From NCBI GenBank assembly GCA_963765675.1, contig CAVXXK010000001.1, forward strand, positions 160,001 through 224,000: a DNA stretch of 64,000 bases, read 5' to 3'. This DNA comes from an uncultured delta proteobacterium (GTDB lineage Bacteria > Desulfobacterota > Binatia > Binatales > Binataceae). The position numbers and the translations under genes are program-made. Below, piece by piece: positions 1 to 64,000 of this stretch (positions within the stretch are counted from its first letter, which is position 1; each line of letters starts with the position of its first letter). The notes under the pieces are model-generated. The model had not been told where the DNA came from. It did no database searches and was given only the letters and a program-made list of their open reading frames with translations.

Positions 1-265
1 GTGCGCGCGGCCAAGGTCTGGAACGACCAGATGTCGCGCTACCGCAAGTCGCTCAACTGGGAAGGGATGTACGCGATGGCGATGGACCCCGACAAGGCGC
101 GACGCTACAAAGAGGAAAGCGAGGCGTCCGGCTCCAACGTCTGCTCGATGTGCGGATCGCTGTGCTCGATCAATATCGACAACGCCGCGATCAAGTTCAC
201 CCAGCGCCGCGCGATCGCCGAGACTCATCCCGAAGCTCATGCCAGAGGCTCAGCCGCATGCCTGA
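1..265 (+). CDS. thiC: Phosphomethylpyrimidine synthase ThiC family, C-terminal fragment (5' end outside the window; 3' end uncertain, ORF track runs on to 474)
   Basis: C-terminal CSMCGSLC Fe-S motif preceded by ..LNWEGMYAMAMDPDKARRY, typical of the short ThiC/BzaA-B-F type. A TGA at 263-265 overlapping the next ATG is one base out of frame. Confidence 0.75.
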   Translation, partial: CARPRSGTTRCRATASRSTGKGCTRWRWTPTRRDATKRKARRPAPTSARCADRCARSISTTPRSSSPSAARSPRLIPKLMPEAQPHA

Positions 266-746
266 AGATCGCAACGGAAAGCCTGAACCAAATCTCGCCG
301 CCGGGCTCGCGCTCGAGCTGCGCGACGATCGTAGCGAAGCGCGCCGTCTTTCGGATTATCGTGGGCACAACGTCGTGCTGTATTTCTATCCGATGGACGA
401 TACGCCCGGATGCACCGTCGAGGGCAAGGAGTTCCGCGATCTCTTCGATCAGTTCGCCGCGCTCGACACGGTGATAATCGGCGCCAGCACCGATTCCGTG
501 CAGCGTCATCGCGCTTTCTCCGACAAGCACGCGTTTCCATTCATGCTGCTCTCGGATCCCGACGGGCAGCTCGCCCAAGCGTTCGGGGTTCTGGCCGGAG
601 GCCGTGCAGCGCGCTCAACTTTTGTGCTCGATCACGACCTTCACCTGCGCCGTGCGTTTCACGACGTGACGCCGCGCGGGCACGCCGCCGCGATCCTGAA
701 TTTCGTGCGCACTCTGGTCGAATCGCATCGGATGCTGGGCGGCTGA
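258..746 (+). CDS. bcp: Peroxiredoxin, BCP/PrxQ family
   Basis: VVLYFYPMDDTPGCTVEG motif (PxxxTxxC), F..LSD.DG and RSTFVLD; ATG at 258. Confidence 0.85.
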   Translation: MPEDRNGKPEPNLAAGLALELRDDRSEARRLSDYRGHNVVLYFYPMDDTPGCTVEGKEFRDLFDQFAALDTVIIGASTDSVQRHRAFSDKHAFPFMLLSDPDGQLAQAFGVLAGGRAARSTFVLDHDLHLRRAFHDVTPRGHAAAILNFVRTLVESHRMLGG

Positions 747-844
747 GCGGCCGTCTGCCGCTCAACCGAGCGGCGCGCGTGCTTCGCGATGGTTATAGCT
801 ATATAGAGGAATGAGAATCCGCCCCGAACGGAGCGAGAAAGCGT

Positions 845-2083
845 ATGGCCAAGACTTCGAAAAATATTCTCGACGAAGCGCGCAAAGAAATTAAGCAAAT
901 CGATATCGACGAAGCGCGCCGGCTGCTCGACAAGGGCGCCAAGATTATCGACGTGCGCGAGAGCGACGAATGGCGCCAAGGGCATATCCCGCAGGCGATC
1001 GGAATCCCACGCGGATTCCTGGAGATTCGCGTCGAAGAGAAAGTGCCCGACCGCAAGACCCCGGTGATCATGCAGTGCGCCTCTGGCACCCGCTCGGCCT
1101 ACGCTTCGCGCGCGATGCGCGAGCTCGGGTACGAGAACGTGTACAACCTGACCGGCGGCTTCAACGCGTGGAAAGATCGCGGGCTGCCATGGGAAGCCGA
1201 CCGCCAGTTCACGCAGGACGAGCTCACCCGCTACTCGCGCCATTTTGTGATTCCCGAAGTCGGCGAGAAGGGACAGGCGAAGCTGCTCGACTCGAAGGTG
1301 CTGCTGCTCGGCGCCGGCGCGCTCGGCTCACCGGTTGCGTTGTACCTCGCGGCGGCGGGAGTCGGCACGCTCGGGCTGGTTGACTTCGACGTGGTCGATC
1401 TCTCGAACCTGCAGCGCCAGATCATCCACACTGTCGATCGTATCGGAACTCCCAAAACCGAGTCGGCGCAAAAACAGATCGCGGCGATGAACCCCGGCAT
1501 CAAGGTGATTCGCCACGACGTGCGGCTCACCTCTGAGAACGTGATGGAGATTATCGCGCCGTACGACGTGATCGTGAATTGCGGCGACAATTTCCCGACC
1601 CGCTACCTGATCAACGACGCCTGCGTGTTCGCGAAAAAGCCGCTGGTCGACGGCGCAATCTTCCGCTTTGAGGGCAACGCGACCGTTTTCTATGCCGACA
1701 AGGGCGGTCCCTGCTATCGATGCCTTTATCCGGAGCCCGCTCCCCCCGACATGGCGCCGTCGTGCGCGGAAGCCGGAGTGCTGGGCGCGCTGCCGGGCCT
1801 TATCGGATCGATCGAGGCGCTCGAAGCGATCAAGCTTCTGCTCGGCGCAGGGCATCCGCTTATTGGCAAGATGGTCTACTTCGACACGCTGTCGGATCGT
1901 GACTACGTGCGCATTCTGAAGATTCGGAAGGATCCTTCCTGCCCGGTCTGCAGCGAGCATCCGACCCAGACCGGCCTTATCGACTACGAGGCATTCTGCG
2001 GACTCGGACCTAGCGCGGACAATGGCGCGTCGTCGGACGCGCACGCCGCGCCGGCGCAGGCTGCGAGCGCCGCGGCTCGCTGA
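845..2083 (+). CDS. moeB: Rhodanese-MoeB/ThiF fusion (sulfur-carrier adenylyltransferase)
   Basis: N-terminal rhodanese (IIDVRE..EW..GHIP, CASGTRS); RYSRH, GAGALGS, SNLQRQ, CYRC and CPVC of the E1-like domain. Confidence 0.9.
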   Translation: MAKTSKNILDEARKEIKQIDIDEARRLLDKGAKIIDVRESDEWRQGHIPQAIGIPRGFLEIRVEEKVPDRKTPVIMQCASGTRSAYASRAMRELGYENVYNLTGGFNAWKDRGLPWEADRQFTQDELTRYSRHFVIPEVGEKGQAKLLDSKVLLLGAGALGSPVALYLAAAGVGTLGLVDFDVVDLSNLQRQIIHTVDRIGTPKTESAQKQIAAMNPGIKVIRHDVRLTSENVMEIIAPYDVIVNCGDNFPTRYLINDACVFAKKPLVDGAIFRFEGNATVFYADKGGPCYRCLYPEPAPPDMAPSCAEAGVLGALPGLIGSIEALEAIKLLLGAGHPLIGKMVYFDTLSDRDYVRILKIRKDPSCPVCSEHPTQTGLIDYEAFCGLGPSADNGASSDAHAAPAQAASAAAR

Positions 2084-2105
2084 TTTCGCGTACATAGCAA
2101 AGCCC

Positions 2106-2137
2106 AAAGCGGGCGCCTGAGGGCGCCCGCTTTTTTT
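2106..2137 (+). terminator. Rho-independent terminator
   Basis: AAAGCGGGCGCC-tgag-GGCGCCCGCTTT hairpin followed by a T run, downstream of moeB. Confidence 0.85.
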
Positions 2138-2201
2138 GGGGTCGCTTTTTTTCGAAGGGCCGCCTATCTTGAGGGCGCGCGCTTTCTTCTGGGGTCTAGT
2201 G

Positions 2202-2893
2202 ATGGCTCTCGGACCGTTCTACGTGGCTCAAAAGCTTACACAAACAGCCGGGCTAAGGGGCGTCGCGCTCATGATGCGCCACGGCGAGACCGCGTGGAAC
2301 CGCTCCGGACGCGTGATGGGCCGAAATCCGATCGAGCTCGACGCGGAAGGCCGCGCGCAGGTCGAGCGCGCTGTTCCCTTCGCGCGCGAGCTCGCGATCG
2401 ACCTGATCGTCGCGAGTCCCCTGCCGCGGGCGCGCCAATCGGCGGAGATTATTGCAGCGGGAATCGGCAGCGCTTCGATAAGTGAGGACCCGGAGCTTTC
2501 CGAAGTGCAATACGGCCGATGGGAAGGAATGGTCTTCGATGATCTGATCAAGGATCCCGAGTACGTGCGCTACCGCGAGCATCCGCTGGATCACCCGACG
2601 CCCGGCGGCGAGACGATTCTGCACGTGCAGACCCGCGGGGTCGAGGCCATCACCCGCGCGATCGGGGCGAACCCCGGAAAGCGAATCCTGTTCGTCTCGC
2701 ACGGCGATATAATCCGCACCGTGCTGACCCGCTTCATGGGCTTGGAGCTCTCGCAATTCCGCCGCCTCCGAATCGACAATGCGACCTTCTCGGGATTTCA
2801 GCTCGCGGGCGATTTCGCCGAAATCAAGTTCCTTAACCTCCTGCCCGACCCGGCCGCGCCTTCATCGCTCCGTTCACCCCCAAGTCCGCTTGA
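2202..2893 (+). CDS. Histidine phosphatase (phosphoglycerate mutase family); 3' end probably frameshifted
   Basis: RHGETAWN, SPLPRARQSA, GRWEG, PGGE and VSHG motifs. The ORF track runs to 3068, but a one-base shift near 2850 gives a natural end ..GRAFIAPFTPKSA* at 2893. Confidence 0.8.
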
Positions 2894-3067
2894 GGCCAGG
2901 GGCCCAGGAGCACCAAACCCATTGTTCCGATGGAACTTTCCAGCATTTCCGGAAATATTTTTCCGGAATGCAAGGAAAATTTACCAAACGAACCCATCGG
3001 AATTTCCTTCCGCATGCTATTGGTCTGCCATACTCGCGGGCTTTGACTCAGTTGCAAAGCTGATCTA

Positions 3068-3083
3068 GTAACTAACCAGTTAC
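3068..3083. promoter_or_regulatory. Putative TetR operator palindrome
   Basis: GTAACT-aacc-AGTTAC directly abutting the TetR ATG at 3084. Confidence 0.55.
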
Positions 3084-3797
3084 ATGGCACCTCGGCTTCC
3101 ATCCGGACGGCGCGCTGTCATTCGCCGAAGAGCGCCAGCCATATCGCGCACGCCCCGCTCGAGCGTGCCTGCCCGCGACTCCCAGCGCAGCCAGGAGCGG
3201 ATTCTCGCCGCGGCGCTGGCCGAGTTCTCCGAGCACGGCTTCGCCGGAGCGCGGGTCGACCGAATCGCGCGGCGTGCGCGAATCAACAAGCGGATGCTGT
3301 ACTGCTATTTCGGCGACAAGAACGCGCTCTACCGCGAGACGATGCGCCGGCGCTTCGCGCTGCGCGCCGCGCAAATCGAGCGCTCGCCCTACGGCGACCC
3401 GGAAGGCGCCGCCGCTTTCTGGTGGCGCTTCGGATGCGAGGACCCGGTCTGGATGCGGCTGATGGGATGGGAAGCGCTCGACGCGCAGGCGCGCGCGACC
3501 ATCTGCCGCACCGAACGCAGCCGCGCCTATAAGCGCGCGGTCATGCAGTTCCGCCAGTTTATCGCCCGCGGCGATTTGACCAGCAAGATCGATCCGCGAT
3601 ACGCGCTGTTGCTCAACATGGCGCTGACCGGTTTTCCGATCGCGTTTCCGCAATTGACCCGGCTGGTCACCGGCGTCGGACCGGAGAGCCGCCGTTTCCA
3701 ATCCGAGTGGAACGATTTCCTGCGCATCATCATGCGCCAGTTGAAGCCCGCGCCCGCCGCGCGGCGCCGAAAGCTGCAAGCATCAGGGGACGCGTAA
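3084..3797 (+). CDS. TetR/AcrR family transcriptional regulator
   Basis: RILAAALAEFSEHGFAGARVDRIARRARINKRMLYCYFGDK helix-turn-helix. Confidence 0.92.
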   Translation: MAPRLPSGRRAVIRRRAPAISRTPRSSVPARDSQRSQERILAAALAEFSEHGFAGARVDRIARRARINKRMLYCYFGDKNALYRETMRRRFALRAAQIERSPYGDPEGAAAFWWRFGCEDPVWMRLMGWEALDAQARATICRTERSRAYKRAVMQFRQFIARGDLTSKIDPRYALLLNMALTGFPIAFPQLTRLVTGVGPESRRFQSEWNDFLRIIMRQLKPAPAARRRKLQASGDA

Positions 3798-3798
3798 G

Positions 3799-6700
3799 AT
3801 GTGGATCGTACAACTCGCCCTTAGAAGGCCGGTCACCATCGCGGTGATGGCGGCGTTGATGCTGCTGCTCGGGATCGTCTCGCTCAGCACCATGAACTTC
3901 GACATCTTTCCGGCGATCGATGTGCCAGTGGTCGATCTGGTCTGGAATTATCCGGGACTCTCCGCCGAAGAGATGGAGCAGCGCGTCGTCAATATCAGCG
4001 AGCGCGCGTCCTCGACCACCGTCAACGGCGTTGATCATATCGAGTCGGTATCGCTCAACGGCATCGGGCTTTTGAAATTCTACTTTCAGCCCGGCGCCGA
4101 CACCGCGCTCGCGATCGCGCAGCTTACTTCCGTTTCCGAGGCGATCAAAAATATTCTGCCGCCCGGGATCAACCCGCCCAGCGTGATCGATTACAACGCG
4201 ACCAATGTGCCGGTCGTGTACATCGTCTATTCAAGCGAGATCCTATCCCAGAGCCGGATTTACGACTTTGGCGCGAATTTCGGACGCCTGTTCCTGTTCA
4301 CGATTCCCGGCCTGTCGACGCCCGCGCCGTTCGGCGGCGCTCAGCGCCAGGTGATGGTTAATATCGATCCGTCGCAGATGTACTCGCGCGGCGTGTCGCC
4401 TGCCGACGTGGTCAATGCGCTCCAGCGGCAGAACGTGATCATCCCGGGCGGCACCGCAAAGATCGGCAACACCGAGTATGACGTGGTGATGAACGGCAGC
4501 CCGGTCACCGTCGCCGCGCTCAACCGCCTGCCGATCAAGTACGTGGACGGCGCCCCGGTGTATATCGGCGACGTCGCGAAGGTCAGCGACAGCCACGCGG
4601 TGCAGACCGACGTAGTGACGGTCGACGGCAACCCCGCGACCTACATGCTGATTCTGAAGCATCCAGCGGCTTCGACCCTCAGCGTAGTTGATGCGGTCAA
4701 GAAGGTGATGCCGCAGATGCGCGCGATCGCGCCCAAGGGGCTGGATATCAGCCTCGCGTTCGATCAATCGGTGTTCGTCCGGCGCGCACTCGACGACGTG
4801 CTGCAGGAGGGCGTGCTCGCCGCCGCTTTGGTCGGAGTGATGGTGCTGCTGTTCCTCGGCTCATGGCGCTCGACGCTGATCGTCATTCTGTCGATCCCGC
4901 TTGCGATCTTCACTTCGATCGTCGGGCTCAAACTTTCCGGACAGACGATCAACATCATGACGCTCGGCGGACTCGCACTCGCGGTCGGGATGCTGGTGGA
5001 CGACGCCACCGTCGAGATCGAGAACATCCATCGCAACCACTCGATGGGCAAGCCGCTCGGCGTCGCGATTCTTGACGGAGCGCGTCAGATAGCGGTCCCC
5101 ACGTTCGTCGGCACGCTTGCGATCTGTATCGTGTTCTCGCCCGTCATCGGACTTTCCGGAGTCGCGCGCTTTCTGTTCATGCCGCTCGCGCTGGCGGTGG
5201 TGTACGCGATGCTGGCGTCGTACCTGCTCTCGCGCACTCTCGTGACGAGCATGGCGCTGCATCTGCTCGCGGAGGAGCCGGAGGAGCATCATGCAAGCGG
5301 ATGGCTCGGCGTCATCACGGTCGGTTTCGAGCATTGGTTCGAGCGCCAGCGTTCGCGCTACGAGCGCGGCCTCACCAGTGTGATGCGGCATCGCGGGCTA
5401 GTGCTCGGATGCATCAGTGTGATCGTCGTCGCCTCGATGCTGCTGATGCCGCTGGTGGGCGAGGATTTCTTTCCGAAGGTCGACACCGGGATGATCCGCC
5501 TGCACGTGCGGGTTCCGGTCGGCACCCGGATCGAGGAGAGCGCGCGAATCATGAACGGAGTCGAGCGCACGATTCGATCGGTGATTCCGCAAAACGAACT
5601 CGCGCTGATGACCGATCATATCGGGCTGCCGGTCTATTGGGCACTGCTGTTTTACCAGACCGATTCGATCGGCCCGCAGGACGCAGACCTGCAGATTCAG
5701 CTCACGGAAAATCATCATCCGACTGACGGCTATATCAAGGCGATTCGCAGCGCGGTCCATCGCAATTTCCCCGACGTTACGATCTATCCGCAAGCCGCCG
5801 ACATCATCAGCCAGGTGCTGAGCTTCGGGTTGTCGGCGCCGATCGACGTGCAGATCGTAGGAAAAGATCTCTCGAGCGATTTCAAAATCGCCGAGGAGCT
5901 GAAGTCTCAGGTCGAAACAATCCCCGGCGCCGCTGACGTGCGGATCGCGCAGGTGCTCAATTATCCGACGCTGCGGGTCAAGGTCGATCGCGACAAGGCC
6001 GTCCAGCTCGGCATCTCACAGCTCGACGTCACCAGCAGCATCCTGACCTCGCTCAGCTCGAGCGTGGTGACTTCGCCCAACCAGTGGCTCGACACGAAAA
6101 ACGGCGTCAGCTACAGCGTTGCGGTGCAGACGCCGCAGCATGAAGTCGATTCGATCCAGGCGATAGGCCGCACGCCGATAACCGGCACGCTACCCAACAC
6201 GCAGCCCGGTGATCCGCAATTTCTTTCCAACCTGTCCGGCGTCAGCCATGAAATCCAGGCGCAGGGCATCAACCATTACACCGTGCAGCGCGTAGTCGAT
6301 TTGAATTTGGGCGTCGAGGATCGCGACCTCGGCAGCGTGACCGACGCGGTGCAGAGGAAGATCAACGCGCTCAAGGACGTGCCGCGAGGAACCAGGATCG
6401 CAATCGCCGGCGAAAGCGCCGCGATGCATCAGTCGTTCAACAGCATGGCGTCGGGGCTGATCCTCGCGATCATCCTCGTCTATCTGCTGATGGCGACCAA
6501 TTTCCAGTCGTGGCTCGACCCTCTGATCATCATGATGGCGGTGCCGGGCGCGCTGGCCGGTGTGCTGTGGATGCTGATGTTCACGCACACGACGGTGAAC
6601 GTCGAATCGATGATGGGCACGATCATGGCCGTCGGGGTGGGCGTCGCCAACGGCAACCTGCTCATCACCTTCGCCAACGACCTGCGCGAGCAGGGGCTCG

Positions 6701-6987
6701 ACGCGGTCAGCGCCGCGATCAAGGCGGCCGAGGTGCGGATGCGCCCGGTCATCATGACCGCGCTTGCGATGATTCTCGGGATGCTGCCGATGTCGCTCGC
6801 AATGGGAGAAGGCGGCGAGCAGAATGCACCGCTCGGCCGCGCGGTTATCGGCGGACTGATCGCCGCGACCTTTATGACCCTGGTAGTGGTGCCGGTCGTA
6901 TACTCGATGTTCACGCATGAGCGTATCGGCAAGCGCCAGCGTGACGCGCAGATCGGGCGATTGGTCGAGCAGGCAGAGAAAGATTGA
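3799..6987 (+). CDS. RND efflux transporter permease (AcrB/AcrD/AcrF family)
   Basis: 1062 aa; ALRRP N-terminus, GMLVDDATVEIENI, RMRPVIMTALAMILGMLP and APLGRAVIGGL motifs. Confidence 0.95.
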   Translation: MWIVQLALRRPVTIAVMAALMLLLGIVSLSTMNFDIFPAIDVPVVDLVWNYPGLSAEEMEQRVVNISERASSTTVNGVDHIESVSLNGIGLLKFYFQPGADTALAIAQLTSVSEAIKNILPPGINPPSVIDYNATNVPVVYIVYSSEILSQSRIYDFGANFGRLFLFTIPGLSTPAPFGGAQRQVMVNIDPSQMYSRGVSPADVVNALQRQNVIIPGGTAKIGNTEYDVVMNGSPVTVAALNRLPIKYVDGAPVYIGDVAKVSDSHAVQTDVVTVDGNPATYMLILKHPAASTLSVVDAVKKVMPQMRAIAPKGLDISLAFDQSVFVRRALDDVLQEGVLAAALVGVMVLLFLGSWRSTLIVILSIPLAIFTSIVGLKLSGQTINIMTLGGLALAVGMLVDDATVEIENIHRNHSMGKPLGVAILDGARQIAVPTFVGTLAICIVFSPVIGLSGVARFLFMPLALAVVYAMLASYLLSRTLVTSMALHLLAEEPEEHHASGWLGVITVGFEHWFERQRSRYERGLTSVMRHRGLVLGCISVIVVASMLLMPLVGEDFFPKVDTGMIRLHVRVPVGTRIEESARIMNGVERTIRSVIPQNELALMTDHIGLPVYWALLFYQTDSIGPQDADLQIQLTENHHPTDGYIKAIRSAVHRNFPDVTIYPQAADIISQVLSFGLSAPIDVQIVGKDLSSDFKIAEELKSQVETIPGAADVRIAQVLNYPTLRVKVDRDKAVQLGISQLDVTSSILTSLSSSVVTSPNQWLDTKNGVSYSVAVQTPQHEVDSIQAIGRTPITGTLPNTQPGDPQFLSNLSGVSHEIQAQGINHYTVQRVVDLNLGVEDRDLGSVTDAVQRKINALKDVPRGTRIAIAGESAAMHQSFNSMASGLILAIILVYLLMATNFQSWLDPLIIMMAVPGALAGVLWMLMFTHTTVNVESMMGTIMAVGVGVANGNLLITFANDLREQGLDAVSAAIKAAEVRMRPVIMTALAMILGMLPMSLAMGEGGEQNAPLGRAVIGGLIAATFMTLVVVPVVYSMFTHERIGKRQRDAQIGRLVEQAEKD

Positions 6988-7023
6988 GCTGAGAGCGCCT
7001 CGCAATGAAAATGGAGCATCATC

Positions 7024-8154
7024 ATGGCTGATACCAGGGACAACGCGCCGAAGAAGACGGGCACCCTGCTCTACCTGGGATGGATCGGTGCGGTGGTGAT
7101 CGTGCTCATCGCGCTCGGGGGGCTGGTGCTCGCGCGCGATCTGCAAATCTCTCAGCAGACCGGCGAGCTGCAGCATCAGGAGGATCTCGGGCCGCTGGTG
7201 ATGGTGGCGCCGGTCGAACGCGCGCCGATGAAACGCACGATCAGCTACCCCGGCTATGTCCACGGCTTTTTCGAAAGCGCGATCTATCCAAAGGTCGCCG
7301 GTTACGTGAAGTCGATGCTGGTCGACAAGGGAATGCGCGTGAAGCAGGGCCAACTGCTCGCGGTGATCGTCTCGCCCGAGCTCGATCAGCAGGTCGCCAA
7401 TGCGCTGGCTACCTATCGGATCGCCAAGCTCACCGACGACCGCTTTCAGCGGCTGGTCCGGCAGCAGGTGGTGCCGCAGCAGACCGCCGACGAGTCGCAC
7501 GCAACGATGCTCGCGGACAAGGCGCAGTGGGATTCGCTGCGCGCCCAGCAGGGATACGAGCGTGTGACCGCTCCGTTCGACGGAGTAGTCACCGGCCGCA
7601 ACCTCGACCCGGGAGCGCTGGTTGCGATGGCGACGGCTCAGGCCGGCGCGGTGCCGATTTTCACTATGGCGACGCTCAAGCCGGTCCGCGTTTATATCAA
7701 CATGCCGCAGGATGACGCGGTCTTCATGCGCGACGGCGACGCCGCACGCGTCACCGTTACGCAGTATCCGAATCGCGCGTTTTCCGGCACCGTCACGCGC
7801 CATCCCGAGGCGCTGCTTACCGCCTCGCGCACGATGCTGGTCGAGGTGGATCTACCCAACAACGACAAGTCGCTGCTGCCCGGCATGTACGCGCATGTCG
7901 ATATCTCGCTCAACGGAAATTCAGGAGCGCCGATGGTCGCCGACGACGCGCTGGTGTTCAACGGCGGCAACATCTTCGTACCCGTCGTCGCGAACAACCA
8001 TGTGCATCTGGTCAAAGTGAAACTCGGCCTCGACGACGGGATCAAAAGCGAAGTGGTGGAAGGTCTGACCGGAAACGAGATGGTCGCGATCAATCTCGGT
8101 CAGGTCGCACGCGACGGACAACTGGTCCGCACCGCCGAAGAGCCGCAGCGCTGA
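7024..8154 (+). CDS. RND periplasmic adaptor (membrane fusion protein)
   Basis: N-terminal TM anchor; GYVKSMLVDKG..VKQGQLL, APFDGVV and LLPGMYA. Confidence 0.93.
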   Translation: MADTRDNAPKKTGTLLYLGWIGAVVIVLIALGGLVLARDLQISQQTGELQHQEDLGPLVMVAPVERAPMKRTISYPGYVHGFFESAIYPKVAGYVKSMLVDKGMRVKQGQLLAVIVSPELDQQVANALATYRIAKLTDDRFQRLVRQQVVPQQTADESHATMLADKAQWDSLRAQQGYERVTAPFDGVVTGRNLDPGALVAMATAQAGAVPIFTMATLKPVRVYINMPQDDAVFMRDGDAARVTVTQYPNRAFSGTVTRHPEALLTASRTMLVEVDLPNNDKSLLPGMYAHVDISLNGNSGAPMVADDALVFNGGNIFVPVVANNHVHLVKVKLGLDDGIKSEVVEGLTGNEMVAINLGQVARDGQLVRTAEEPQR

Positions 8155-8163
8155 ACGCCGCAG

Positions 8164-9336
8164 TCAGGGAGCATCGGGCCCTGATGCGTAGGCGCGCGCT
8201 CCGCCTACTTCCACACCCTTGCGCACGCGCACCGCGGCATCCGCATGCGTCGGAACGTCAACGTGAACGCTGCGATAGCCGCCGGCCGACGCGTCCGGAG
8301 CGACAAACCCAATAGTGTACTGCTCGCGAAGTTCCAGGCTGATCTGCTCGCACGCCGCGCGCAACTGCGCGCCGTCTCCAACCTGGTGGATGATGTAGGT
8401 GCGCGCTCCGGTCTCTTTCGACAATGTGGTCAACGTGGCCGCATCGACGCGCTCGATTCCGCTACCGCCCAGCACGAACGGGCCGATTGCCAGGCTCGGC
8501 GAGAACTCAGACGCGTTCGGATCTCCGATTCCGATCGAGTAAACCAGCACACCCAGCCGGCGCGCCTCGCCGACGACACCTTCCACCGTCTCGCGGCTCT
8601 GATTGTCCATCCCGTCGGTCACGACCAGCAGCGCCTTCTTGTCGTAGCGTCCATGCTCGACCATCTCCAAGCCGCGCATGATCGTATCGAACAGTGCGGT
8701 CTCGCCGTTGGCGCGCAACAGCCCGAGCTTCGCCATCACCAGCGAGTGATTCATCGTGAACGGCTGCAACAGATAGGGTCGGTCGGAAAATGCGAACAGA
8801 AAAACGTCGTCGCGATCATTCAAATCACGCAGAAATTGTGCAATCGCGATTCGCGCCTGTGGAATCTTGGGCTGCATGCTGCCTGAAGTATCCACCACGA
8901 TTCCGACCGAGACCGGGGTGTTCGTGTCCTGCCGAAAGAACTGGATCGGTTGCATATGACCGTCGAGTTGGAGCTTGAAGTCGTCCTTCTTGAGCCCGGT
9001 AAGATAGCTCCCGCGAGGGTCGGTCACCGTAACCGTGACCTGCGCGTAGCCCGGCTGTTCGCGCAACTCGCGGGTCGGCAATTCGAGTTCCTGCCCTTGC
9101 TGCGGCTGCTGAAGCTGCGGCGGGATATTCAGCGACGCGCTGGGCTGTTGTGGCGTCGTAGGCAGTTCGAGCGTCGATCCGGCAGCGCCGCCCTGGCTCT
9201 GCGGAATTACCATCTGCTGTGTCGCCTGCGCCGACGCAACTGGTGCCCACACGCAGGCCGTCAGCAGCATTATGTTGAGCGCAATAGCTATACGATGCGC
9301 ACCAATGCCCGTTCGAGTGTAGGTGGTGGTCTCCAT
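8164..9336 (-). CDS. Exported VWA-domain protein (acidobacterial VWFA type)
   Basis: Signal peptide, Gln/Pro linker, MIDAS DTSGS, TALFD and VVTDG. Confidence 0.85.
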   Translation of the reverse strand: METTTYTRTGIGAHRIAIALNIMLLTACVWAPVASAQATQQMVIPQSQGGAAGSTLELPTTPQQPSASLNIPPQLQQPQQGQELELPTRELREQPGYAQVTVTVTDPRGSYLTGLKKDDFKLQLDGHMQPIQFFRQDTNTPVSVGIVVDTSGSMQPKIPQARIAIAQFLRDLNDRDDVFLFAFSDRPYLLQPFTMNHSLVMAKLGLLRANGETALFDTIMRGLEMVEHGRYDKKALLVVTDGMDNQSRETVEGVVGEARRLGVLVYSIGIGDPNASEFSPSLAIGPFVLGGSGIERVDAATLTTLSKETGARTYIIHQVGDGAQLRAACEQISLELREQYTIGFVAPDASAGGYRSVHVDVPTHADAAVRVRKGVEVGGARAYASGPDAP

Positions 9337-9576
9337 TGCCTTGCGATCGATCTTCCTATGACAAGCCGCGTCACACAACAGGTCGCCGTGCGTGATGACG
9401 TGATCTGTTAGACGTACCGTCCGGCGGGACGCTTCAGGCAGAGTCCGCTACGCCATGAAAATTGGCGCAATCGCGCGGCGGAGATTGAATGACCGTGCCG
9501 ATTGCCCGCGCCCGATTGCCCGCGAACCGATTTCGCGGCATGATCTTCGAGCGACCCGGCGCGTCCGGCAGCGAAG

Positions 9577-9942
9577 ATGAACAAGAATTCAGAGTCTGCG
9601 CAACCCTCTGTCCCAGGTATGCGGAGGCCGGCGTTCGTGATGGACGGCGCGGGTATCGTGGTCGATTGGAGTAGCGAGGCTGAGCAGCAGTTCGGATGGT
9701 CGCGGAGCGAAGCGATTGGCCGCAAGCTCTCCGAACTGATTATCCCTGAGCGCCATCGCACCGCGCACGAGGCCGGACTTAAGCACTTCATGCTGTCAAA
9801 GGGACGCGGCGCGCTGCTTGATCGCAAGCTGGAACTGGTGATGCTGCATCGTGATGGCCGCGAGTTTCCATTGGCAATAACGATTGGCTCGCAAGAAAAC
9901 GGAAGCGCGCACCTGTTTCCAACCTATATCGAGCGCGACTGA
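9577..9942 (+). CDS. Stand-alone PAS domain protein
   Basis: WSSEAEQQFGWSRSEAIG..IIPE and HRDGREFP PAS S-box signature. Confidence 0.8.
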   Translation: MNKNSESAQPSVPGMRRPAFVMDGAGIVVDWSSEAEQQFGWSRSEAIGRKLSELIIPERHRTAHEAGLKHFMLSKGRGALLDRKLELVMLHRDGREFPLAITIGSQENGSAHLFPTYIERD

Positions 9943-10090
9943 GAGCGTGCGCCCCTGAGCAATGGCAATAACCGGGGGCATCGGGTACAAAAAGATTCCG
10001 GGAATCAACGCCAAACGCCTCCCGTGTTGATCGGCGCCTCCTCCTGATGGCATGGCTGTTGCTCTGGGGATCAGACTGATCAAATTTCCT

Positions 10091-12382
10091 ATGCCTACAG
10101 CACCCGAAAACTCCGCAAACGCGGCTGCTCCTTCGATCTTCTCAGCGAACTCGGCGCTGGAAGTTGCACGCACGCGACAGAATGCGCGCGTGCAGGAAAC
10201 GTCTCGCGCGGCCACCGCTCCTGACAATCGTGAGGGAGCGCTGCGCGTCACCGCGGGCGCGCTGATCTTTTTGGCGGTTCAGTTCGTTTATATCCACGGC
10301 GACATGGGGCTGGCGCACGGTCTGAGAGAATCATTCGTGCTGCGTCATCTCGCCAACGTCCTCGTGATGGCGCTGTGCGCCTGCGCGATGTTGCATCCGC
10401 GGCTGGTCCCTTACTGGCGGCAAGTCGCACTCGCGGGATGCAGCTTTATCGCGTTCAACGGCGCGTACTCGGGCCTGATTCTCCACTCGCCGCTCAATCA
10501 GCTCTTCGCGGTGATTGTCATCGCAGTGGGAAGCGCCGCCCTGCTGCCGTGGAACGGATGGTGGCAAGGCGCAATGAATGCGGTCTGCACCGCAACCTTC
10601 GCGATCGCGCAACTTGCGGCGTCGCGGGGCAATATCAACTCACCGTTCTGGGCGGTCTTGATTGGCGCGATCGCCGTCGCGCAAGCCACCACGGTGTTTG
10701 CCGAACGGATGCGGCGTGAGCGGCGCAGCTTCGAACGCGCGCTACGTGAAAACGCGGCAAAGTTCGAAAGCGTCTTCCGTCACAGTCTCGATCCGATCTT
10801 GATTCAGAACCTGGCCGATCTCAAATTCATCGACGTGAACAACGCCTTCCTGCGCGCATCGGGGTATTCGCGCGAGGAAGTGCTCGGCCACGACCCGTTT
10901 GAACTCAACATGATCGCGTCGAACGAAGAATTGTCGCGGGTAGGCGTCGCCCTTGCCAAACACGGCAAAGCCCACAATGTCGAAGTGCGGTTCCGCAAGC
11001 GCGACGGCGAGACTTCGCCGACTCTGGTTTCGGCTTCGATCCTCGAGCTCGGCGGCTTTGACTGCGTACTCGTAATCATGCGCGATATCTCCGCGCTCAA
11101 GCAGGCGGAGGCGCAAATCGTCGCCGCAAGCGTTGCCGCGCAAGCGGCGACCCGCGCCAAGTCGGAATTTCTGGCCGGAATGAGCCACGAAATCCGCACT
11201 CCGATGAACGCCATGCTAGGGATGGCCGATCTGCTGTGGGAATCGCGGCTCGGCCCCGAGCAGCGCGAGTACGTACGGATCCTCCGCACCACCGGCAACT
11301 CGATGCTGAAGCTGATCGACGACATCCTGGATCTCTCCAAGGTAGAAGCCGGACGCCTGACATTGGAATCCGCCGATTTCGATCTGCGCGAGAGTATCGC
11401 CAACACCATCGAGGCGCTGGAGATTCGCTCGCGCGGAAAAGGCCTCGCGCTGACCTGCGAGATCGATCCCGACGTGCCGGCAGTCGCAACCGGCGACGCC
11501 CTGCGCCTGCGCCAGATCCTGTTCAATATAGTTGGCAACGCGATCAAGTTTACCGAACGCGGCACCGTCGCGGTGCGGGTTACTCCGGCCGTTGCCGCCG
11601 ATGGCACGCGCGCAATCCGTTTTGCGGTTAGCGATTCTGGAATCGGAATCCCTCCCGACCGGATTCAGCAGATTTTTGAAGAGTTCACGCAAGTCGATTC
11701 CTCGACCACCCGAAAATACGGCGGCACCGGCCTGGGCCTGGCAATCGCAAACCGCCTCGTTCACCTGATGGGCGGAACAATCGAGGTCGAGAGCGAACTC
11801 GGCCGCGGCAGCACGTTTCATTTCGTAGTCCCGCTCGTTCCCGTCGTCGCGCCCGTCGCCGCGCACGCCGCCGCGCCGGAAACGGCTGCGCTTGCACGCT
11901 CCGCGGCTGGAGCGACCCAATGGCGAGCGCTCAGAATTCTGCTGGCCGAGGATGCCGAGGATAATCGCGCGCTGATTCGCGCCTATCTGGCGAAGACTCG
12001 CCACGTGCTCGACACCGCTGAAGACGGCGCCGCGGCGGTCGAGAAATATCGCACCGGCAAGTACGACTTGGTCCTGATGGACGTGCAGATGCCGGTGATG
12101 GACGGGCACAGCGCGGCGCGCGCGATTCGCGACCTCGAGCATGAGACTGGCAGGCCGCGCGTCCCGATCTATGCGCTGACCGCGTTTGCTTTTCGCGATG
12201 ACGCCGAAAAGACGCGCGCCGCCGGCTGCGACGGCCATCTGACCAAGCCGATCAAGAAGGCCACGCTGCTCGCGCTGCTCGAAGATCATCTGCGTACTCT
12301 CGCCGAACAACGGCTCTCCGCCGGGGCTCCTCGAGTCTCCGCGCCTGCTTCATTTTCTCGCGTCCTCAAAATTCGCCCCTGA
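10091..12382 (+). CDS. Membrane hybrid sensor histidine kinase (TM-PAS-HisKA-HATPase-REC)
   Basis: MSHEIRTPMN H-box, NAIKFT, DSGIGI, GGTGLGL, and receiver LLAED..LVLMDVQMP. Confidence 0.93.
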   Translation: MPTAPENSANAAAPSIFSANSALEVARTRQNARVQETSRAATAPDNREGALRVTAGALIFLAVQFVYIHGDMGLAHGLRESFVLRHLANVLVMALCACAMLHPRLVPYWRQVALAGCSFIAFNGAYSGLILHSPLNQLFAVIVIAVGSAALLPWNGWWQGAMNAVCTATFAIAQLAASRGNINSPFWAVLIGAIAVAQATTVFAERMRRERRSFERALRENAAKFESVFRHSLDPILIQNLADLKFIDVNNAFLRASGYSREEVLGHDPFELNMIASNEELSRVGVALAKHGKAHNVEVRFRKRDGETSPTLVSASILELGGFDCVLVIMRDISALKQAEAQIVAASVAAQAATRAKSEFLAGMSHEIRTPMNAMLGMADLLWESRLGPEQREYVRILRTTGNSMLKLIDDILDLSKVEAGRLTLESADFDLRESIANTIEALEIRSRGKGLALTCEIDPDVPAVATGDALRLRQILFNIVGNAIKFTERGTVAVRVTPAVAADGTRAIRFAVSDSGIGIPPDRIQQIFEEFTQVDSSTTRKYGGTGLGLAIANRLVHLMGGTIEVESELGRGSTFHFVVPLVPVVAPVAAHAAAPETAALARSAAGATQWRALRILLAEDAEDNRALIRAYLAKTRHVLDTAEDGAAAVEKYRTGKYDLVLMDVQMPVMDGHSAARAIRDLEHETGRPRVPIYALTAFAFRDDAEKTRAAGCDGHLTKPIKKATLLALLEDHLRTLAEQRLSAGAPRVSAPASFSRVLKIRP

Positions 12383-12484
12383 AAGATTTTCTCTCGCCTC
12401 TCGTCGCATACGCATGTTACGCTCGCGGCTGCGCGGGAGCTGCGCTAGCGCGGCGTCGAGCACGATCCGCGTGGGCAGTCCGCG

Positions 12485-14630
12485 ATGCAGCAGCTAACCG
12501 AAATCGAAATCATTCGATTCCTGTTCCAGATCGGCCTTCTGCTCGCCGTCAGCCGTATCCTTGCCGACCTGATGAAGCGCATCGGCCAAGCCGCCGTGAT
12601 TGGCGAGCTCCTGGCCGGAATCCTGCTCGGCCCGTCGCTTTTGGGACAGCTCGCGCCCGGGCCTTACGCGCTCATCTTTCCGGAGAGCCTGGTCGCGATG
12701 CATCTGCTCGAGGGAATCGCGTGGGTCGGCGCAGTGACTCTTCTGCTGTTCATCGGACTGGAGACCGACCTGAGCCTGCTGCGCGGAAAGGGACGCGCGG
12801 TTACGTTGGTCTCGGGCTTCGGGATCTCGATTCCGCTCGTGAGCGGAGTGATCCTTGGCCTGCTGATTCCGGCCGATAACCTGGTCGCGCCCGAGCATCG
12901 AATTATCTTCGCGCTGTTTCTTGGCGTCGCGATTTCGATCTCCGCGGTTCCGGTAATCGCGAAAATCCTGCTCGATCTCGGTCTGATGCGCCGCGACCTC
13001 GGGATGCTGATCCTGGCCGCCGGAATCTTTGACGATTCGATCGGATGGCTCTTGCTCTCGATTGTCGCGGGACTGGCCGAGCGCGGAGTGATTGACGTGA
13101 TCTCGGTCTCGAAACTGGCGTCCGAGACCGCCGCGTTTCTGGGTTTCTGCTATTTCATCGGCACTCCGCTCGCGCGGCGGTTCTTACGCTGGGTTGATGA
13201 TCGGACCTACGTCGAGCATGCGAAGCTGAGCGCGATGCTGGTGATCGCTATGTTATGCGCGGTGATCGCGCAGGCAATCGGACTGCATGCAGTGTTCGGC
13301 GCATTTATCGCCGGTCTGATGATGACGCAATCGGCGCGCGTAAAACCCGCCGACATCGGCGAGATCGAGGGAATCGCGACCGGATTCCTCGCACCGATTT
13401 TCTTCGCATACTCGGGCCTGCGCGCGGACCTCTCGGCGCTCAAAACTCCCGGCGTCGCGATCCTCATCCTGGCCATCGGATGCACCACCAAGCTTTTCGG
13501 CTGCGGCGTCGGCGGCAAGCTCGGCGGACTTAAATGGCGCGAGGCGCTGGCCGTCGCGATTGGGATGAACGCGCGCGGAGGAATGGGAATTATCGTCGCG
13601 CTGGTCGGACTGACGCTCGGCGTTCTAACGCCCTCGATGTACACCGTGCTGCTGTTGTTCGCGATGGTCACGTCGCTGATGACGCCGCCACTGCTCAGTT
13701 GGGCGATCGGCGAAACCACGCAGCAACCGAGCGAAGCCGATCGTATCGAGCGGGAAAAACTGCTTGCGCGGCTGCCGTTCTCGCACGAGGGCACCAAGCT
13801 CCTGGTGCTGAGTGGCGGCGGTCCGCACGCTGATCTCGCCGCGCATCTGGCAGCCGCGCTCGCCAACGACAAGGACTGCGAGCATCACCGTGTTCCGCGC
13901 GGTGACTCCCGGAACGCCGGCGAAGTCGGCCGAGTTCGACGCGCAGTTCACGCGTCTAAAGGCGATCGCCGAACAGGCCGGGGCGAAAAACGTCCACCAG
14001 CGCGTCGCCAGCGCGGACTCGGTCGCCGAAGCGATCACCGGCGAGGCCGCGCGCGGCTACGACGCGATCTTCGCGGGCGCATCGCACCTCGGCGGCTATG
14101 ACAACCTGGGTGGCGACGTTCTGCGCAGCCTCGTCAGCACCGCGCGTGCGCCGGTGGTTATCGTGCGCGGAGGCGACACCTCGGTGCCGTTCATGCGCGT
14201 GCTGACGCCCACGACCGGAGCGGCGTTCGCGCGCCTGGGCGCGACCGTCGCGATGCACTACGCGCGGGTGTTCGGCGCGCAGGTGACGGCGCTCTATGTG
14301 CGCGAGGCCTCGATGATCCCGCTGCCGATCTTTGGCGCAAGCAAGTCTCCCGACGCCGACGAGGGGCGCGAATTCGTCGAGGAGATTTCCAAACTCGGAC
14401 AGGAACTCGGCGTCAACGTCGAGGCCCGCCTTGGCTCGGGCCGCAAAATCGAAAATGTGATTCTCTCCACTGTCGCAAAAGACGACGTCGGACTGCTGGT
14501 GATGGGCGTGCTGTTTCGCTCCTCCGACGAGCGGCTGTTCTTCGGTCGCAAGGTCAGCGAGATTGTCCAAAAAGCCCGCTGCGCCGTCGCCGTAGTGGTA
14601 CCGCCCCAGCAGACCAACGGTGGCGCCTAG
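12485..14630 (+). CDS. Cation:proton antiporter (CPA2) with C-terminal tandem USP domains; frameshifted near 13874
   Basis: GELLAGILLGPS, DDSIGW, FGAFIAG and GMNARG motifs. Removing one G at AAGGACT joins ORF 12485 to the USP-like ORF 13812..14630. Confidence 0.85.
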
Positions 14631-14681
14631 CGATTGGACGGCGAGCTATCGCCGATGCTACTCAAACCGCTGGAGGCCTCG

Positions 14682-15848
14682 ATGGATCCGCATCAGGAGA
14701 TTTGCCGCGCAATCGACGCGTACCGCGAAACCGCGGTCGCAACCAGCCGCTCGATTCATGATCGTCCCGAGCCCAGATTTGAAGAAGTTTTCGCCGCCGA
14801 GCAATTGAGCGGCGCCGCCGATGCGCTTGGGTTGCATGTCGAGCGCGGAATCGCCGGGCTCAAGACCGCGTTTCGCGCCGAGTTCGGTGGACACGGTCCA
14901 ACCGTCGCGATTTTCGCCGAGTACGACGCGCTGCCCAACGGCCATTCCTGCGGGCACAACCTGATCGCCGGCGCCGCGCTAGCCGCCGTCGCGGGATTGC
15001 ATGCGATCGCCCCTCAGTTGAAGGGCAAGATCGTTTTCATGGGAACGCCGGCCGAAGAAGGCGGCGGCGGAAAAGTCATCCTGATGAATCGCGGCGCGCT
15101 CAAGGGCGTCGACGCCGCGATGATGGCGCATCCGATGGACGGCGAATGGTCCACGATGCCTGCGCTCGCGACGCACGGCGTCCGCCTGAAGTTTCGCGGC
15201 AAAGCCTCGCACGCGGCAATCGCTCCGTGGGACGGGTCGAGCGCGCTCGCCGCGATGCTCTTGACGTTTCACGCGGTCGATATGGCGCGGCTGCATTTTC
15301 GCGACGGCTCGCGCGTCCACGGAATCATCACCAATGGCGGACAGGCCGCGAATATCATCCCCGAGATGACCGAGTGCCAGTTCACCACGCGCGCATACAC
15401 CAGCAAGTACGCCGAAGAGATGGCGCAACGAGTGATCCAGTGCGCGCGCGGCGCCGCGATGGCGGTAGGTACGCAAGTCGAGGAGACGAATTTCAGCGGC
15501 TACAAGAACATGGTCTCGAACCTGACCCTCGCGCATCGTTATGCCGCGCATTCGCAGGCGCTTGGAACGCCAACGCCCGATCCGCCGCACGGCCTGCCGA
15601 CCGGCAGCACCGACATGGGCGATATCAGCCATCGCATGGTCGCGATTCATCCAGTCTTCGCGATTTCGACCCCCGGCGAAGGCACCTGCCACGAAGACGC
15701 ATTCGTCCGCCACGCGGATTCTCCTCGCGGCTACGACGCGATGATCCGGGTAGCGAAGGCGCTTGCGATGACCGCGTACGATCTACTCGCCGAGCCCGAG
15801 CTTCTGGCCGCGGCCAAAGCGGAATTCTCTGCAAACAAAGAGACCTGA
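14682..15848 (+). CDS. M20 family amidohydrolase
   Basis: AEYDALP.GHSCGHN, GTPAEEGGGGK and GSTDMGDIS; GGAGG RBS before ATG 14682. Confidence 0.9.
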   Translation: MDPHQEICRAIDAYRETAVATSRSIHDRPEPRFEEVFAAEQLSGAADALGLHVERGIAGLKTAFRAEFGGHGPTVAIFAEYDALPNGHSCGHNLIAGAALAAVAGLHAIAPQLKGKIVFMGTPAEEGGGGKVILMNRGALKGVDAAMMAHPMDGEWSTMPALATHGVRLKFRGKASHAAIAPWDGSSALAAMLLTFHAVDMARLHFRDGSRVHGIITNGGQAANIIPEMTECQFTTRAYTSKYAEEMAQRVIQCARGAAMAVGTQVEETNFSGYKNMVSNLTLAHRYAAHSQALGTPTPDPPHGLPTGSTDMGDISHRMVAIHPVFAISTPGEGTCHEDAFVRHADSPRGYDAMIRVAKALAMTAYDLLAEPELLAAAKAEFSANKET

Positions 15849-15890
15849 GACGGCAGGAGCGGTCACGCACGGGTCGGGGCGCTTCGCGCC

Positions 15891-16005
15891 AGCCGACGGG
15901 CCGTCGGCTACCACTGACTAAAGGAAATTTCACGGCGAGGTACAGCTAAATCGCCGTCCAACCAAATATTTTTTTCTGTCAGTGGTGGCGGACGGCCCGT
16001 CCGCC
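15891..16005. repeat. Inverted pair of GTAG/GTGG-type REP-like palindromes
   Basis: AGCCGACGGGCCGTCGGCTACCACTGAC (15891-15918) versus GTCAGTGGTGGCGGACGGCCCGTCCGCC (15978-16005); a third copy lies at 50455-50480. Confidence 0.7.
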
Positions 16006-16008
16006 TTC

Positions 16009-16371
16009 TTACACTCGCAGCCGCGCCGGAAGCTCAAACGATCCGTCGGCGGCGCAGGGGAATTCGAGCACTTCCGTCACCGCGTCGAGATTCAATTCAC
16101 CGTACAAATGCGGGAACAGTCCCGCGCGAGGCTCGCCGTCCGCCCAGCCTGTCGGCAGTGCGGCGGGTTCATAACGCAGCGGCGCGGTGAGTTTGCGCTC
16201 ATCGATGTAGAGCAGAACCAAATCGCGTTGGCCGTGAAAAAATCGGTTGGCAGTCTCGATAGCTTGCGCGAGGGTCGAGCAGTGGATGAAACCATCGCGC
16301 TCGAAGCTGGAAGGCCGGTAAGCATCCCGCGCGCTCTCCCATTCGGCGCGCCTGGCGATGTGCAGGATCAC
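16009..16371 (-). CDS. DUF952 family protein
   Basis: ILHIA...W, GFIHCST and FPHLYGELN motifs. Confidence 0.88.
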   Translation of the reverse strand: MILHIARRAEWESARDAYRPSSFERDGFIHCSTLAQAIETANRFFHGQRDLVLLYIDERKLTAPLRYEPAALPTGWADGEPRAGLFPHLYGELNLDAVTEVLEFPCAADGSFELPARLRV

Positions 16372-16378
16372 GCGCCGC

Positions 16379-16633
16379 CTAGTGGCAGGCGCATCCGCCG
16401 CCGCAGCATCCGCCACCGCCCGTGAAGCGGCCCGCGTTGCTCGACGCTATCGCCTGCACGCCGGCCGCCGCAGCGTCGGCGCTAGAGCCGCGCGACGCAA
16501 AGGTGGACATCTCGCGTGCCAGGTGCGCGCCGCCGCATCGCGGGCACTGTGCGCCGTCGTCGCCGCGGCCCGGCCGCGCGAAGCTCTCGAACGAGCGGTC
16601 GCAATCGGTGCATCGGTATTCGTAGATCGGCAC
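16379..16633 (-). CDS. FmdB family zinc-ribbon protein
   Basis: MPIYEYRCTDC..CPRCG plus GGGCCGGGCACH tail. Confidence 0.88.
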   Translation of the reverse strand: MPIYEYRCTDCDRSFESFARPGRGDDGAQCPRCGGAHLAREMSTFASRGSSADAAAAGVQAIASSNAGRFTGGGGCCGGGCACH

Positions 16634-16645
16634 GATAATTATTCC

Positions 16646-17062
16646 TTAGATTGGCTCCGCGGATTCGGGTGGCTGCGCGTACTCGACCAGCACGCCGCGC
16701 GTCGCCTTGGGATGCAAAAAACAGATCATCCCGGCCAGTCCCGCGCGCGGCTTCTGATCGATCAACTGAATGCCCTTGGCCTTCGCTCCGTCGAGCTCGC
16801 GCTCGACGTCGTCGGTCTCGAAACACACGTGATGCAGTCCGCCGCCGCGGCGGGCGAGGAACTTGGCGACGCCGCCGTCGGGATTGATCGGCTCGAGCAG
16901 CTCGATCTCGCTCTCGCCGACTTTGAGCAGGGCGGCGCGCACGCCCTGCTCTTCGATCGTGGCGCTTTTGGTCAAGCGGAGCCCCAGAGTGTCGCGCCAG
17001 AACTTGAGTCCCGCATCCAGGCTTGGCACGACCACGCCTACATGATGAATCCGCTTGAGCAT
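16646..17062 (-). CDS. mce: Methylmalonyl-CoA epimerase
   Basis: IHHVGVVV, IELLEP, GGGLHHVCF and FLHPKATRGVLVE. Confidence 0.88.
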   Translation of the reverse strand: MLKRIHHVGVVVPSLDAGLKFWRDTLGLRLTKSATIEEQGVRAALLKVGESEIELLEPINPDGGVAKFLARRGGGLHHVCFETDDVERELDGAKAKGIQLIDQKPRAGLAGMICFLHPKATRGVLVEYAQPPESAEPI

Positions 17063-17075
17063 CGCACCCGCTTGC

Positions 17076-19466
17076 CTACTTCTTCAGACAAATCTTCTTC
17101 TGCAACAGATCCCATCGCGAGAGCATCTCGGGCGAACCAAGGGTCGGATGCTCGGCGCGGGTCGACGCGAGCTTGTTGCACGCGCCGGCGATATTGCCCT
17201 GTTTCGAATAAATCTCCGCGATCTGATACTTGGCCTCATACCACAGCGGGTCGGACTCGGCCGCCGTGCTTTCGACGTTGGTCCACAAAGTGACCGCGTC
17301 TTTGAGATCGCCCTTGGCCTGCGCGATACGCGCCAGACCGGCGTTTGCATCGGGCGACGCGGCATCGGCCTTCACGACTTGGTCGAAGATGGTCTTGGCC
17401 TTGTCGACGTTGTTCTGCGCGATATACGCCTGACCAAGGATCGACAGCGTACCGGTCAGGTTCTTGGCCGGAGTCTTGCCCGACATAACCTGATCCTCGA
17501 AGAAATCGTACGCGGTCTGGGTCAGCTTGGCGTTGGCGACATAGGCCTTCTGGTCGCCCTTGGCCTGCGCCTCCTGCGCAGCGTGCCAGAAGTCCAACCC
17601 CAACTCCTTGACGAAGTCGGTGTTGGGGTTTTTCATCGTCTTGTATCTTGCCACCACGGACTGCACATCTTTCTCCACGTCGTCGTAGCGGCCGAGATGA
17701 TCGAGCGCCGTGATGCGCCATTCCTGCACATCGCTGAACTTGTCGCTCATCGCTGGATACTGCTGTTCGTAGTTCATCAGCAGATCGGCGATTTGCTTGG
17801 GATCGGCGTTCTTCTGGCCCTGGATCAAACCGGCGAGCATATAGATAGCGCGGCCCTTGGTCTCGTGGATGAACTTCTTCTGCGCAGCGCTGCCGGCGGT
17901 GCGCTCGGCCTCGGGCTCCATCCGGATAGTATCCTGCAGGTCCTTGACCGTCTGCGCGCGGAGCTGATCCATGTTAACCGGCGGCGCGTTCTTTTCGTTC
18001 TTATTGCCTGCGGCGGCGAGCGCCTGGTAGTCGCACTCGGCCGAATTGTACTTCGCGGTGAAGCTGTACTCGTTGTTGCCGGTCACCTGCTGATACATCT
18101 TGGAGGCTTCGAGGAAGTTGCCCTGGCGCTGCATGCGCTCGGCCAGGCGGAAGCGCATTTCGGGCGCGTACTCGCCGCCTGAGTATTTCGAGACATAATC
18201 GGTCGCGGCCTTGACCCACTGGTCCTCGAGCTGAGTGTTCTTCATCCCGCTCGACTCCCACTGGCCCCGCGGGAGCTTGTACTTCATGTAAGCGGCCCAC
18301 TGCGCATCGGCGCCGCCGGCGCGCTCGACGTCGGTCAGGAGCTGCTCGACCTGGTCGAAGCGCTTTTCATTGAAGTAGATATCGGCCGCGTAGCGATAGC
18401 CCTTGGCATACTTCGAGCTGCCGCGCGCCGCGTCGACGTAATACTTGGCCGCGCCTGCCTGATCCTTGCGCGCAAGCAGCACGTTGGCCGTCAGCCACTT
18501 TTCAAACGGATCGTTCGAGCTGCCGAATTCCTGGGTCACGCTCTGCGAGTACTTGGCCACTGCGGCAACCGCGATCGCCCATTTCTCCTTGTCGCCTTCC
18601 ATGGTCTTGAGCTTAGCGACGATCTGCTGGTGGTAAGCAGCCTTCTTCGCGGAGTCATGGGTGGCGTTTTCCGCAGTGAACAGCGCCTGCAGCTGCAGCA
18701 TCTCGCCGCCACCAGTGTTGGTTGCCTGCGCGCCCATGCACTTGGCGCCCTCTTCGCTGTTGCCCATCTGCATATAGGTCGTGCACAACCCCTGATGGGC
18801 GGGATTGTACTGCGCGGTCTCGGCGCCGCCTTCCATGATCTGCTTGAAATCGGCGATCGCCTTGTCGTACTCCGACTTGTCGAACTTGCCGAGCTCGCGT
18901 TCGGCGTACGCTCGGCCGAGCAGGTTCTCGCGCACCAGGTTGGGCTCGAAGATCACCAGTGTGCTCTCGGTGAAGCCGTCGATCGCCTCGTTGAGCAGTT
19001 TCTTGGACATCGTCGAGTCGCCGGAATAAACCGTGGTCGCGCCCTGGAACCGCAGCCATGAAAGCGGATACAGCGCCTGCAGCGAGAGCTTCTCAGGCTC
19101 GGTGTAGTCGCACTGGCCGCCGTTATCCATCTGCTCGATACAGTCGTCCTTCTTTTTCTTCCACGTGCTGTACATCGTGCTGAGCGCGTCATCGAGCTGA
19201 TTGTACGTCGGTCCAAGGGCCGACCGATCAACCTTGCCGCTCGAAGAAACTTTGGCGAACTGCGCCTCGAGCCGGTCGAGATCGCTGATTACCTCGCCCG
19301 CCGTGGTCGGATCGGTCCTGGCCGCAGACATCTTGCCCTGGATACTGGAGAGCTGGGACTGGATGTCGCCCAGGCTCTGCGCACGTACGGCGCTGGTGGC
19401 GAACACCAACGCGCCGACAACCGCAATTGTCACCGACGCGCGGTGAACCATCGAAAGTGACTTCAT
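17076..19466 (-). CDS. Large exported tetratricopeptide-repeat protein
   Basis: Signal peptide ending SAVRA; repeated TPR-like helical motifs (LGRAY..YDKAIADF, LGQAY..VDKAKTIF); strong coding bias. Confidence 0.8.
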   Translation of the reverse strand: MKSLSMVHRASVTIAVVGALVFATSAVRAQSLGDIQSQLSSIQGKMSAARTDPTTAGEVISDLDRLEAQFAKVSSSGKVDRSALGPTYNQLDDALSTMYSTWKKKKDDCIEQMDNGGQCDYTEPEKLSLQALYPLSWLRFQGATTVYSGDSTMSKKLLNEAIDGFTESTLVIFEPNLVRENLLGRAYAERELGKFDKSEYDKAIADFKQIMEGGAETAQYNPAHQGLCTTYMQMGNSEEGAKCMGAQATNTGGGEMLQLQALFTAENATHDSAKKAAYHQQIVAKLKTMEGDKEKWAIAVAAVAKYSQSVTQEFGSSNDPFEKWLTANVLLARKDQAGAAKYYVDAARGSSKYAKGYRYAADIYFNEKRFDQVEQLLTDVERAGGADAQWAAYMKYKLPRGQWESSGMKNTQLEDQWVKAATDYVSKYSGGEYAPEMRFRLAERMQRQGNFLEASKMYQQVTGNNEYSFTAKYNSAECDYQALAAAGNKNEKNAPPVNMDQLRAQTVKDLQDTIRMEPEAERTAGSAAQKKFIHETKGRAIYMLAGLIQGQKNADPKQIADLLMNYEQQYPAMSDKFSDVQEWRITALDHLGRYDDVEKDVQSVVARYKTMKNPNTDFVKELGLDFWHAAQEAQAKGDQKAYVANAKLTQTAYDFFEDQVMSGKTPAKNLTGTLSILGQAYIAQNNVDKAKTIFDQVVKADAASPDANAGLARIAQAKGDLKDAVTLWTNVESTAAESDPLWYEAKYQIAEIYSKQGNIAGACNKLASTRAEHPTLGSPEMLSRWDLLQKKICLKK

Positions 19467-19534
19467 TTTTATACGCCCCACGTGGTCTGGCCTGGAAAAG
19501 GCTCGCCCTAAATAAGGATAATCCCCATAGATCG

Positions 19535-20254
19535 TCAAGCGATCTTCAATCTTTGCGTAACCATGCCGAGATTGGCAAGCGCGTTGATTCGAGCCGCGCG
19601 AGCCTCGCATAGCTGATCCGCAGGCAGCTTTGGATCGAGCAGAACCGCGAAAAACCCGAGCTCGCGCGCAGGCTCGAAGTCATGATGCGTCGAATCGCCT
19701 ACGTGCATCGCCTCAGCGGCGCCTATCCGATGCCGCGCGAGGGCGGCGTCGAAAATCTCGCGCCGCGGCTTCGCGTAGCCTGCTTCCGAAGAAATGGTAA
19801 TCGAGTCGAAGTACGCGGCGAGCCCAAGCCCTTCGAGCAGTCCGTAGAGCCGAAAATCGAAGTTCGAGATGACGCCCAGCTCGAACCCGGCCCGCTTCAG
19901 ACCACGCAGCGTCGATACCGCCGCGGGATCCGCTTCCCAATGCGCAGGCTCGGCGAAGTATGCAAATAATGCCTCGAAGCATCCATCCAGATCGAATGCG
20001 CCCAATCCCGCGAAGCTCTCTGCGACTACCGCGCGCCACCATCCGCGCTCAAGCGCGCGGAGCTCATCGGCTCGATGGCCACGGCCGAACGCGATTACCG
20101 GTGCGGCCGCGAACGCGCGCCTGAAGCCCTCGATCACCGCCGCCTCGGGCGCGTCGAGACCGTGCTCGCGCGCGATTCGCGCGTAGGTGCGTCCGACAGG
20201 CTCGCGCGCCTCGAACAGGGTCCCGGCCGCGTCGAAGAAAATCGCCTTCAGCAT
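19535..20254 (-). CDS. HAD-IA family hydrolase (REG-2-like)
   Basis: FFDAAGTL, ISNFD, AKP..IF and HVGDS. Confidence 0.9.
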   Translation of the reverse strand: MLKAIFFDAAGTLFEAREPVGRTYARIAREHGLDAPEAAVIEGFRRAFAAAPVIAFGRGHRADELRALERGWWRAVVAESFAGLGAFDLDGCFEALFAYFAEPAHWEADPAAVSTLRGLKRAGFELGVISNFDFRLYGLLEGLGLAAYFDSITISSEAGYAKPRREIFDAALARHRIGAAEAMHVGDSTHHDFEPARELGFFAVLLDPKLPADQLCEARAARINALANLGMVTQRLKIA

Positions 20255-20269
20255 GATTCGCGGCGTGGC

Positions 20270-21151
20270 CTACTCTTCCTGCTCCGCGCTCCAGAGCTGG
20301 ATCAGCACGCCAAACGCGTCGCGCGGCGACACGTAGGCCTCTTTCTCGCCGCGCCAGTTGATCGATTCATCGACCACGCGCACGCCGCCCGCCTTGAGCT
20401 TCGCCACGGTCTCGTCGAAGTCCTTCAGCACCAGCGTGATGTGATGCATCCCCTCGCCGTAACGGTCGATAAATTTGGCGACGAAATCGTTTTTCGACCC
20501 ACCCGGCGGGCTCTGGATAAACTCGACCTTCAAACCCGCGACCTGCATATGGCCAAGCGCAAAACTGCCGTCGTCGACCAGATGCTGATCGTGATCGATC
20601 GAGGTCGGGGTAAAATATTTCGTGAAGAAGTCGTAAGCCTGGTTGATATCGCGTACCGCCAACGACACGTGATCGAACTTCGCGCGGTCGTCGCGCGGCG
20701 GATTCTGCTTATGGTCGGCGTCGAAGTCGGGGACTTGCCAGAACTGCACCAGCGCGCCGAATGCCGAGCGCGGCGAGATGAACGCGGTTGCGGAACCGGA
20801 TGGATATTTCTGCTCATCGACCACCCGCACTCCACCCGCGCGTAGCCTCGCGACGACCGGATCGAGATGGTCCACCTCGATCGACAGATGATGCATCCCC
20901 TCGCCGTGCTTCTGGATGAACTTGGTCACGAAGCCGGGCTGGCCCGGCAGATCCTCGATCAGCTCGACGACGAATCCGCCGAGATGAAAATCCTGCCAGT
21001 AGAAAGCGCCGCTCACCTGATCGTCGCGCGTCTTGGGGCTGCGCTGGATCGCGGGAAAATAGCGCGTGAAGAACTCGGCCGCGCGATCGATTGATTTAAC
21101 CGCGATCGACACATGATCGAAACGCATCCGCACCTCTGTTGCCGCTGCCAT
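20270..21151 (-). CDS. Tandem two-domain VOC (MCE-like) protein
   Basis: Two copies of FDHVS.AV..GEGMHH...SPR.AFG.L.Q.W. Confidence 0.85.
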   Translation of the reverse strand: MAAATEVRMRFDHVSIAVKSIDRAAEFFTRYFPAIQRSPKTRDDQVSGAFYWQDFHLGGFVVELIEDLPGQPGFVTKFIQKHGEGMHHLSIEVDHLDPVVARLRAGGVRVVDEQKYPSGSATAFISPRSAFGALVQFWQVPDFDADHKQNPPRDDRAKFDHVSLAVRDINQAYDFFTKYFTPTSIDHDQHLVDDGSFALGHMQVAGLKVEFIQSPPGGSKNDFVAKFIDRYGEGMHHITLVLKDFDETVAKLKAGGVRVVDESINWRGEKEAYVSPRDAFGVLIQLWSAEQEE

Positions 21152-21494
21152 CGTGAACCGATCTCCTTTCCGGGCGTCGAAATCCGCGTATCCGATGCGG
21201 TTGTCCGCGCCCGCCCGCGCCGCGTGCCATGAGATTTTCGCCCGCGGGATAGCGATTATGATTCCAAGGATTTCGCGGCGCGAACGCGCCGGAAACAGCC
21301 ATGGTTCGAGAGCCTAGAGAATCATGTTTAGCGCCGCCGGTCGAGTTCCCGCCCCGTTTCATCGGCGCGAAAAAACACGCGGCCGGTGACGCGCCAGCAA
21401 CCGAAACGTGCTCCGCCAGACCATCGGCCATCCGTTGTGAAGCTTGCTCGCGTACACGCCGAGCGATTGTCCCGCGCGCGAAAGTGTCGGCACG

Positions 21495-22151
21495 TCAAAG
21501 AAACTCGAGCCGGGCGCTCAGTCCCGACTCGCCGCCCGTCACGACGATATAGCCGCCGCCCTTGAACGGTCCGGCGTTGAAGATGCGCGTAGGGCCGATC
21601 ATGTCCTCGCCCGCGGACTCATGGATATGGCCCGAGATGCAGATGTCGGGCTTGAACTCCTCGATAAACCGCCGCGCGGCGGTGCTGCCGACCGATTTAC
21701 CCGACGATATCCGATCGCATTTGGTATCGATCGGCGGCGGATGACAGATCATCAGCGCGGGACGGATGCCGGAAATCTGCGCGTAGCCCGCGCATAGCGC
21801 GGCGTAGATTTCATCTTCGGTCAACTCGGTCGGAGTGTGGAACGGCGTGATATTCGAACCGCCGCATCCGAAGATCCCGATCCCGTTAACGATTCGGCCC
21901 GTTCCATGAAGCGCGATTCCCTCGGCCTCAAGAAACGGAATCGTCTCGCGCCGATCGAGGTTGCCCGGCAGCGCGAGGATATTGGGACATGCGCGGCGAA
22001 CGTCATCGAGGACCACGCGCATCTCGTCCGGTCCGCCAAAGTTGGTCAAATCTCCCGACAGGATAACAAGATCGCAATCGCGCATGACGGAGCCCATCCG
22101 CTCAAGATTGCGCGTAGCCATATGCACATCACCGAACGAGACGATCTTCAT
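21495..22151 (-). CDS. Metallophosphoesterase (Icc-related)
   Basis: GDVH, SGDLT, PGNLD, HPPP and GHIHE. Confidence 0.9.
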   Translation of the reverse strand: MKIVSFGDVHMATRNLERMGSVMRDCDLVILSGDLTNFGGPDEMRVVLDDVRRACPNILALPGNLDRRETIPFLEAEGIALHGTGRIVNGIGIFGCGGSNITPFHTPTELTEDEIYAALCAGYAQISGIRPALMICHPPPIDTKCDRISSGKSVGSTAARRFIEEFKPDICISGHIHESAGEDMIGPTRIFNAGPFKGGGYIVVTGGESGLSARLEFL

Positions 22152-22247
22152 CGGACATCCACCACGATTCGAGCTTACCGGAGCGGGGACTGACCGGGTA
22201 GTCCGCGCGTCGCCACTGACACAGGCTTAAGCGAAGATCACGCGGGA

Positions 22248-22274
22248 GACGGCCGGTTCGCAAGCCGCCCCTAC
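22248..22274 (-). repeat. GTAG-tagged REP-like palindrome
   Basis: Reads GTAGGGGCGGCTTGCGAACCGGCCGTC on the minus strand; related copies at 49865-49893 (+) and 56861-56888 (-). Confidence 0.65.
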
Positions 22275-22315
22275 GAAGACAGATTTGTTTCGCTTCGTTT
22301 CGAACGGGCGGATCG

Positions 22316-22413
22316 CCTGCAGATACCCTCTCCCTCCGGGAGAGGGCGGCGCGGCGCGATGCTTGCGATTCTTTTTCGCAAGCATCGTGACGCGCGGGTG
22401 AGGGTGCTGCTCT
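22316..22413. repeat. Left inverted arm (boxC-like) flanking the DUF559 gene
   Basis: CCCTCTCCC-tcc-GGGAGAGGG, an internal 12-bp hairpin and GGGTGAGGGTGCTGCTCT; reverse-complement match to 22794-22890. Confidence 0.85.
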
Positions 22414-22781
22414 TACTCCTCCAGCACCGCAAGAATTTGCTTGATGACGGTATCCGTTTCGCGTAAGACCACATCGTTCCCGAACCTGACTACGCGATAG
22501 CCTTGCGTCTCGAGGAACTCCTCGCGCTCATCGTCGTAAACCTGCTGCTCGACATGCTGTCCGCCATCGAGCTCGACCACCAGCTTTCTTTCAACGCAGC
22601 AGAAGTCGGCGATATAAGGACCGATCGGGAATTGGCGGCGGAATTTCAGGTCAGCGAAACGCCGTCCGCGTAGATGTTTCCAGATCGTACGCTCCGCGTC
22701 GGTCATTTCGCGGCGCAGTTTGCGCGAGTTTGTGAGCGCCTTCGCCGAGAGTAGTGGCTTATGCGTATGTGTGCGCTTCAT
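22413..22781 (-). CDS. DUF559 family Vsr-like endonuclease
   Basis: LRREMTDAERTIWKHLR..KFRRQFPIGPYIADF..LVVELDGGQH..GYRVVRF. Confidence 0.9.
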   Translation of the reverse strand: MKRTHTHKPLLSAKALTNSRKLRREMTDAERTIWKHLRGRRFADLKFRRQFPIGPYIADFCCVERKLVVELDGGQHVEQQVYDDEREEFLETQGYRVVRFGNDVVLRETDTVIKQILAVLEE

Positions 22782-22793
22782 GAGAAAAGGCGC

Positions 22794-22890
22794 AGAGCAG
22801 CACCCTCACCCACGCGTCACGGCGATTGCTGAAAAGAAGCAATCGCCGCGCCGCGTCGCCCTCTCCCGTGGGGAGAGGGTATCTTGCAGG
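22794..22890. repeat. Right inverted arm (boxC-like) flanking the DUF559 gene
   Basis: AGAGCAGCACCCTCACCC, an internal 11-bp hairpin and CCCTCTCCC-gtg-GGGAGAGGG. Confidence 0.85.
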
Positions 22891-22899
22891 AAATCCAGA

Positions 22900-22937
22900 A
22901 TATAAATCGGAAGGGCGGTGTTGCCACCGCCCTTCCC
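22900..22937 (-). terminator. Probable terminator of the nrdJ transcript
   Basis: Minus strand reads GGAAGGGCGGTG-gcaa-CACCGCCCTTCC followed by GATTTATATT. Confidence 0.6.
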
Positions 22938-23176
22938 CGTCACCACATCCGCCACCCCACCACACACTTTTCGGCGCGCCACGCGCGCTGCGTTTTGGGT
23001 GGGCCCCGGAGGAATCACCAAGCCGATTCCGCGATTACCAAAGTCTCCCCGAAAATCGTCCGATGATTCTCCCCGACCGCGCCGGAAACCGGATTAAAGT
23101 TTTCGTCCGCCCCCATCCCCGCCGTCCGATTCCTCCAGCGCCCTCACTCCCCACAACCTCCGGGGCCCCAAATTCG

Positions 23177-23437
23177 TCAGGCCTGTGCGGCGGCAGGATG
23201 CCGCGCGCATTCAGGGCCAATCGTTGATACCGTTTCTTCCGTCTCGACTATCTCCCACTCATCGCGGCCCTCGAGCTCGAACACCGCCGTGCATTCATCG
23301 CATTCGATCCACGCGCGGCTCGGCTCGCACTCGTCGCCGTCAACCCTCGCGATCAGATGCAGTCCTTCCGCGCGATGACTCCGCGCGATCGCGCCGAACG
23401 CCTGCGACTCGAAAATCTCCTTGCTTCCACCGCTCAT
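23177..23437 (-). CDS. Small hypothetical protein with CxxC, directly downstream of nrdJ
   Basis: GAGGAGG RBS overlapping the nrdJ stop; WIECDEC; acidic composition. Confidence 0.6.
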   Translation of the reverse strand: MSGGSKEIFESQAFGAIARSHRAEGLHLIARVDGDECEPSRAWIECDECTAVFELEGRDEWEIVETEETVSTIGPECARHPAAAQA

Positions 23438-23449
23438 CACCGCACCTCC

Positions 23450-26275
<2,826 letters not shown>

Positions 26276-26358
26276 CGGCCCCCACCTCCGCCTCTTTGCG
26301 TGCCTGTTAAAAACTGCCCCCAGCCCGTTGGGCTAAATCGCCGCTGATTGCCCTTGGG

Positions 26359-26454
26359 ACCACCACATATAGGGCTGAGCCATTCAGCGGCGTGGGCGGA
26401 AATATGCGCTCTCGCATAGCTGAATGTCAAGTCCAAAAGCGCAACCTGTAGTGT
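26359..26454. promoter_or_regulatory. Putative NrdR boxes upstream of nrdJ
   Basis: ACCACCACATATAGGG (26359-26374) and GCGCAACCTGTAGTGT (26439-26454) resemble the acaCwAtATaTwGtgt consensus. Confidence 0.5.
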
Positions 26455-26486
26455 GGAAGACCTTGTGCACAACCTATATATTAGGC

Positions 26487-26495
26487 TGTGGATAA
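26487..26495 (-). promoter_or_regulatory. DnaA box
   Basis: Perfect TTATCCACA on the minus strand in the nrdJ/dciA divergent spacer. Confidence 0.55.
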
Positions 26496-26664
26496 TATTT
26501 CGTAAACCCTTCGCCCACGTAGTTCCGCTTTTCATTCGAGAGGTTGAAAATTAGAGTACCTAATTCATTGACGAGGCCCGGAAGACACTCTCCGAGCAGA
26601 TCGGATAGGCGCATTTTACCGCGTCATTTCAGGCTGGATTGATCCGCGCTATCGTAAACCCGCG

Positions 26665-27111
26665 ATGGCATCGAAACGTTCGCGTCCGCTGGTCACGATC
26701 GCATCGGCCCTACAGCCGATTCTCGATCGCCTGGATATCGAAGGCGAGTTCGGACTCGGCCGCCTGATTCGCGCATGGCCGGAGATCGCGGGCGAGACGA
26801 TCGCGCGGCGCACCGAGGTGGTGTCGCTCAAATTCCACACCGCTGTGATTAAAGTTTCAGGCGCGATGTGGATTCAGGAATTGAACCTGATGAAGGCGCA
26901 GATCCTTGCGCGTGTGCGCGAGACCGTCGGCGACGATATCGTGCGCGACATCCGCTTTATCGCCGGACGCCTGTCGCGCAGAAATCCACCGAAGCTGCGC
27001 ACCGTGCCGCGTCCGACGCGCTACGCGTTCGAGCTTCCGCCGATTCGCGATCCCGAGTTGAAGCGCGCCTTCGAGCGCCTGATCGAAGCGTGGGGCCGCG
27101 CGGGAAATTAG
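26665..27111 (+). CDS. DUF721 / DciA family protein
   Basis: WPEIAGETIARRT..W.QEL..MK..I..RV...VG...V.DIRF with a basic C-terminal tail. Confidence 0.8.
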   Translation: MASKRSRPLVTIASALQPILDRLDIEGEFGLGRLIRAWPEIAGETIARRTEVVSLKFHTAVIKVSGAMWIQELNLMKAQILARVRETVGDDIVRDIRFIAGRLSRRNPPKLRTVPRPTRYAFELPPIRDPELKRAFERLIEAWGRAGN

Positions 27112-27228
27112 CGGCCGCACACAGTCTGTGGATTGTCCCAAATTCGCGCCTAGCGCTATTGGCGCGCGTTTGTGGCAAGATTCGCACGAGCAAAATTTTT
27201 TCATCCGGAAACATACGGGGACCTATCG

Positions 27229-28311
<1,083 letters not shown>

Positions 28312-28329
28312 AAAAAGAACGGGGGGATG

Positions 28330-28400
28330 CCCGGGAACGCCAATCTCCTGATTGGCGGATTGTGCCCACGCACGCCAATCGGGAGATTGGCGCTCCCGGG
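28330..28400. repeat. REP-like doublet, possibly a bidirectional terminator
   Basis: CCCGGGAACGCCAATCTCCTGATTGGCG and CGCCAATCGGGAGATTGGCGCTCCCGGG in inverted orientation, each internally palindromic, between convergent genes. Confidence 0.75.
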
Positions 28401-28404
28401 TTTT

Positions 28405-29384
28405 CTACATTCCCGCTTGCAGCGCGGCGAGGAGCGCCGGGCCGTGGAGCGCGAGCAGGCGCGAGAGCTCGAAGCATAGGCCGAACAGGGCGCCGAAGAT
28501 TCCGCCGTTGACGCGAATCCAGTCCAGATGCGTCCGCGTCTTGGTCTCGATCTGAAACCTAATCTGATCGTCGGTCAGACGCGCCAGGTTGTCCTTGACC
28601 ATCTGCGTGATCTGCCCGCGACTCGCCTCGACCGCCCGCCGCACCATCGCCGCCATCATCGCGCTGGCTTTCTCGTGCGCGAAGCTGGCGGGCTTTTGCA
28701 GCTCGGCGCGCGAGCTCGTGAACCGCGCCCTCGAGCGTGCTCATCAGGCTCGGGATCGTCGCGCAGCTCGGGCAATCGATGCCGCAGGTTCGCGACGATC
28801 CGCGAGCTCAGCGAGCGCACGCCCACCCGATTGAGTGCGGCGTAAATCCGGGTGAAGGTCTTCGGCAGCACCTTGCGCAAAATCGCGTCGAGCCGGTCCA
28901 GCGCCTGCTCGGATTCGAGCGCCGCCGTCACGCGATCCATCACGTGCCCGACCGCCTCACTGCCGAGCACCTCGTCGATTTTGACTTCCGTCAGATACGC
29001 GCCCGCGCGCGCAACTAGATCCATCTCGCCGAGCTTGCGCCCGATCATCTCGGGCGTGAGCCATTCCTTTTCGATCGTCACCGCGATTCCGTCGATCAGC
29101 TTGACCCGGTTTCGCGGCAGCACGCCCGAGTTGGGCAGATACCATCGCCGCTCGAAGATCATCTTGAGCGCGATATAGTCGCATAGCCCGCCGATCAGAG
29201 CCGCCTCGCCCATCGCGCGCACGACCTCGCCCGCGATCGTAAGCGTGGTGAAGCGAAGGATGATCCAGCCGGCGATATAGCCGACCGCCGAGAGGGCAAG
29301 CGTCAGATCGCCCTTGCGCGAGAAGAGGAACTCGTTCCAGGTCGCGGGCGCGCGCCGTGCGACCATAACTTGAGCACTATCCAT
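28405..29384 (-). CDS. DUF445 family membrane protein; two apparent frameshifts (near 28748 and 28705)
   Basis: N-terminal EAALIGGLCDYIALKMIF..SGVLP and C-terminal LDWIRVNGGIFGALFG spread over three reading frames. Confidence 0.8.
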
Positions 29385-29512
29385 GCTTAAGATTGTGGCC
29401 CGACCGGCGCGCTAATCAAGCCGCCCTGATGCAGTCAAAACATTGCTACCGTGCGCTAGTCAGAGTGTGGTATTGCATTCCACGCTGCGTCATCAGCAAA
29501 AGGAGCGCATCG

Positions 29513-30628
29513 GTGCAATTACGCGGCATCTGCGGACTGATTTTGATTGCGGCAGTTCTGGTCTGCGCCGGATGCGCCACCAATCGATCCACTAGCGCTC
29601 CCGTCGCAATCGCGACGGCCGCCGCGCCGGCGCCGCTTGACCTCTGCCCCGAACCCACCGAGAGCCAATCGGACGCGCCAACATCGGTGGCGAATCAGCC
29701 TGGATACACGCAGCTTGCGATATCGGTTACCGACGCTTCTGGAAAGCCGCTCCCGGGCCTGCGCCAATCCGATTTCAGCGTGGACCTTCCTGGACAGCAT
29801 CTGCCGATCGTCTATTTCGCCAGCGAGGAGCACACCGCGCCAACTTCGCTCGTGATCGTGATCGACGAATCGGGAAGCATGCATGGAAAGCTGGTCGCGC
29901 CGAACGATATGCTCCCGGCGATCCGTGGCAAAATTTCGGGTGTGGTCGGAACGCTGAACCGATGCGACGAGTTCGCGATCGTGATGGCATCGGGCGCTCT
30001 CCTGACTGGCAACCAATCAGAAACGAACAAGGTCCGCGTCCTTCAGCCGTTCACGACCGACCACGGGCTCCTGTTAAGCGATATTTACGCCTACACGCCG
30101 CAAGGCGAGACTTCGCTTTACGACGCGATCGATATGGGCTTGAAGACGGCGGAAGGGGCGCACTATCACCAACGCGCTCTGATCGTAATCACCGACGGAA
30201 TCGACAACACCAGTACCACGAAAAAGGACCAATTGACCGCTAGCTTGCGACGCTCGCGAGTCGAGCTCTTTGTCATCGGAGTGGGAGATCCGTCCATCGG
30301 CGTAAATTCGGCGCCGATCGCAATCGGTCCATTTCTGGTCGGGTCACAGTCTGACCTCGTGAGGTTGGGCGCAAAAAGTATGAGCGATCTGTCGGCCGCC
30401 GCGAATGGCCAATTCATCGAGGCCCAAGCGGTTACAAAAGATCAGGGCGCATCGTTCGCTCAGGCTCTGCAAAGGGTTAGCGATACTCTTGGCAGCAGTT
30501 ATTTGATTGGTGTCGTTGTTCCGCCGCGCGTCGAGGCGCCGAGCGCGCCGCCCAACGTAACCTTGCGGAGTCATCCCGACGCCATCGTGAAGACGCGCGT
30601 CGTGCCCGCACAATCTCCGAGTTCCTGA
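29513..30628 (+). CDS. VWA-domain lipoprotein (paralog of 8164-9336)
   Basis: AAGGAG RBS, lipobox VCAGC, DESGS, TSLYDAI and VITDG. Confidence 0.82.
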   Translation: MQLRGICGLILIAAVLVCAGCATNRSTSAPVAIATAAAPAPLDLCPEPTESQSDAPTSVANQPGYTQLAISVTDASGKPLPGLRQSDFSVDLPGQHLPIVYFASEEHTAPTSLVIVIDESGSMHGKLVAPNDMLPAIRGKISGVVGTLNRCDEFAIVMASGALLTGNQSETNKVRVLQPFTTDHGLLLSDIYAYTPQGETSLYDAIDMGLKTAEGAHYHQRALIVITDGIDNTSTTKKDQLTASLRRSRVELFVIGVGDPSIGVNSAPIAIGPFLVGSQSDLVRLGAKSMSDLSAAANGQFIEAQAVTKDQGASFAQALQRVSDTLGSSYLIGVVVPPRVEAPSAPPNVTLRSHPDAIVKTRVVPAQSPSS

Positions 30629-30631
30629 AAG

Positions 30632-30680
30632 GTGGCACCGGCTTTAGCCGGTGCGGGCCACAGGCTGAAGCCTGTGCCAC
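30632..30680. repeat. GTGG-tagged REP-like doublet
   Basis: GTGGCACCGGCTTTAGCCGGTG and inverted CACAGGCTGAAGCCTGTGCCAC with compensatory stem changes. Confidence 0.7.
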
Positions 30681-30771
30681 TAATTCCGGAAAGTCTGCCA
30701 ACGAACCCACCTAACGTATTCCTATCCTGCCAGTGGGCAGGCGCGGCTCGCTTGGCTAAGATAAACTTCTC

Positions 30772-33473
30772 ATGCGCTGGACTACCGCCAATATCCGTCA
30801 GTCGTTCCTCGATTTCTTCAAGGATCGCGGCCATACCGTCGTGCCCTCGTTCTCGCTGGTGCCCAAGGGCGACCCGACCCTGCTGTTCGTCAACGCCGGG
30901 ATGGTTCCGTTCAAAGATTATTTCCTGGGCGTGCGCACTCCTGCGCATCGCCGCGTCGTCGACGTGCAGAAATGCCTTCGGATCAGCGGCAAGCACAACG
31001 ACCTCGAAGCCGTGGGCCGCGATACTTATCATCACACCTTCTTCGAGATGCTCGGCAACTGGTCGTTCGGCGACTACTACAAGACCGAGGCGATCGCCTG
31101 GCACTGGGAGCTGATCACCAAGGTCTGGGGCGTCGATCCGAGGCTGCTCTACGCGACGGTGCACAAGGACGACGACGAGGCCCGCGGCATCTGGCTCAAG
31201 ATGGGCGTGCTGCCGCCCGAGCGTATCCTGACTTTCGGCGACAAGGAAAATTTCTGGGAGATGGGCGAGACCGGCCCGTGCGGCCCATGCTCCGAGATCG
31301 ATATCGATCGCGGCGCGCCCGCCTGCGACGGCGCCGGGCATCCGGGAGTCGCGTGCGGGGTCAACGTCGACGGATGCGAGCGGTTTATCGAGCTCGGCAA
31401 TCTCGTCTTCATCCAGTACAACCGCGACGCGTCGAAAAAATTGACCCCGTTGCCGATGAAATGCGTCGATACGGGCACCGGCCTCGAGCGCGTCGCCGCC
31501 GCGCTGCAAAGCCTCGAAACCGGCCGCGTCCTCGGCAACTACGATATCGATCTGTTCCAGACGATCATCTCGAAGGTCAGCACCGCGGCGTCCGAGCTGG
31601 GCTCTGGAGCACGCTACGGCGAGAATGCCGAGAGCGACATCTCGTTCCGCGCGATCGCCGATCATGCGCGCACGATGACCTTTCTGATCGCCGAGGGCGT
31701 GATGCCCGGCAATAGCGATCGCGAGTACGTTCTGCGCCGGATTATCCGCCGCGCCGCGCGCCACGGCCGCTACCTCGGGATTCATCGCCCGTTCCTCGCG
31801 GGGGTGCACCAGGGCGTGGTCGAGGCGATGGGCGCCGCGTATCCCGAGCTTCGGGAGAACAGCGCAAAGATCGCCGACGCGATCACGCAGGAAGAAGCGC
31901 GCTTCGGTGAAACGCTCGATCGCGGCCTCGAACTGATCGAGCAGGAGCGCGCGCGGCTGGCGAGATCGGGAGGCAAGACGCTTTCAGGCGAAGTCGCGTT
32001 CAAGCTCTACGACACTTACGGCTTCCCGCTCGATCTGACCGAAGACGTTCTCCGCCCCGACGGTATCGGCGTCGATACCAACACCTTCGACCGCCTGATG
32101 GACGAGCAGCGCGAACGCGCCCGCGCCGCGCGCAAGGAAGACGGCGGCGCACCCGAGCTTTCGATCGCGAAAGGCACCGCGTCGCGCTTCGTCGGACATG
32201 ATCGCTACGACGCCGATTCCGAGATTCTTGCCGCGAGTGCAAACGGCGGCGAAAGCATCGCGATCGTCGTTGCCGAGACCCCTTTCTATCCAGAAGGCGG
32301 CGGGCAGACCGGCGACCGCGGCGTGATCGAAACCGCATCCGGCGCGCTCGCCGAAATTATCGACACGCGCAAGGCCGAAGGCTCGATCGTCCACACCGGA
32401 CGCCTGCTGCGCGGCGACGCGCGCGAATTCCAGCGCGGGGCGCACGTCACGCTCAAGGTCGATCGCGGACGGCGCGACGCCGCGATGCTCAATCATTCCG
32501 CGACGCACATCCTGCACTACGCGCTGCGCGATATTCTCGGCGCGGGAGTGCATCAGGCGGGCTCTCGCGCGATATTCTCGGCACTGGTGTGCATCAGGCG
32601 GGCTCGTTGGTCTCGCCGGAACGGCTGCGTTTCGATTTCGCGCATCAGGGGCCGGTCGGCGACGAGCGCCTGCTGACGATCGAAGAGGAGATCAACGCGC
32701 GTATCCGCGAGAACGCCGCCGTCACGGTCGAAGAGATGGCCTACGACGATGCGATCAAGGCGGGAGCGCTCGCGTTCTTCGGCGACAAGTACGGCGACGT
32801 CGTCCGCGTGGTGCGGATGGGCGATTTCTCGGTCGAGCTATGCGGCGGCACCCACGTCTCGCGCACCGGCGACGTCGGCTTCTTCAAGCTCGAAGCCGAG
32901 TCGGGAGTCGCGGCGGGAGTGCGCCGCGTCGAGGCGGTGACGGGACAGGGCGCGCTCGAATCGATTCGGCGCCAGGAAAAAATTCTCGACGAGATCGCGG
33001 GCAAGCTCGGTGCGCGCGATTCCGCCGCGCTCGATCGCCTGGAAAAAATTCTCGCGCGCGAAAAAGAGCTCGAAAAAAAGCTCCGCGCGCTCGAACAGAA
33101 GCTCGCCTCCGGCGCTGGCGGCGCAGCCTCCGCAGAGGAAACCGTGCGCGAGGCCGGCGGCATCAAAATCGTCACCCGCCGCGCCGATGGCGTCGATCCG
33201 CGCGCGCTGCGCGAGATGGCGGATCGGATGCGCCAGAAATATCCGTCGTCGGTAATCGCGCTCGGCTCGGACACGGGAGACGGCAAGGTCGCGCTGCTGG
33301 TCGCGGTGACGCAGGACCTGACCGCGCGAGTGAAAGCCGGCGATATCATCAAGCAAATCGCGCCGATCATCGGCGGCACCGGCGGCGGTCGCCCCGACCT
33401 GGCGCAGGCCGGCGGCCGCGACGCAACCAAGCTCGACGAAGCCCTGGCAAAGGTCGCCGACCTGATTCGATAA
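30772..33473 (+). CDS. alaS: Alanine--tRNA ligase; frame broken by a 41-bp duplication at about 32526-32605
   Basis: DPTLLFVNAGMVPFK, HHTFFEMLGNWSFGDY, NHSATH, ELCGGTHV and GGGRPDLAQAGG across ORFs 30772..32676 and 32589..33473. Confidence 0.95.
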
Positions 33474-33501
33474 CCCATGAACTTCTTGCGCATCACCTTT
33501 T

Positions 33502-33612
33502 GTCATTCCCGCGCGTGGCTGCCGCGCGAGGAATCCCGAACGAAGGGCCACTGCATGTGGCTCCGCTCGGAGCATGGATGCCCGGGATTTCTCGCCTATG
33601 GCTCGAAATGAC
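33502..33612 (+). repeat. About 110-bp GTCA-tagged REP doublet (REPIN/MITE-like)
   Basis: GTCATTCCCGCG...GGAATCCC ... GGGATTTCTCG...CTCGAAATGAC; aligns end to end with the reverse complement of 49736-49848. Confidence 0.8.
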
Positions 33613-33843
33613 GAATGAGGATTCTGCTCATGTTACAACGCGTTAAGGCCGTCCGGAGTCTGCGATAATCAAGCACTGAGACCTCACTCGTCATTTCGAC
33701 CGCAGGGAGAAATCCCGGATGGCGGACCGCTGTACGCAGCGCGGCTCCGTGCATCGGAGCATCGCCACCCGCTCTCGGCCGATTCACATCGGCGCCGCGA
33801 TCGACTAGGATCAATCAACTGCCGCAATTGCGGCGCTAGAGGC

Positions 33844-34887
33844 TTGGCAATTTCAGAAGCAATTAATCGCGATTCGCACGCTCCCCACGATTCACTCGAT
33901 TCGCTCGAACTCCACTTCGACGACCCGCGCCTGTTCACCGATCTGCTCGGCCAGCACGATGCGCATCTGCGCACGCTCGAGTCCGCGCTCGGCGTGAGAA
34001 TCAGCGGCGCCGGAACCGCGCTCAAGATTTCCGGCCCGCATGCCGAACAGGCGCTCGCGGGCAAAGTCCTGGGCGAGCTCTACGATCTGCTCAAACGCGG
34101 CTACCCGATCTATCCGAGCGACGTCGAGTACGCCCTGCGAATCCTGCGCGGCGACCGCAACGCCGAGTTGAAGGATATCTTCCTCGACACGATCTACGTC
34201 TCGGCGCACAAGCGCGTCATCTCGCCCAAGTCGCTCAACCAGAAAGCGTATATCGACGCGATTCGCGCGCACGATATCGTGTTCGGAATCGGCCCCGCCG
34301 GTACCGGCAAGACTTACCTCGCGATGGCGATGGCGCTGGCGGCGCTGATGAAAAATCAGGTCACGCGGATGGTGCTGTGCCGGCCCGCGGTCGAAGCCGG
34401 AGAGAAGCTCGGCTTCCTGCCCGGCGACCTGGCCGAGAAAGTTAATCCCTACCTGCGCCCGCTCTACGACGCGCTGCACGACATGGTCGATTTCGACCGC
34501 GCGCGCCGGATGCTCGAGCGCGGCACGATCGAAGTCGCGCCGCTGGCCTTCATGCGCGGACGCACGCTCAACGATTCGTTCATCATCCTCGACGAAGCGC
34601 AGAACACCACCTCCGAGCAGATGAAGATGTTCCTGACCCGGATGGGCTACAACTCCAAGGCGGTGATCACCGGCGACGTGACGCAGATCGATCTGCCGAG
34701 CGGCAAGCTCTCGGGACTAAAGGAAGCGCGCACCGTGCTGGCCGACACCCCGGGAATCAAGTTTGTGCACTTCACCGACCGCGACGTGGTGCGCCATCGC
34801 CTGGTCTCCGCCGTGATCCTCGCCTACGAATCCTTCAACGCCGACGGCTCGACATCTCATCCGGGCGACGATCGATCGCGGAGCTAG
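33844..34887 (+). CDS. phoH: PhoH family ATPase (YbeZ)
   Basis: GPAGTGKTYLA, RPAVEAGEKLGFLPG, APLAFMRGRT and DEAQN. Confidence 0.95.
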   Translation: MAISEAINRDSHAPHDSLDSLELHFDDPRLFTDLLGQHDAHLRTLESALGVRISGAGTALKISGPHAEQALAGKVLGELYDLLKRGYPIYPSDVEYALRILRGDRNAELKDIFLDTIYVSAHKRVISPKSLNQKAYIDAIRAHDIVFGIGPAGTGKTYLAMAMALAALMKNQVTRMVLCRPAVEAGEKLGFLPGDLAEKVNPYLRPLYDALHDMVDFDRARRMLERGTIEVAPLAFMRGRTLNDSFIILDEAQNTTSEQMKMFLTRMGYNSKAVITGDVTQIDLPSGKLSGLKEARTVLADTPGIKFVHFTDRDVVRHRLVSAVILAYESFNADGSTSHPGDDRSRS

Positions 34888-34894
34888 AGCTTAA

Positions 34895-35383
34895 GTGACG
34901 GTCGGGTTCCGAGCCGATACGGCGCGCGCCGGCCGTTATGCGAGTGCGATCCGATCCGATGCGGCGCGGACCTTGCGCGCGATGGGACTTTCGCGCTGCG
35001 AGCTGTCAGTCGCGATCGTCGATAACGACGCGATCCGCGCGCTCAACCGCGAGTACCGCGGCAAAGACCGGCCGACCGACGTGCTCTCGTTTTCGCAGCT
35101 CGAAGAGCCGGGCGCGCCGCCGCCCGATCCGGCCGCGCTGATCGACGATCCGGCGACGATCCTCGGCGACGTCGTGATCTCGCTCGATACTGCGCTGTCG
35201 CAGGCCCGTACTCAGGGCGTCACCGCGCGCGAGCGCCTGCGCACCCTGCTGATCCACGGCGTGCTGCATCTTATCGGCTACGACCACGAGCGCTCACCGA
35301 GCGACGCGCGGCGGATGTTCGCGCGCGAGCGCGAGATCGCGGCGGCGCTCGCGGCCTCGCGCCGTCGGAGCGCCCGGCGATGA
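34895..35383 (+). CDS. ybeY: rRNA maturation endoribonuclease YbeY
   Basis: LNREYRGKDRPTDVLSF and HGVLHLIGYDH. Confidence 0.95.
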   Translation: MTVGFRADTARAGRYASAIRSDAARTLRAMGLSRCELSVAIVDNDAIRALNREYRGKDRPTDVLSFSQLEEPGAPPPDPAALIDDPATILGDVVISLDTALSQARTQGVTARERLRTLLIHGVLHLIGYDHERSPSDARRMFAREREIAAALAASRRRSARR

Positions 35384-35928
35384 AGCGCGGCGCGCGCGAT
35401 CTGAAAACGGCCGCGATGCTGACGCATTTCACTCGCGCGTCGAAGGCTAGTGCCGCGATTGATAATCTGATCGCGATCCTCGAGCATCGGATGATTCGCG
35501 GCGGGCGGCGGATGGTGCGCGGCGGCGCGTCCGCGGTATGCCTGTTCGACGCCGCGCTGTCCGATCTGCGCGCGCTACTCGTGCGCAAGAATCGGCGGCG
35601 CTACGAGCCGTACGGAATCGCGATCGATCGCGGCTACGCCTTCGCCCACGGCGCGCGGCCTGTCATCTATCTGCCATGGCGCGAAGCAAAAGAGATCGTC
35701 GCGCCGCGAGAGTATTGGCGCGTCGTGAGTATCGAGCTCGACGGCAATCCTCCGGTCGATTGGACTCACGAGCGCGAATGGCGCGTGCCCGGTGACCTGC
35801 CGCTGGACCCGCGAACCTCGGCGGCGCTGGTTGAAAACTGGCACGACGTGGATACGATCTACGACCACTTCGGCGGCCGTCCGCCGTGCGCCGGAGTGAT
35901 ACCGCTCAGCGAATTGTTTGGCTCATGA
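35380..35928 (+). CDS. Hypothetical protein, AbiGi/DUF2971-like
   Basis: LTHFT..NLIAIL, VCLFD, YGIAI..GARPVIY and DWTHEREWR; ATGA overlaps with both neighbours. Confidence 0.65.
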   Translation: MKRGARDLKTAAMLTHFTRASKASAAIDNLIAILEHRMIRGGRRMVRGGASAVCLFDAALSDLRALLVRKNRRRYEPYGIAIDRGYAFAHGARPVIYLPWREAKEIVAPREYWRVVSIELDGNPPVDWTHEREWRVPGDLPLDPRTSAALVENWHDVDTIYDHFGGRPPCAGVIPLSELFGS

Positions 35929-37553
35929 TGTCATCGAACTTCCTCAATCGATTCGCTCTGTGCGTCGCAAGCGGTCTCGCGCTGGGCATGGCGTTTCCGA
36001 AATTCGATTTCGCGCTGCTCGCGTGGGTAGCCTTCGTGCCACTGTTCTACGCGATCGAGGGCGAGACGCTCGGCCGCGTCTTCGGATGGGCGTTCCTCGC
36101 CGGCTTCGCGAGCTTCGCAACCTCGATGTACTGGATCGTGGTGCCGCTGCACGACTTCGCCGCCGTGCGAATCGAGTTCGCGCTGCTGCCGATGCTGCTG
36201 CTTGCGGCGGTGATGGCGCTGTTCAGCGGCTTTGCGATCTGGATCGGTGCGGCGACCGCGCGCCGCCTGAGGATCTCGATCGCCGTCACGATGCCGATAG
36301 CGTGGGCCGCGGTCGAATTGCTGCGCACCTATTTTCCGATCGGCTTTCCGTGGAACCTGCTCGGCTACACCGCCTATCAGCATCTCGAGTTGATCCAGTT
36401 TGCCGAGTTTACCGGCGTGTACGGCATCTCGGCGTTGATCGTGTTCTTCAATGCCGTCGTCTATCTCGTGCTGCTGCGGCGCGGCGGCGCGCGCGCACAG
36501 GCGGTGAGCTTATCCGTGCTGACCGGGCTGATGATCGTGGTCCTCGGCTTCGGCGCGTGGCGGCTTGCCGATCTTCGCCATGAGCAACCCGCAGGAACGA
36601 TCCGCGCCGCGATGGTCCAGGCGGATATTCCGCAGTCGCTAAAGTGGGATCCGAATTTTCTCCCGCAGAGTTTCAAGATCTATCAGGATGAAACCACGGC
36701 GATCGCAAAACGCGGCGCCGATCTGATCGTGTGGCCCGAGGCGGCCGCCGCATTCTACTTTCAACCCGACGATCGCTATCCACCCGAGTTCGCCTCTGAC
36801 GACGCGTATCGCACCGCGCTGCTCGGTCTGGCGCGCTCGATCGGCGTTCCGATTCTGTTCGGCGCACCGGCGCTGGCCGAGCGCGATGGGCGCCTGGGAT
36901 TTTACAATCGCGCCTACCTGGTTTCTGCCAAAGGCGAGGTCGTCGCGCATTATGACAAGATGCAGCTCGTGCCGTTCGGCGAGTACGTGCCGTTTCGTCC
37001 GATCCTCGGATTTATCGTCCGCCGCGTCGTCCCCGGGCTCGATTCGATGTTCGCCGGAACCGAGCAGACGCTGTTCCCGCTCGGCAACGCGAAGCTCGGC
37101 GTATTGATTTGCTACGAGAGTATCTTTCCCGATCTGACCCGGCGCGAAGTCAAAGCCGGCGCCGACGTGCTGGTCAATATCACCAACGACGCGTGGTACG
37201 GAAAAAGCTCCGCGCCCTACCAGACGCTCGCGATGGCCGCGATGCGCTCGGCGGAGACCAAGGTGCCGATGATTCGCGCGGCGAACACGGGGATCACGGC
37301 GGTAATCAAGCCAAGCGGCGAGATCACCGAGCGCACTCCGATCTTCGAGCGCGGCACCGAAATCGGCCTCGTCGAGTGGCGCCCGGTCCGCACCTTCTAC
37401 ACAATCGTCGGCGACCTCTTCGCCGAACTCTGCTTCCTCCTGACCGCGCTCGCCCTCCTCGCCGCCTGGCTCTACCCGCGCAAGCTAAAACCGCTCGCCG
37501 CACTAGCCGAAACCCTCGCCACCCAAAACGGCCACTCCCGCGCCACCCATTAG
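35925..37553 (+). CDS. lnt: Apolipoprotein N-acyltransferase
   Basis: GFPWNLLGY, VWPE, YDKMQLVPFGEY, ICYE and TNDAWYG. Confidence 0.95.
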   Translation: MMSSNFLNRFALCVASGLALGMAFPKFDFALLAWVAFVPLFYAIEGETLGRVFGWAFLAGFASFATSMYWIVVPLHDFAAVRIEFALLPMLLLAAVMALFSGFAIWIGAATARRLRISIAVTMPIAWAAVELLRTYFPIGFPWNLLGYTAYQHLELIQFAEFTGVYGISALIVFFNAVVYLVLLRRGGARAQAVSLSVLTGLMIVVLGFGAWRLADLRHEQPAGTIRAAMVQADIPQSLKWDPNFLPQSFKIYQDETTAIAKRGADLIVWPEAAAAFYFQPDDRYPPEFASDDAYRTALLGLARSIGVPILFGAPALAERDGRLGFYNRAYLVSAKGEVVAHYDKMQLVPFGEYVPFRPILGFIVRRVVPGLDSMFAGTEQTLFPLGNAKLGVLICYESIFPDLTRREVKAGADVLVNITNDAWYGKSSAPYQTLAMAAMRSAETKVPMIRAANTGITAVIKPSGEITERTPIFERGTEIGLVEWRPVRTFYTIVGDLFAELCFLLTALALLAAWLYPRKLKPLAALAETLATQNGHSRATH

Positions 37554-37621
37554 AGTAAACAGATTGTGGCCATTACTACTATTGCCGATGGCTCTTGTGA
37601 GATAATTGGGATTGGGGTGCG

Positions 37622-39121
37622 ATGACAAAACGGGACGTTCTTAAGCAGACTTCCTTTGGCTCAACGATCGCCGAATACGAACGTACGGAGCTCAGTGCCT
37701 ACTTCGTGGAGACCGACCAGTGGCGGCGGATCCTCGCAGGTGAGGTGGATGTGGTATACGGCGCCAAGGGTTCGGGCAAGAGTGCGATTTACTCCCTGTT
37801 ATTGAGTCGGGCCAATGAGCTATTTGACCGTGGTATAATTGTGGTTGCCGCTGAACAACCACAAGGGGCGCCCGCATTTAAAGATTTGGTCGAAGACCCT
37901 CCCACATCCGAGGTCGAATTTCGGAATCTTTGGAAGCTTTACTTCTTGATATTGCTAGCTCAAAACGTCCGAGAATTCGATATATCACCGAAGATTTCCA
38001 AAGACGTGATTGTACGCTTGGAAGCCTCGGGCCTACTCGAAAGAAACTATTCCCTCAGCGGACTCGTAAGGTCCGCACTTGACTATGTTCGAAGTCTGAT
38101 CACGGCTCCCAAGAGCCTCGAGACTGGCATAAGGATAGACCCGGTGACCGGTCTCCCTGTTGAGGTGACGCCGAGGATCACCTTCAGAGAGCCGAGCGTA
38201 GAAGAGCGGCGCTCCGGAATCATCTCTGTCGATGACCTTTTGCAAATTCTCAATCAAGCCCTCGCTGAATCCGGATACCATGTCTGGTTGCTGCTAGATC
38301 GCTTGGACGTGGCCTTCGCTGAAGTCCCTGACCTAGAGAGGAACGCCTTGCGCGCACTTTTCCGCGTATATTCAGATCTACGCGCGTTCGAAGGGATTTC
38401 CCTTAAGATCTTCCTACGAACAGATCTTTGGCGCCGAATTCTTGACGAAGGTTTCAGGGAGGCCAGCCATATAGCTGCGCGGCAGGAAACCATTTCGTGG
38501 GATGAGCAGTCCCTCTTGAATCTGGTAATTCGACGGGCACTTCACAACGAAGCGCTTCGAACATATTTCGGAATCGCGGAGTCGGAGATTCTCGGAGACG
38601 CGACGAAGCAGGAAGAGCTTTTCTACCGAATCTTCCCAGATCAGGTGGACCGAGGCTCACGTCGCCCCGATACATTTCGGTGGATGCTCGACCGAACCTG
38701 CGATGCGACCGGGCAAACCGCGCCGCGCGAACTAATCCACCTGCTCACCACGGCGAGAAAAGAGCAGATGAAAAAGTTCGAGCTTGGATCCGAGGAAACT
38801 GACGGTGAGAACCTATTCTCTCGCTCGACACTCAAGGACGCATTACCGGAGGTTTCGCGGGTCCGGTTTGAGCAAACGCTTTGCGCGGAGTTTCCCGAGC
38901 TACGTCCACGCATGCAGCAACTCGAGGGTGAAAAGAGCGAGCAAACGCCCGAGAGTCTAGCCAAGATATGGCGCGTTACTGAAGACGAAGCAGCGCGGTT
39001 GGCTAGCCGAATGGTTGAGATAGGTTTCTTCCAAGCGCGAGGCACCAAAGAGGAGCCGCGATATTGGGTTCCGTTTCTTTACCGAGACGCATTGGACCTA
39101 GTGCAGGGCGCAGCCGATTAG
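37622..39121 (+). CDS. P-loop ATPase, Sll1717-like family
   Basis: SFG..IAE N-terminus, Walker A GAKGSGKS, Walker B LLLDRLD, KIFLRTDLW and PRELI; GC visibly lower than the flanks. Confidence 0.8.
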   Translation: MTKRDVLKQTSFGSTIAEYERTELSAYFVETDQWRRILAGEVDVVYGAKGSGKSAIYSLLLSRANELFDRGIIVVAAEQPQGAPAFKDLVEDPPTSEVEFRNLWKLYFLILLAQNVREFDISPKISKDVIVRLEASGLLERNYSLSGLVRSALDYVRSLITAPKSLETGIRIDPVTGLPVEVTPRITFREPSVEERRSGIISVDDLLQILNQALAESGYHVWLLLDRLDVAFAEVPDLERNALRALFRVYSDLRAFEGISLKIFLRTDLWRRILDEGFREASHIAARQETISWDEQSLLNLVIRRALHNEALRTYFGIAESEILGDATKQEELFYRIFPDQVDRGSRRPDTFRWMLDRTCDATGQTAPRELIHLLTTARKEQMKKFELGSEETDGENLFSRSTLKDALPEVSRVRFEQTLCAEFPELRPRMQQLEGEKSEQTPESLAKIWRVTEDEAARLASRMVEIGFFQARGTKEEPRYWVPFLYRDALDLVQGAAD

Positions 39122-39226
39122 CAACAAAGGTATCCCACACACAGTTGCAACTAATCGTCCCGCGATCCGTTCTTCTGCAGTATCTTATGCCGCAGAACGA
39201 GATGCGTAACCGAAAGGAAAAGGAAA

Positions 39227-39553
39227 ATGCAGACCCTTGTGCAAGTGCATTGTTCTGGAAGAGGATCGCTGAGGGCAAATATCGGAAATGACACAAAACC
39301 TCTAAGCAAATTTGCGTTGCAGGTGGTCCGCCAGAAGAAACACGGGCGACGTTATGGATGGTCGAAGCTTAAGAGCACGTCAAACGCCGACGGCGCGGTC
39401 AATGCAGAGTGGGATGGGAAGACGAAAACACTTTCATGCCGGATCGTGACGCGCCTCGCGGGAGACCCGAGTGAGATAACCGGCGATTTCGTCGCCTATC
39501 TACTGAGTCGGTGGCGGACGAGAATCCAAGTTATCAACGTTTTTCCACCGTGA
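39227..39553 (+). CDS. Hypothetical basic protein (108 aa)
   Basis: AAGGA RBS; plausible globular sequence; no recognised motif. Confidence 0.6.
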   Translation: MQTLVQVHCSGRGSLRANIGNDTKPLSKFALQVVRQKKHGRRYGWSKLKSTSNADGAVNAEWDGKTKTLSCRIVTRLAGDPSEITGDFVAYLLSRWRTRIQVINVFPP

Positions 39554-39654
39554 GTGATTGTCGCGAGAGGTCATTAATTTATGTACCCTGATGTGGCAAT
39601 ATGTTTAGCGAGCTGGCTTTGAAGCCCAGTCACCGTTTGAGGCATAGTTGACCC

Positions 39655-40807
39655 ATGATCAGCGACATGCGACAAGAGCTCGCCGACTTCGAGGATCGCG
39701 CCGATAAGCTCGGGAGGCGTCTTTGACGTCCCCGGACTGAACGCCCGCCAGAACCAGCTTCTCGAACAATCCAGCAAACCCGATTTCTGGGATCGTCCCG
39801 ACGCCGCGCAGGCCGCGTTGCGCGAACAGGACCAGATTCGCGAGCGCCTCTCCGGCTTCGAGCGCCTGAAGAAGCGGCTCGAAGAAGCGCGTCTGTTCCT
39901 CGAGATGGCGGCCGAGGAAGCTCCCGCCGAAAGCGGCAAGGACGGCAAAGAAGACAGCGAAGCCGCGCGCGAGGCGGCCGCCGCGCTCGACTCCGCGCGC
40001 GAGGAGCTCAAGCAGCGCGAGTTCGAGGTGATGCTCGGAGGCGAGTTCGATCGTCTGGGCGCGATCGTCTCGATTCATCCCGGCGCCGGCGGAATGGAAG
40101 CGCAGGACTGGGCCGAGATGCTCTTGCGCCTCTATCTGCGATGGGCCGAGCGGCGCGGCTTCAAGACCGAGATCGCAGACCTCCAGCCCGGCGACGGCGC
40201 CGGAATCAAGAACGCCACCTTCGAGGTCGAGGGCGACTTCGCCTACGGCTACCTGCGCGCCGAGGCCGGAATTCATCGCCTGGTCCGCATCTCGCCGTAC
40301 GACGCGAACGCGCGACGGCATACCTCGTTCGCCTCGGTGTTCGTGTTCCCCGCGATCGACGACAAGATCGAGGTGACGATCAATCCCGCCGACTTGCGCA
40401 TCGACACCTATCGCGCCTCGGGCGCCGGCGGCCAGCACGTCAACAAGACCGACTCGGCGGTGCGGATGACGCATATCCCGAGCGGGATCGTCGTGACCTG
40501 CCAGAACGAGCGCTCGCAGCACAAGAACCGCGCGATGGCGATGAAGATTCTGCGCGCGCGGCTGTTCGAGCTCGAAGAGCGCAAGAAGCGCGAGGAGCTC
40601 GAGAAGTTCAGCAAGGACAAAAAAGAGATCGCGTGGGGCAGCCAGATCCGTTCCTACGTCCTGCAGCCCTACCGTATCGTCAAAGACCATCGCACGGGCG
40701 TCGAGATCGGCAACACCGACGCGGTCCTCGACGGCGCGATCGATCCATTTATCGAGGCGTACCTGATGGGCGTGCGCAAGGGCGACGCCGCCGCCGAGCC
40801 GAGTTAG
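39655..40807 (+). CDS. prfB: Peptide chain release factor 2 with programmed +1 frameshift
   Basis: GGGAGG-cgt-CTT TGA C at 39712-39727; SPY (SPF-type) anticodon motif, GGQHVN and WGSQIRSY. Confidence 0.97.
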
Positions 40808-40904
40808 ACAGCAGTTGCGTTCGCGGCGCGGCGCGCGCAAAGTTGCATTACGAAACTGACGACGCGCTCGCTCCGGCGCGGCCGATTCCTGGAGGATAAT
40901 CCCC

Positions 40905-41624
40905 ATGCTCGATCTCTACTTCTGGCCCACGCCCAACGGCTACAAAATCACGATGCTGCTCGAGGAGCTCGCGCTCCCCTACGTCGTCGTGCCGGTCAAT
41001 ATCGGCAAGGGCGATCAGTTCGAGCCGGAATTTCTGAAAATCAGCCCCAACAACAAGATGCCCGCGCTGACGGATTCCGAGGGTCCCGGCGGCAAGCCGA
41101 TCTCAATCTTCGAATCCGGCGCGATCATGATTTATCTCGCCGAAAAGCACGGCAAGTTCATGCCCACCGAGCCGCGCGGCAGATACAACGTGCTGCAGTG
41201 GCTGATGTTCCAGATGGGCACGGTCGGCCCGATGCTCGGGCAGGCGCATCACTTCCGCCGCTATGCTCCCGAACAGATCAAGTACGCGATCGATCGCTAT
41301 ACCAACGAGGCCTCGCGCATCTACAACGTGATCGATCGGCGGCTCGCGGAGGGCGAGTACCTGGCCGGCGACTACTCGATCGCCGACATGGCGGTTTATC
41401 CGTGGCTGGTGCCGCACAAAATGCAGGGCCAGGAACTCGACACCTATCCCAATCTCAAGCGATGGTACGAGGCGATTCGCAACCGTCCCGCTACGCAGCG
41501 CGGCTTCGCGGTGATGGCCGACACGGTCGAGAAGATGCGCGCGGCGGCGCAGGAGCGGCAGAAACCGCACGACCAGGAATCGTGGAATAATCTCTTCGGC
41601 AACAAGCAGTTCGAAAAGCGCTGA
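40905..41624 (+). CDS. Glutathione S-transferase (YfcG-like)
   Basis: TPNGYK, ISPNNKMP, FESGAI and GPMLGQAHHF. Confidence 0.92.
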   Translation: MLDLYFWPTPNGYKITMLLEELALPYVVVPVNIGKGDQFEPEFLKISPNNKMPALTDSEGPGGKPISIFESGAIMIYLAEKHGKFMPTEPRGRYNVLQWLMFQMGTVGPMLGQAHHFRRYAPEQIKYAIDRYTNEASRIYNVIDRRLAEGEYLAGDYSIADMAVYPWLVPHKMQGQELDTYPNLKRWYEAIRNRPATQRGFAVMADTVEKMRAAAQERQKPHDQESWNNLFGNKQFEKR

Positions 41625-41662
41625 GCGGATCCGCGCGCGGTTACTTGCCGTGCGAATCTGAA

Positions 41663-42439
41663 GTGGACGGCGAGCGTCAACCCTCCGAACTTTCGCCGCG
41701 CGCGATCGGTAGGGAAATGGTGCTGTGCGCGGCGACGCTGACGCTGTGGCCAATCCTGAAGGATGACGCGCGCGGCACTCCCGACGATCGGATGCGCGCG
41801 CTCGAGCTCGCGCCGGTTATCGGGCTCGCGATTGGCGTCGTGCTCGCCGTGATCGATCGCGCGCTTGTCCCGCTGCTGTCTCCCGGCATGCGATCGATTG
41901 CTGTGCTCGCGATCGCGTTCGCCGCGATGCTGGGGCTGCCGTCGCGCGGAATCGCCGACACCGCCGAGGCGCTGCGCCAGGGCGCGCGAGTCGGACCCAC
42001 AGGACTGTCACGAATCGGTCCTCTTGGCGCGGCGGTCGCGATCGCGGCGTTCGCTCTGGAAGCCATCGTGCTCGCACAAATCGTTTCTCCGGCAGGACGC
42101 GCGAGTGCGATCGTGATGTCCCAGATGCTCGGGCGATTCGCGATCGTTCCGGTCGCCTACGGGCTGCGGCCGCTCGAGCGATGGGGTCTCGGCCTGCCTT
42201 ACGAAGTCGCCGTAACCTTTCGCGAGTTCGGCGTCGCCAGCGTGATCGCGCTCGGCCTGACCACGGTCCTCTACCAGAATGTCGGCTTGATCGTGGTGGT
42301 CGCGTTCGCGATCGCGGTCCTGCTGATGCGCCTGGTGTTCAGCCGCAGGCTTGGCGGCGTGGCCGGATACACGCTCGGCGGCGCGAGCGCGATCGCGGAG
42401 CTGGCCGTCCTCGCAACCGTCGCCGCGCTGGTGCGCTAG
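41663..42439 (+). CDS. Divergent CobS-like membrane protein
   Basis: P.IGL.IG, GIADTAEAL, SRIGPLG and RRLGGVAGYTLG..E follow the CobS layout, but key His/Asp residues are absent; start codon uncertain. Confidence 0.65.
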   Translation: MDGERQPSELSPRAIGREMVLCAATLTLWPILKDDARGTPDDRMRALELAPVIGLAIGVVLAVIDRALVPLLSPGMRSIAVLAIAFAAMLGLPSRGIADTAEALRQGARVGPTGLSRIGPLGAAVAIAAFALEAIVLAQIVSPAGRASAIVMSQMLGRFAIVPVAYGLRPLERWGLGLPYEVAVTFREFGVASVIALGLTTVLYQNVGLIVVVAFAIAVLLMRLVFSRRLGGVAGYTLGGASAIAELAVLATVAALVR

Positions 42440-43041
42440 CGGTTGCGCTCCAGTGCGCCACGCCAGACCCACTCAACCTCGGCGCGCAACTCTTCGAGCG
42501 TGCCGTCGTTTTTGATCACGAGACTCGCATGCCGCATCCGCTCCGCGTCGGAGAGCTGCGCGCGGATGCGCGCCTCGGTCTGCTCGCGCGCCATCCCGCG
42601 GTCGCGCTCGACGCGCTCGATCACGCGCTCGCGCGCGGCGGTCACCAGCCAAATCTCGTCGCACATCGGCATCCAGTTAGCTTCGATCAGGATCGCCGCT
42701 TCGACCACGATCGGCCGCGTCTCGCCACGCGCGCGGATTTCGCCGACCGACTTGCGCAACGCGTCGAGAGTGGCGGGCCATACGATATCGGTCAACGCCT
42801 TCAACTTTTCAGGCTGCGCAAAAACGATCGGGCCGAGTTTTTTGCGATCGATCTCGCCGTCAGCATCGAGAATCTCGCGGCCGAACGCCTCCACGACTTT
42901 GGCGTACGCCGGTCCGCCGGGAACGTAGGTCGAATGCGCAACCTTATCCGCGTCGAGGCTCGGCGCACCAAGCTCCGACAATATTTTCGCGACCGTGCTC
43001 TTGCCCGATCCGATTCCGCCCGTCAGTCCGATTGTCAGCAT
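42436..43041 (-). CDS. coaE: Dephospho-CoA kinase
   Basis: IGLTGGIGSGKSTV, DADKVAH, IDRKKLG and RIRAQLS. Confidence 0.95.
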   Translation of the reverse strand: MLTIGLTGGIGSGKSTVAKILSELGAPSLDADKVAHSTYVPGGPAYAKVVEAFGREILDADGEIDRKKLGPIVFAQPEKLKALTDIVWPATLDALRKSVGEIRARGETRPIVVEAAILIEANWMPMCDEIWLVTAARERVIERVERDRGMAREQTEARIRAQLSDAERMRHASLVIKNDGTLEELRAEVEWVWRGALERNR

Positions 43042-43066
43042 CTCGATTCCTCTCGTCCACTCAGGT

Positions 43067-44857
43067 TCACGCACGCGAGCCGCCCGCGGCGGCTCCACTC
43101 CACGCTTGCATATCGTATAGGTGATTGAAAAACCCGCCGCGCGCGCGCAACTCCGCAAACGTGCCCGACTCCTCGATCACGCCGTCGCGCAAAACCAGGA
43201 TCCGGTCGGCGTTCTGTATCGTCGAAAGCCGATGCGCGATCACCAGCGTGGTCCGCCCACGCATCGCTTCTTCCACCGCTGCCAGCACCAGCGCCTCGGT
43301 TTCGGTGTCGAGCGCGCTGGTCGGCTCGTCCATGATCAGAATCGGCGCGTCCTTCACGAGCGCGCGCGCAATCGTGACGCGCTGCGCTTCGCCTTCGGAC
43401 AGAGTGTGTCCGCCCGCGCCGACGTTTTCGTCAAGTCCGTTCGGCAACTTTGCGATTACCGGCTCCAGGCGCGCCATCGCGGCGGCGCGCGCGACCGCGG
43501 CCTCGGCGACCTCCGGATTTCCGAACGCGATATTGAGCTCGAGAGTTCCGCCGAGCACCAGCGGCGGCTGCATCACCATCGCGATATTCCGCCGTAGCGA
43601 CGCAAGCGTCGCCTCGCGCACGTCCACTCCGTCGATTCGAATCGCGCCGGATTGTGGGTCATAGAAGCGCGCCATCAGCGACGCCATCGTGGTCTTCCCA
43701 GCTCCGCTCGGACCGACGATCGCGATCTTCTGTCCGGGCCGCGCGCTGAAACTGATCCCAGACAGAACCGGATGCCCCGGTTCGTAGCCGAACACGACCC
43801 GGTCGAACTCGATCTCGCCGCGCACGCGGCCCAACTCCCGCGCTCCCGGCGCGTCTTTGATTTCGGGATCGATCGCCAGCAGTTCGAGGCATCGGCGCAG
43901 CCCCGCCTTCGCGCCCTCGACCTGGCCATAGGTTTGAAAAATCTGGTTGACCGGCGCGTAGAGCGACGCGAGGTAGGTCGTGAACACGATCAGGTCGCCG
44001 ATCGAGAGCCGCGCCTCCAGCACGTGGCGCGCGCCGAGATAGATCACGCACGCGGTGCCGATCGCGATCATCACGCCTACCCCGCCCGAGTAGAGCGTCT
44101 GAAAAGTGTAGAGGCGAAGATTCTCGCCCAGGCTCTCGTTGCTGGCGCCGACGAATTCGCGGTACGAGCTTTCTTCGCGCGTGAACGCCTGCACCACGTG
44201 AATCGCGGAGAGCGCACGATGCGCAACGGTGTACATCGTGCTCTCTTTCACGCGCGACGCGCTCGCGAGCCGATCGATCCGTCCGCTGATCGACGTGATC
44301 AGAACGAACAGCAGCGGCACGACCGCGAGCGCGACTATCGTCAGCGTCGCGTCGATCCTGATCATCACCGCGAACATCCCGCCGAGCAGCACGAACGACG
44401 CGAGCACCGGGAAAAACCCGTTCATCGCGATCGTCTGGACCGAGAACGTGTCGTACGTGATGCGCACCATCAGGTCGCCGATTTCGCGGCGGCGATGAAA
44501 CGCGAGCGACAGGCGCTGCAAGTGATCGAACAGGCGCCCGCGTAGATCGTTTACCATCCGCTGCCCGATCGAGATCGTCAGGTAGTTGTTGACCACGTTG
44601 ATGATTCCCAAAATCGCGTAGATCGCGACCAGCGCCGCGCATGCCGCGAGCAGCAGCTCGCCGCGCGTCATCGCGGGAATCCAGCGGTTCGCGACCGGCC
44701 CGCCGCCGAGCACGTTGTCGATAACGATCTTGAGCGGCCACGGCTTCAGCACCTCGGCCGACGACGCGAGCATCACGCCCGCCACCGCGACCAGCAGCCG
44801 CCCGAGGTACGGGCGCATCCGGCGCAGCACCTGCCCATAGAGCGCGAGCGACCCCAT
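43067..44857 (-). CDS. ABC exporter, fused permease/ATPase
   Basis: TM domain plus GPSGAGKTT, LSEGEAQR, ILIMDEPTSALD and IAHRLST. Confidence 0.92.
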   Translation of the reverse strand: MGSLALYGQVLRRMRPYLGRLLVAVAGVMLASSAEVLKPWPLKIVIDNVLGGGPVANRWIPAMTRGELLLAACAALVAIYAILGIINVVNNYLTISIGQRMVNDLRGRLFDHLQRLSLAFHRRREIGDLMVRITYDTFSVQTIAMNGFFPVLASFVLLGGMFAVMIRIDATLTIVALAVVPLLFVLITSISGRIDRLASASRVKESTMYTVAHRALSAIHVVQAFTREESSYREFVGASNESLGENLRLYTFQTLYSGGVGVMIAIGTACVIYLGARHVLEARLSIGDLIVFTTYLASLYAPVNQIFQTYGQVEGAKAGLRRCLELLAIDPEIKDAPGARELGRVRGEIEFDRVVFGYEPGHPVLSGISFSARPGQKIAIVGPSGAGKTTMASLMARFYDPQSGAIRIDGVDVREATLASLRRNIAMVMQPPLVLGGTLELNIAFGNPEVAEAAVARAAAMARLEPVIAKLPNGLDENVGAGGHTLSEGEAQRVTIARALVKDAPILIMDEPTSALDTETEALVLAAVEEAMRGRTTLVIAHRLSTIQNADRILVLRDGVIEESGTFAELRARGGFFNHLYDMQAWSGAAAGGSRA

Positions 44858-47334
44858 CAGGCGCCGTCTCCCGATCCCGACGGTTCGCCAAGTGACACGC
44901 CGAGCGCCTTCGCGGCCTCGGCGGCGGACGCGACGATCGAGGCGGCCAGGCGGCGCGCGCGCAAGAGTGCGAATCCGCCGATCGCCAGCGCCGACAGGAA
45001 CACTGCCACCAGAGATTCGTCGAGCGAGAGTCCCGCCGCCATCAGCACCACGAATACGCATCCGGCGACGACCAGCGCGCGGCGCGGGTCGGCGCGCATC
45101 CGCCACTTCAGCGCGACGCGCCCTTGCTCCCGCGTGATCGCGTTGAGCGGCGCGCGAATCATCGGCGGAACAATCGCTTCCAGATCATATGACTGAAAGC
45201 CGTCGGTCACCGCGACGGCGAACCCGCGCCGAATCAGCGCACGGCGCATCTCGATCAGCACTGCCGCCGATTCGACCGGCGGCGCCGAGTCCTCGTTTGC
45301 CGGAGCAAAACCGATAGTGCCGCTCATGCCGGGCGCTGCCAGATCGTCGTTGGCGATTTCTTCGATGCTCCATTTCACCTGCTCGCGCGCGATGCTTCTC
45401 TGGAGCGGACCGAGCAGGTTGAGCACCCACAGCCGGACGCGAGCGATCGGTCCGCGAAAGCGCGGCGGCAACGGCGCGCGTGCCGCTCCGAGTGCGGCGA
45501 CGATCATCGATATCACGATACCGGCGGCGCCCAGCACGCCGAGCGGACGGCTGAATATGCCCAAAATGATCAAAACGATCGCGACGGCGACCCACTGGAT
45601 CGACAACGCCAGATCGGCCGCCGGTTGCAAGCTGGCGTTCGGATAGACCGTCTGAAAAAGGCCGCGGCCGAACGCGCCGTAATAAACTCGCGCGCCGCCG
45701 AAGATCCCGCCGAAGCTCGCGCCGAGCCCAGACCCGCGCGCGTATATCGCGTCGCCCGCTCCCGCGCGCAATGGATAATGGCGGTAAAGCAATCCTTCGC
45801 CGCTGCCATAGCCGCGCTGCTGCGCCAGGTAGGAACTGAGCGTCGGGCGACGCTCGTGGATCACGGTCGCTCCAGGAGCCGACGCGAGAATCTCGCCGCG
45901 CTCGGCGAGCCGCCACGAGAGATCGACGTCATCACCGGCTGCCATGAAGGCCGGATCAAATCCGCCGACCGAGCGCAGCGCGGCCCGGGTAATCGCCATA
46001 TTGCAGCCGCACAATTGCGCCAGCCGATCGTCTCCGGCGCGAACCTCGCAAGGCAATCCGGGAGCGGCGGCCATCGCGGCTGCCTTCGTCTTCTTAAGCG
46101 CGGGCGCGAGGTTCGGACCGCCCGCCGCCGCGGCGCCCCGACGCGTGATGCACTCAACAAGATGATATAGCCAGTCGCGATCGGCGCGAGCGTCGGCGTC
46201 GAGGAACGCGACAATCTCGCCGGTAGCTGCGTCGATTCCAGCATTGCGCGCGCCGCCGAGCCCGCGATGGTCCACGCGTACGACGCGCGCGCCGCCCTGC
46301 TCGGCGATCTGAGCGGTCACGTCGGTCGAGCCGTCATCGACGACGATCGTTTCATAGTCGGGATAGTTCTGGACGCGCAGCGACGCGAGGCAATCGCCAA
46401 GCGTCCCGGCGGCGTTGTATGCCGCCACCACAACCGAAACGCGTGGGGTCGCTGCCAGCGCCGGCGGGAGATCGCTCTTGAAAACTTGGCCGAGCGCCGC
46501 GAACGCCTGCTTGGGCGTGCGCTCGCGCGTGACCAGTCCGAACGCCCAGTTGGTAATTTCCGCTCCTCCGGTGTGCCATTCGTCGGTGAATGCGAAGACG
46601 ATAAAGCCCGACAGTCCGAGCTCGAACGCAGCGCGCGCCTGCCATGACAGGATCTCGGCCTGATGCGCTTCGCCCTCGCGGATCGTATCCATCCCGGTTT
46701 CGCTCAGGATGAGCGGCCGGTCGCCGGTACTCGATAGCAAGTGAGTCAGGTAGCGGCGATAGTCAGTTTCTTTATGTAAATATACATTGAACGAAACTAT
46801 ATCCAGAAAACTCAGATCGAGGTATTCCGCCGACGGATAATTCGAGTAGGTAAAGAGACCCTCGGGGTCGCTCTGCTTGCCGATATCATAAAGCTCCGCG
46901 AGGAAGCGGCTGACCGCGGCCGGCCCGTGCCATCGCACGATATCCGAGCGCACCTCGTTGCCCAGGCTGTAGGCCGCGATCGTGTCGCCGTGTTTGCGCA
47001 TCGCCAGCACGCCCTTGCGAATCGTCTCGCGGATTTCGCGCATCATCTGGGGCGAGTCGAGAAACGCCATGTGGAACGGCCACGGAATCCCGACCATCAG
47101 GCGCAGCTCCGCGCGCGCCGCCTCTTCGATCATCCATTCGGGCGGCGGCACGTAGCAGCGCAGGAGATTCGCGCCGAGCTCGCGCATCAGCGCGAAATCC
47201 GCGCGCACGCGATCCGGCTCCGGATAGCGCTCGCCGCTTAAGTTGGGCGCGAACGGACCGTAGGAGACTCCGCGCGCGAAAAATTTGCGCTCGCCGTCGA
47301 ACAGATATTTCCCGCGCCCTGTCAGCCGAGCCAT
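44857..47334 (-). CDS. GH-A clan TIM-barrel plus GT2 glycosyltransferase fusion with C-terminal TM helices
   Basis: GVSYGPF, LGNEV and LSETG (GH); VVVAAYN, VVDDGSTD, FLDADA, GDDVD and QQRGYG (GT2). Confidence 0.85.
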   Translation of the reverse strand: MARLTGRGKYLFDGERKFFARGVSYGPFAPNLSGERYPEPDRVRADFALMRELGANLLRCYVPPPEWMIEEAARAELRLMVGIPWPFHMAFLDSPQMMREIRETIRKGVLAMRKHGDTIAAYSLGNEVRSDIVRWHGPAAVSRFLAELYDIGKQSDPEGLFTYSNYPSAEYLDLSFLDIVSFNVYLHKETDYRRYLTHLLSSTGDRPLILSETGMDTIREGEAHQAEILSWQARAAFELGLSGFIVFAFTDEWHTGGAEITNWAFGLVTRERTPKQAFAALGQVFKSDLPPALAATPRVSVVVAAYNAAGTLGDCLASLRVQNYPDYETIVVDDGSTDVTAQIAEQGGARVVRVDHRGLGGARNAGIDAATGEIVAFLDADARADRDWLYHLVECITRRGAAAAGGPNLAPALKKTKAAAMAAAPGLPCEVRAGDDRLAQLCGCNMAITRAALRSVGGFDPAFMAAGDDVDLSWRLAERGEILASAPGATVIHERRPTLSSYLAQQRGYGSGEGLLYRHYPLRAGAGDAIYARGSGLGASFGGIFGGARVYYGAFGRGLFQTVYPNASLQPAADLALSIQWVAVAIVLIILGIFSRPLGVLGAAGIVISMIVAALGAARAPLPPRFRGPIARVRLWVLNLLGPLQRSIAREQVKWSIEEIANDDLAAPGMSGTIGFAPANEDSAPPVESAAVLIEMRRALIRRGFAVAVTDGFQSYDLEAIVPPMIRAPLNAITREQGRVALKWRMRADPRRALVVAGCVFVVLMAAGLSLDESLVAVFLSALAIGGFALLRARRLAASIVASAAEAAKALGVSLGEPSGSGDGA

Positions 47335-47495
47335 GACCGATGAGCTAATCGCAATCGTCGATCTCGCGCAACGCGGCGCCTGGCGCGGGCATGCCGTCAC
47401 GCGAGTAGCGAAAAATCCTGCTTGACTGAACGCCAGCCGCGCCGCGACAATCTTCGCGTGTACCGAAAATCCCGCGTCCGCCGAGCCTTCCTCGC

Positions 47496-48794
47496 GTGAG
47501 CGCCGAGCGCTGGTTCGAGATTGCCGCCGCGCAGGTGCAGGCGCGCGCGGAACGGCACGCATATGCTCTGCGCGCGTGGCGACTGGTCAACGCGGCGGTC
47601 GAGAATTTTCTCGGCAACAACGATCTGCTGCGCGCCGCCGCGCTGACCTACACGGTCGCGCTGTCAATTGTCCCGATCCTCGCGCTGGGATTTTCCGCGC
47701 TCAAGGGCTTGGGCGCCGCGGACCAGATGCGTCCGCTGATCGACAAATATCTTGCGCTCGGCTCCAGCGGCACCGGCCAGCAGTTGATGAGCTATGTGCA
47801 AAACGTCAACGCCGCGGCGCTGGGCACCGCCGGCGCCGCGTTCCTGATCGTAACCGTCATCTCGACGCTCAGCACTATCGAGCAGGCCTTCAATGAGATC
47901 TTCCGGGTCGCGAAGAGCCGCAGCTACCTGCGCAAGTTCTCAGACTATCTGAGCGTGCTGTTCACCGTGCCGCTGATGATCGCGGCCGCCCTGGCCGTGA
48001 CTGCGGTGGTGTCGGTGCGCGTGTCGGCGCTGCCGATACTCACTACCCTCGCTCCATATTTTTTCGTCTGGGGCGCGTTCTTTTTTCTGTACACGTTCTT
48101 TCCGTACACCCGAGTCAAACTTGGTCCGGCGCTTCTCGGATCGCTCGTCGCCGCGATCCTGTTCCAGTTTGCGCAATGGGGTTATGTCCGGTTCCAGGTC
48201 GGCGCCGCAAACTACAAGGCGATCTACGGCGCGCTCGCGACCGTGCCAATCTTCCTGGTGTGGACCTATTTGGCGTGGGCGATAATTCTGTTCGGCGCGG
48301 AAGTCACCGCCGCGGTGCAACGCGGCGCCGACTTCTCTCCGATGAATCCTGAGTCGCTCGATTTTCCATGTGCCGCCGTGCTGTACACGCTCGTGCGCCT
48401 GGCCGATCAGCAGTCCAGCGACCAACCTCCGCTGCAATTCCAGGATCTGGCGATTCCTTTGGGACTCGCGCCTGCGACTCTGGAGCCTGTCGTCGAGGGG
48501 CTCAAGTCCGGCGGCTTCGTGGTCGAAGTGCCTTCCTCGAAAGGCTCGAAAGCGGGCGCGGAGCTGCACCTGGTGCGCGCGCCCGAATCGATCAAACTCG
48601 CTGACGCGCTCGCATCGGCGACTCTCGCCGACAACTCGAACATCGCCGACGCGCGCGTCGCCGCCGTGATGCAGCGGCTCGCGAGCGCGCAGCGGCAGGT
48701 CCTCGAGACCATGACGCTTGCCGATCTGATGCGTCCGCCGGCATCCCCGGACGCCGCGCCGGCGCCGGCGTCGATCGAACTGCAGCGCCAGTAG
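47496..48794 (+). CDS. YihY/BrkB family membrane protein with C-terminal wHTH
   Basis: AAALTYTVALSIVP, IEQAFNEIF and IYGALATVPIFLVW.YL.W.IILFGAE. Confidence 0.88.
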   Translation: MSAERWFEIAAAQVQARAERHAYALRAWRLVNAAVENFLGNNDLLRAAALTYTVALSIVPILALGFSALKGLGAADQMRPLIDKYLALGSSGTGQQLMSYVQNVNAAALGTAGAAFLIVTVISTLSTIEQAFNEIFRVAKSRSYLRKFSDYLSVLFTVPLMIAAALAVTAVVSVRVSALPILTTLAPYFFVWGAFFFLYTFFPYTRVKLGPALLGSLVAAILFQFAQWGYVRFQVGAANYKAIYGALATVPIFLVWTYLAWAIILFGAEVTAAVQRGADFSPMNPESLDFPCAAVLYTLVRLADQQSSDQPPLQFQDLAIPLGLAPATLEPVVEGLKSGGFVVEVPSSKGSKAGAELHLVRAPESIKLADALASATLADNSNIADARVAAVMQRLASAQRQVLETMTLADLMRPPASPDAAPAPASIELQRQ

Positions 48795-48848
48795 CGCGCG
48801 CCGGCGCGTTTTCAAGTTTCCGCCTGCTCGAATATGATCGCTCGCGAT

Positions 48849-49709
48849 ATGAATATCGCCGAGCCGCGCGACGGCTTCATCAACTTGAACGGCGTCCGAC
48901 ACCACTATCTGGACTGGGGCGGCGACGGAAATCCAATCGTAATTCTTCACGCGACCGGCTTCTTCGGCCGCTTGTATCGTCCGATCGCCGAAGCTCTGCG
49001 CGCGATCGGGCATCCGTACACGCTCGATCAGCGCGGCCACGGCGACAGCGACGCGGCTCCGAACGTCAGCGATCACGACTGGACGCACACGATGAATGAT
49101 CTCGGAGCATTCATCACCGCGATGGGCTGGAAAGCGATCCGCGCGTTCGGCCATTCCTCGGGCGCTACCGCGATCGGCTCGCTCGCGTGCGAGCGGCCCG
49201 GGCTCGTCGCGCGCGCGGTCCTGGCCGAGCCGGTCGTGTTCGAGTCGCCGACCGCGCCGGAACTCGGATGGCGCAATCCATTCCTGGAGAGGACGCTCAA
49301 ACGCCGCCGCGTGTTCGACAGCGTCGATGCGATGTACGCGAACTTCGAGCACAAGCCGCCCTACGACACCTGGCGCCGTGATGTGCTGCGCGACTACTGC
49401 GAGTTCGGCACTCGGGTTGGGAAGGATGGAAAGCGCGAGCTAAAATGCGCGCCGGAAATCGAAGCGCAGATCTATAGCTCCTCGCGCGACTTCGACGGAC
49501 TCGGACGGATTTTGCGCGCCGACATTCCCATGCTGATCCTGTTCGGCGAGCGCATCGGCGACTCGCTGGGGCTTCCTCTGGCGGAAAAGATCGCGGCCAA
49601 TCTCAAGCAGGGCCGCGTCGTGAAGATTCCCGACGCCGGCCATCTCCTGCCGATGGAAAAGCCGGACCTCGTCGCCCGGATAGCGGTGGACTTCCTGTCG
49701 GAAAAGTAG
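48849..49709 (+). CDS. Alpha/beta hydrolase
   Basis: LHATGF, DQRGHGDS, GHSSG nucleophile elbow and AGHLLPME. Confidence 0.9.
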   Translation: MNIAEPRDGFINLNGVRHHYLDWGGDGNPIVILHATGFFGRLYRPIAEALRAIGHPYTLDQRGHGDSDAAPNVSDHDWTHTMNDLGAFITAMGWKAIRAFGHSSGATAIGSLACERPGLVARAVLAEPVVFESPTAPELGWRNPFLERTLKRRRVFDSVDAMYANFEHKPPYDTWRRDVLRDYCEFGTRVGKDGKRELKCAPEIEAQIYSSSRDFDGLGRILRADIPMLILFGERIGDSLGLPLAEKIAANLKQGRVVKIPDAGHLLPMEKPDLVARIAVDFLSEK

Positions 49710-49735
49710 CCCGGCTCATGCAGCGGCTTGTGGCC

Positions 49736-49941
49736 GTCATTTCGAGCGCTGCGCGAGAAATCCCGAGGCGTCCATGCTCAACGCCAACACCACATCCGGC
49801 GGCCCCTCGCCCGGGATTCCTCGCGCGGCAGCCACGCGCGGGAATGACACCCGCACCTGTCTTGGTAGGGGGCCGGCTCGCGAGCCGCCCGTCTTTCGCT
49901 AATCGCTTCGCGGAGATCCTTCGCCTGCGGCTCAGGATGAC
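49736..49941. repeat. Cluster of REP-like elements (110-bp GTCA doublet, GTAG unit, GTCA half unit)
   Basis: 49736-49848 matches 33502-33612 inverted; GTAG unit at 49865-49893; GAGATCCTTCGCCTGCGGCTCAGGATGAC at 49913-49941. Confidence 0.78.
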
Positions 49942-50227
49942 TCCATCCATGTTTTTGTAGGAAAATCGACGCGTCCTTTTGGGAACGGGTCACCGCCCAG
50001 GTCGATCTTCAGAAGTCACAAAACCCTTGGGACACAGGCATTTCGAGCGATTTGCCCGCTCCGCCGCTTCCCTAACGATCGTTCGGGTTTTTGCCAGATT
50101 TGTTCATGGCTGAACTGTTCAGCCTTATGCCCGATTCCTCTTCGTGCAACGATGGTTCCGTGGAAGCAACCCGCACACGACCGCGATTCACTTTGCCTGC
50201 TTCAGGCCGCCGCAATGCTCCCGCGAC

Positions 50228-50407
50228 GGGCGAGATTTCTCGCGATCCGCGCCGCGCCAGGCCCTGCGCATGCCACCCAACCGGCAGCAAGTACGCGCTC
50301 GAAATGACACCCAGTCACCGCTTCGTGTCATTCCGAGCGCATGCAGGCGCAGCGTATCGCGTCGTGCGTGCCACCTCGGGCAGCGCGGCTCGCGAGGAAT
50401 CTCGCCC
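50228..50407. repeat. Long imperfect inverted repeat made of two expanded-loop GTCA units
   Basis: GCGCTCGAAATGACAC/GTGTCATTCCGAGCGC (15 of 16 match) and GGGCGAGATTTCTCGCGA/TCGCGAGGAATCTCGCCC. Confidence 0.65.
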
Positions 50408-50694
50408 TCGGCACTCGCACGCTCTCTCGATTGAGCGCGCAAACCTCTCTTCGACAGTGGCGGCGGACGGCTCGTCCGCCATCGGCGGAAGCCGACTTTG
50501 GCCGCGCCGGAAGCGCCCAAAATTCGATGACCAAAAAAGCTGCTATAACGAACCCATCGACTCGAATTCAGCAGCATCTACAAGGAGTTTATTTTTTGAG
50601 CCACTAAAAAAGATACCAAACGAACCCACCGAATTTGCCCGAGATCAAAAAATCCAAGGCACCACCTTGCCCAAAATCTGTCAGTCCGAGCGCG

Positions 50695-51319
50695 TCACAC
50701 CAGACCGTGAATCTTCGCGAACGGATCCCATCCGGCGTCCCGATGCCATTCGTATTCCATCCGCGTCGCGATTCGCTCCGCCGTAGCGAGGTCCCATCGC
50801 TTTGCGATAATCGCGAGCGCCATGTCGATACCCGCCGACACGCCCGACGAGGTCAGGAATTTTCCGTCCTCGACCCATCGCGCTTCCTTCACCCACTCGA
50901 CCCGCGGCCCCTGCTGGGCGACCCACTTGAACGCGAACTTGTTGGTCGTCGCGCGACGCCCGTCGAGCAGTCCCGCGCGCGCCAGCAGCGCCGCTCCGGT
51001 GCATACCGAGGTCACGAGCGCCGTGGACGCCGCGCGCTCGCGCAGCCATCCGAGCATCCGCTCGTTGGTGATTTCCTTGCGCGTGCCCATCCCGCCTGGA
51101 ACCAGAAACAAGTCGAGCGCGAGGACAATCGTCGAAGCTGAAATCCACGAGCGTCTTCGGACCCTGCCGGCTCGCGACCGCTCCCGCGCTTTCGGCCACC
51201 GTCAGGACTTTGCATTGCCCCTCTTCCGCGAGCATGCCGAATGCTTCGAGCGGACCGAACACGTCGAGCAATTCAAAACCGGGAAACAGGATTGCGGCGA
51301 TCGTCTGCTGCGTCGGCAT
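50695..51319 (-). CDS. DJ-1/PfpI family protein; frameshifted near 51121
   Basis: LFPGFELLDVFGPLEAF, then in the next frame LVPGGMGTR, SVCTGA and TSSGVSAGIDM. Confidence 0.87.
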
Positions 51320-51358
51320 CGTGAAAGACTCCTTGAGGTTGATACCCGCGCGCGGCGT

Positions 51359-52109
51359 TCAGGGCGCTTCGAGTATCGCGCGAGCCTCGTCAGTATAGCG
51401 ACCCGCGCGATCGTGAAGCACGAGCGGCGACTCGACGATCACCTCGGCGCCTCCGCCCGCGCGCGCCTCGACCAGCACCGCCGACGCCGCGAGCTCGAGG
51501 CGCGGATGCACGAAGCGGATGCGCTTGGGCTCGAGATGATTCGAGCGCATCGTCGCGATAAGTTCCGCCGAGCGCGAGGCCGCGAACACGATCGCGACGC
51601 GGCCGCCGTTGCGCACGTAGCGCCGCGCCGCTTTGGCAAAATCCGCGATCGATGCGGCACCCTCTCCGCGCGCGATGCGGCGCGAGGCGTCGGGACTGTC
51701 GCGTCCGGTGCGGATCGCATGAAAGGGAGGATTGGCGACGACCAGGTCGAAGCTCGCGGGCGCGAGGCCGCGTGATTCGAGGACTGCGCAGGTCTGCGCA
51801 AATCACGCGCAGGTTCGAGAGACTGTTCAGCGCTGCGTTGCGCTCCGCGAGCGCCGCCATCGCGGGCTGAATTTCGAGCGCGGCGACCTGCTTGATGCCA
51901 GCAAGCTTCGCGAGCGTGATCGCAACGACGCCGCATCCCGCGCCGAGGTCGAGCACGCGGTCGCGCGGCTTCGCGGTTGCGAAGCGCGCAAGCAGAATCG
52001 ACTCGACGGAAAATCGGTAGCCACGCCGCGGTTGCGCCAGGCGAATTGCGCCGCCCAGGATTGCGTCCGTGGTTTCGCCGTCTGATACTTTCGCCGATAC
52101 TCTTGCCAT
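51359..52109 (-). CDS. tRNA1(Val) m6A37 methyltransferase-like (YfiC/TrmN6); frameshifted near 51772
   Basis: QPRRGYRFSVESILL and LDLGAGCG; the shifted frame gives FDLVVANPPF and EPKRIRFVH. Confidence 0.82.
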
Positions 52110-52311
52110 GACTGCCGCCGAAAAGGGTCAGCGCTACGCCCGCGCGTTTCGAAAAGCCGGAACCTTTCTCGGCAAGGGCAACATAGCGCGCGCCGTCGAG
52201 GCACTGAAGGAAGGCCGCGCGCTGGCCGAGAAGCTGGGCGACCCTCAGATGGCGCGGCGTTTCGCGGCCGAAATCGAGTCCGCCCGTTCGGGCGGTTCAT
52301 CCGCCAAATAG
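52108..52311 (+). CDS. Small helical hypothetical protein (TPR-like)
   Basis: 67-aa amphipathic ORF with coding-like codon use. Confidence 0.5.
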   Translation: MTAAEKGQRYARAFRKAGTFLGKGNIARAVEALKEGRALAEKLGDPQMARRFAAEIESARSGGSSAK

Positions 52312-52494
52312 GCGGATTTTCCGCGCAGCACCGGCACTGCATCTTGACGAACGCGACTTCGTACTTACCTTTCTGATCGTGAGAGGCGCGGTAAGCGGCA
52401 ACGTGAGTTCGGTCGGCTTGGAGTAACTTTCCCGCAGAGCCTCGCGCCCGAAAAATACATATTCCCGGCATCGATTGCCGGCAGGAGGTTTCGC

Positions 52495-52923
52495 ATGGAA
52501 GTCAGGATGACTAACGGATTTGCTCCCAATGGATTGCTGTTCGGCGGATGGAATCATCTGTTGAACGAGCTCGACCGCGGCGCCGAGCGTGGACTCTCGC
52601 CCCGCGCTGACGTGGTCGAAGACGCCGACGGCTATCATTTCCACTTCGAGATGCCCGGTCTCAAGGCTGATTCCGCCGATGTCAGGATCGAGGACGACAC
52701 GCTTATCGTCGAAGCGGAGCGCAAGAGCCCCGAGTGGTCCAAAGAGGCGACGGTTCGCGTCTCGGAGCGCGCATACGGTAAACTGCATCGTGCATTCGAG
52801 CTGCCCGACGACGCGGCGCACGAAGGAATCCGCGCCGCGTACAAGGACGGGGTCCTTTCGGTGACCGTTCCTAAACGTCCGGAGAGCAAACCGGTCAAGG
52901 TGAAAATCGAGTTCGAGAACTAA
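52495..52923 (+). CDS. Hsp20/alpha-crystallin small heat shock protein
   Basis: AGGAGG RBS; PRADVVE, EMPGL, ERAYG..RAFELP and AAYKDGVLSVTVPK. Confidence 0.92.
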   Translation: MEVRMTNGFAPNGLLFGGWNHLLNELDRGAERGLSPRADVVEDADGYHFHFEMPGLKADSADVRIEDDTLIVEAERKSPEWSKEATVRVSERAYGKLHRAFELPDDAAHEGIRAAYKDGVLSVTVPKRPESKPVKVKIEFEN

Positions 52924-53074
52924 TCACTCACGGCGGCGCGATGTCCGCGCCGCCGCGTACCGCGTCACTACATCGGCCGGCGCAGGCTGACTTAGCTTGC
53001 GCCGGCTGAGATCGACGCGCGAGCCGGCGAAGCCAGCACCACCGGGGCTGTCGCCCTCAAGGGAGCAGACGGGA

Positions 53075-53680
53075 ATGACCTCGGTGATAATCCTGCTAAT
53101 CATCCTCGCGATCGTCGGATGGATCGCGTCGGCGTACAACTCGCTGGTGAGCCTGCGTAACCAGGTCGATAACGCGTGGCGGCAGATCGATGTGCAGCTC
53201 AAGCGCCGGCACGATTTGATCCCCAACCTGGTCGAAGCGGTGAAGGGCTACATGCAGTTCGAGCGCGGCACCCTGACCCAGGTGGTCGAGGCGCGAGCCA
53301 AGGCGGTCAGCGCGCCGGACCAGTCATCGCGGATGGCGGCGGAAACGCAGCTCACTACCGGGCTCGGCAAACTGCTCGCGGTGATGGAAAATTATCCGCA
53401 GCTCAAGGCCGACGAGAATGTGCTCAAGCTCCAGGAGGAGTTGACCACCACGGAAAATCAGATCTCGTTCGCGCGCCAGGCGTACAACGACGTCGTGCTG
53501 AGGCTCAACACGCGGGTCGAAACTTTTCCCTCGAACCTGATCGCCAATAATTTCGGATTCCACGCCGCCGAATATTTCAAAGGCGCTCCCGAGGATCAGG
53601 CGGTGCCGAAAGTCGATCTGTCGATGAGCAGCCCGAGCGCGCCGAGCACTCCGGGCGCACCAAGCGCGCCAAGCGCCTGA
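53075..53680 (+). CDS. lemA: LemA family protein
   Basis: YNSLV..RN, W.QIDVQLKRRHDLIPNLV and ENYPQLKA. Confidence 0.93.
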   Translation: MTSVIILLIILAIVGWIASAYNSLVSLRNQVDNAWRQIDVQLKRRHDLIPNLVEAVKGYMQFERGTLTQVVEARAKAVSAPDQSSRMAAETQLTTGLGKLLAVMENYPQLKADENVLKLQEELTTTENQISFARQAYNDVVLRLNTRVETFPSNLIANNFGFHAAEYFKGAPEDQAVPKVDLSMSSPSAPSTPGAPSAPSA

Positions 53681-53713
53681 CGATCCGGCGTTCGGAATAA
53701 CGGATCGTCCACG

Positions 53714-54727
53714 ATGGCGCCGGCCTCAACTGACTTTCGCGCGCTCGAAACCACGAATCGCCGCGAGACGGCGATCCTCGTGATCGTGATTATGGGGCTG
53801 CTCGTCGTGCTCGGCTTCGGGCTCGACGTGTGGGCGGGCAGCATCGCGATCGTCAACGGCCAGATTGTCGGATTCCCGGTGCTGACGGTCGCGGCGCTCG
53901 TATTCGGCGCGGTCGAGGCGCTCACTTCATACTACGGCGGCGCCTCGCTGGTGCTGATGTCGGTGCATGCGCGTCCGCTCGCGCCCGACTCGATCGAGCA
54001 TAAGACTGTGCTCGACGTAATCAGCGAGATGGCGATCGCGTCGCGATTGCCGGTGCCCGCCGCCTACGTGATCGACGATCCTTCTCCAAATGCCTTCGCG
54101 ACCGGGCGCGACCCGCATCACTCAGTGCTCTGCGTCACGCAGGGATTGATCGACCAGATGGATCGCGAGGAGCTGCAGGGCGTGATCGGGCACGAGATGT
54201 CGCATATCGCCGATTACGACATCCGCACGATGACGATGGTCGCGGTGATGGTCGGGGGAATCGCGATGCTGAGCGATTTCATGTTCCGCATCATGTTCTT
54301 CACCGGTGGTCGCGGCGGCCGCGGCTCGCGCGGAAATTCAGACGGCAACGGCGGCGGCGGCGGTGCGCTGATTGCCGTCGCGGTGATCGTGCTCGCCGCG
54401 GTCGCGCCGATCATCTCGCAACTGGTCGCGATGGCGGTGTCGCGGCAGCGCGAATATCTTGCCGACGCGTCTTCGGTCGAGTTCACGCGCAATCCGCACG
54501 CGCTGCTGCGCGCGCTCGAGAAGATCGCGCAGGTCGAGTCGCCGCTCAAAGAGGGCACGGCGGGCACTGCGCATCTGTTTATCGTCAACCCGCGCGAGGG
54601 ATTGAGAGACGACGACGAGGGCTTCTTCGACAACCTGCTCTCGACGCATCCTCCCCTCGCCAAGCGAATCGAGCGCCTGCGCGCCATGGCCGGCGCCAGC
54701 GCGGCAGAAGTAGAAGGTCAGCGATAA
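53714..54727 (+). CDS. htpX: M48 zinc metalloprotease HtpX
   Basis: PNAFATG, HEMSH, SRQREYLADA and STHPP. Confidence 0.9.
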   Translation: MAPASTDFRALETTNRRETAILVIVIMGLLVVLGFGLDVWAGSIAIVNGQIVGFPVLTVAALVFGAVEALTSYYGGASLVLMSVHARPLAPDSIEHKTVLDVISEMAIASRLPVPAAYVIDDPSPNAFATGRDPHHSVLCVTQGLIDQMDREELQGVIGHEMSHIADYDIRTMTMVAVMVGGIAMLSDFMFRIMFFTGGRGGRGSRGNSDGNGGGGGALIAVAVIVLAAVAPIISQLVAMAVSRQREYLADASSVEFTRNPHALLRALEKIAQVESPLKEGTAGTAHLFIVNPREGLRDDDEGFFDNLLSTHPPLAKRIERLRAMAGASAAEVEGQR

Positions 54728-55303
54728 GCCCGTAGAACCATGGAACGGGCAAGGGCGGGAATGCGGCCCGCGTAGCGGAATTGTACATCTCGGAACCCAG
54801 CCTCGCGGAGCAGTGCTTCGAGGCTCCGGGGTGAGAAGAACTTGATATGACCGCCCTCCTGACTGACCGAGAAATGAAAATCCCATCCGTTAAAAATCGA
54901 GATGGCGAGGTTCTTCAAGTAGCCATGATATGGCGTCGTGAGTATCGCGACACCGCCCGGCGCGAAGGCTCCGATAGATATTGGCGATGAATCGGCGCGG
55001 TTCGTAGAGGTGTTCGATCACCTCAGAGGAAACGACAATATCGAACTGCTCTCCTAAATCCTCGTAGACGGATCCTTGTCTGAAGCGAACCTTGGGAAAG
55101 GCGTTTTGGGCCACCGCTATACCCGAAGCGGAAATATCGATCCCAATAACCTCGTGTCCCATGGCGGCGATTTGGGCGGCTATCCAGCCGCTACCCGACC
55201 CGAGATCAGCCGCGCGCCCCGGCGGAACCCGCTCGAGGAACGCGCGGATGTGCGGCCATAGGTAGAGGTGATGCGCCTGGGCGTCGGCGTTTCGCCACTC
55301 CAT
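54718..55303 (-). CDS. Class I SAM-dependent methyltransferase; frameshifted near 54962
   Basis: DLGSGSG, GIDIS and SEVIEHL; continues as PGG..ILTTPYHGYLKNL..GGHIKFFS in the next frame. Confidence 0.8.
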
Positions 55304-55421
55304 CGCGACAGCTTCGTCGTGCACAGCGCGACGATCGCAGCGACGGATGAAACAAGTCAAGCCAAGTCAAGCGAGGAGCATGCGCGTTGCGCGGCGGACC
55401 GGCTCAAGTTAATTTCGCGCG

Positions 55422-56300
55422 ATGCGCCCCGATCACCATCTCGAGACAATCCTGAACCGAGTCACCGCGAGGCTCGCGCGCGTAGGCGGAATCGAAGCAA
55501 TCGTGCTCGGAGGATCGCGGGCGCGCGGAACTGCGGATGCGCATTCGGATATCGATCTCGGGCTGTACTATGATTCGCGGCGGCCGTTCCGGATCGCGGA
55601 GCTCGATCGCGCGGCGCGCTCGCTCGACGATCGCGGCGCGTCCGGACTAGTGACTGCGCTGGGTGCGTGGGGACCGGGAGTCAACGGCGGCGGATGGCTG
55701 CGGATCGACGGCTATCATGTGGACTTTCTCTATCGCGATCTCGTCGCCGTGCGCACCGCGATCGGCGAATGCCGCGCCGGCGATCCGAAGACCATCTATC
55801 AGCTCGGGCATCCGTACGGGTTTCACAACCAGATCTATGCGGGCGAGATTAACTGTTGCCGAATACTTTTCGATCGCGGCGGGAAGATTGCGCGGCTTAA
55901 GCGGATGGTCGCGCGCTATCCGGAAAAGCTGCGTCACGCGATCGCGCGAAAGCATCTGTTCGATGCCGCCTTCGAGCTCGCGATCACGGACAAGCCCGCG
56001 CTGCGCGGCGACGTGATGTATGTGGCCGGATGCCTGTTCCGCGCGGCGAGCTTCATGACGCTCGTAGCGTACGCGATGAATCGGCGATGGCTGATCAACG
56101 AGAAGGGTGCGCTCAGAGGATTTCGCACGATGCGGCTTCTGCCGCGCGCGGCCGAAGTTACGATCGCGCGCGTTCTGGCGAATCCTGGCCGCACGCCGAA
56201 GGAGCTCGCTCGCAGCGCCCGCGCGATGAAATCGCTATGCGGGCGATTTCGGACGCTCGCGGCGCGCGAAGGAATCGCGCTTATCGATTCCGGCTCTTGA
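55422..56300 (+). CDS. Nucleotidyltransferase-domain protein (DUF4037-like C-terminus)
   Basis: LGGSRARG..SDIDL pol-beta motif, WGPGVNGGGWL and NEKGAL. Confidence 0.85.
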   Translation: MRPDHHLETILNRVTARLARVGGIEAIVLGGSRARGTADAHSDIDLGLYYDSRRPFRIAELDRAARSLDDRGASGLVTALGAWGPGVNGGGWLRIDGYHVDFLYRDLVAVRTAIGECRAGDPKTIYQLGHPYGFHNQIYAGEINCCRILFDRGGKIARLKRMVARYPEKLRHAIARKHLFDAAFELAITDKPALRGDVMYVAGCLFRAASFMTLVAYAMNRRWLINEKGALRGFRTMRLLPRAAEVTIARVLANPGRTPKELARSARAMKSLCGRFRTLAAREGIALIDSGS

Positions 56301-56766
56301 GCGCGCGCTGGATTTCGCGCTGCGAGGTTTTGCGCGCGATCGCGTCGCGCTTGTCGTACGCATGCTTGCCCTTGGCAAGCGCGATCTCGACTTTCGCGCG
56401 GCCGTCTTTGAAATAGATCTTGAGCGGCACGATCGAGTAGCCCTTCTCGCGCACGCGGCCCCATAGCCGGTTGATCTCGCGGCGATGCAGCAGCAATTTT
56501 CTCGAGCGCGTTTCCACGTGGCTGAACTGTCCGGCCGGCGCATACGCGCCGATATGCACGCCGCTCAGAAACGCCTCGCCGTTCTTGACCCGGATATAGC
56601 TGTCGCGAAGATTCGCCTTGTGCGCGCGCAGCGATTTGACCTCCGTGCCGGTCAGGATCATCCCGGCTTCGACCGCGTCTTCAATAAAGAAGTCATGGCG
56701 AGCCTTGCGGTTCTCAACCACGAGCTCGATTGCGCCGGTCTTAGGCTTTCCGTTTTCGTGCGCCAT
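56281..56766 (-). CDS. smpB: SsrA-binding protein SmpB
   Basis: NRKARHDF, GMILTGTEVKSLR, RKLLLHRREI and GKHAYDKR. Confidence 0.97.
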   Translation of the reverse strand: MAHENGKPKTGAIELVVENRKARHDFFIEDAVEAGMILTGTEVKSLRAHKANLRDSYIRVKNGEAFLSGVHIGAYAPAGQFSHVETRSRKLLLHRREINRLWGRVREKGYSIVPLKIYFKDGRAKVEIALAKGKHAYDKRDAIARKTSQREIQRALKSRNR

Positions 56767-56860
56767 CGCGCGTGAAAGTCTATCCGCGCCCGCGCTCCGA
56801 TATAAGGGGCGGTCGATAAATTGCGAGTTCTTGTCCGTCATCCTGCCACGAAAGTGCCAA

Positions 56861-57090
56861 GACGGGTGCGTCGCGACGCGCCCCCTACGAAGTCAGGAGC
56901 GCTTGTCATTCCCGCGCGTGGCTGCCGCGCGAGGAATCCCGGACGAAGCGCTCGGCTACTGAGACTCTCGATTTTCTCGCAAACCCTGAGGGGCCGATGA
57001 GCATCGTATTCTCAGCGCCAGGCCCCGCCTGTCATTTCGAGCGCTGCGCGAGAAATCCCGAAACGGCCATGCTCGACGCCAACACTACAT
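56861..57090. repeat. REP-like cluster between smpB and ssrA
   Basis: GTAG unit at 56861-56888; 36-bp GTCA unit at 56905-56940 identical to 33502-33537; 57031-57090 matches 49736-49795. Confidence 0.75.
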
Positions 57091-57206
57091 GCACAGACGT
57101 GCCGCGATTCGGGAAGTGGTTGCGAGCGATCGGTATCAGCCTTACACTTAAGACAGTAACCGTACCGACTGGCCTTGCTCACGGTCATTCGCCAATTTAT
57201 CCCGAT

Positions 57207-57563
57207 GGGGGCGAACAGGATTCGACGGAGTCACAAGGGCCATGGTCGCACGCCGGGCACCGCTGGCCCGTAAAACAAGCGGACTGCGAAATTTACCCGC
57301 AGACAATAACGGTTACGCTCTGGCGGCCTAAGGGCCGCTAGCGTCCCGCCGCTGCTCGCCCATGGCAGCGGGTCGGGGCGTCATTTAGTGGGCTAGGACG
57401 CCGCCGTACGCCGGTTGGACGGTTGCCCGAAACTTCAAGCGGCTGGTCTTAAGGAAGCCCGTCCGCGGGCGTCCTTGAGACGAGATTAAATCGCGGACTA
57501 AGCGTGTAGTGGCCGTCGCTGGAGTGTCTTCGGACGGGGGTTCAATTCCCCCCGCCTCCACCA
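57207..57563 (+). ncRNA. ssrA: tmRNA, tag (A)ADNNGYALAA
   Basis: 5' GGGGGCGAACAGGATTCGAC; 3' T-arm GGGGGTTCAATTCCCCC and GCCTCCACCA; tag ORF at 57299-57331; adjacent to smpB. Confidence 0.97.
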
Positions 57564-57689
57564 TCTCGAAATCCGGCCTCACCGCGTGCAGAAAGCTTAT
57601 GCCAGACATCGGTTTCTGCATTTCCCTTTTCCATTTCCGTCCAACCAAATCCTTTGACAGTTACCCCGAAATACGGGTAATTTCGGCCC

Positions 57690-57920
57690 CTCGGCACTTA
57701 TACCGCTACCAGCCTCAAGCCCACGAGAAACGTGACGCGGCGCGCGAGCTGACGAGGCAGGGATCAATCCTTCCGCCCATCGTAAAATCGAAAAGGCGAA
57801 GCGCGGGGCCGATACGTTCGAGGGTGTGGCGCGCAAATGGTTGGAGAAATTTGGTGCCCGGGCGGCATCTCAGACCGAGAACAGTAGTGCGCCGTCTTGA
57901 GGGGCATTTTCCCATGATCC
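57690..57920 (+). pseudogene. Remnant of a P4-like tyrosine integrase (N-terminal arm-binding region)
   Basis: Fragments in shifting frames: LGTYTATSLK / HEKRDAARELTRQ / GINPSAHRK..TFEGVARKWLEK / VRRLEGHFP, just 3' of ssrA. Confidence 0.75.
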
Positions 57921-57944
57921 TCTCTCACCCTCAAATCCTTGTCG

Positions 57945-58814
57945 ATGACGAGCACTCGTAACCGTGCGATCGCCGCGGCGATGGGCGCTGCTGCGGCGCT
58001 TGGCCTGACCGTCGATGATGCGATCGTGCTCCAGGAGTCGAACAAGCTCGCTGTGCGCCTGCTGCCGTGCGACGTTCTTGCTCGGGTCGCGGAGGAGCGT
58101 ATCAAGCGCTGGGCGGAGTTCGAAGTCGAGCTTGCTTTACGGCTCGCGGAAACCGGGAGCCCTGTAGCAGCGCTTGAGCCTCGGGTCGCGCCGGGCGTCT
58201 ACGCGCGTGACGGCTTTGTGGTCACACTGTGGACCTACCACGAACCTGTGCCGTCCCGAGAGTTCGCGCCAGGCGACTACGCGCACGCGCTCGAACGGCT
58301 GCATGACTGCATGCGGCAGATCGACTTCCCTACACCGCACTTCACGGATCGAATCACCGACGCCCAACTGCTTATCGGAAACCGCGACCAGACTCCAGAG
58401 CTCGGTGACGCGGACCGTGAGCTTCTCGGCAACACGTTACGAAGTCTGCGGCAGGCGATCATCGCCCGCGGGCGCCCCGAACAGCTCCTGCACGGCGAGC
58501 CACACCCGGGCAACGTGCTCAGGACGAAGAAGGGCCTGCTGTTCATAGACCTCGAGACCTGTTGCCGCGGGCCGGTCGAGTTCGATCTCGCCTACGTGCC
58601 CGAAGAGGTGAGCGTGCTCTACCGGAGTACCGATCAACAACTGCTCCGCGAATGCCGGGTCCTGATGCTCGCGATGGTCGCAGCATGGCGCTGGGATCGA
58701 AACGACCAATTCCCCAACGGGCGACAAGCAGCGCGAGAATTCGTCAGCGAGCTCCGGGCGGCACTGTCGGGGGCACCCTTCTCGACGCATTTGCCGCGCT
58801 GGACTGACACCTGA
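57945..58814 (+). CDS. Aminoglycoside phosphotransferase/kinase family protein
   Basis: LLHGEPHPGNVL and FIDLE..GPVEFDLA. Confidence 0.85.
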   Translation: MTSTRNRAIAAAMGAAAALGLTVDDAIVLQESNKLAVRLLPCDVLARVAEERIKRWAEFEVELALRLAETGSPVAALEPRVAPGVYARDGFVVTLWTYHEPVPSREFAPGDYAHALERLHDCMRQIDFPTPHFTDRITDAQLLIGNRDQTPELGDADRELLGNTLRSLRQAIIARGRPEQLLHGEPHPGNVLRTKKGLLFIDLETCCRGPVEFDLAYVPEEVSVLYRSTDQQLLRECRVLMLAMVAAWRWDRNDQFPNGRQAAREFVSELRAALSGAPFSTHLPRWTDT

Positions 58815-58834
58815 GTCGCGGTCGGAGGGTTCTT

Positions 58835-59731
58835 TCAGGTTTCGAGATCACGTGCCCGTTCGAGATCAGAAATCAAACCAGGTTGAACTGGCCGCCATCC
58901 CAGGCTAGCCTGCGTTTTCGCACTCGAAACCGGCAAATCAATTCCCATGAACGGCCCGAGCCATCCGAAGTGATCGAACGCTTCCGCCGGTGACTTTGAT
59001 ACCACCGGGATATTCAATCGGCGGCCGATCACCTCGGCGATTTCTTTAAGCGGCACGCCTTCTTCAGCGACTGCATGATAGCGGGCGCCGGGGGCGTTCT
59101 TTTCAAGCACGAGCGAGTAGAGACGGGCGGCGTCGAGGCGATGGACCGCGGGCCATCGGTTGATGCCCTCGCCGACGAACGCGGACACGCCCTTTTCATG
59201 AGCGAGCGTGATCAACTGCGAAACCAGTCCAAGCTTGTCACGATCGTGGACCGACGGCGGAAGGCGCACGACGGATGCGCGCACGCCGCGTGCGGCGACA
59301 GCAGCGGCCGCCTCCTCCGACGCGCTGCGCGGAACGCCGGCGGAGCTGGGAACCGGCGCGTCATCCTCGGTGCCGCTGCGCCCCGGCGTGAGCATCGCGG
59401 TTCCCGAGGTGACGATCAGCGGGCGATTGGAGCCGGCGAGCACGCCGCCGATCGCCTCGATCGCATGCCGATCGATCTCGCAGTTCTCCACGTACTTCGA
59501 GAAGTCGTGGATAAAAGCCAGGTGAATCACACCGTCGGCCATCGACGCTCCACTGCGCAGGCTCTCGAGGTCTTCGAGATCGCCGCGATGGGCGCGCGCG
59601 CCTGCCGCGGCAATCGACGCGGCGGACGCCTCCGACCGGGCCAGACCAAGCACCTGATGGCCCGCGTCAATCAGCTCACGAACGATGGGAGTGCCGATAA
59701 AACCTGAAGCACCTGTGACGAATACACGCAT
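58835..59731 (-). CDS. SDR / NAD-dependent epimerase family oxidoreductase
   Basis: MRVFVTGASGFIG, VIHLAF and RWPAVH.LDAA; AAGGAG RBS. Confidence 0.92.
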   Translation of the reverse strand: MRVFVTGASGFIGTPIVRELIDAGHQVLGLARSEASAASIAAAGARAHRGDLEDLESLRSGASMADGVIHLAFIHDFSKYVENCEIDRHAIEAIGGVLAGSNRPLIVTSGTAMLTPGRSGTEDDAPVPSSAGVPRSASEEAAAAVAARGVRASVVRLPPSVHDRDKLGLVSQLITLAHEKGVSAFVGEGINRWPAVHRLDAARLYSLVLEKNAPGARYHAVAEEGVPLKEIAEVIGRRLNIPVVSKSPAEAFDHFGWLGPFMGIDLPVSSAKTQASLGWRPVQPGLISDLERARDLET

Positions 59732-59799
59732 CGCGGTTTCTCCTTTAACTCATTTCTCCCGGTCGCGGTCCCGCAGACCTCAACATAGTGATTGAGTGA

Positions 59800-60045
59800 T
59801 TGAGCGAGTGCGATCCATTGGCCGGGGACAGGCTGACGAATTCGCGCGATTCGATTTCAGAGATCGCTTGGTCGCTCGGCTACAAATCCGAGAGCGCCTT
59901 CAGCACAGCCTTCAAAAGGGCGATGGGCTGTTCGCCGCGCCAATACAGCCGCGGGCGGCAACCAGCACCACCAGCGTTGCCATCTGATAGCGCCGGCGAA
60001 CTCGCTCACACCGGCCGGCCCGACCCGGCGCAGGTTTCTTCTTAG
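59800..60045 (+). pseudogene. Truncated AraC-family regulator (second HTH only)
   Basis: SISEIAWSLGYKSESAFSTAFKRAMGCSPRQY with no N-terminal domain. Confidence 0.75.
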
Positions 60046-61319
60046 AAGAAGACAAACGCCCGGACCACGACGTTCCTACGGCAGGGAGCGTCGGCGGGCG
60101 CGGTCGGGTCGACGCAGGCGCTGTGGAAAGACCAGCGCGACACGGAACCGTCGGTGACTGAGTCGTAGCACTTGAGCATCGAGACCTCGGTCGGCTTCTG
60201 CTGGGGAAACCAGTACCACTCGTGATCGGGACGGTAGGTGTAGCGGGTGGTCTCGCCGACGCGGTCGTCGTAGATGCGGTAGTTGGTGATGTACGGCTGG
60301 CGGGCGAAAGAGGGCCAGGCGCAGAGCACGAATGGGTTCTGGCGTATGGTCTCCATCGGCTTGGCCAGGTTGATCGACATGAACCGCCGCGACATCTTGG
60401 CGTCGGCCTGCGCGGCCGTGTAGTGCTGCTCGCGCCCGAAGTTCCGCAGGTTCTTCGTAAGCAGCTCGCGGCAGCGCACGCGCCCGCTGTTGTCGTTCAG
60501 GTCGTTGTGCACGATGTAAGCGTAGTTGGCGTTCACACCGGGGTTCTTGTTGGCCTGATCTTCGGTGCGGTCGCCCTTGTAGTCCTTGTCAAACACGTCG
60601 TGGTTATACACGAGCGCGTCCGTCGCGTCCGGGAAAAACTCCAGCAGGAGCTTCTCCATCTCGAGGTAGAACACGCGCTCGACTTCCGCGGCGTCGTAAA
60701 AGTTCTTGCACCTGGACTCGCAATGCGCGAGCGCAACGCCAAGCTTGTCCATGCATTCGGCGCTGCTGGGCGAGAGGCCCGGGTAGTACTCCTCCATTCG
60801 GCGCGCGTCGCGCAGGACGTGCGGAAAATAGAGGCATCGGCGCGCGACATCGTGCTCTTCCTTGCGCAACGCTTTGGCCTCGGCGGCGCGCGCCGGGTCG
60901 CGCCAGAGCGCGTTGGACGAGACGATCGAGTAGGACGGCTGCTCGTACACGCTGTAGCGCAGCGGAAGCGCTACGCCGCCCTCAGGGGCTTCGATCTTGT
61001 TCGCTCGAATATATTCCAGGCACTCTGAGTAGCTACGAAACCCGGCGCCCCACTTGGTCTCGATCGGCCCGGGAGGAGCGTGGTCGAGCCAGTCGGTGAC
61101 CTCCTGCCCTTGCCCCCCGGCAAGCTGGCGCAGCGCCGCCGCCGTCGCAGCAGCCGTTCCCGCATCGCCGTCTCGATCGAACGACATGTAGGATAAGCCG
61201 CCGTTCGCGGCGATCGGTGGTGGCTGCCCTTTCGTGAGTTGAAGGGGAGGCACATAGACGGCCGAACCATTCGGCGTAGCACCCGCAGTGTGATTCTCGG
61301 TGGAATTGAGCCGGTCCAT
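60042..61319 (-). CDS. CmcJ/NvfI (AsaB-like) family oxidoreductase with N-terminal extension
   Basis: VHND, HEWYWFPQQ...EV.MLKCYDS and FHSACVDP.AP.DAP.R.NVVVRAFVFF. Confidence 0.8.
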   Translation of the reverse strand: MDRLNSTENHTAGATPNGSAVYVPPLQLTKGQPPPIAANGGLSYMSFDRDGDAGTAAATAAALRQLAGGQGQEVTDWLDHAPPGPIETKWGAGFRSYSECLEYIRANKIEAPEGGVALPLRYSVYEQPSYSIVSSNALWRDPARAAEAKALRKEEHDVARRCLYFPHVLRDARRMEEYYPGLSPSSAECMDKLGVALAHCESRCKNFYDAAEVERVFYLEMEKLLLEFFPDATDALVYNHDVFDKDYKGDRTEDQANKNPGVNANYAYIVHNDLNDNSGRVRCRELLTKNLRNFGREQHYTAAQADAKMSRRFMSINLAKPMETIRQNPFVLCAWPSFARQPYITNYRIYDDRVGETTRYTYRPDHEWYWFPQQKPTEVSMLKCYDSVTDGSVSRWSFHSACVDPTAPADAPCRRNVVVRAFVFF

Positions 61320-61523
61320 AGCATGCTCCCTGGTTAAAAATACCCAGTCGTAGCGGACAGGGCTTGTAGTTCTTAGCGTCTATCATACACTGAGCGATGG
61401 GGCGAGGATTTCGTCCTGCCCCCGTTTTCTCTCCGGCCTCGAGCGGTGCTCGACGCGCTCGTCAACGATCGTAGGCGGCCTATTTTAGAACCGGCACTCT
61501 GGCGCGATGATGAGGAATCAACC

Positions 61524-61781
61524 ATGCAGGAAAAAATTGAGATCGGATTCCAGGTGTTCGTCTCCGATGGAGGCGAGGAGTTCGGCGCGGTGCGCGCGGT
61601 CTCGCCCAATGGGCGGCCCGAGCTGGTGATCTTCGTCGAGAATGCCGGCGACTTCACGGTTCCGCTCGCCGCGGTTGAAGCGGTGCATTCGGAGAAAGTC
61701 GTCCTGAGCTGCGCGAAGCTCGACGCGCGCCTGCGCCGCGCAATCGGCCACGCTCACGACGCCGAAAAACCCGGCGCCTGA
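61524..61781 (+). CDS. Small hypothetical protein (PRC-barrel-like)
   Basis: GAGGA RBS; IGFQVFVSDGGEEFGAV..VPL.AV..VH. Confidence 0.65.
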   Translation: MQEKIEIGFQVFVSDGGEEFGAVRAVSPNGRPELVIFVENAGDFTVPLAAVEAVHSEKVVLSCAKLDARLRRAIGHAHDAEKPGA

Positions 61782-61969
61782 TCCTTCGAAGGCTGGAGCA
61801 AATACGACAGCCGGGCCTGACTCATTCCAGACTCGACAACGTCAAGTCTCGCTGGCTATCGAGGCGGCGGCAAGGCTCGACCGCGCGATGGCGAGCTACG
61901 CGGGTGCAGACGCGCAGCGCTTCGGCGCGAAGTCGTGAAGCTCGCCGGGGCGTTCGGCGTCAGTTTCCA

Positions 61970-64000
61970 TCACTGAACGCCGGCCTGCGAGAGTATCCAG
62001 CTCGGGACCTGAGACGGCGATGTGACTGGGCCGTTATTTTCTATAGTCAGATTGACGGGGTATGCCGGGATGTAACTGTTTTGGCAAATCTGCGGACCGA
62101 AGAAATCGATCGGATCGAGGAAGTAGTTTCCAGTATAAGTCAGATTCCCTACGGGAAGGCATCCGCCAAAGTCCGAACCGTACGGAACGCCGGTCAAGGC
62201 GCAATACAGAGGAATCGAGGACCCGGTAAAGCAGGGACCGAAATCAGCTATGCCCACCGGATCATTGAGTGACACATTCTGCTGAAGGGTCACGTATTGG
62301 CTGCCGCCATCAGTGTAATATATGTTGCTACCTCCGAGCGGCCGTTTATTTTCGGCGACGTTCAACTTGATCAACAAGCCATCGGCAAAATCCGGTCCCT
62401 GCGAACCGTTGGTATAGATTGCGCCACAATCCCATAGTTGTTCGGCGAAATACTCGAACTTGTTACTGCTGATTTCGTTGTTGCTGACGATCGTCGGAGT
62501 ATCGTATTCGCCCCACATTCCCGGGACGGCGGTCGGTACTCCCGGAAAACTTGGATCGTCGAGTAATCCCCATCCCCAGCCGATCGCGAGGCTGCTCCAC
62601 GGAGTGTGCATGACCGTGTTATGCGTAACCAGCGTGCCGGTAGTAAAAGCGATAAATATTCCCGCGGAGTCGTAGTAATCCTGGCCGGTGTAGGACACAG
62701 TATTGTTCTGGACCAGGTTGTTACTGGTCTTTTGTTCGCTGTTCGGTCGCGCATCTATTGGAGAGAGTCCTCCGACCTGGAGCGCCGTCGAGGATATGTC
62801 GGTGAAAGTGTTGTTGATTATCTTATTATCCTGGCTGCCGGTATCCAAATCGAGAGCCACTCCGCCCAAATGGCTGAAAGTATTTCCGGTAAACGTAATA
62901 TTGTGCGCGTATTGAAGGGTTACGTTGCCCAGCGTCTTATAAGTAATCTGCTGATGGCCGATAGTATTTGGCAGATAACCGTCACCCATCAATATGTAGC
63001 TGCTCTGATCGGTTACATAGCCGTTGTTGGTATTAGGCTCCAGCCACGTGGCATAAGAGAATTGCAGACCCTGAAAGGTTATGTTCGATACTGGGCTGCC
63101 CGGCGTTCCCTCCACTTCGACCAGATTCTCCAATACTGGCAAGACCGCGTTCTCGGGATTGCCATTGCTGGTATTGTAATAAGTTAACTGCTGACTGTAA
63201 GGATCGAGATACCACATGTTGGGTACGGTCACGAATTCCGGGGCGTTTTCCAGCCAGCTCAGAAGCTGAAAGTTCACCGGACTCGCGTACGTATTGGCGT
63301 TGGTCCAACATGGAGTTTGCATGACGAGCGTGGTTCCGGTCAGACTCGCGACAGGGCATCGCATCATTTTCCATTGCGTGGTCGTAACCGCCTCCATCAG
63401 CTCAGGATGGGTAAAAGACTCAGGCGTTATTTGCGTATAGCCAGTCGGTACGCGAGTGTAATTGAGATTGACCGCCGTGCCATAATTCGAGCGCGCACGA
63501 ATCGCGCGCTGGCCGTTTACATAGAACTGGCGAGGCATCTCTCCGGCCGGCAGGCCGGTCACCCCGCTGGTACAGATGTCGGCGCCGGTGCAGGTGAAAT
63601 CAGTCACAGGAACGCCGCCGGAAATAATCGCCGGGGAGCTGTTACCGGCTGCGGCGCGGTATACTACTTGAGCGTGTGGAGCGCCGGAGTCGGAAGAATC
63701 GAACACCAGTGGCGCCGTCAATGCGTAGGTACCTGACTCTATGTTAACATTGATCGTGCATTTGCCTCTGCGTTTGTCCTGCTGCACCACTTGTCGAGCA
63801 TGGTCGAGGGTCAGAAATGGATCCCCGATGCCACCGCTTGCGCTGTCGCTGCCGCTGGTGGAAACCCAGTAGTCCTGGCTGCATGCGGAATTGGCGCCGG
63901 AGTTGGAGTTCCCCGAGCCACCACCGCAGCCACCAATCAAAAGCAAGAGCGAAAGAATACCTAGACTTGCAGAGATTCTGGAAAATCCATTACGTAGCAC
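61970..64000 (-). CDS. Right-handed beta-helix lipoprotein (polysaccharide-active-like); start at the window edge
   Basis: Lipobox LIGGC, WVSTSGSD..G..DPFLTL, Asn-rich beta-helix repeats and DCGAIYT; lower GC. Confidence 0.82.
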   Translation of the reverse strand: MLRNGFSRISASLGILSLLLLIGGCGGGSGNSNSGANSACSQDYWVSTSGSDSASGGIGDPFLTLDHARQVVQQDKRRGKCTINVNIESGTYALTAPLVFDSSDSGAPHAQVVYRAAAGNSSPAIISGGVPVTDFTCTGADICTSGVTGLPAGEMPRQFYVNGQRAIRARSNYGTAVNLNYTRVPTGYTQITPESFTHPELMEAVTTTQWKMMRCPVASLTGTTLVMQTPCWTNANTYASPVNFQLLSWLENAPEFVTVPNMWYLDPYSQQLTYYNTSNGNPENAVLPVLENLVEVEGTPGSPVSNITFQGLQFSYATWLEPNTNNGYVTDQSSYILMGDGYLPNTIGHQQITYKTLGNVTLQYAHNITFTGNTFSHLGGVALDLDTGSQDNKIINNTFTDISSTALQVGGLSPIDARPNSEQKTSNNLVQNNTVSYTGQDYYDSAGIFIAFTTGTLVTHNTVMHTPWSSLAIGWGWGLLDDPSFPGVPTAVPGMWGEYDTPTIVSNNEISSNKFEYFAEQLWDCGAIYTNGSQGPDFADGLLIKLNVAENKRPLGGSNIYYTDGGSQYVTLQQNVSLNDPVGIADFGPCFTGSSIPLYCALTGVPYGSDFGGCLPVGNLTYTGNYFLDPIDFFGPQICQNSYIPAYPVNLTIENNGPVTSPSQVPSWILSQAGVQ

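Follow-up and report, generated by a model that had tools for sequence, protein, structure and literature searches.

We found that a small gene for a predicted nuclease of the DUF559 family forms a cassette with two inverted arms of the BoxC/PIT/TM type, the mirror purine blocks of both arms facing the gene. The cassette occupies the intergenic space that separates a metallophosphoesterase gene from nrdJ in the window, by which we mean the whole 64,000-nt stretch analysed from the genome of an uncultured Binataceae bacterium. We propose that the nuclease and the repeats would be partners in the manner of REP/RAYT systems, with another type of enzyme and another DNA structure. The mechanism is inferred, and we give this reading a probability of about 0.5.

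The DUF559 gene (22413–22781, minus strand) encodes 122 amino acids and is enclosed by arms of ~97 nt each. The left arm, 3′ of the gene (22316–22413, plus strand), aligned with the reverse complement of the right arm, 5′ of the gene (22794–22890, minus strand), over 113 columns at 90% mean column identity, and the ungapped inverted repeats detected between them extended over 84 nt at 70% and 46 nt at 87%. An earlier note on this DNA had described the arms as imperfect reverse complements enclosing the gene, which is correct. Its placement of the borders was also accurate, as the third base of the stop codon is the last base of the left arm, and the right arm starts 12–13 nt upstream of the ATG (13 bp in the note). 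A promoter-like site lies at 22899–22927 on the minus strand (GTGGCA, 17 nt, TATATT); it is a consensus match only, with 9/12 matches, and 1 was found compared with a shuffle mean of 0.3. Transcripts from this candidate promoter, if it is active, would begin where the upstream arm has its outer edge. An Rfam scan of 22000–23600 gave nothing above threshold, the best match being a plant microRNA model (E 0.027) far under its gathering score.

Each arm consists of three parts, all of which we located in both arms as the note had outlined them: CCCTCTCCC-NNN-GGGAGAGGG (22326–22346 and 22859–22879), an internal hairpin, and a third block, GGGTGAGGG. The left arm is a long-form BoxC/TM-type repeat of subtype A and class T1 (covariance model match G000:C1:182322-182415, E 3.1e-20), and its parts follow one another on the plus strand as GATA, pyrimidine/purine hairpin, internal hairpin, mirror purine block, TGCTGCTCT. 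Its pyrimidine-run/purine-run hairpin (CCCTCTCCC TCC GGGAGAGGG, 22326–22346, plus strand) is the duplex part of the triplex motif, and its 9 pairs are invariant in 20/20 aligned copies. Loop 1 is 3 nt long, and loop 2 (49 nt on the left, 47 nt on the right) contains the GC-rich internal hairpin. In the left arm, this hairpin is of subtype A (22349–22395, plus strand; GATGCTTGCG / CGCAAGCATC; 20-nt arms, 90% complementary), and in the right arm it is of subtype B (22812–22856, minus strand; GGCGATTGCT / AGCAATCGCC; 19-nt arms, 89% complementary). The left third block, GGGTGAGGG at 22396–22404 (plus strand), is the mirror of GGGAGAGGG with one A replaced by T and is a candidate third strand of a purine-motif triplex; in the right arm, it appears as CCCTCACCC at 22803–22811. 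The right arm belongs to the same repeat family, as subtype B and class T1 (covariance model match G000:C1:182792-182883, E 2.7e-20), and it reads on the minus strand, with the mirror block toward the ATG and a pyrimidine-run/purine-run hairpin (22859–22879, minus strand) that is CCCTCTCCC GTG GGGAGAGGG on the plus strand. The hairpin pattern occurs 2 times in the window, whereas two occurrences were seen in 0/100 dinucleotide shuffles (shuffle mean 0.00).

The arms are ordinary members of a dispersed repeat family, of subtypes A and B. A covariance model with a genome-wide count of solo copies, which had been proposed as a check, revealed at least 130 copies in the 4.5-Mb genome (130 model matches), and exact hairpins numbered 86 genome-wide compared with 0 for a reversed control. 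The inspected copies are intergenic, and the commonest unit is a single arm, not a pair. Three terminal classes, set apart by a terminal extension of about 9 nt, are represented by 35 (T1), 27 (T2), and 9 (T3) copies. Among the 78 complete elements, 29 are of type A, 31 of type B, and 18 short or other. The internal hairpins of A and B differ in three pairs changed on both sides, with pairing kept in 20/20 aligned copies. The claim that these hairpins conserve structure over sequence is not supported, as the difference represents two subfamily haplotypes and not many independent events. Nor did the two internal hairpins arise as compensatory changes at this locus; they represent the subtypes common genome-wide, with the 29 A and 31 B elements noted above.

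Could the third block simply pair with the pyrimidine run? The earlier note had suggested that GGGTGAGGG pairs alternatively with CCCTCTCCC. The symmetry of the present arms allows such pairing, and the left arm shows it when folded to minimum energy, but relatives do not conserve it as a rule. In 49 asymmetric arms, the mirror fit was better in 32 and the direct copy in 2, with ties in 15, and the third block mirrors the purine arm within 1 mismatch in 67/73 loci of relatives. Because the third block fits as a mirror rather than a direct copy, the conserved feature is triplex-type symmetry and not alternative Watson–Crick pairing. When folded as single-stranded DNA with tools that model Watson–Crick pairs only, all four arm strands were far more stable than shuffles (z −5.0 to −7.0; 0/200 shuffles as stable).

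Descriptions of BoxC/PIT/TM repeats go back to the 1990s. The resemblance to enterobacterial boxC, which the note had pointed out, was confirmed by the match of the arms to the BoxC/PIT/TM triplex-motif architecture and by an E. coli copy found beside ycjD. As in those repeats, a pyrimidine-run/purine-run hairpin (7 nt or more; here 9 bp) is followed by a mirror purine block, and the third block follows the rule of G opposite G and A or T opposite A. The likeness extends to multiple intergenic copies, single or as inverted pairs of two subtypes, and to the marking of loci that vary between close relatives. Unlike the published BoxC/PIT/TM repeats, most copies here carry a 40–47-nt GC-rich hairpin in the second loop, and a 3-nt loop 2 was present in only 2/78 complete copies. 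The published triplex searches described in the main text of Holder et al. 2015 used loops of 1–6 nt (ITxF) or 0–10 nt (an earlier search) (PMC4666352); consequently, long-form copies are missed by those searches, as the window shows. Since their loop 2 of 47–49 nt exceeds these limits, we classify the arms, by sequence architecture, as a long-form variant of the BoxC/PIT/TM intrastrand-triplex repeats and as predicted triplex formers. The same main text describes TM repeats as forming stable triplexes in vitro and as markers of unstable loci, cites the earlier BoxC/PIT work of Bachellier and of Hoyne and Maher, and reports from earlier work that PIT elements had no promoter or terminator activity (PMC4666352). 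It names no partner protein, states that neither transposase nor integrase remnants were found near TMECO sites, and gives no function or origin for these repeats (PMC4666352).

The protein is a predicted nuclease of the Vsr-like (EDxHD-type) PD-(D/E)xK family and a member of Pfam DUF559 (PF04480), with a match that covers residues 15–121 and profile positions 3–109 of 109 (E 2.5e-43; 146.8 bits vs. a cut-off of 20.6). The Pfam scan of the protein gave no other family above cut-off, with no transposase family and no separate DNA-binding domain. The gene is of the YcjD type: the NCBIfam YcjD model PRK09767 matched with E 2.7e-32, yet under its equivalog cut-off of 218 bits, and E. coli YcjD is 49% identical to the protein here. 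PDB 3HRL was matched with E 1.2e-37, and PDB 3R3P with E 4.8e-5 (profile). The residues D59, E70, D72, H76, and D83 are invariant across 15 aligned relatives, and a catalytic role for them can be assigned by the description of the related enzyme in PMC3239194. The gene is held by purifying selection, as judged from dN/dS values of 0.09–0.17 at dS 0.39–0.75 against three orthologues (rows with G010 were left out owing to a one-codon misalignment). At E ≤ 1e-10, 44 of 72,556 plasmid and 2 of 50,697 phage records contained homologues. Many of the plasmid entries are megabase-sized replicons or entire chromosomes classed as plasmids, so the gene does not usually reside on ordinary mobile vectors. 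PADLOC gave no meaningful defence-system match (best DpdF, E 0.0011). YcjD/DUF559 proteins are widespread and have a nuclease fold; a structure has been solved for the family, but to our knowledge no substrate is known, and we found no report of activity for any YcjD-type protein in the open-access literature on DUF559 and ycjD.

How specific is the link between the gene and the repeats? An enrichment of arms at DUF559 genes, put forward earlier as a check, was evident both in this genome and across phyla. All five DUF559 paralogues of the genome (5/5) have pyrimidine/purine palindromes on both sides, the fifth with a different but analogous motif. The three intact paralogues carry one terminal class each, T1, T2, or T3, and two further paralogues are decayed. 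Positions no more than 150 nt from a model match make up about 1.1% of the genome, yet 3/5 of the genes have a match directly upstream. In loci of many phyla, gathered with a single protein as the query so that the sample leans toward closer relatives, the hairpin was upstream of the DUF559 gene in 44/65 evaluable loci compared with 0/65 shuffles. Similarly, flanking inverted repeats with a score of at least 14 were present at 26/65 loci, compared with 4/65 mismatched pairs and 0/65 shuffles, and, relative to the hairpin, the mirror block is found toward the gene in 67/73 loci and on the far side in 20/73. A CCCCTTCCC-type repeat with 18 copies in the genome has no cognate gene, which counts against a partnership. 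An unrelated M23 peptidase gene is likewise bracketed by facing A and B arms.

Furthermore, the gene and the hairpin tend to occur together. Among 31 relatives, 16 have both features, 12 have neither, 2 have only the gene, and 1 has only the hairpin. Over 301 genomes of the phylum, co-occurrence is strong but imperfect: at least 5 hairpin copies were found in 42/74 genomes with a strong DUF559 match vs. 34/227 without one (odds ratio 7.5, kinship ignored). Against a partnership, of the 54 genomes in which 10 or more copies were counted, 22 lack a strong DUF559 match, and a search of 5 such repeat-rich genomes (31 to 89 copies, all draft assemblies) with a protein query found DUF559 in 0/5. The family search is not fully sensitive, since it missed the E. 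coli control although YcjD scores E 1.4e-49. Zero copies of the searched hairpin were found in 13/74 genomes with a strong DUF559 match; these 13 may have other repeat variants instead.

Two members of the same protein family from distant bacteria, E. coli YcjD and the Neisseria gonorrhoeae ‘endonuclease-like protein’ (3HRL), also have genes that adjoin TM-type repeats. At E. coli ycjD, a full TM repeat lies ~170 nt downstream and a degenerate one extends across the stop codon; unlike in our cassette, the repeats are only at or after the 3′ end, together with a duplicated remnant of the 3′ end of ycjD itself. On either side of the gonococcal gene (PDB 3HRL) there is a TM-type repeat, but the flanking copies are direct and not inverted. 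In the open-access literature searched, we found nothing linking DUF559 or YcjD to BoxC/PIT/TM repeats.

REP/RAYT systems consist of dispersed palindromic repeats, tagged with GTAG, and an HUH tyrosine transposase. As in these systems, the gene here is low-copy and mostly chromosomal, and a dispersed palindromic repeat flanks it in inverted orientation; gene and repeat co-occur, and separate gene copies go with separate repeat classes. On the other hand, the enzyme is a PD-(D/E)xK Vsr-like nuclease and not an HUH (Y1) tyrosine transposase, the repeat is of the triplex type and not a GTAG-tagged REP, occurring mostly as single arms instead of doublets, and any movement here would need other chemistry. 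The DUF559 cassette may work in a REP/RAYT-like manner, but it is not a member of REP/RAYT. The earlier note had proposed a REP/RAYT-like partnership, which is partly supported. In its favour is the specific gene–repeat link, with the 5/5 paralogues, the 44/65 loci, and the at least 130 copies, whereas the synteny of the cassette in most close relatives is a possible point against it by the note’s own standard.

How might such a partnership operate? In unwound DNA, an arm would fold into its hairpin, and the mirror block could then enter the major groove, the internal hairpin bringing the block near. The DUF559 protein, probably as a dimer like I-Bth0305I, which is described as a stable dimer that cuts a pseudopalindromic site (PMC3239194), would recognize this fold along with the class-specific terminal extension of ~9 nt (T1, T2, or T3), and would nick or cut at the folded arm. 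Repair or replication restart from other copies would then lead to single arms being copied, homogenised, or relocated, and only rarely to movement of the whole cassette. More broadly, and with somewhat less than even odds, DUF559/YcjD proteins might be structure-specific partner nucleases of the BoxC/PIT/TM repeats, recognizing DNA folded into a hairpin plus mirror strand (a triplex) and driving the repeats’ copying, homogenisation, and rearrangement as a new class of selfish or domesticated element.

Comparison within the genus shows that the repeats are gained, lost, and recombined on a species timescale. A search of relatives for an empty site, another check proposed earlier, gave a mixed result, as one same-genus relative has a footprint-type site but the cassette is syntenic in most close relatives. 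The cassette is conserved within the genus under purifying selection, yet it has also been inverted, deleted to a hairpin footprint, and pseudogenised. In G005, the DUF559 gene contains a stop codon, and an inversion of ~16 kb has its breakpoints within inverted copies; in G009, the gene-less allele is a single degenerate hairpin footprint and not an intact facing pair. The orthologues of G001, G003, and G005 have a damaged upstream-arm hairpin despite the conserved gene, which counts against a partnership. One solo site that is filled in G003 is empty in G005, and a further solo copy is missing from G001, G003, and G009; we saw no target-site duplication at the only clean filled/empty pair, and the second site was too diverged for mapping. 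T1 copies numbered 26 and 20 in relatives with an intact gene, 17 in the one with the stop codon, 17 in the one with the gene deleted, and 1 in a relative in which no T1 gene was found. Terminal-class counts, therefore, track the state of the gene only loosely in these six genomes, three of them fragmented. The gene itself is low-copy and mostly inherited vertically. With respect to insertion sequences and MITEs, no transposase family was found in the cassette, single arms and not pairs are the common unit, and the one clean insertion showed no duplication. The interval is also an insertion hot spot, with other insertions beside the cassette in relatives.

Could the gene instead be a selfish passenger of repeats that spread by other means? 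As a free-standing homing endonuclease, DUF559 would cut the repeat or a facing pair, and break repair would copy the gene into cut repeats, so that it would always lie between inverted arms. The protein shares with the EDxHD homing endonuclease I-Bth0305I (3R3P) a Vsr-like catalytic core with conserved E, D, H, and D residues, and the profile match to that catalytic domain (E 4.8e-5) is in line with this explanation. Gene-less facing pairs also exist, with 4 inspected in this genome and 5 inverted A+B pairs in E. coli according to the main text of PMC4666352, repeat-rich genomes without the gene are known, and pseudogenes such as that of G005 and the two decayed paralogues here would fit a homing cycle. 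Nevertheless, we consider homing unlikely. The four facing pairs remain unfilled alongside intact nuclease genes of the same classes, and their spacers resemble neither one another nor the cassette interior to a significant degree, the observed score being reached in 17 to 251 of 300 shuffles; by this test, we also rejected the facing pairs as deletion derivatives of the cassette. The gene-less allele of G009 is one degenerate hairpin and not a facing pair, and a single site has been kept under purifying selection across dS of about 0.4–0.75. Unlike I-Bth0305I, moreover, the protein lacks the N-terminal NUMOD/HTH DNA-binding region, and its gene stands alone between repeats instead of residing in an intron or intein.

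A nuclease that serves the host, processing repeat hairpins or triplexes at, for example, stalled forks, with the flanks being further repeat copies and the enzyme being of use only to genomes that have the repeats, would agree with the purifying selection and vertical inheritance, with the gene–repeat co-occurrence, and with the G005 inversion that breaks in inverted copies. It would also fit the TM repeats that form triplexes in vitro and mark unstable loci, as stated in the main text of PMC4666352, and the induction of Caulobacter VsrA by DNA damage, as described for that protein in PMC12907096. However, it leaves unexplained the fixed orientation of the arms (67/73 loci) and the separate terminal class of each intact paralogue, and the gene is absent from many repeat-rich genomes; it is, in our estimate, quite improbable.

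The gene might also encode a very-short-patch-type mismatch repair nuclease tied to cytosine methylation, a role proposed for Caulobacter VsrA, with the repeats being incidental or acting in cis as promoter, terminator, or insulator. VsrA of Caulobacter crescentus (CCNA_02930) is Vsr-like, has a DUF559 domain, and is the one family member for which the literature searched offers in vivo data; its description in PMC12907096 ties it functionally to the methyltransferase ScmA, whose gene is unlinked to its own. The Vsr-like fold with conserved predicted catalytic residues, the single C5 cytosine methyltransferase gene of this genome (C1:955625-956716), and the promoter-like site at the outer edge of the upstream arm would be compatible with such a role. 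Unlike the protein here, VsrA is presented in that description as a methylation-linked repair or damage nuclease with no tie to repeats (PMC12907096), which counts against a partnership. We regard this explanation as very doubtful, since it accounts neither for the flank motif across phyla nor for the at least 130 gene-less copies, five paralogues with their own kinds of arm stand against a single methyltransferase, and PIT elements showed no promoter or terminator activity in the earlier work cited in PMC4666352. That short genes with two intergenic borders simply collect repeats by chance or at an insertion hot spot, as the bracketed M23 peptidase gene and the other insertions in this interval might suggest, is extremely improbable given flanked paralogues in 5/5 cases vs. 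~1.1% of the genome near a copy, the hairpin at 44/65 cross-phylum loci vs. 0/65 shuffles, and the fixed orientation.

If the partnership of nuclease and repeats is real, two long-standing orphans, the BoxC/PIT/TM repeats and YcjD/DUF559, would explain each other. Bacterial repeat families with a resident enzyme would then have a second, mechanistically different route, with a Vsr-like nuclease in place of a transposase and a range from Binatia to E. coli, Neisseria, Chloroflexota, and Patescibacteria. The DUF559 protein would be a natural protein that reads a non-B DNA structure, and the strain-to-strain variability of loci with these repeats would be accounted for.

In metagenome contigs of four runs (at most 0.27 of the sampled words), we observed few read joints (a skip of 379 with 40 other letters in between, and one strand switch), which were unassignable to this locus. 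The depth of the arms in these contigs was far above that of the gene, as expected for a repeat common to many organisms.

The DUF559 gene at 22413–22781 (minus strand) is a 122-aa ORF whose product matches the whole Pfam DUF559 domain (E 2.5e-43); its neighbors are a metallophosphoesterase gene on one side and nrdJ, which encodes a class II ribonucleotide reductase, on the other. The arm at 22316–22413 and the reverse complement of the arm at 22794–22890 align over 113 columns with a mean column identity of 90%; the coordinates and junctions of arms and gene in the earlier note were correct on re-checking. Both arms consist of a 9-bp hairpin, one side of which is all-pyrimidine and the other all-purine (CCCTCTCCC NNN GGGAGAGGG), a longer GC-rich hairpin and a third block, GGGTGAGGG. 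The window holds two occurrences of the hairpin pattern, a number reached in 0 of 100 shuffles, and as single strands the arms surpass shuffles in folding by 5 to 7 standard deviations. Beyond the cassette, nrdJ ends at 23450 (minus strand), and ~500 nt separate its stop codon from a terminator-like hairpin at 22909–22936. The stretch 22904–23700 is 92–93% identical in the relatives G009 and G005, above the neighboring phosphoesterase gene (89–90%). Rfam has no match in this region, which may contain a small gene or RNA.

The cassette is a nuclease gene with inverted triplex-type repeats, accompanied by a large gene-less family of the same repeat kind. The exact hairpin is present in 86 copies in the 4.52-Mb source genome (reversed control, 0), and complete elements, in which the third block is no more than 62 nt from the hairpin, number 78. 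The covariance model and genome-wide count proposed in the earlier note, with the model built from 20 copies, gave at least 130 matches at E 1e-3 or better, a lower bound because 150 of the 7914 first-look candidates were scored. The two internal hairpins of the window, which had been taken as evidence that structure rather than sequence is conserved, do differ and yet pair, but they are simply genome-wide subtypes A (29 of 78 complete copies) and B (31 of 78), the other 18 being short or of another type. Across the 20 aligned copies, types A (n = 11) and B (n = 9) have different bases at both positions of three stem pairs, and a fourth pair, at columns 28 and 75, alternates by eye between A-T and G-C. 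Because all 20 copies remain paired despite these double-sided differences, the internal stem appears to be kept as a structure. However, the differences are two haplotypes rather than many independent events, and a palindrome copied from its own complement would also arise perfectly paired.

Other palindromes were seen in the same genome. A CCCCTTCCC..GGGAAGGGG hairpin is present 18 times, and in relatives this hairpin precedes TTAGGGGTTAGG and flanks DUF559 genes (loci L049, L061 and L062); its cognate gene was not found in the source genome and is present in the relatives G007, G009 and G010. A further 10 copies are of the CCTCCCCC..GGGGGAGG type, with a broken cognate gene at C3:61144–61486. 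At C1:892330–892640 (about 4330–4640 of locus L144), a second, unrelated palindromic repeat, TGTCATTCCCGC ... GCGGGAATGACA, surrounds a triplex-type copy, and its G009 counterpart has an inverted inner segment and further insertions.

The arms are of the BoxC/PIT/TM "intrastrand triplex" repeat kind, in which a pyrimidine/purine hairpin precedes a purine block that can serve as third strand in the groove (Holder et al. 2015, PMC4666352). In that account, E. coli MG1655 carries 23 TM copies, all intergenic, including five inverted pairs that each join subtype A with subtype B, and no transposase or integrase remnants were found near them; the words ycjD, DUF559 and endonuclease are absent from its main text. 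We examined 110 DUF559 loci (L033–L142), 73 of which have an upstream pyrimidine/purine hairpin, for a block mirroring the purine arm (G matched by G, A by A or T) within 75 nt and with at most one mismatch. Such a block lies on the gene side of the hairpin in 67 of the 73 loci and on the far side in 20. Among the 49 arms that are not self-mirroring, the mirror beats a direct copy in 32, loses in 2 and ties in 15, with a perfect mirror in 36 and a perfect direct copy in 9. These counts support a triplex-type symmetry. They reject, as the conserved feature, the alternative pairing of the third block with the pyrimidine arm proposed earlier, because a block that mirrors the purine arm is unable to form such pairs. 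Unlike the published TM repeats, which have short loops, the window arms have a second loop of 47–49 nt containing a hairpin, and the classical 3-nt loop was seen in only 2 of the 78 complete copies. The published searches limited loops to 1–6 or 0–10 nt (PMC4666352), and these limits would miss such long-form copies.

The source genome has five DUF559 places, all five with pyrimidine/purine palindromes on both sides. Three paralogues are intact, and each is bracketed by arms of its own terminal class, the classes being distinguished by the bases that follow the third block: T1 (TGCTGCTC, 35 copies) at the window gene, T2 (CGGCC, 27 copies) at a gene on contig 15 and T3 (ACCGACAG, 9 copies) at a gene at C1:1606786. 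There is consequently one terminal class per intact paralogue. Of the two decayed paralogues, one is truncated after RFWDT and the other has an in-frame TAA and an analogous but different flank motif, CCTCCCCC / GGGGGAGG, with mirror block AGGAGGGGG.

The association of gene and repeat crosses phyla with a fixed orientation. Among 31 relatives, 16 have gene and hairpin, 12 neither, 2 the gene only and 1 the hairpin only. In a phylum sample of 301 genomes at least 90% complete, at least five copies of CCTCTCCC-N2-10-GGGAGAGG occur in 42 of 74 genomes whose DUF559 hit is strong (E at most 1e-20) versus 34 of 227 others (odds ratio 7.5, uncorrected for kinship). A homologue search with a single protein gave 80 loci, 65 with enough flank; the closest are in records titled Candidatus Binataceae, and the remainder include Alpha-, Beta- and Gammaproteobacteria, Chloroflexota, Nitrospirales, Elusimicrobia, Patescibacteria and one planctomycete. 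The enrichment of arms beside homologues that the earlier note had proposed to look for was found: a perfect hairpin of at least 7 bp lies within 250 nt upstream in 44 of the 65 loci and in none of 65 shuffled flanks. A perfect hairpin occurs within 200 nt downstream in 21 and on both sides in 14, and inverted repeats of score 14 or more flank 26 of 65 loci; mismatched up/down pairs reach that score in 4 of 65 cases and shuffles in 0 of 65.

YcjD of E. coli MG1655 (PF04480, E 1.4e-49) is 49% identical to the window protein. By eye, its gene has a degenerate hairpin across the stop codon, a full TM copy ~170 nt downstream and no TM-type repeat upstream. Between the stop codon and the next TM copy (L143 4250–4440) lies a duplicated remnant of the last ~45 nt of ycjD, as if it were the leftover end of an older cassette. 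The gonococcal gene whose product is a chain of PDB 3HRL (identity by eye) is, also by eye, flanked by two TM-type motifs in direct orientation, one per side. It lies between two direct copies of a ~100-nt unit (L194 210–260 and 820–870, Neisseria gonorrhoeae), each ending in a triplex-type motif, the downstream one a perfect fit to the mirror rule. The 2.17-Mb record is listed among plasmids and looks like an entire chromosome.

The cassette occupies the same interval in the same-genus relatives G001, G003 and G005. Comparison of the metallophosphoesterase–nrdJ interval for an empty site, another proposed check, revealed in G009 one damaged outer hairpin (GATA-CCCTCTCCC-GGA-GGAG-TATC), no gene and nothing more. 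Because each outer hairpin is a palindrome, the pair counts both as direct and as inverted repeats, and the G009 allele reads as a probable deletion between them. In the unpublished genome G010, the gene has the opposite orientation and the arms keep their places, A next to the phosphoesterase gene and B next to nrdJ, an arrangement that, on G010 alone, would fit inversion by recombination between the arms; the start codon of the gene, again in G010 alone, is changed from ATG to ATA. The G005 gene has an in-frame stop, and the more distant G004 and G008 have different content beside the phosphoesterase gene. Among G000 (the source genome), G001, G003 and G005, dN/dS is 0.09–0.17 at dS 0.39–0.75, so the gene was retained by selection for most of that time. 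Identity among these four is 91–96% for the downstream arm, 84–89% for the gene and 75–91% for the upstream arm, whose outer hairpin is damaged in G001, G003 and G005 and whose internal hairpin is changed from B to A in G001. An insertion of ~0.8 kb separates the cassette from the nrdJ terminator in G005 (L022 941–1450) and G003 (L025), and its 169-aa reading frame has no Pfam match; G010 has another gene-sized insert on the opposite side of the cassette.

The gene is under purifying selection, and the repeats turn over and recombine. One intergenic site is empty in G005, carries a solo copy in G003, a copy nested in another palindrome in G000, an inverted copy with further insertions in G009 and an unrelated insert in G001. 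The G003/G005 pair sets the insert limits as TTATA, hairpin ... third block, TGCTGCTCT, with no target duplication visible at this site. A second solo copy is missing in G001, G003 and G009 (29–32 nt versus 155 in G000), and a third is common to G000, G005 and G009. In a comparison of L145 (G000:C3:490000–509999), the locus of the second copy, with G005:C1:1433189–1447894, a ~16-kb segment is inverted in G005, with both breakpoints in oppositely oriented repeat copies.

Could the nuclease act on its own repeat class? We favor, at a probability of about 0.5, a partnership like that of REP/RAYT, in which such action would lead to copying, homogenization or rearrangement of the repeats; the likeness would lie in the pairing of enzyme and repeat, whereas the enzyme and the DNA structure are different. 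A 15-member profile matched two structures, PDB 3HRL (E 1.2e-37) and 3R3P (E 4.8e-5), the latter being the catalytic domain of I-Bth0305I, a homing endonuclease, and D59, E70, D72, H76 and D83 are invariant in 15 relatives. I-Bth0305I is described as a stable dimer of the 'EDxHD' family that leaves a two-base 5' overhang when it cuts its pseudopalindromic site (PMC3239194). That a homing-type gene parasitizes pre-existing repeats is an unlikely alternative, for which this match speaks. Few plasmid records (44 of 72,556) or phage records (2 of 50,697) carry a homologue. Somewhat less probable is a host nuclease that resolves repeat structures, a reading that fits the purifying selection on the gene and leaves unexplained why each intact paralogue is flanked by its own class. 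VSR, DUF559 and DUF2726 are placed in one group (PMC3424549), and Vsr is detected by a YcjD profile (PMC1189080). Caulobacter VsrA, the sole DUF559-domain protein with in vivo data in the literature searched, is reported as damage-inducible and harmful without the cytosine methyltransferase ScmA, and its authors propose a role in mismatch repair (PMC12907096). A methylation-linked repair nuclease with incidental flanks is improbable here. The source genome has one C5 methyltransferase gene, ~770 kb from the cassette. Chance is very unlikely beside the shuffled controls.

The repeats and the protein family are each already known; no link between them was found in the openly available papers searched, the main text of Holder et al. 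2015 among them. New from the window are the long-form repeat, the three paralogues matched to three terminal classes, the history of the cassette within the genus, with inversion, deletion and decay, and a count of exceptions to the pairing of gene and repeat.

Several counts speak against a strict partnership of gene and repeat. Among 54 genomes with at least 10 hairpin copies, 22 have no strong DUF559 hit, and the searched hairpin is absent from 13 of the 74 DUF559-positive genomes. With the window protein as query, DUF559 was found in none of five repeat-rich genomes (31–89 copies), one of which has classical TM copies; the five are all drafts, and assembly easily drops a gene that lies between repeats. 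The whole-genome PF04480 search missed its E. coli control despite the score of MG1655 YcjD, so 'DUF559 not found' in that search can be a miss. T1 counts in relatives are 26 and 20 with an intact T1 gene, 17 with a stop codon and 17 with the deletion; G004 has one T1 copy, and the T1 gene was not found there. T2 and T3 counts follow gene state even less well. The CCCCTTCCC-type copies without a cognate gene in the source genome and a peptidase gene between facing arms likewise speak against a strict partnership. The latter locus (G000:C3:175970–177810, L160) holds a Peptidase_M23 gene (356 aa) between facing A and B arms, with a further inverted repeat of ~40 nt just inside them.
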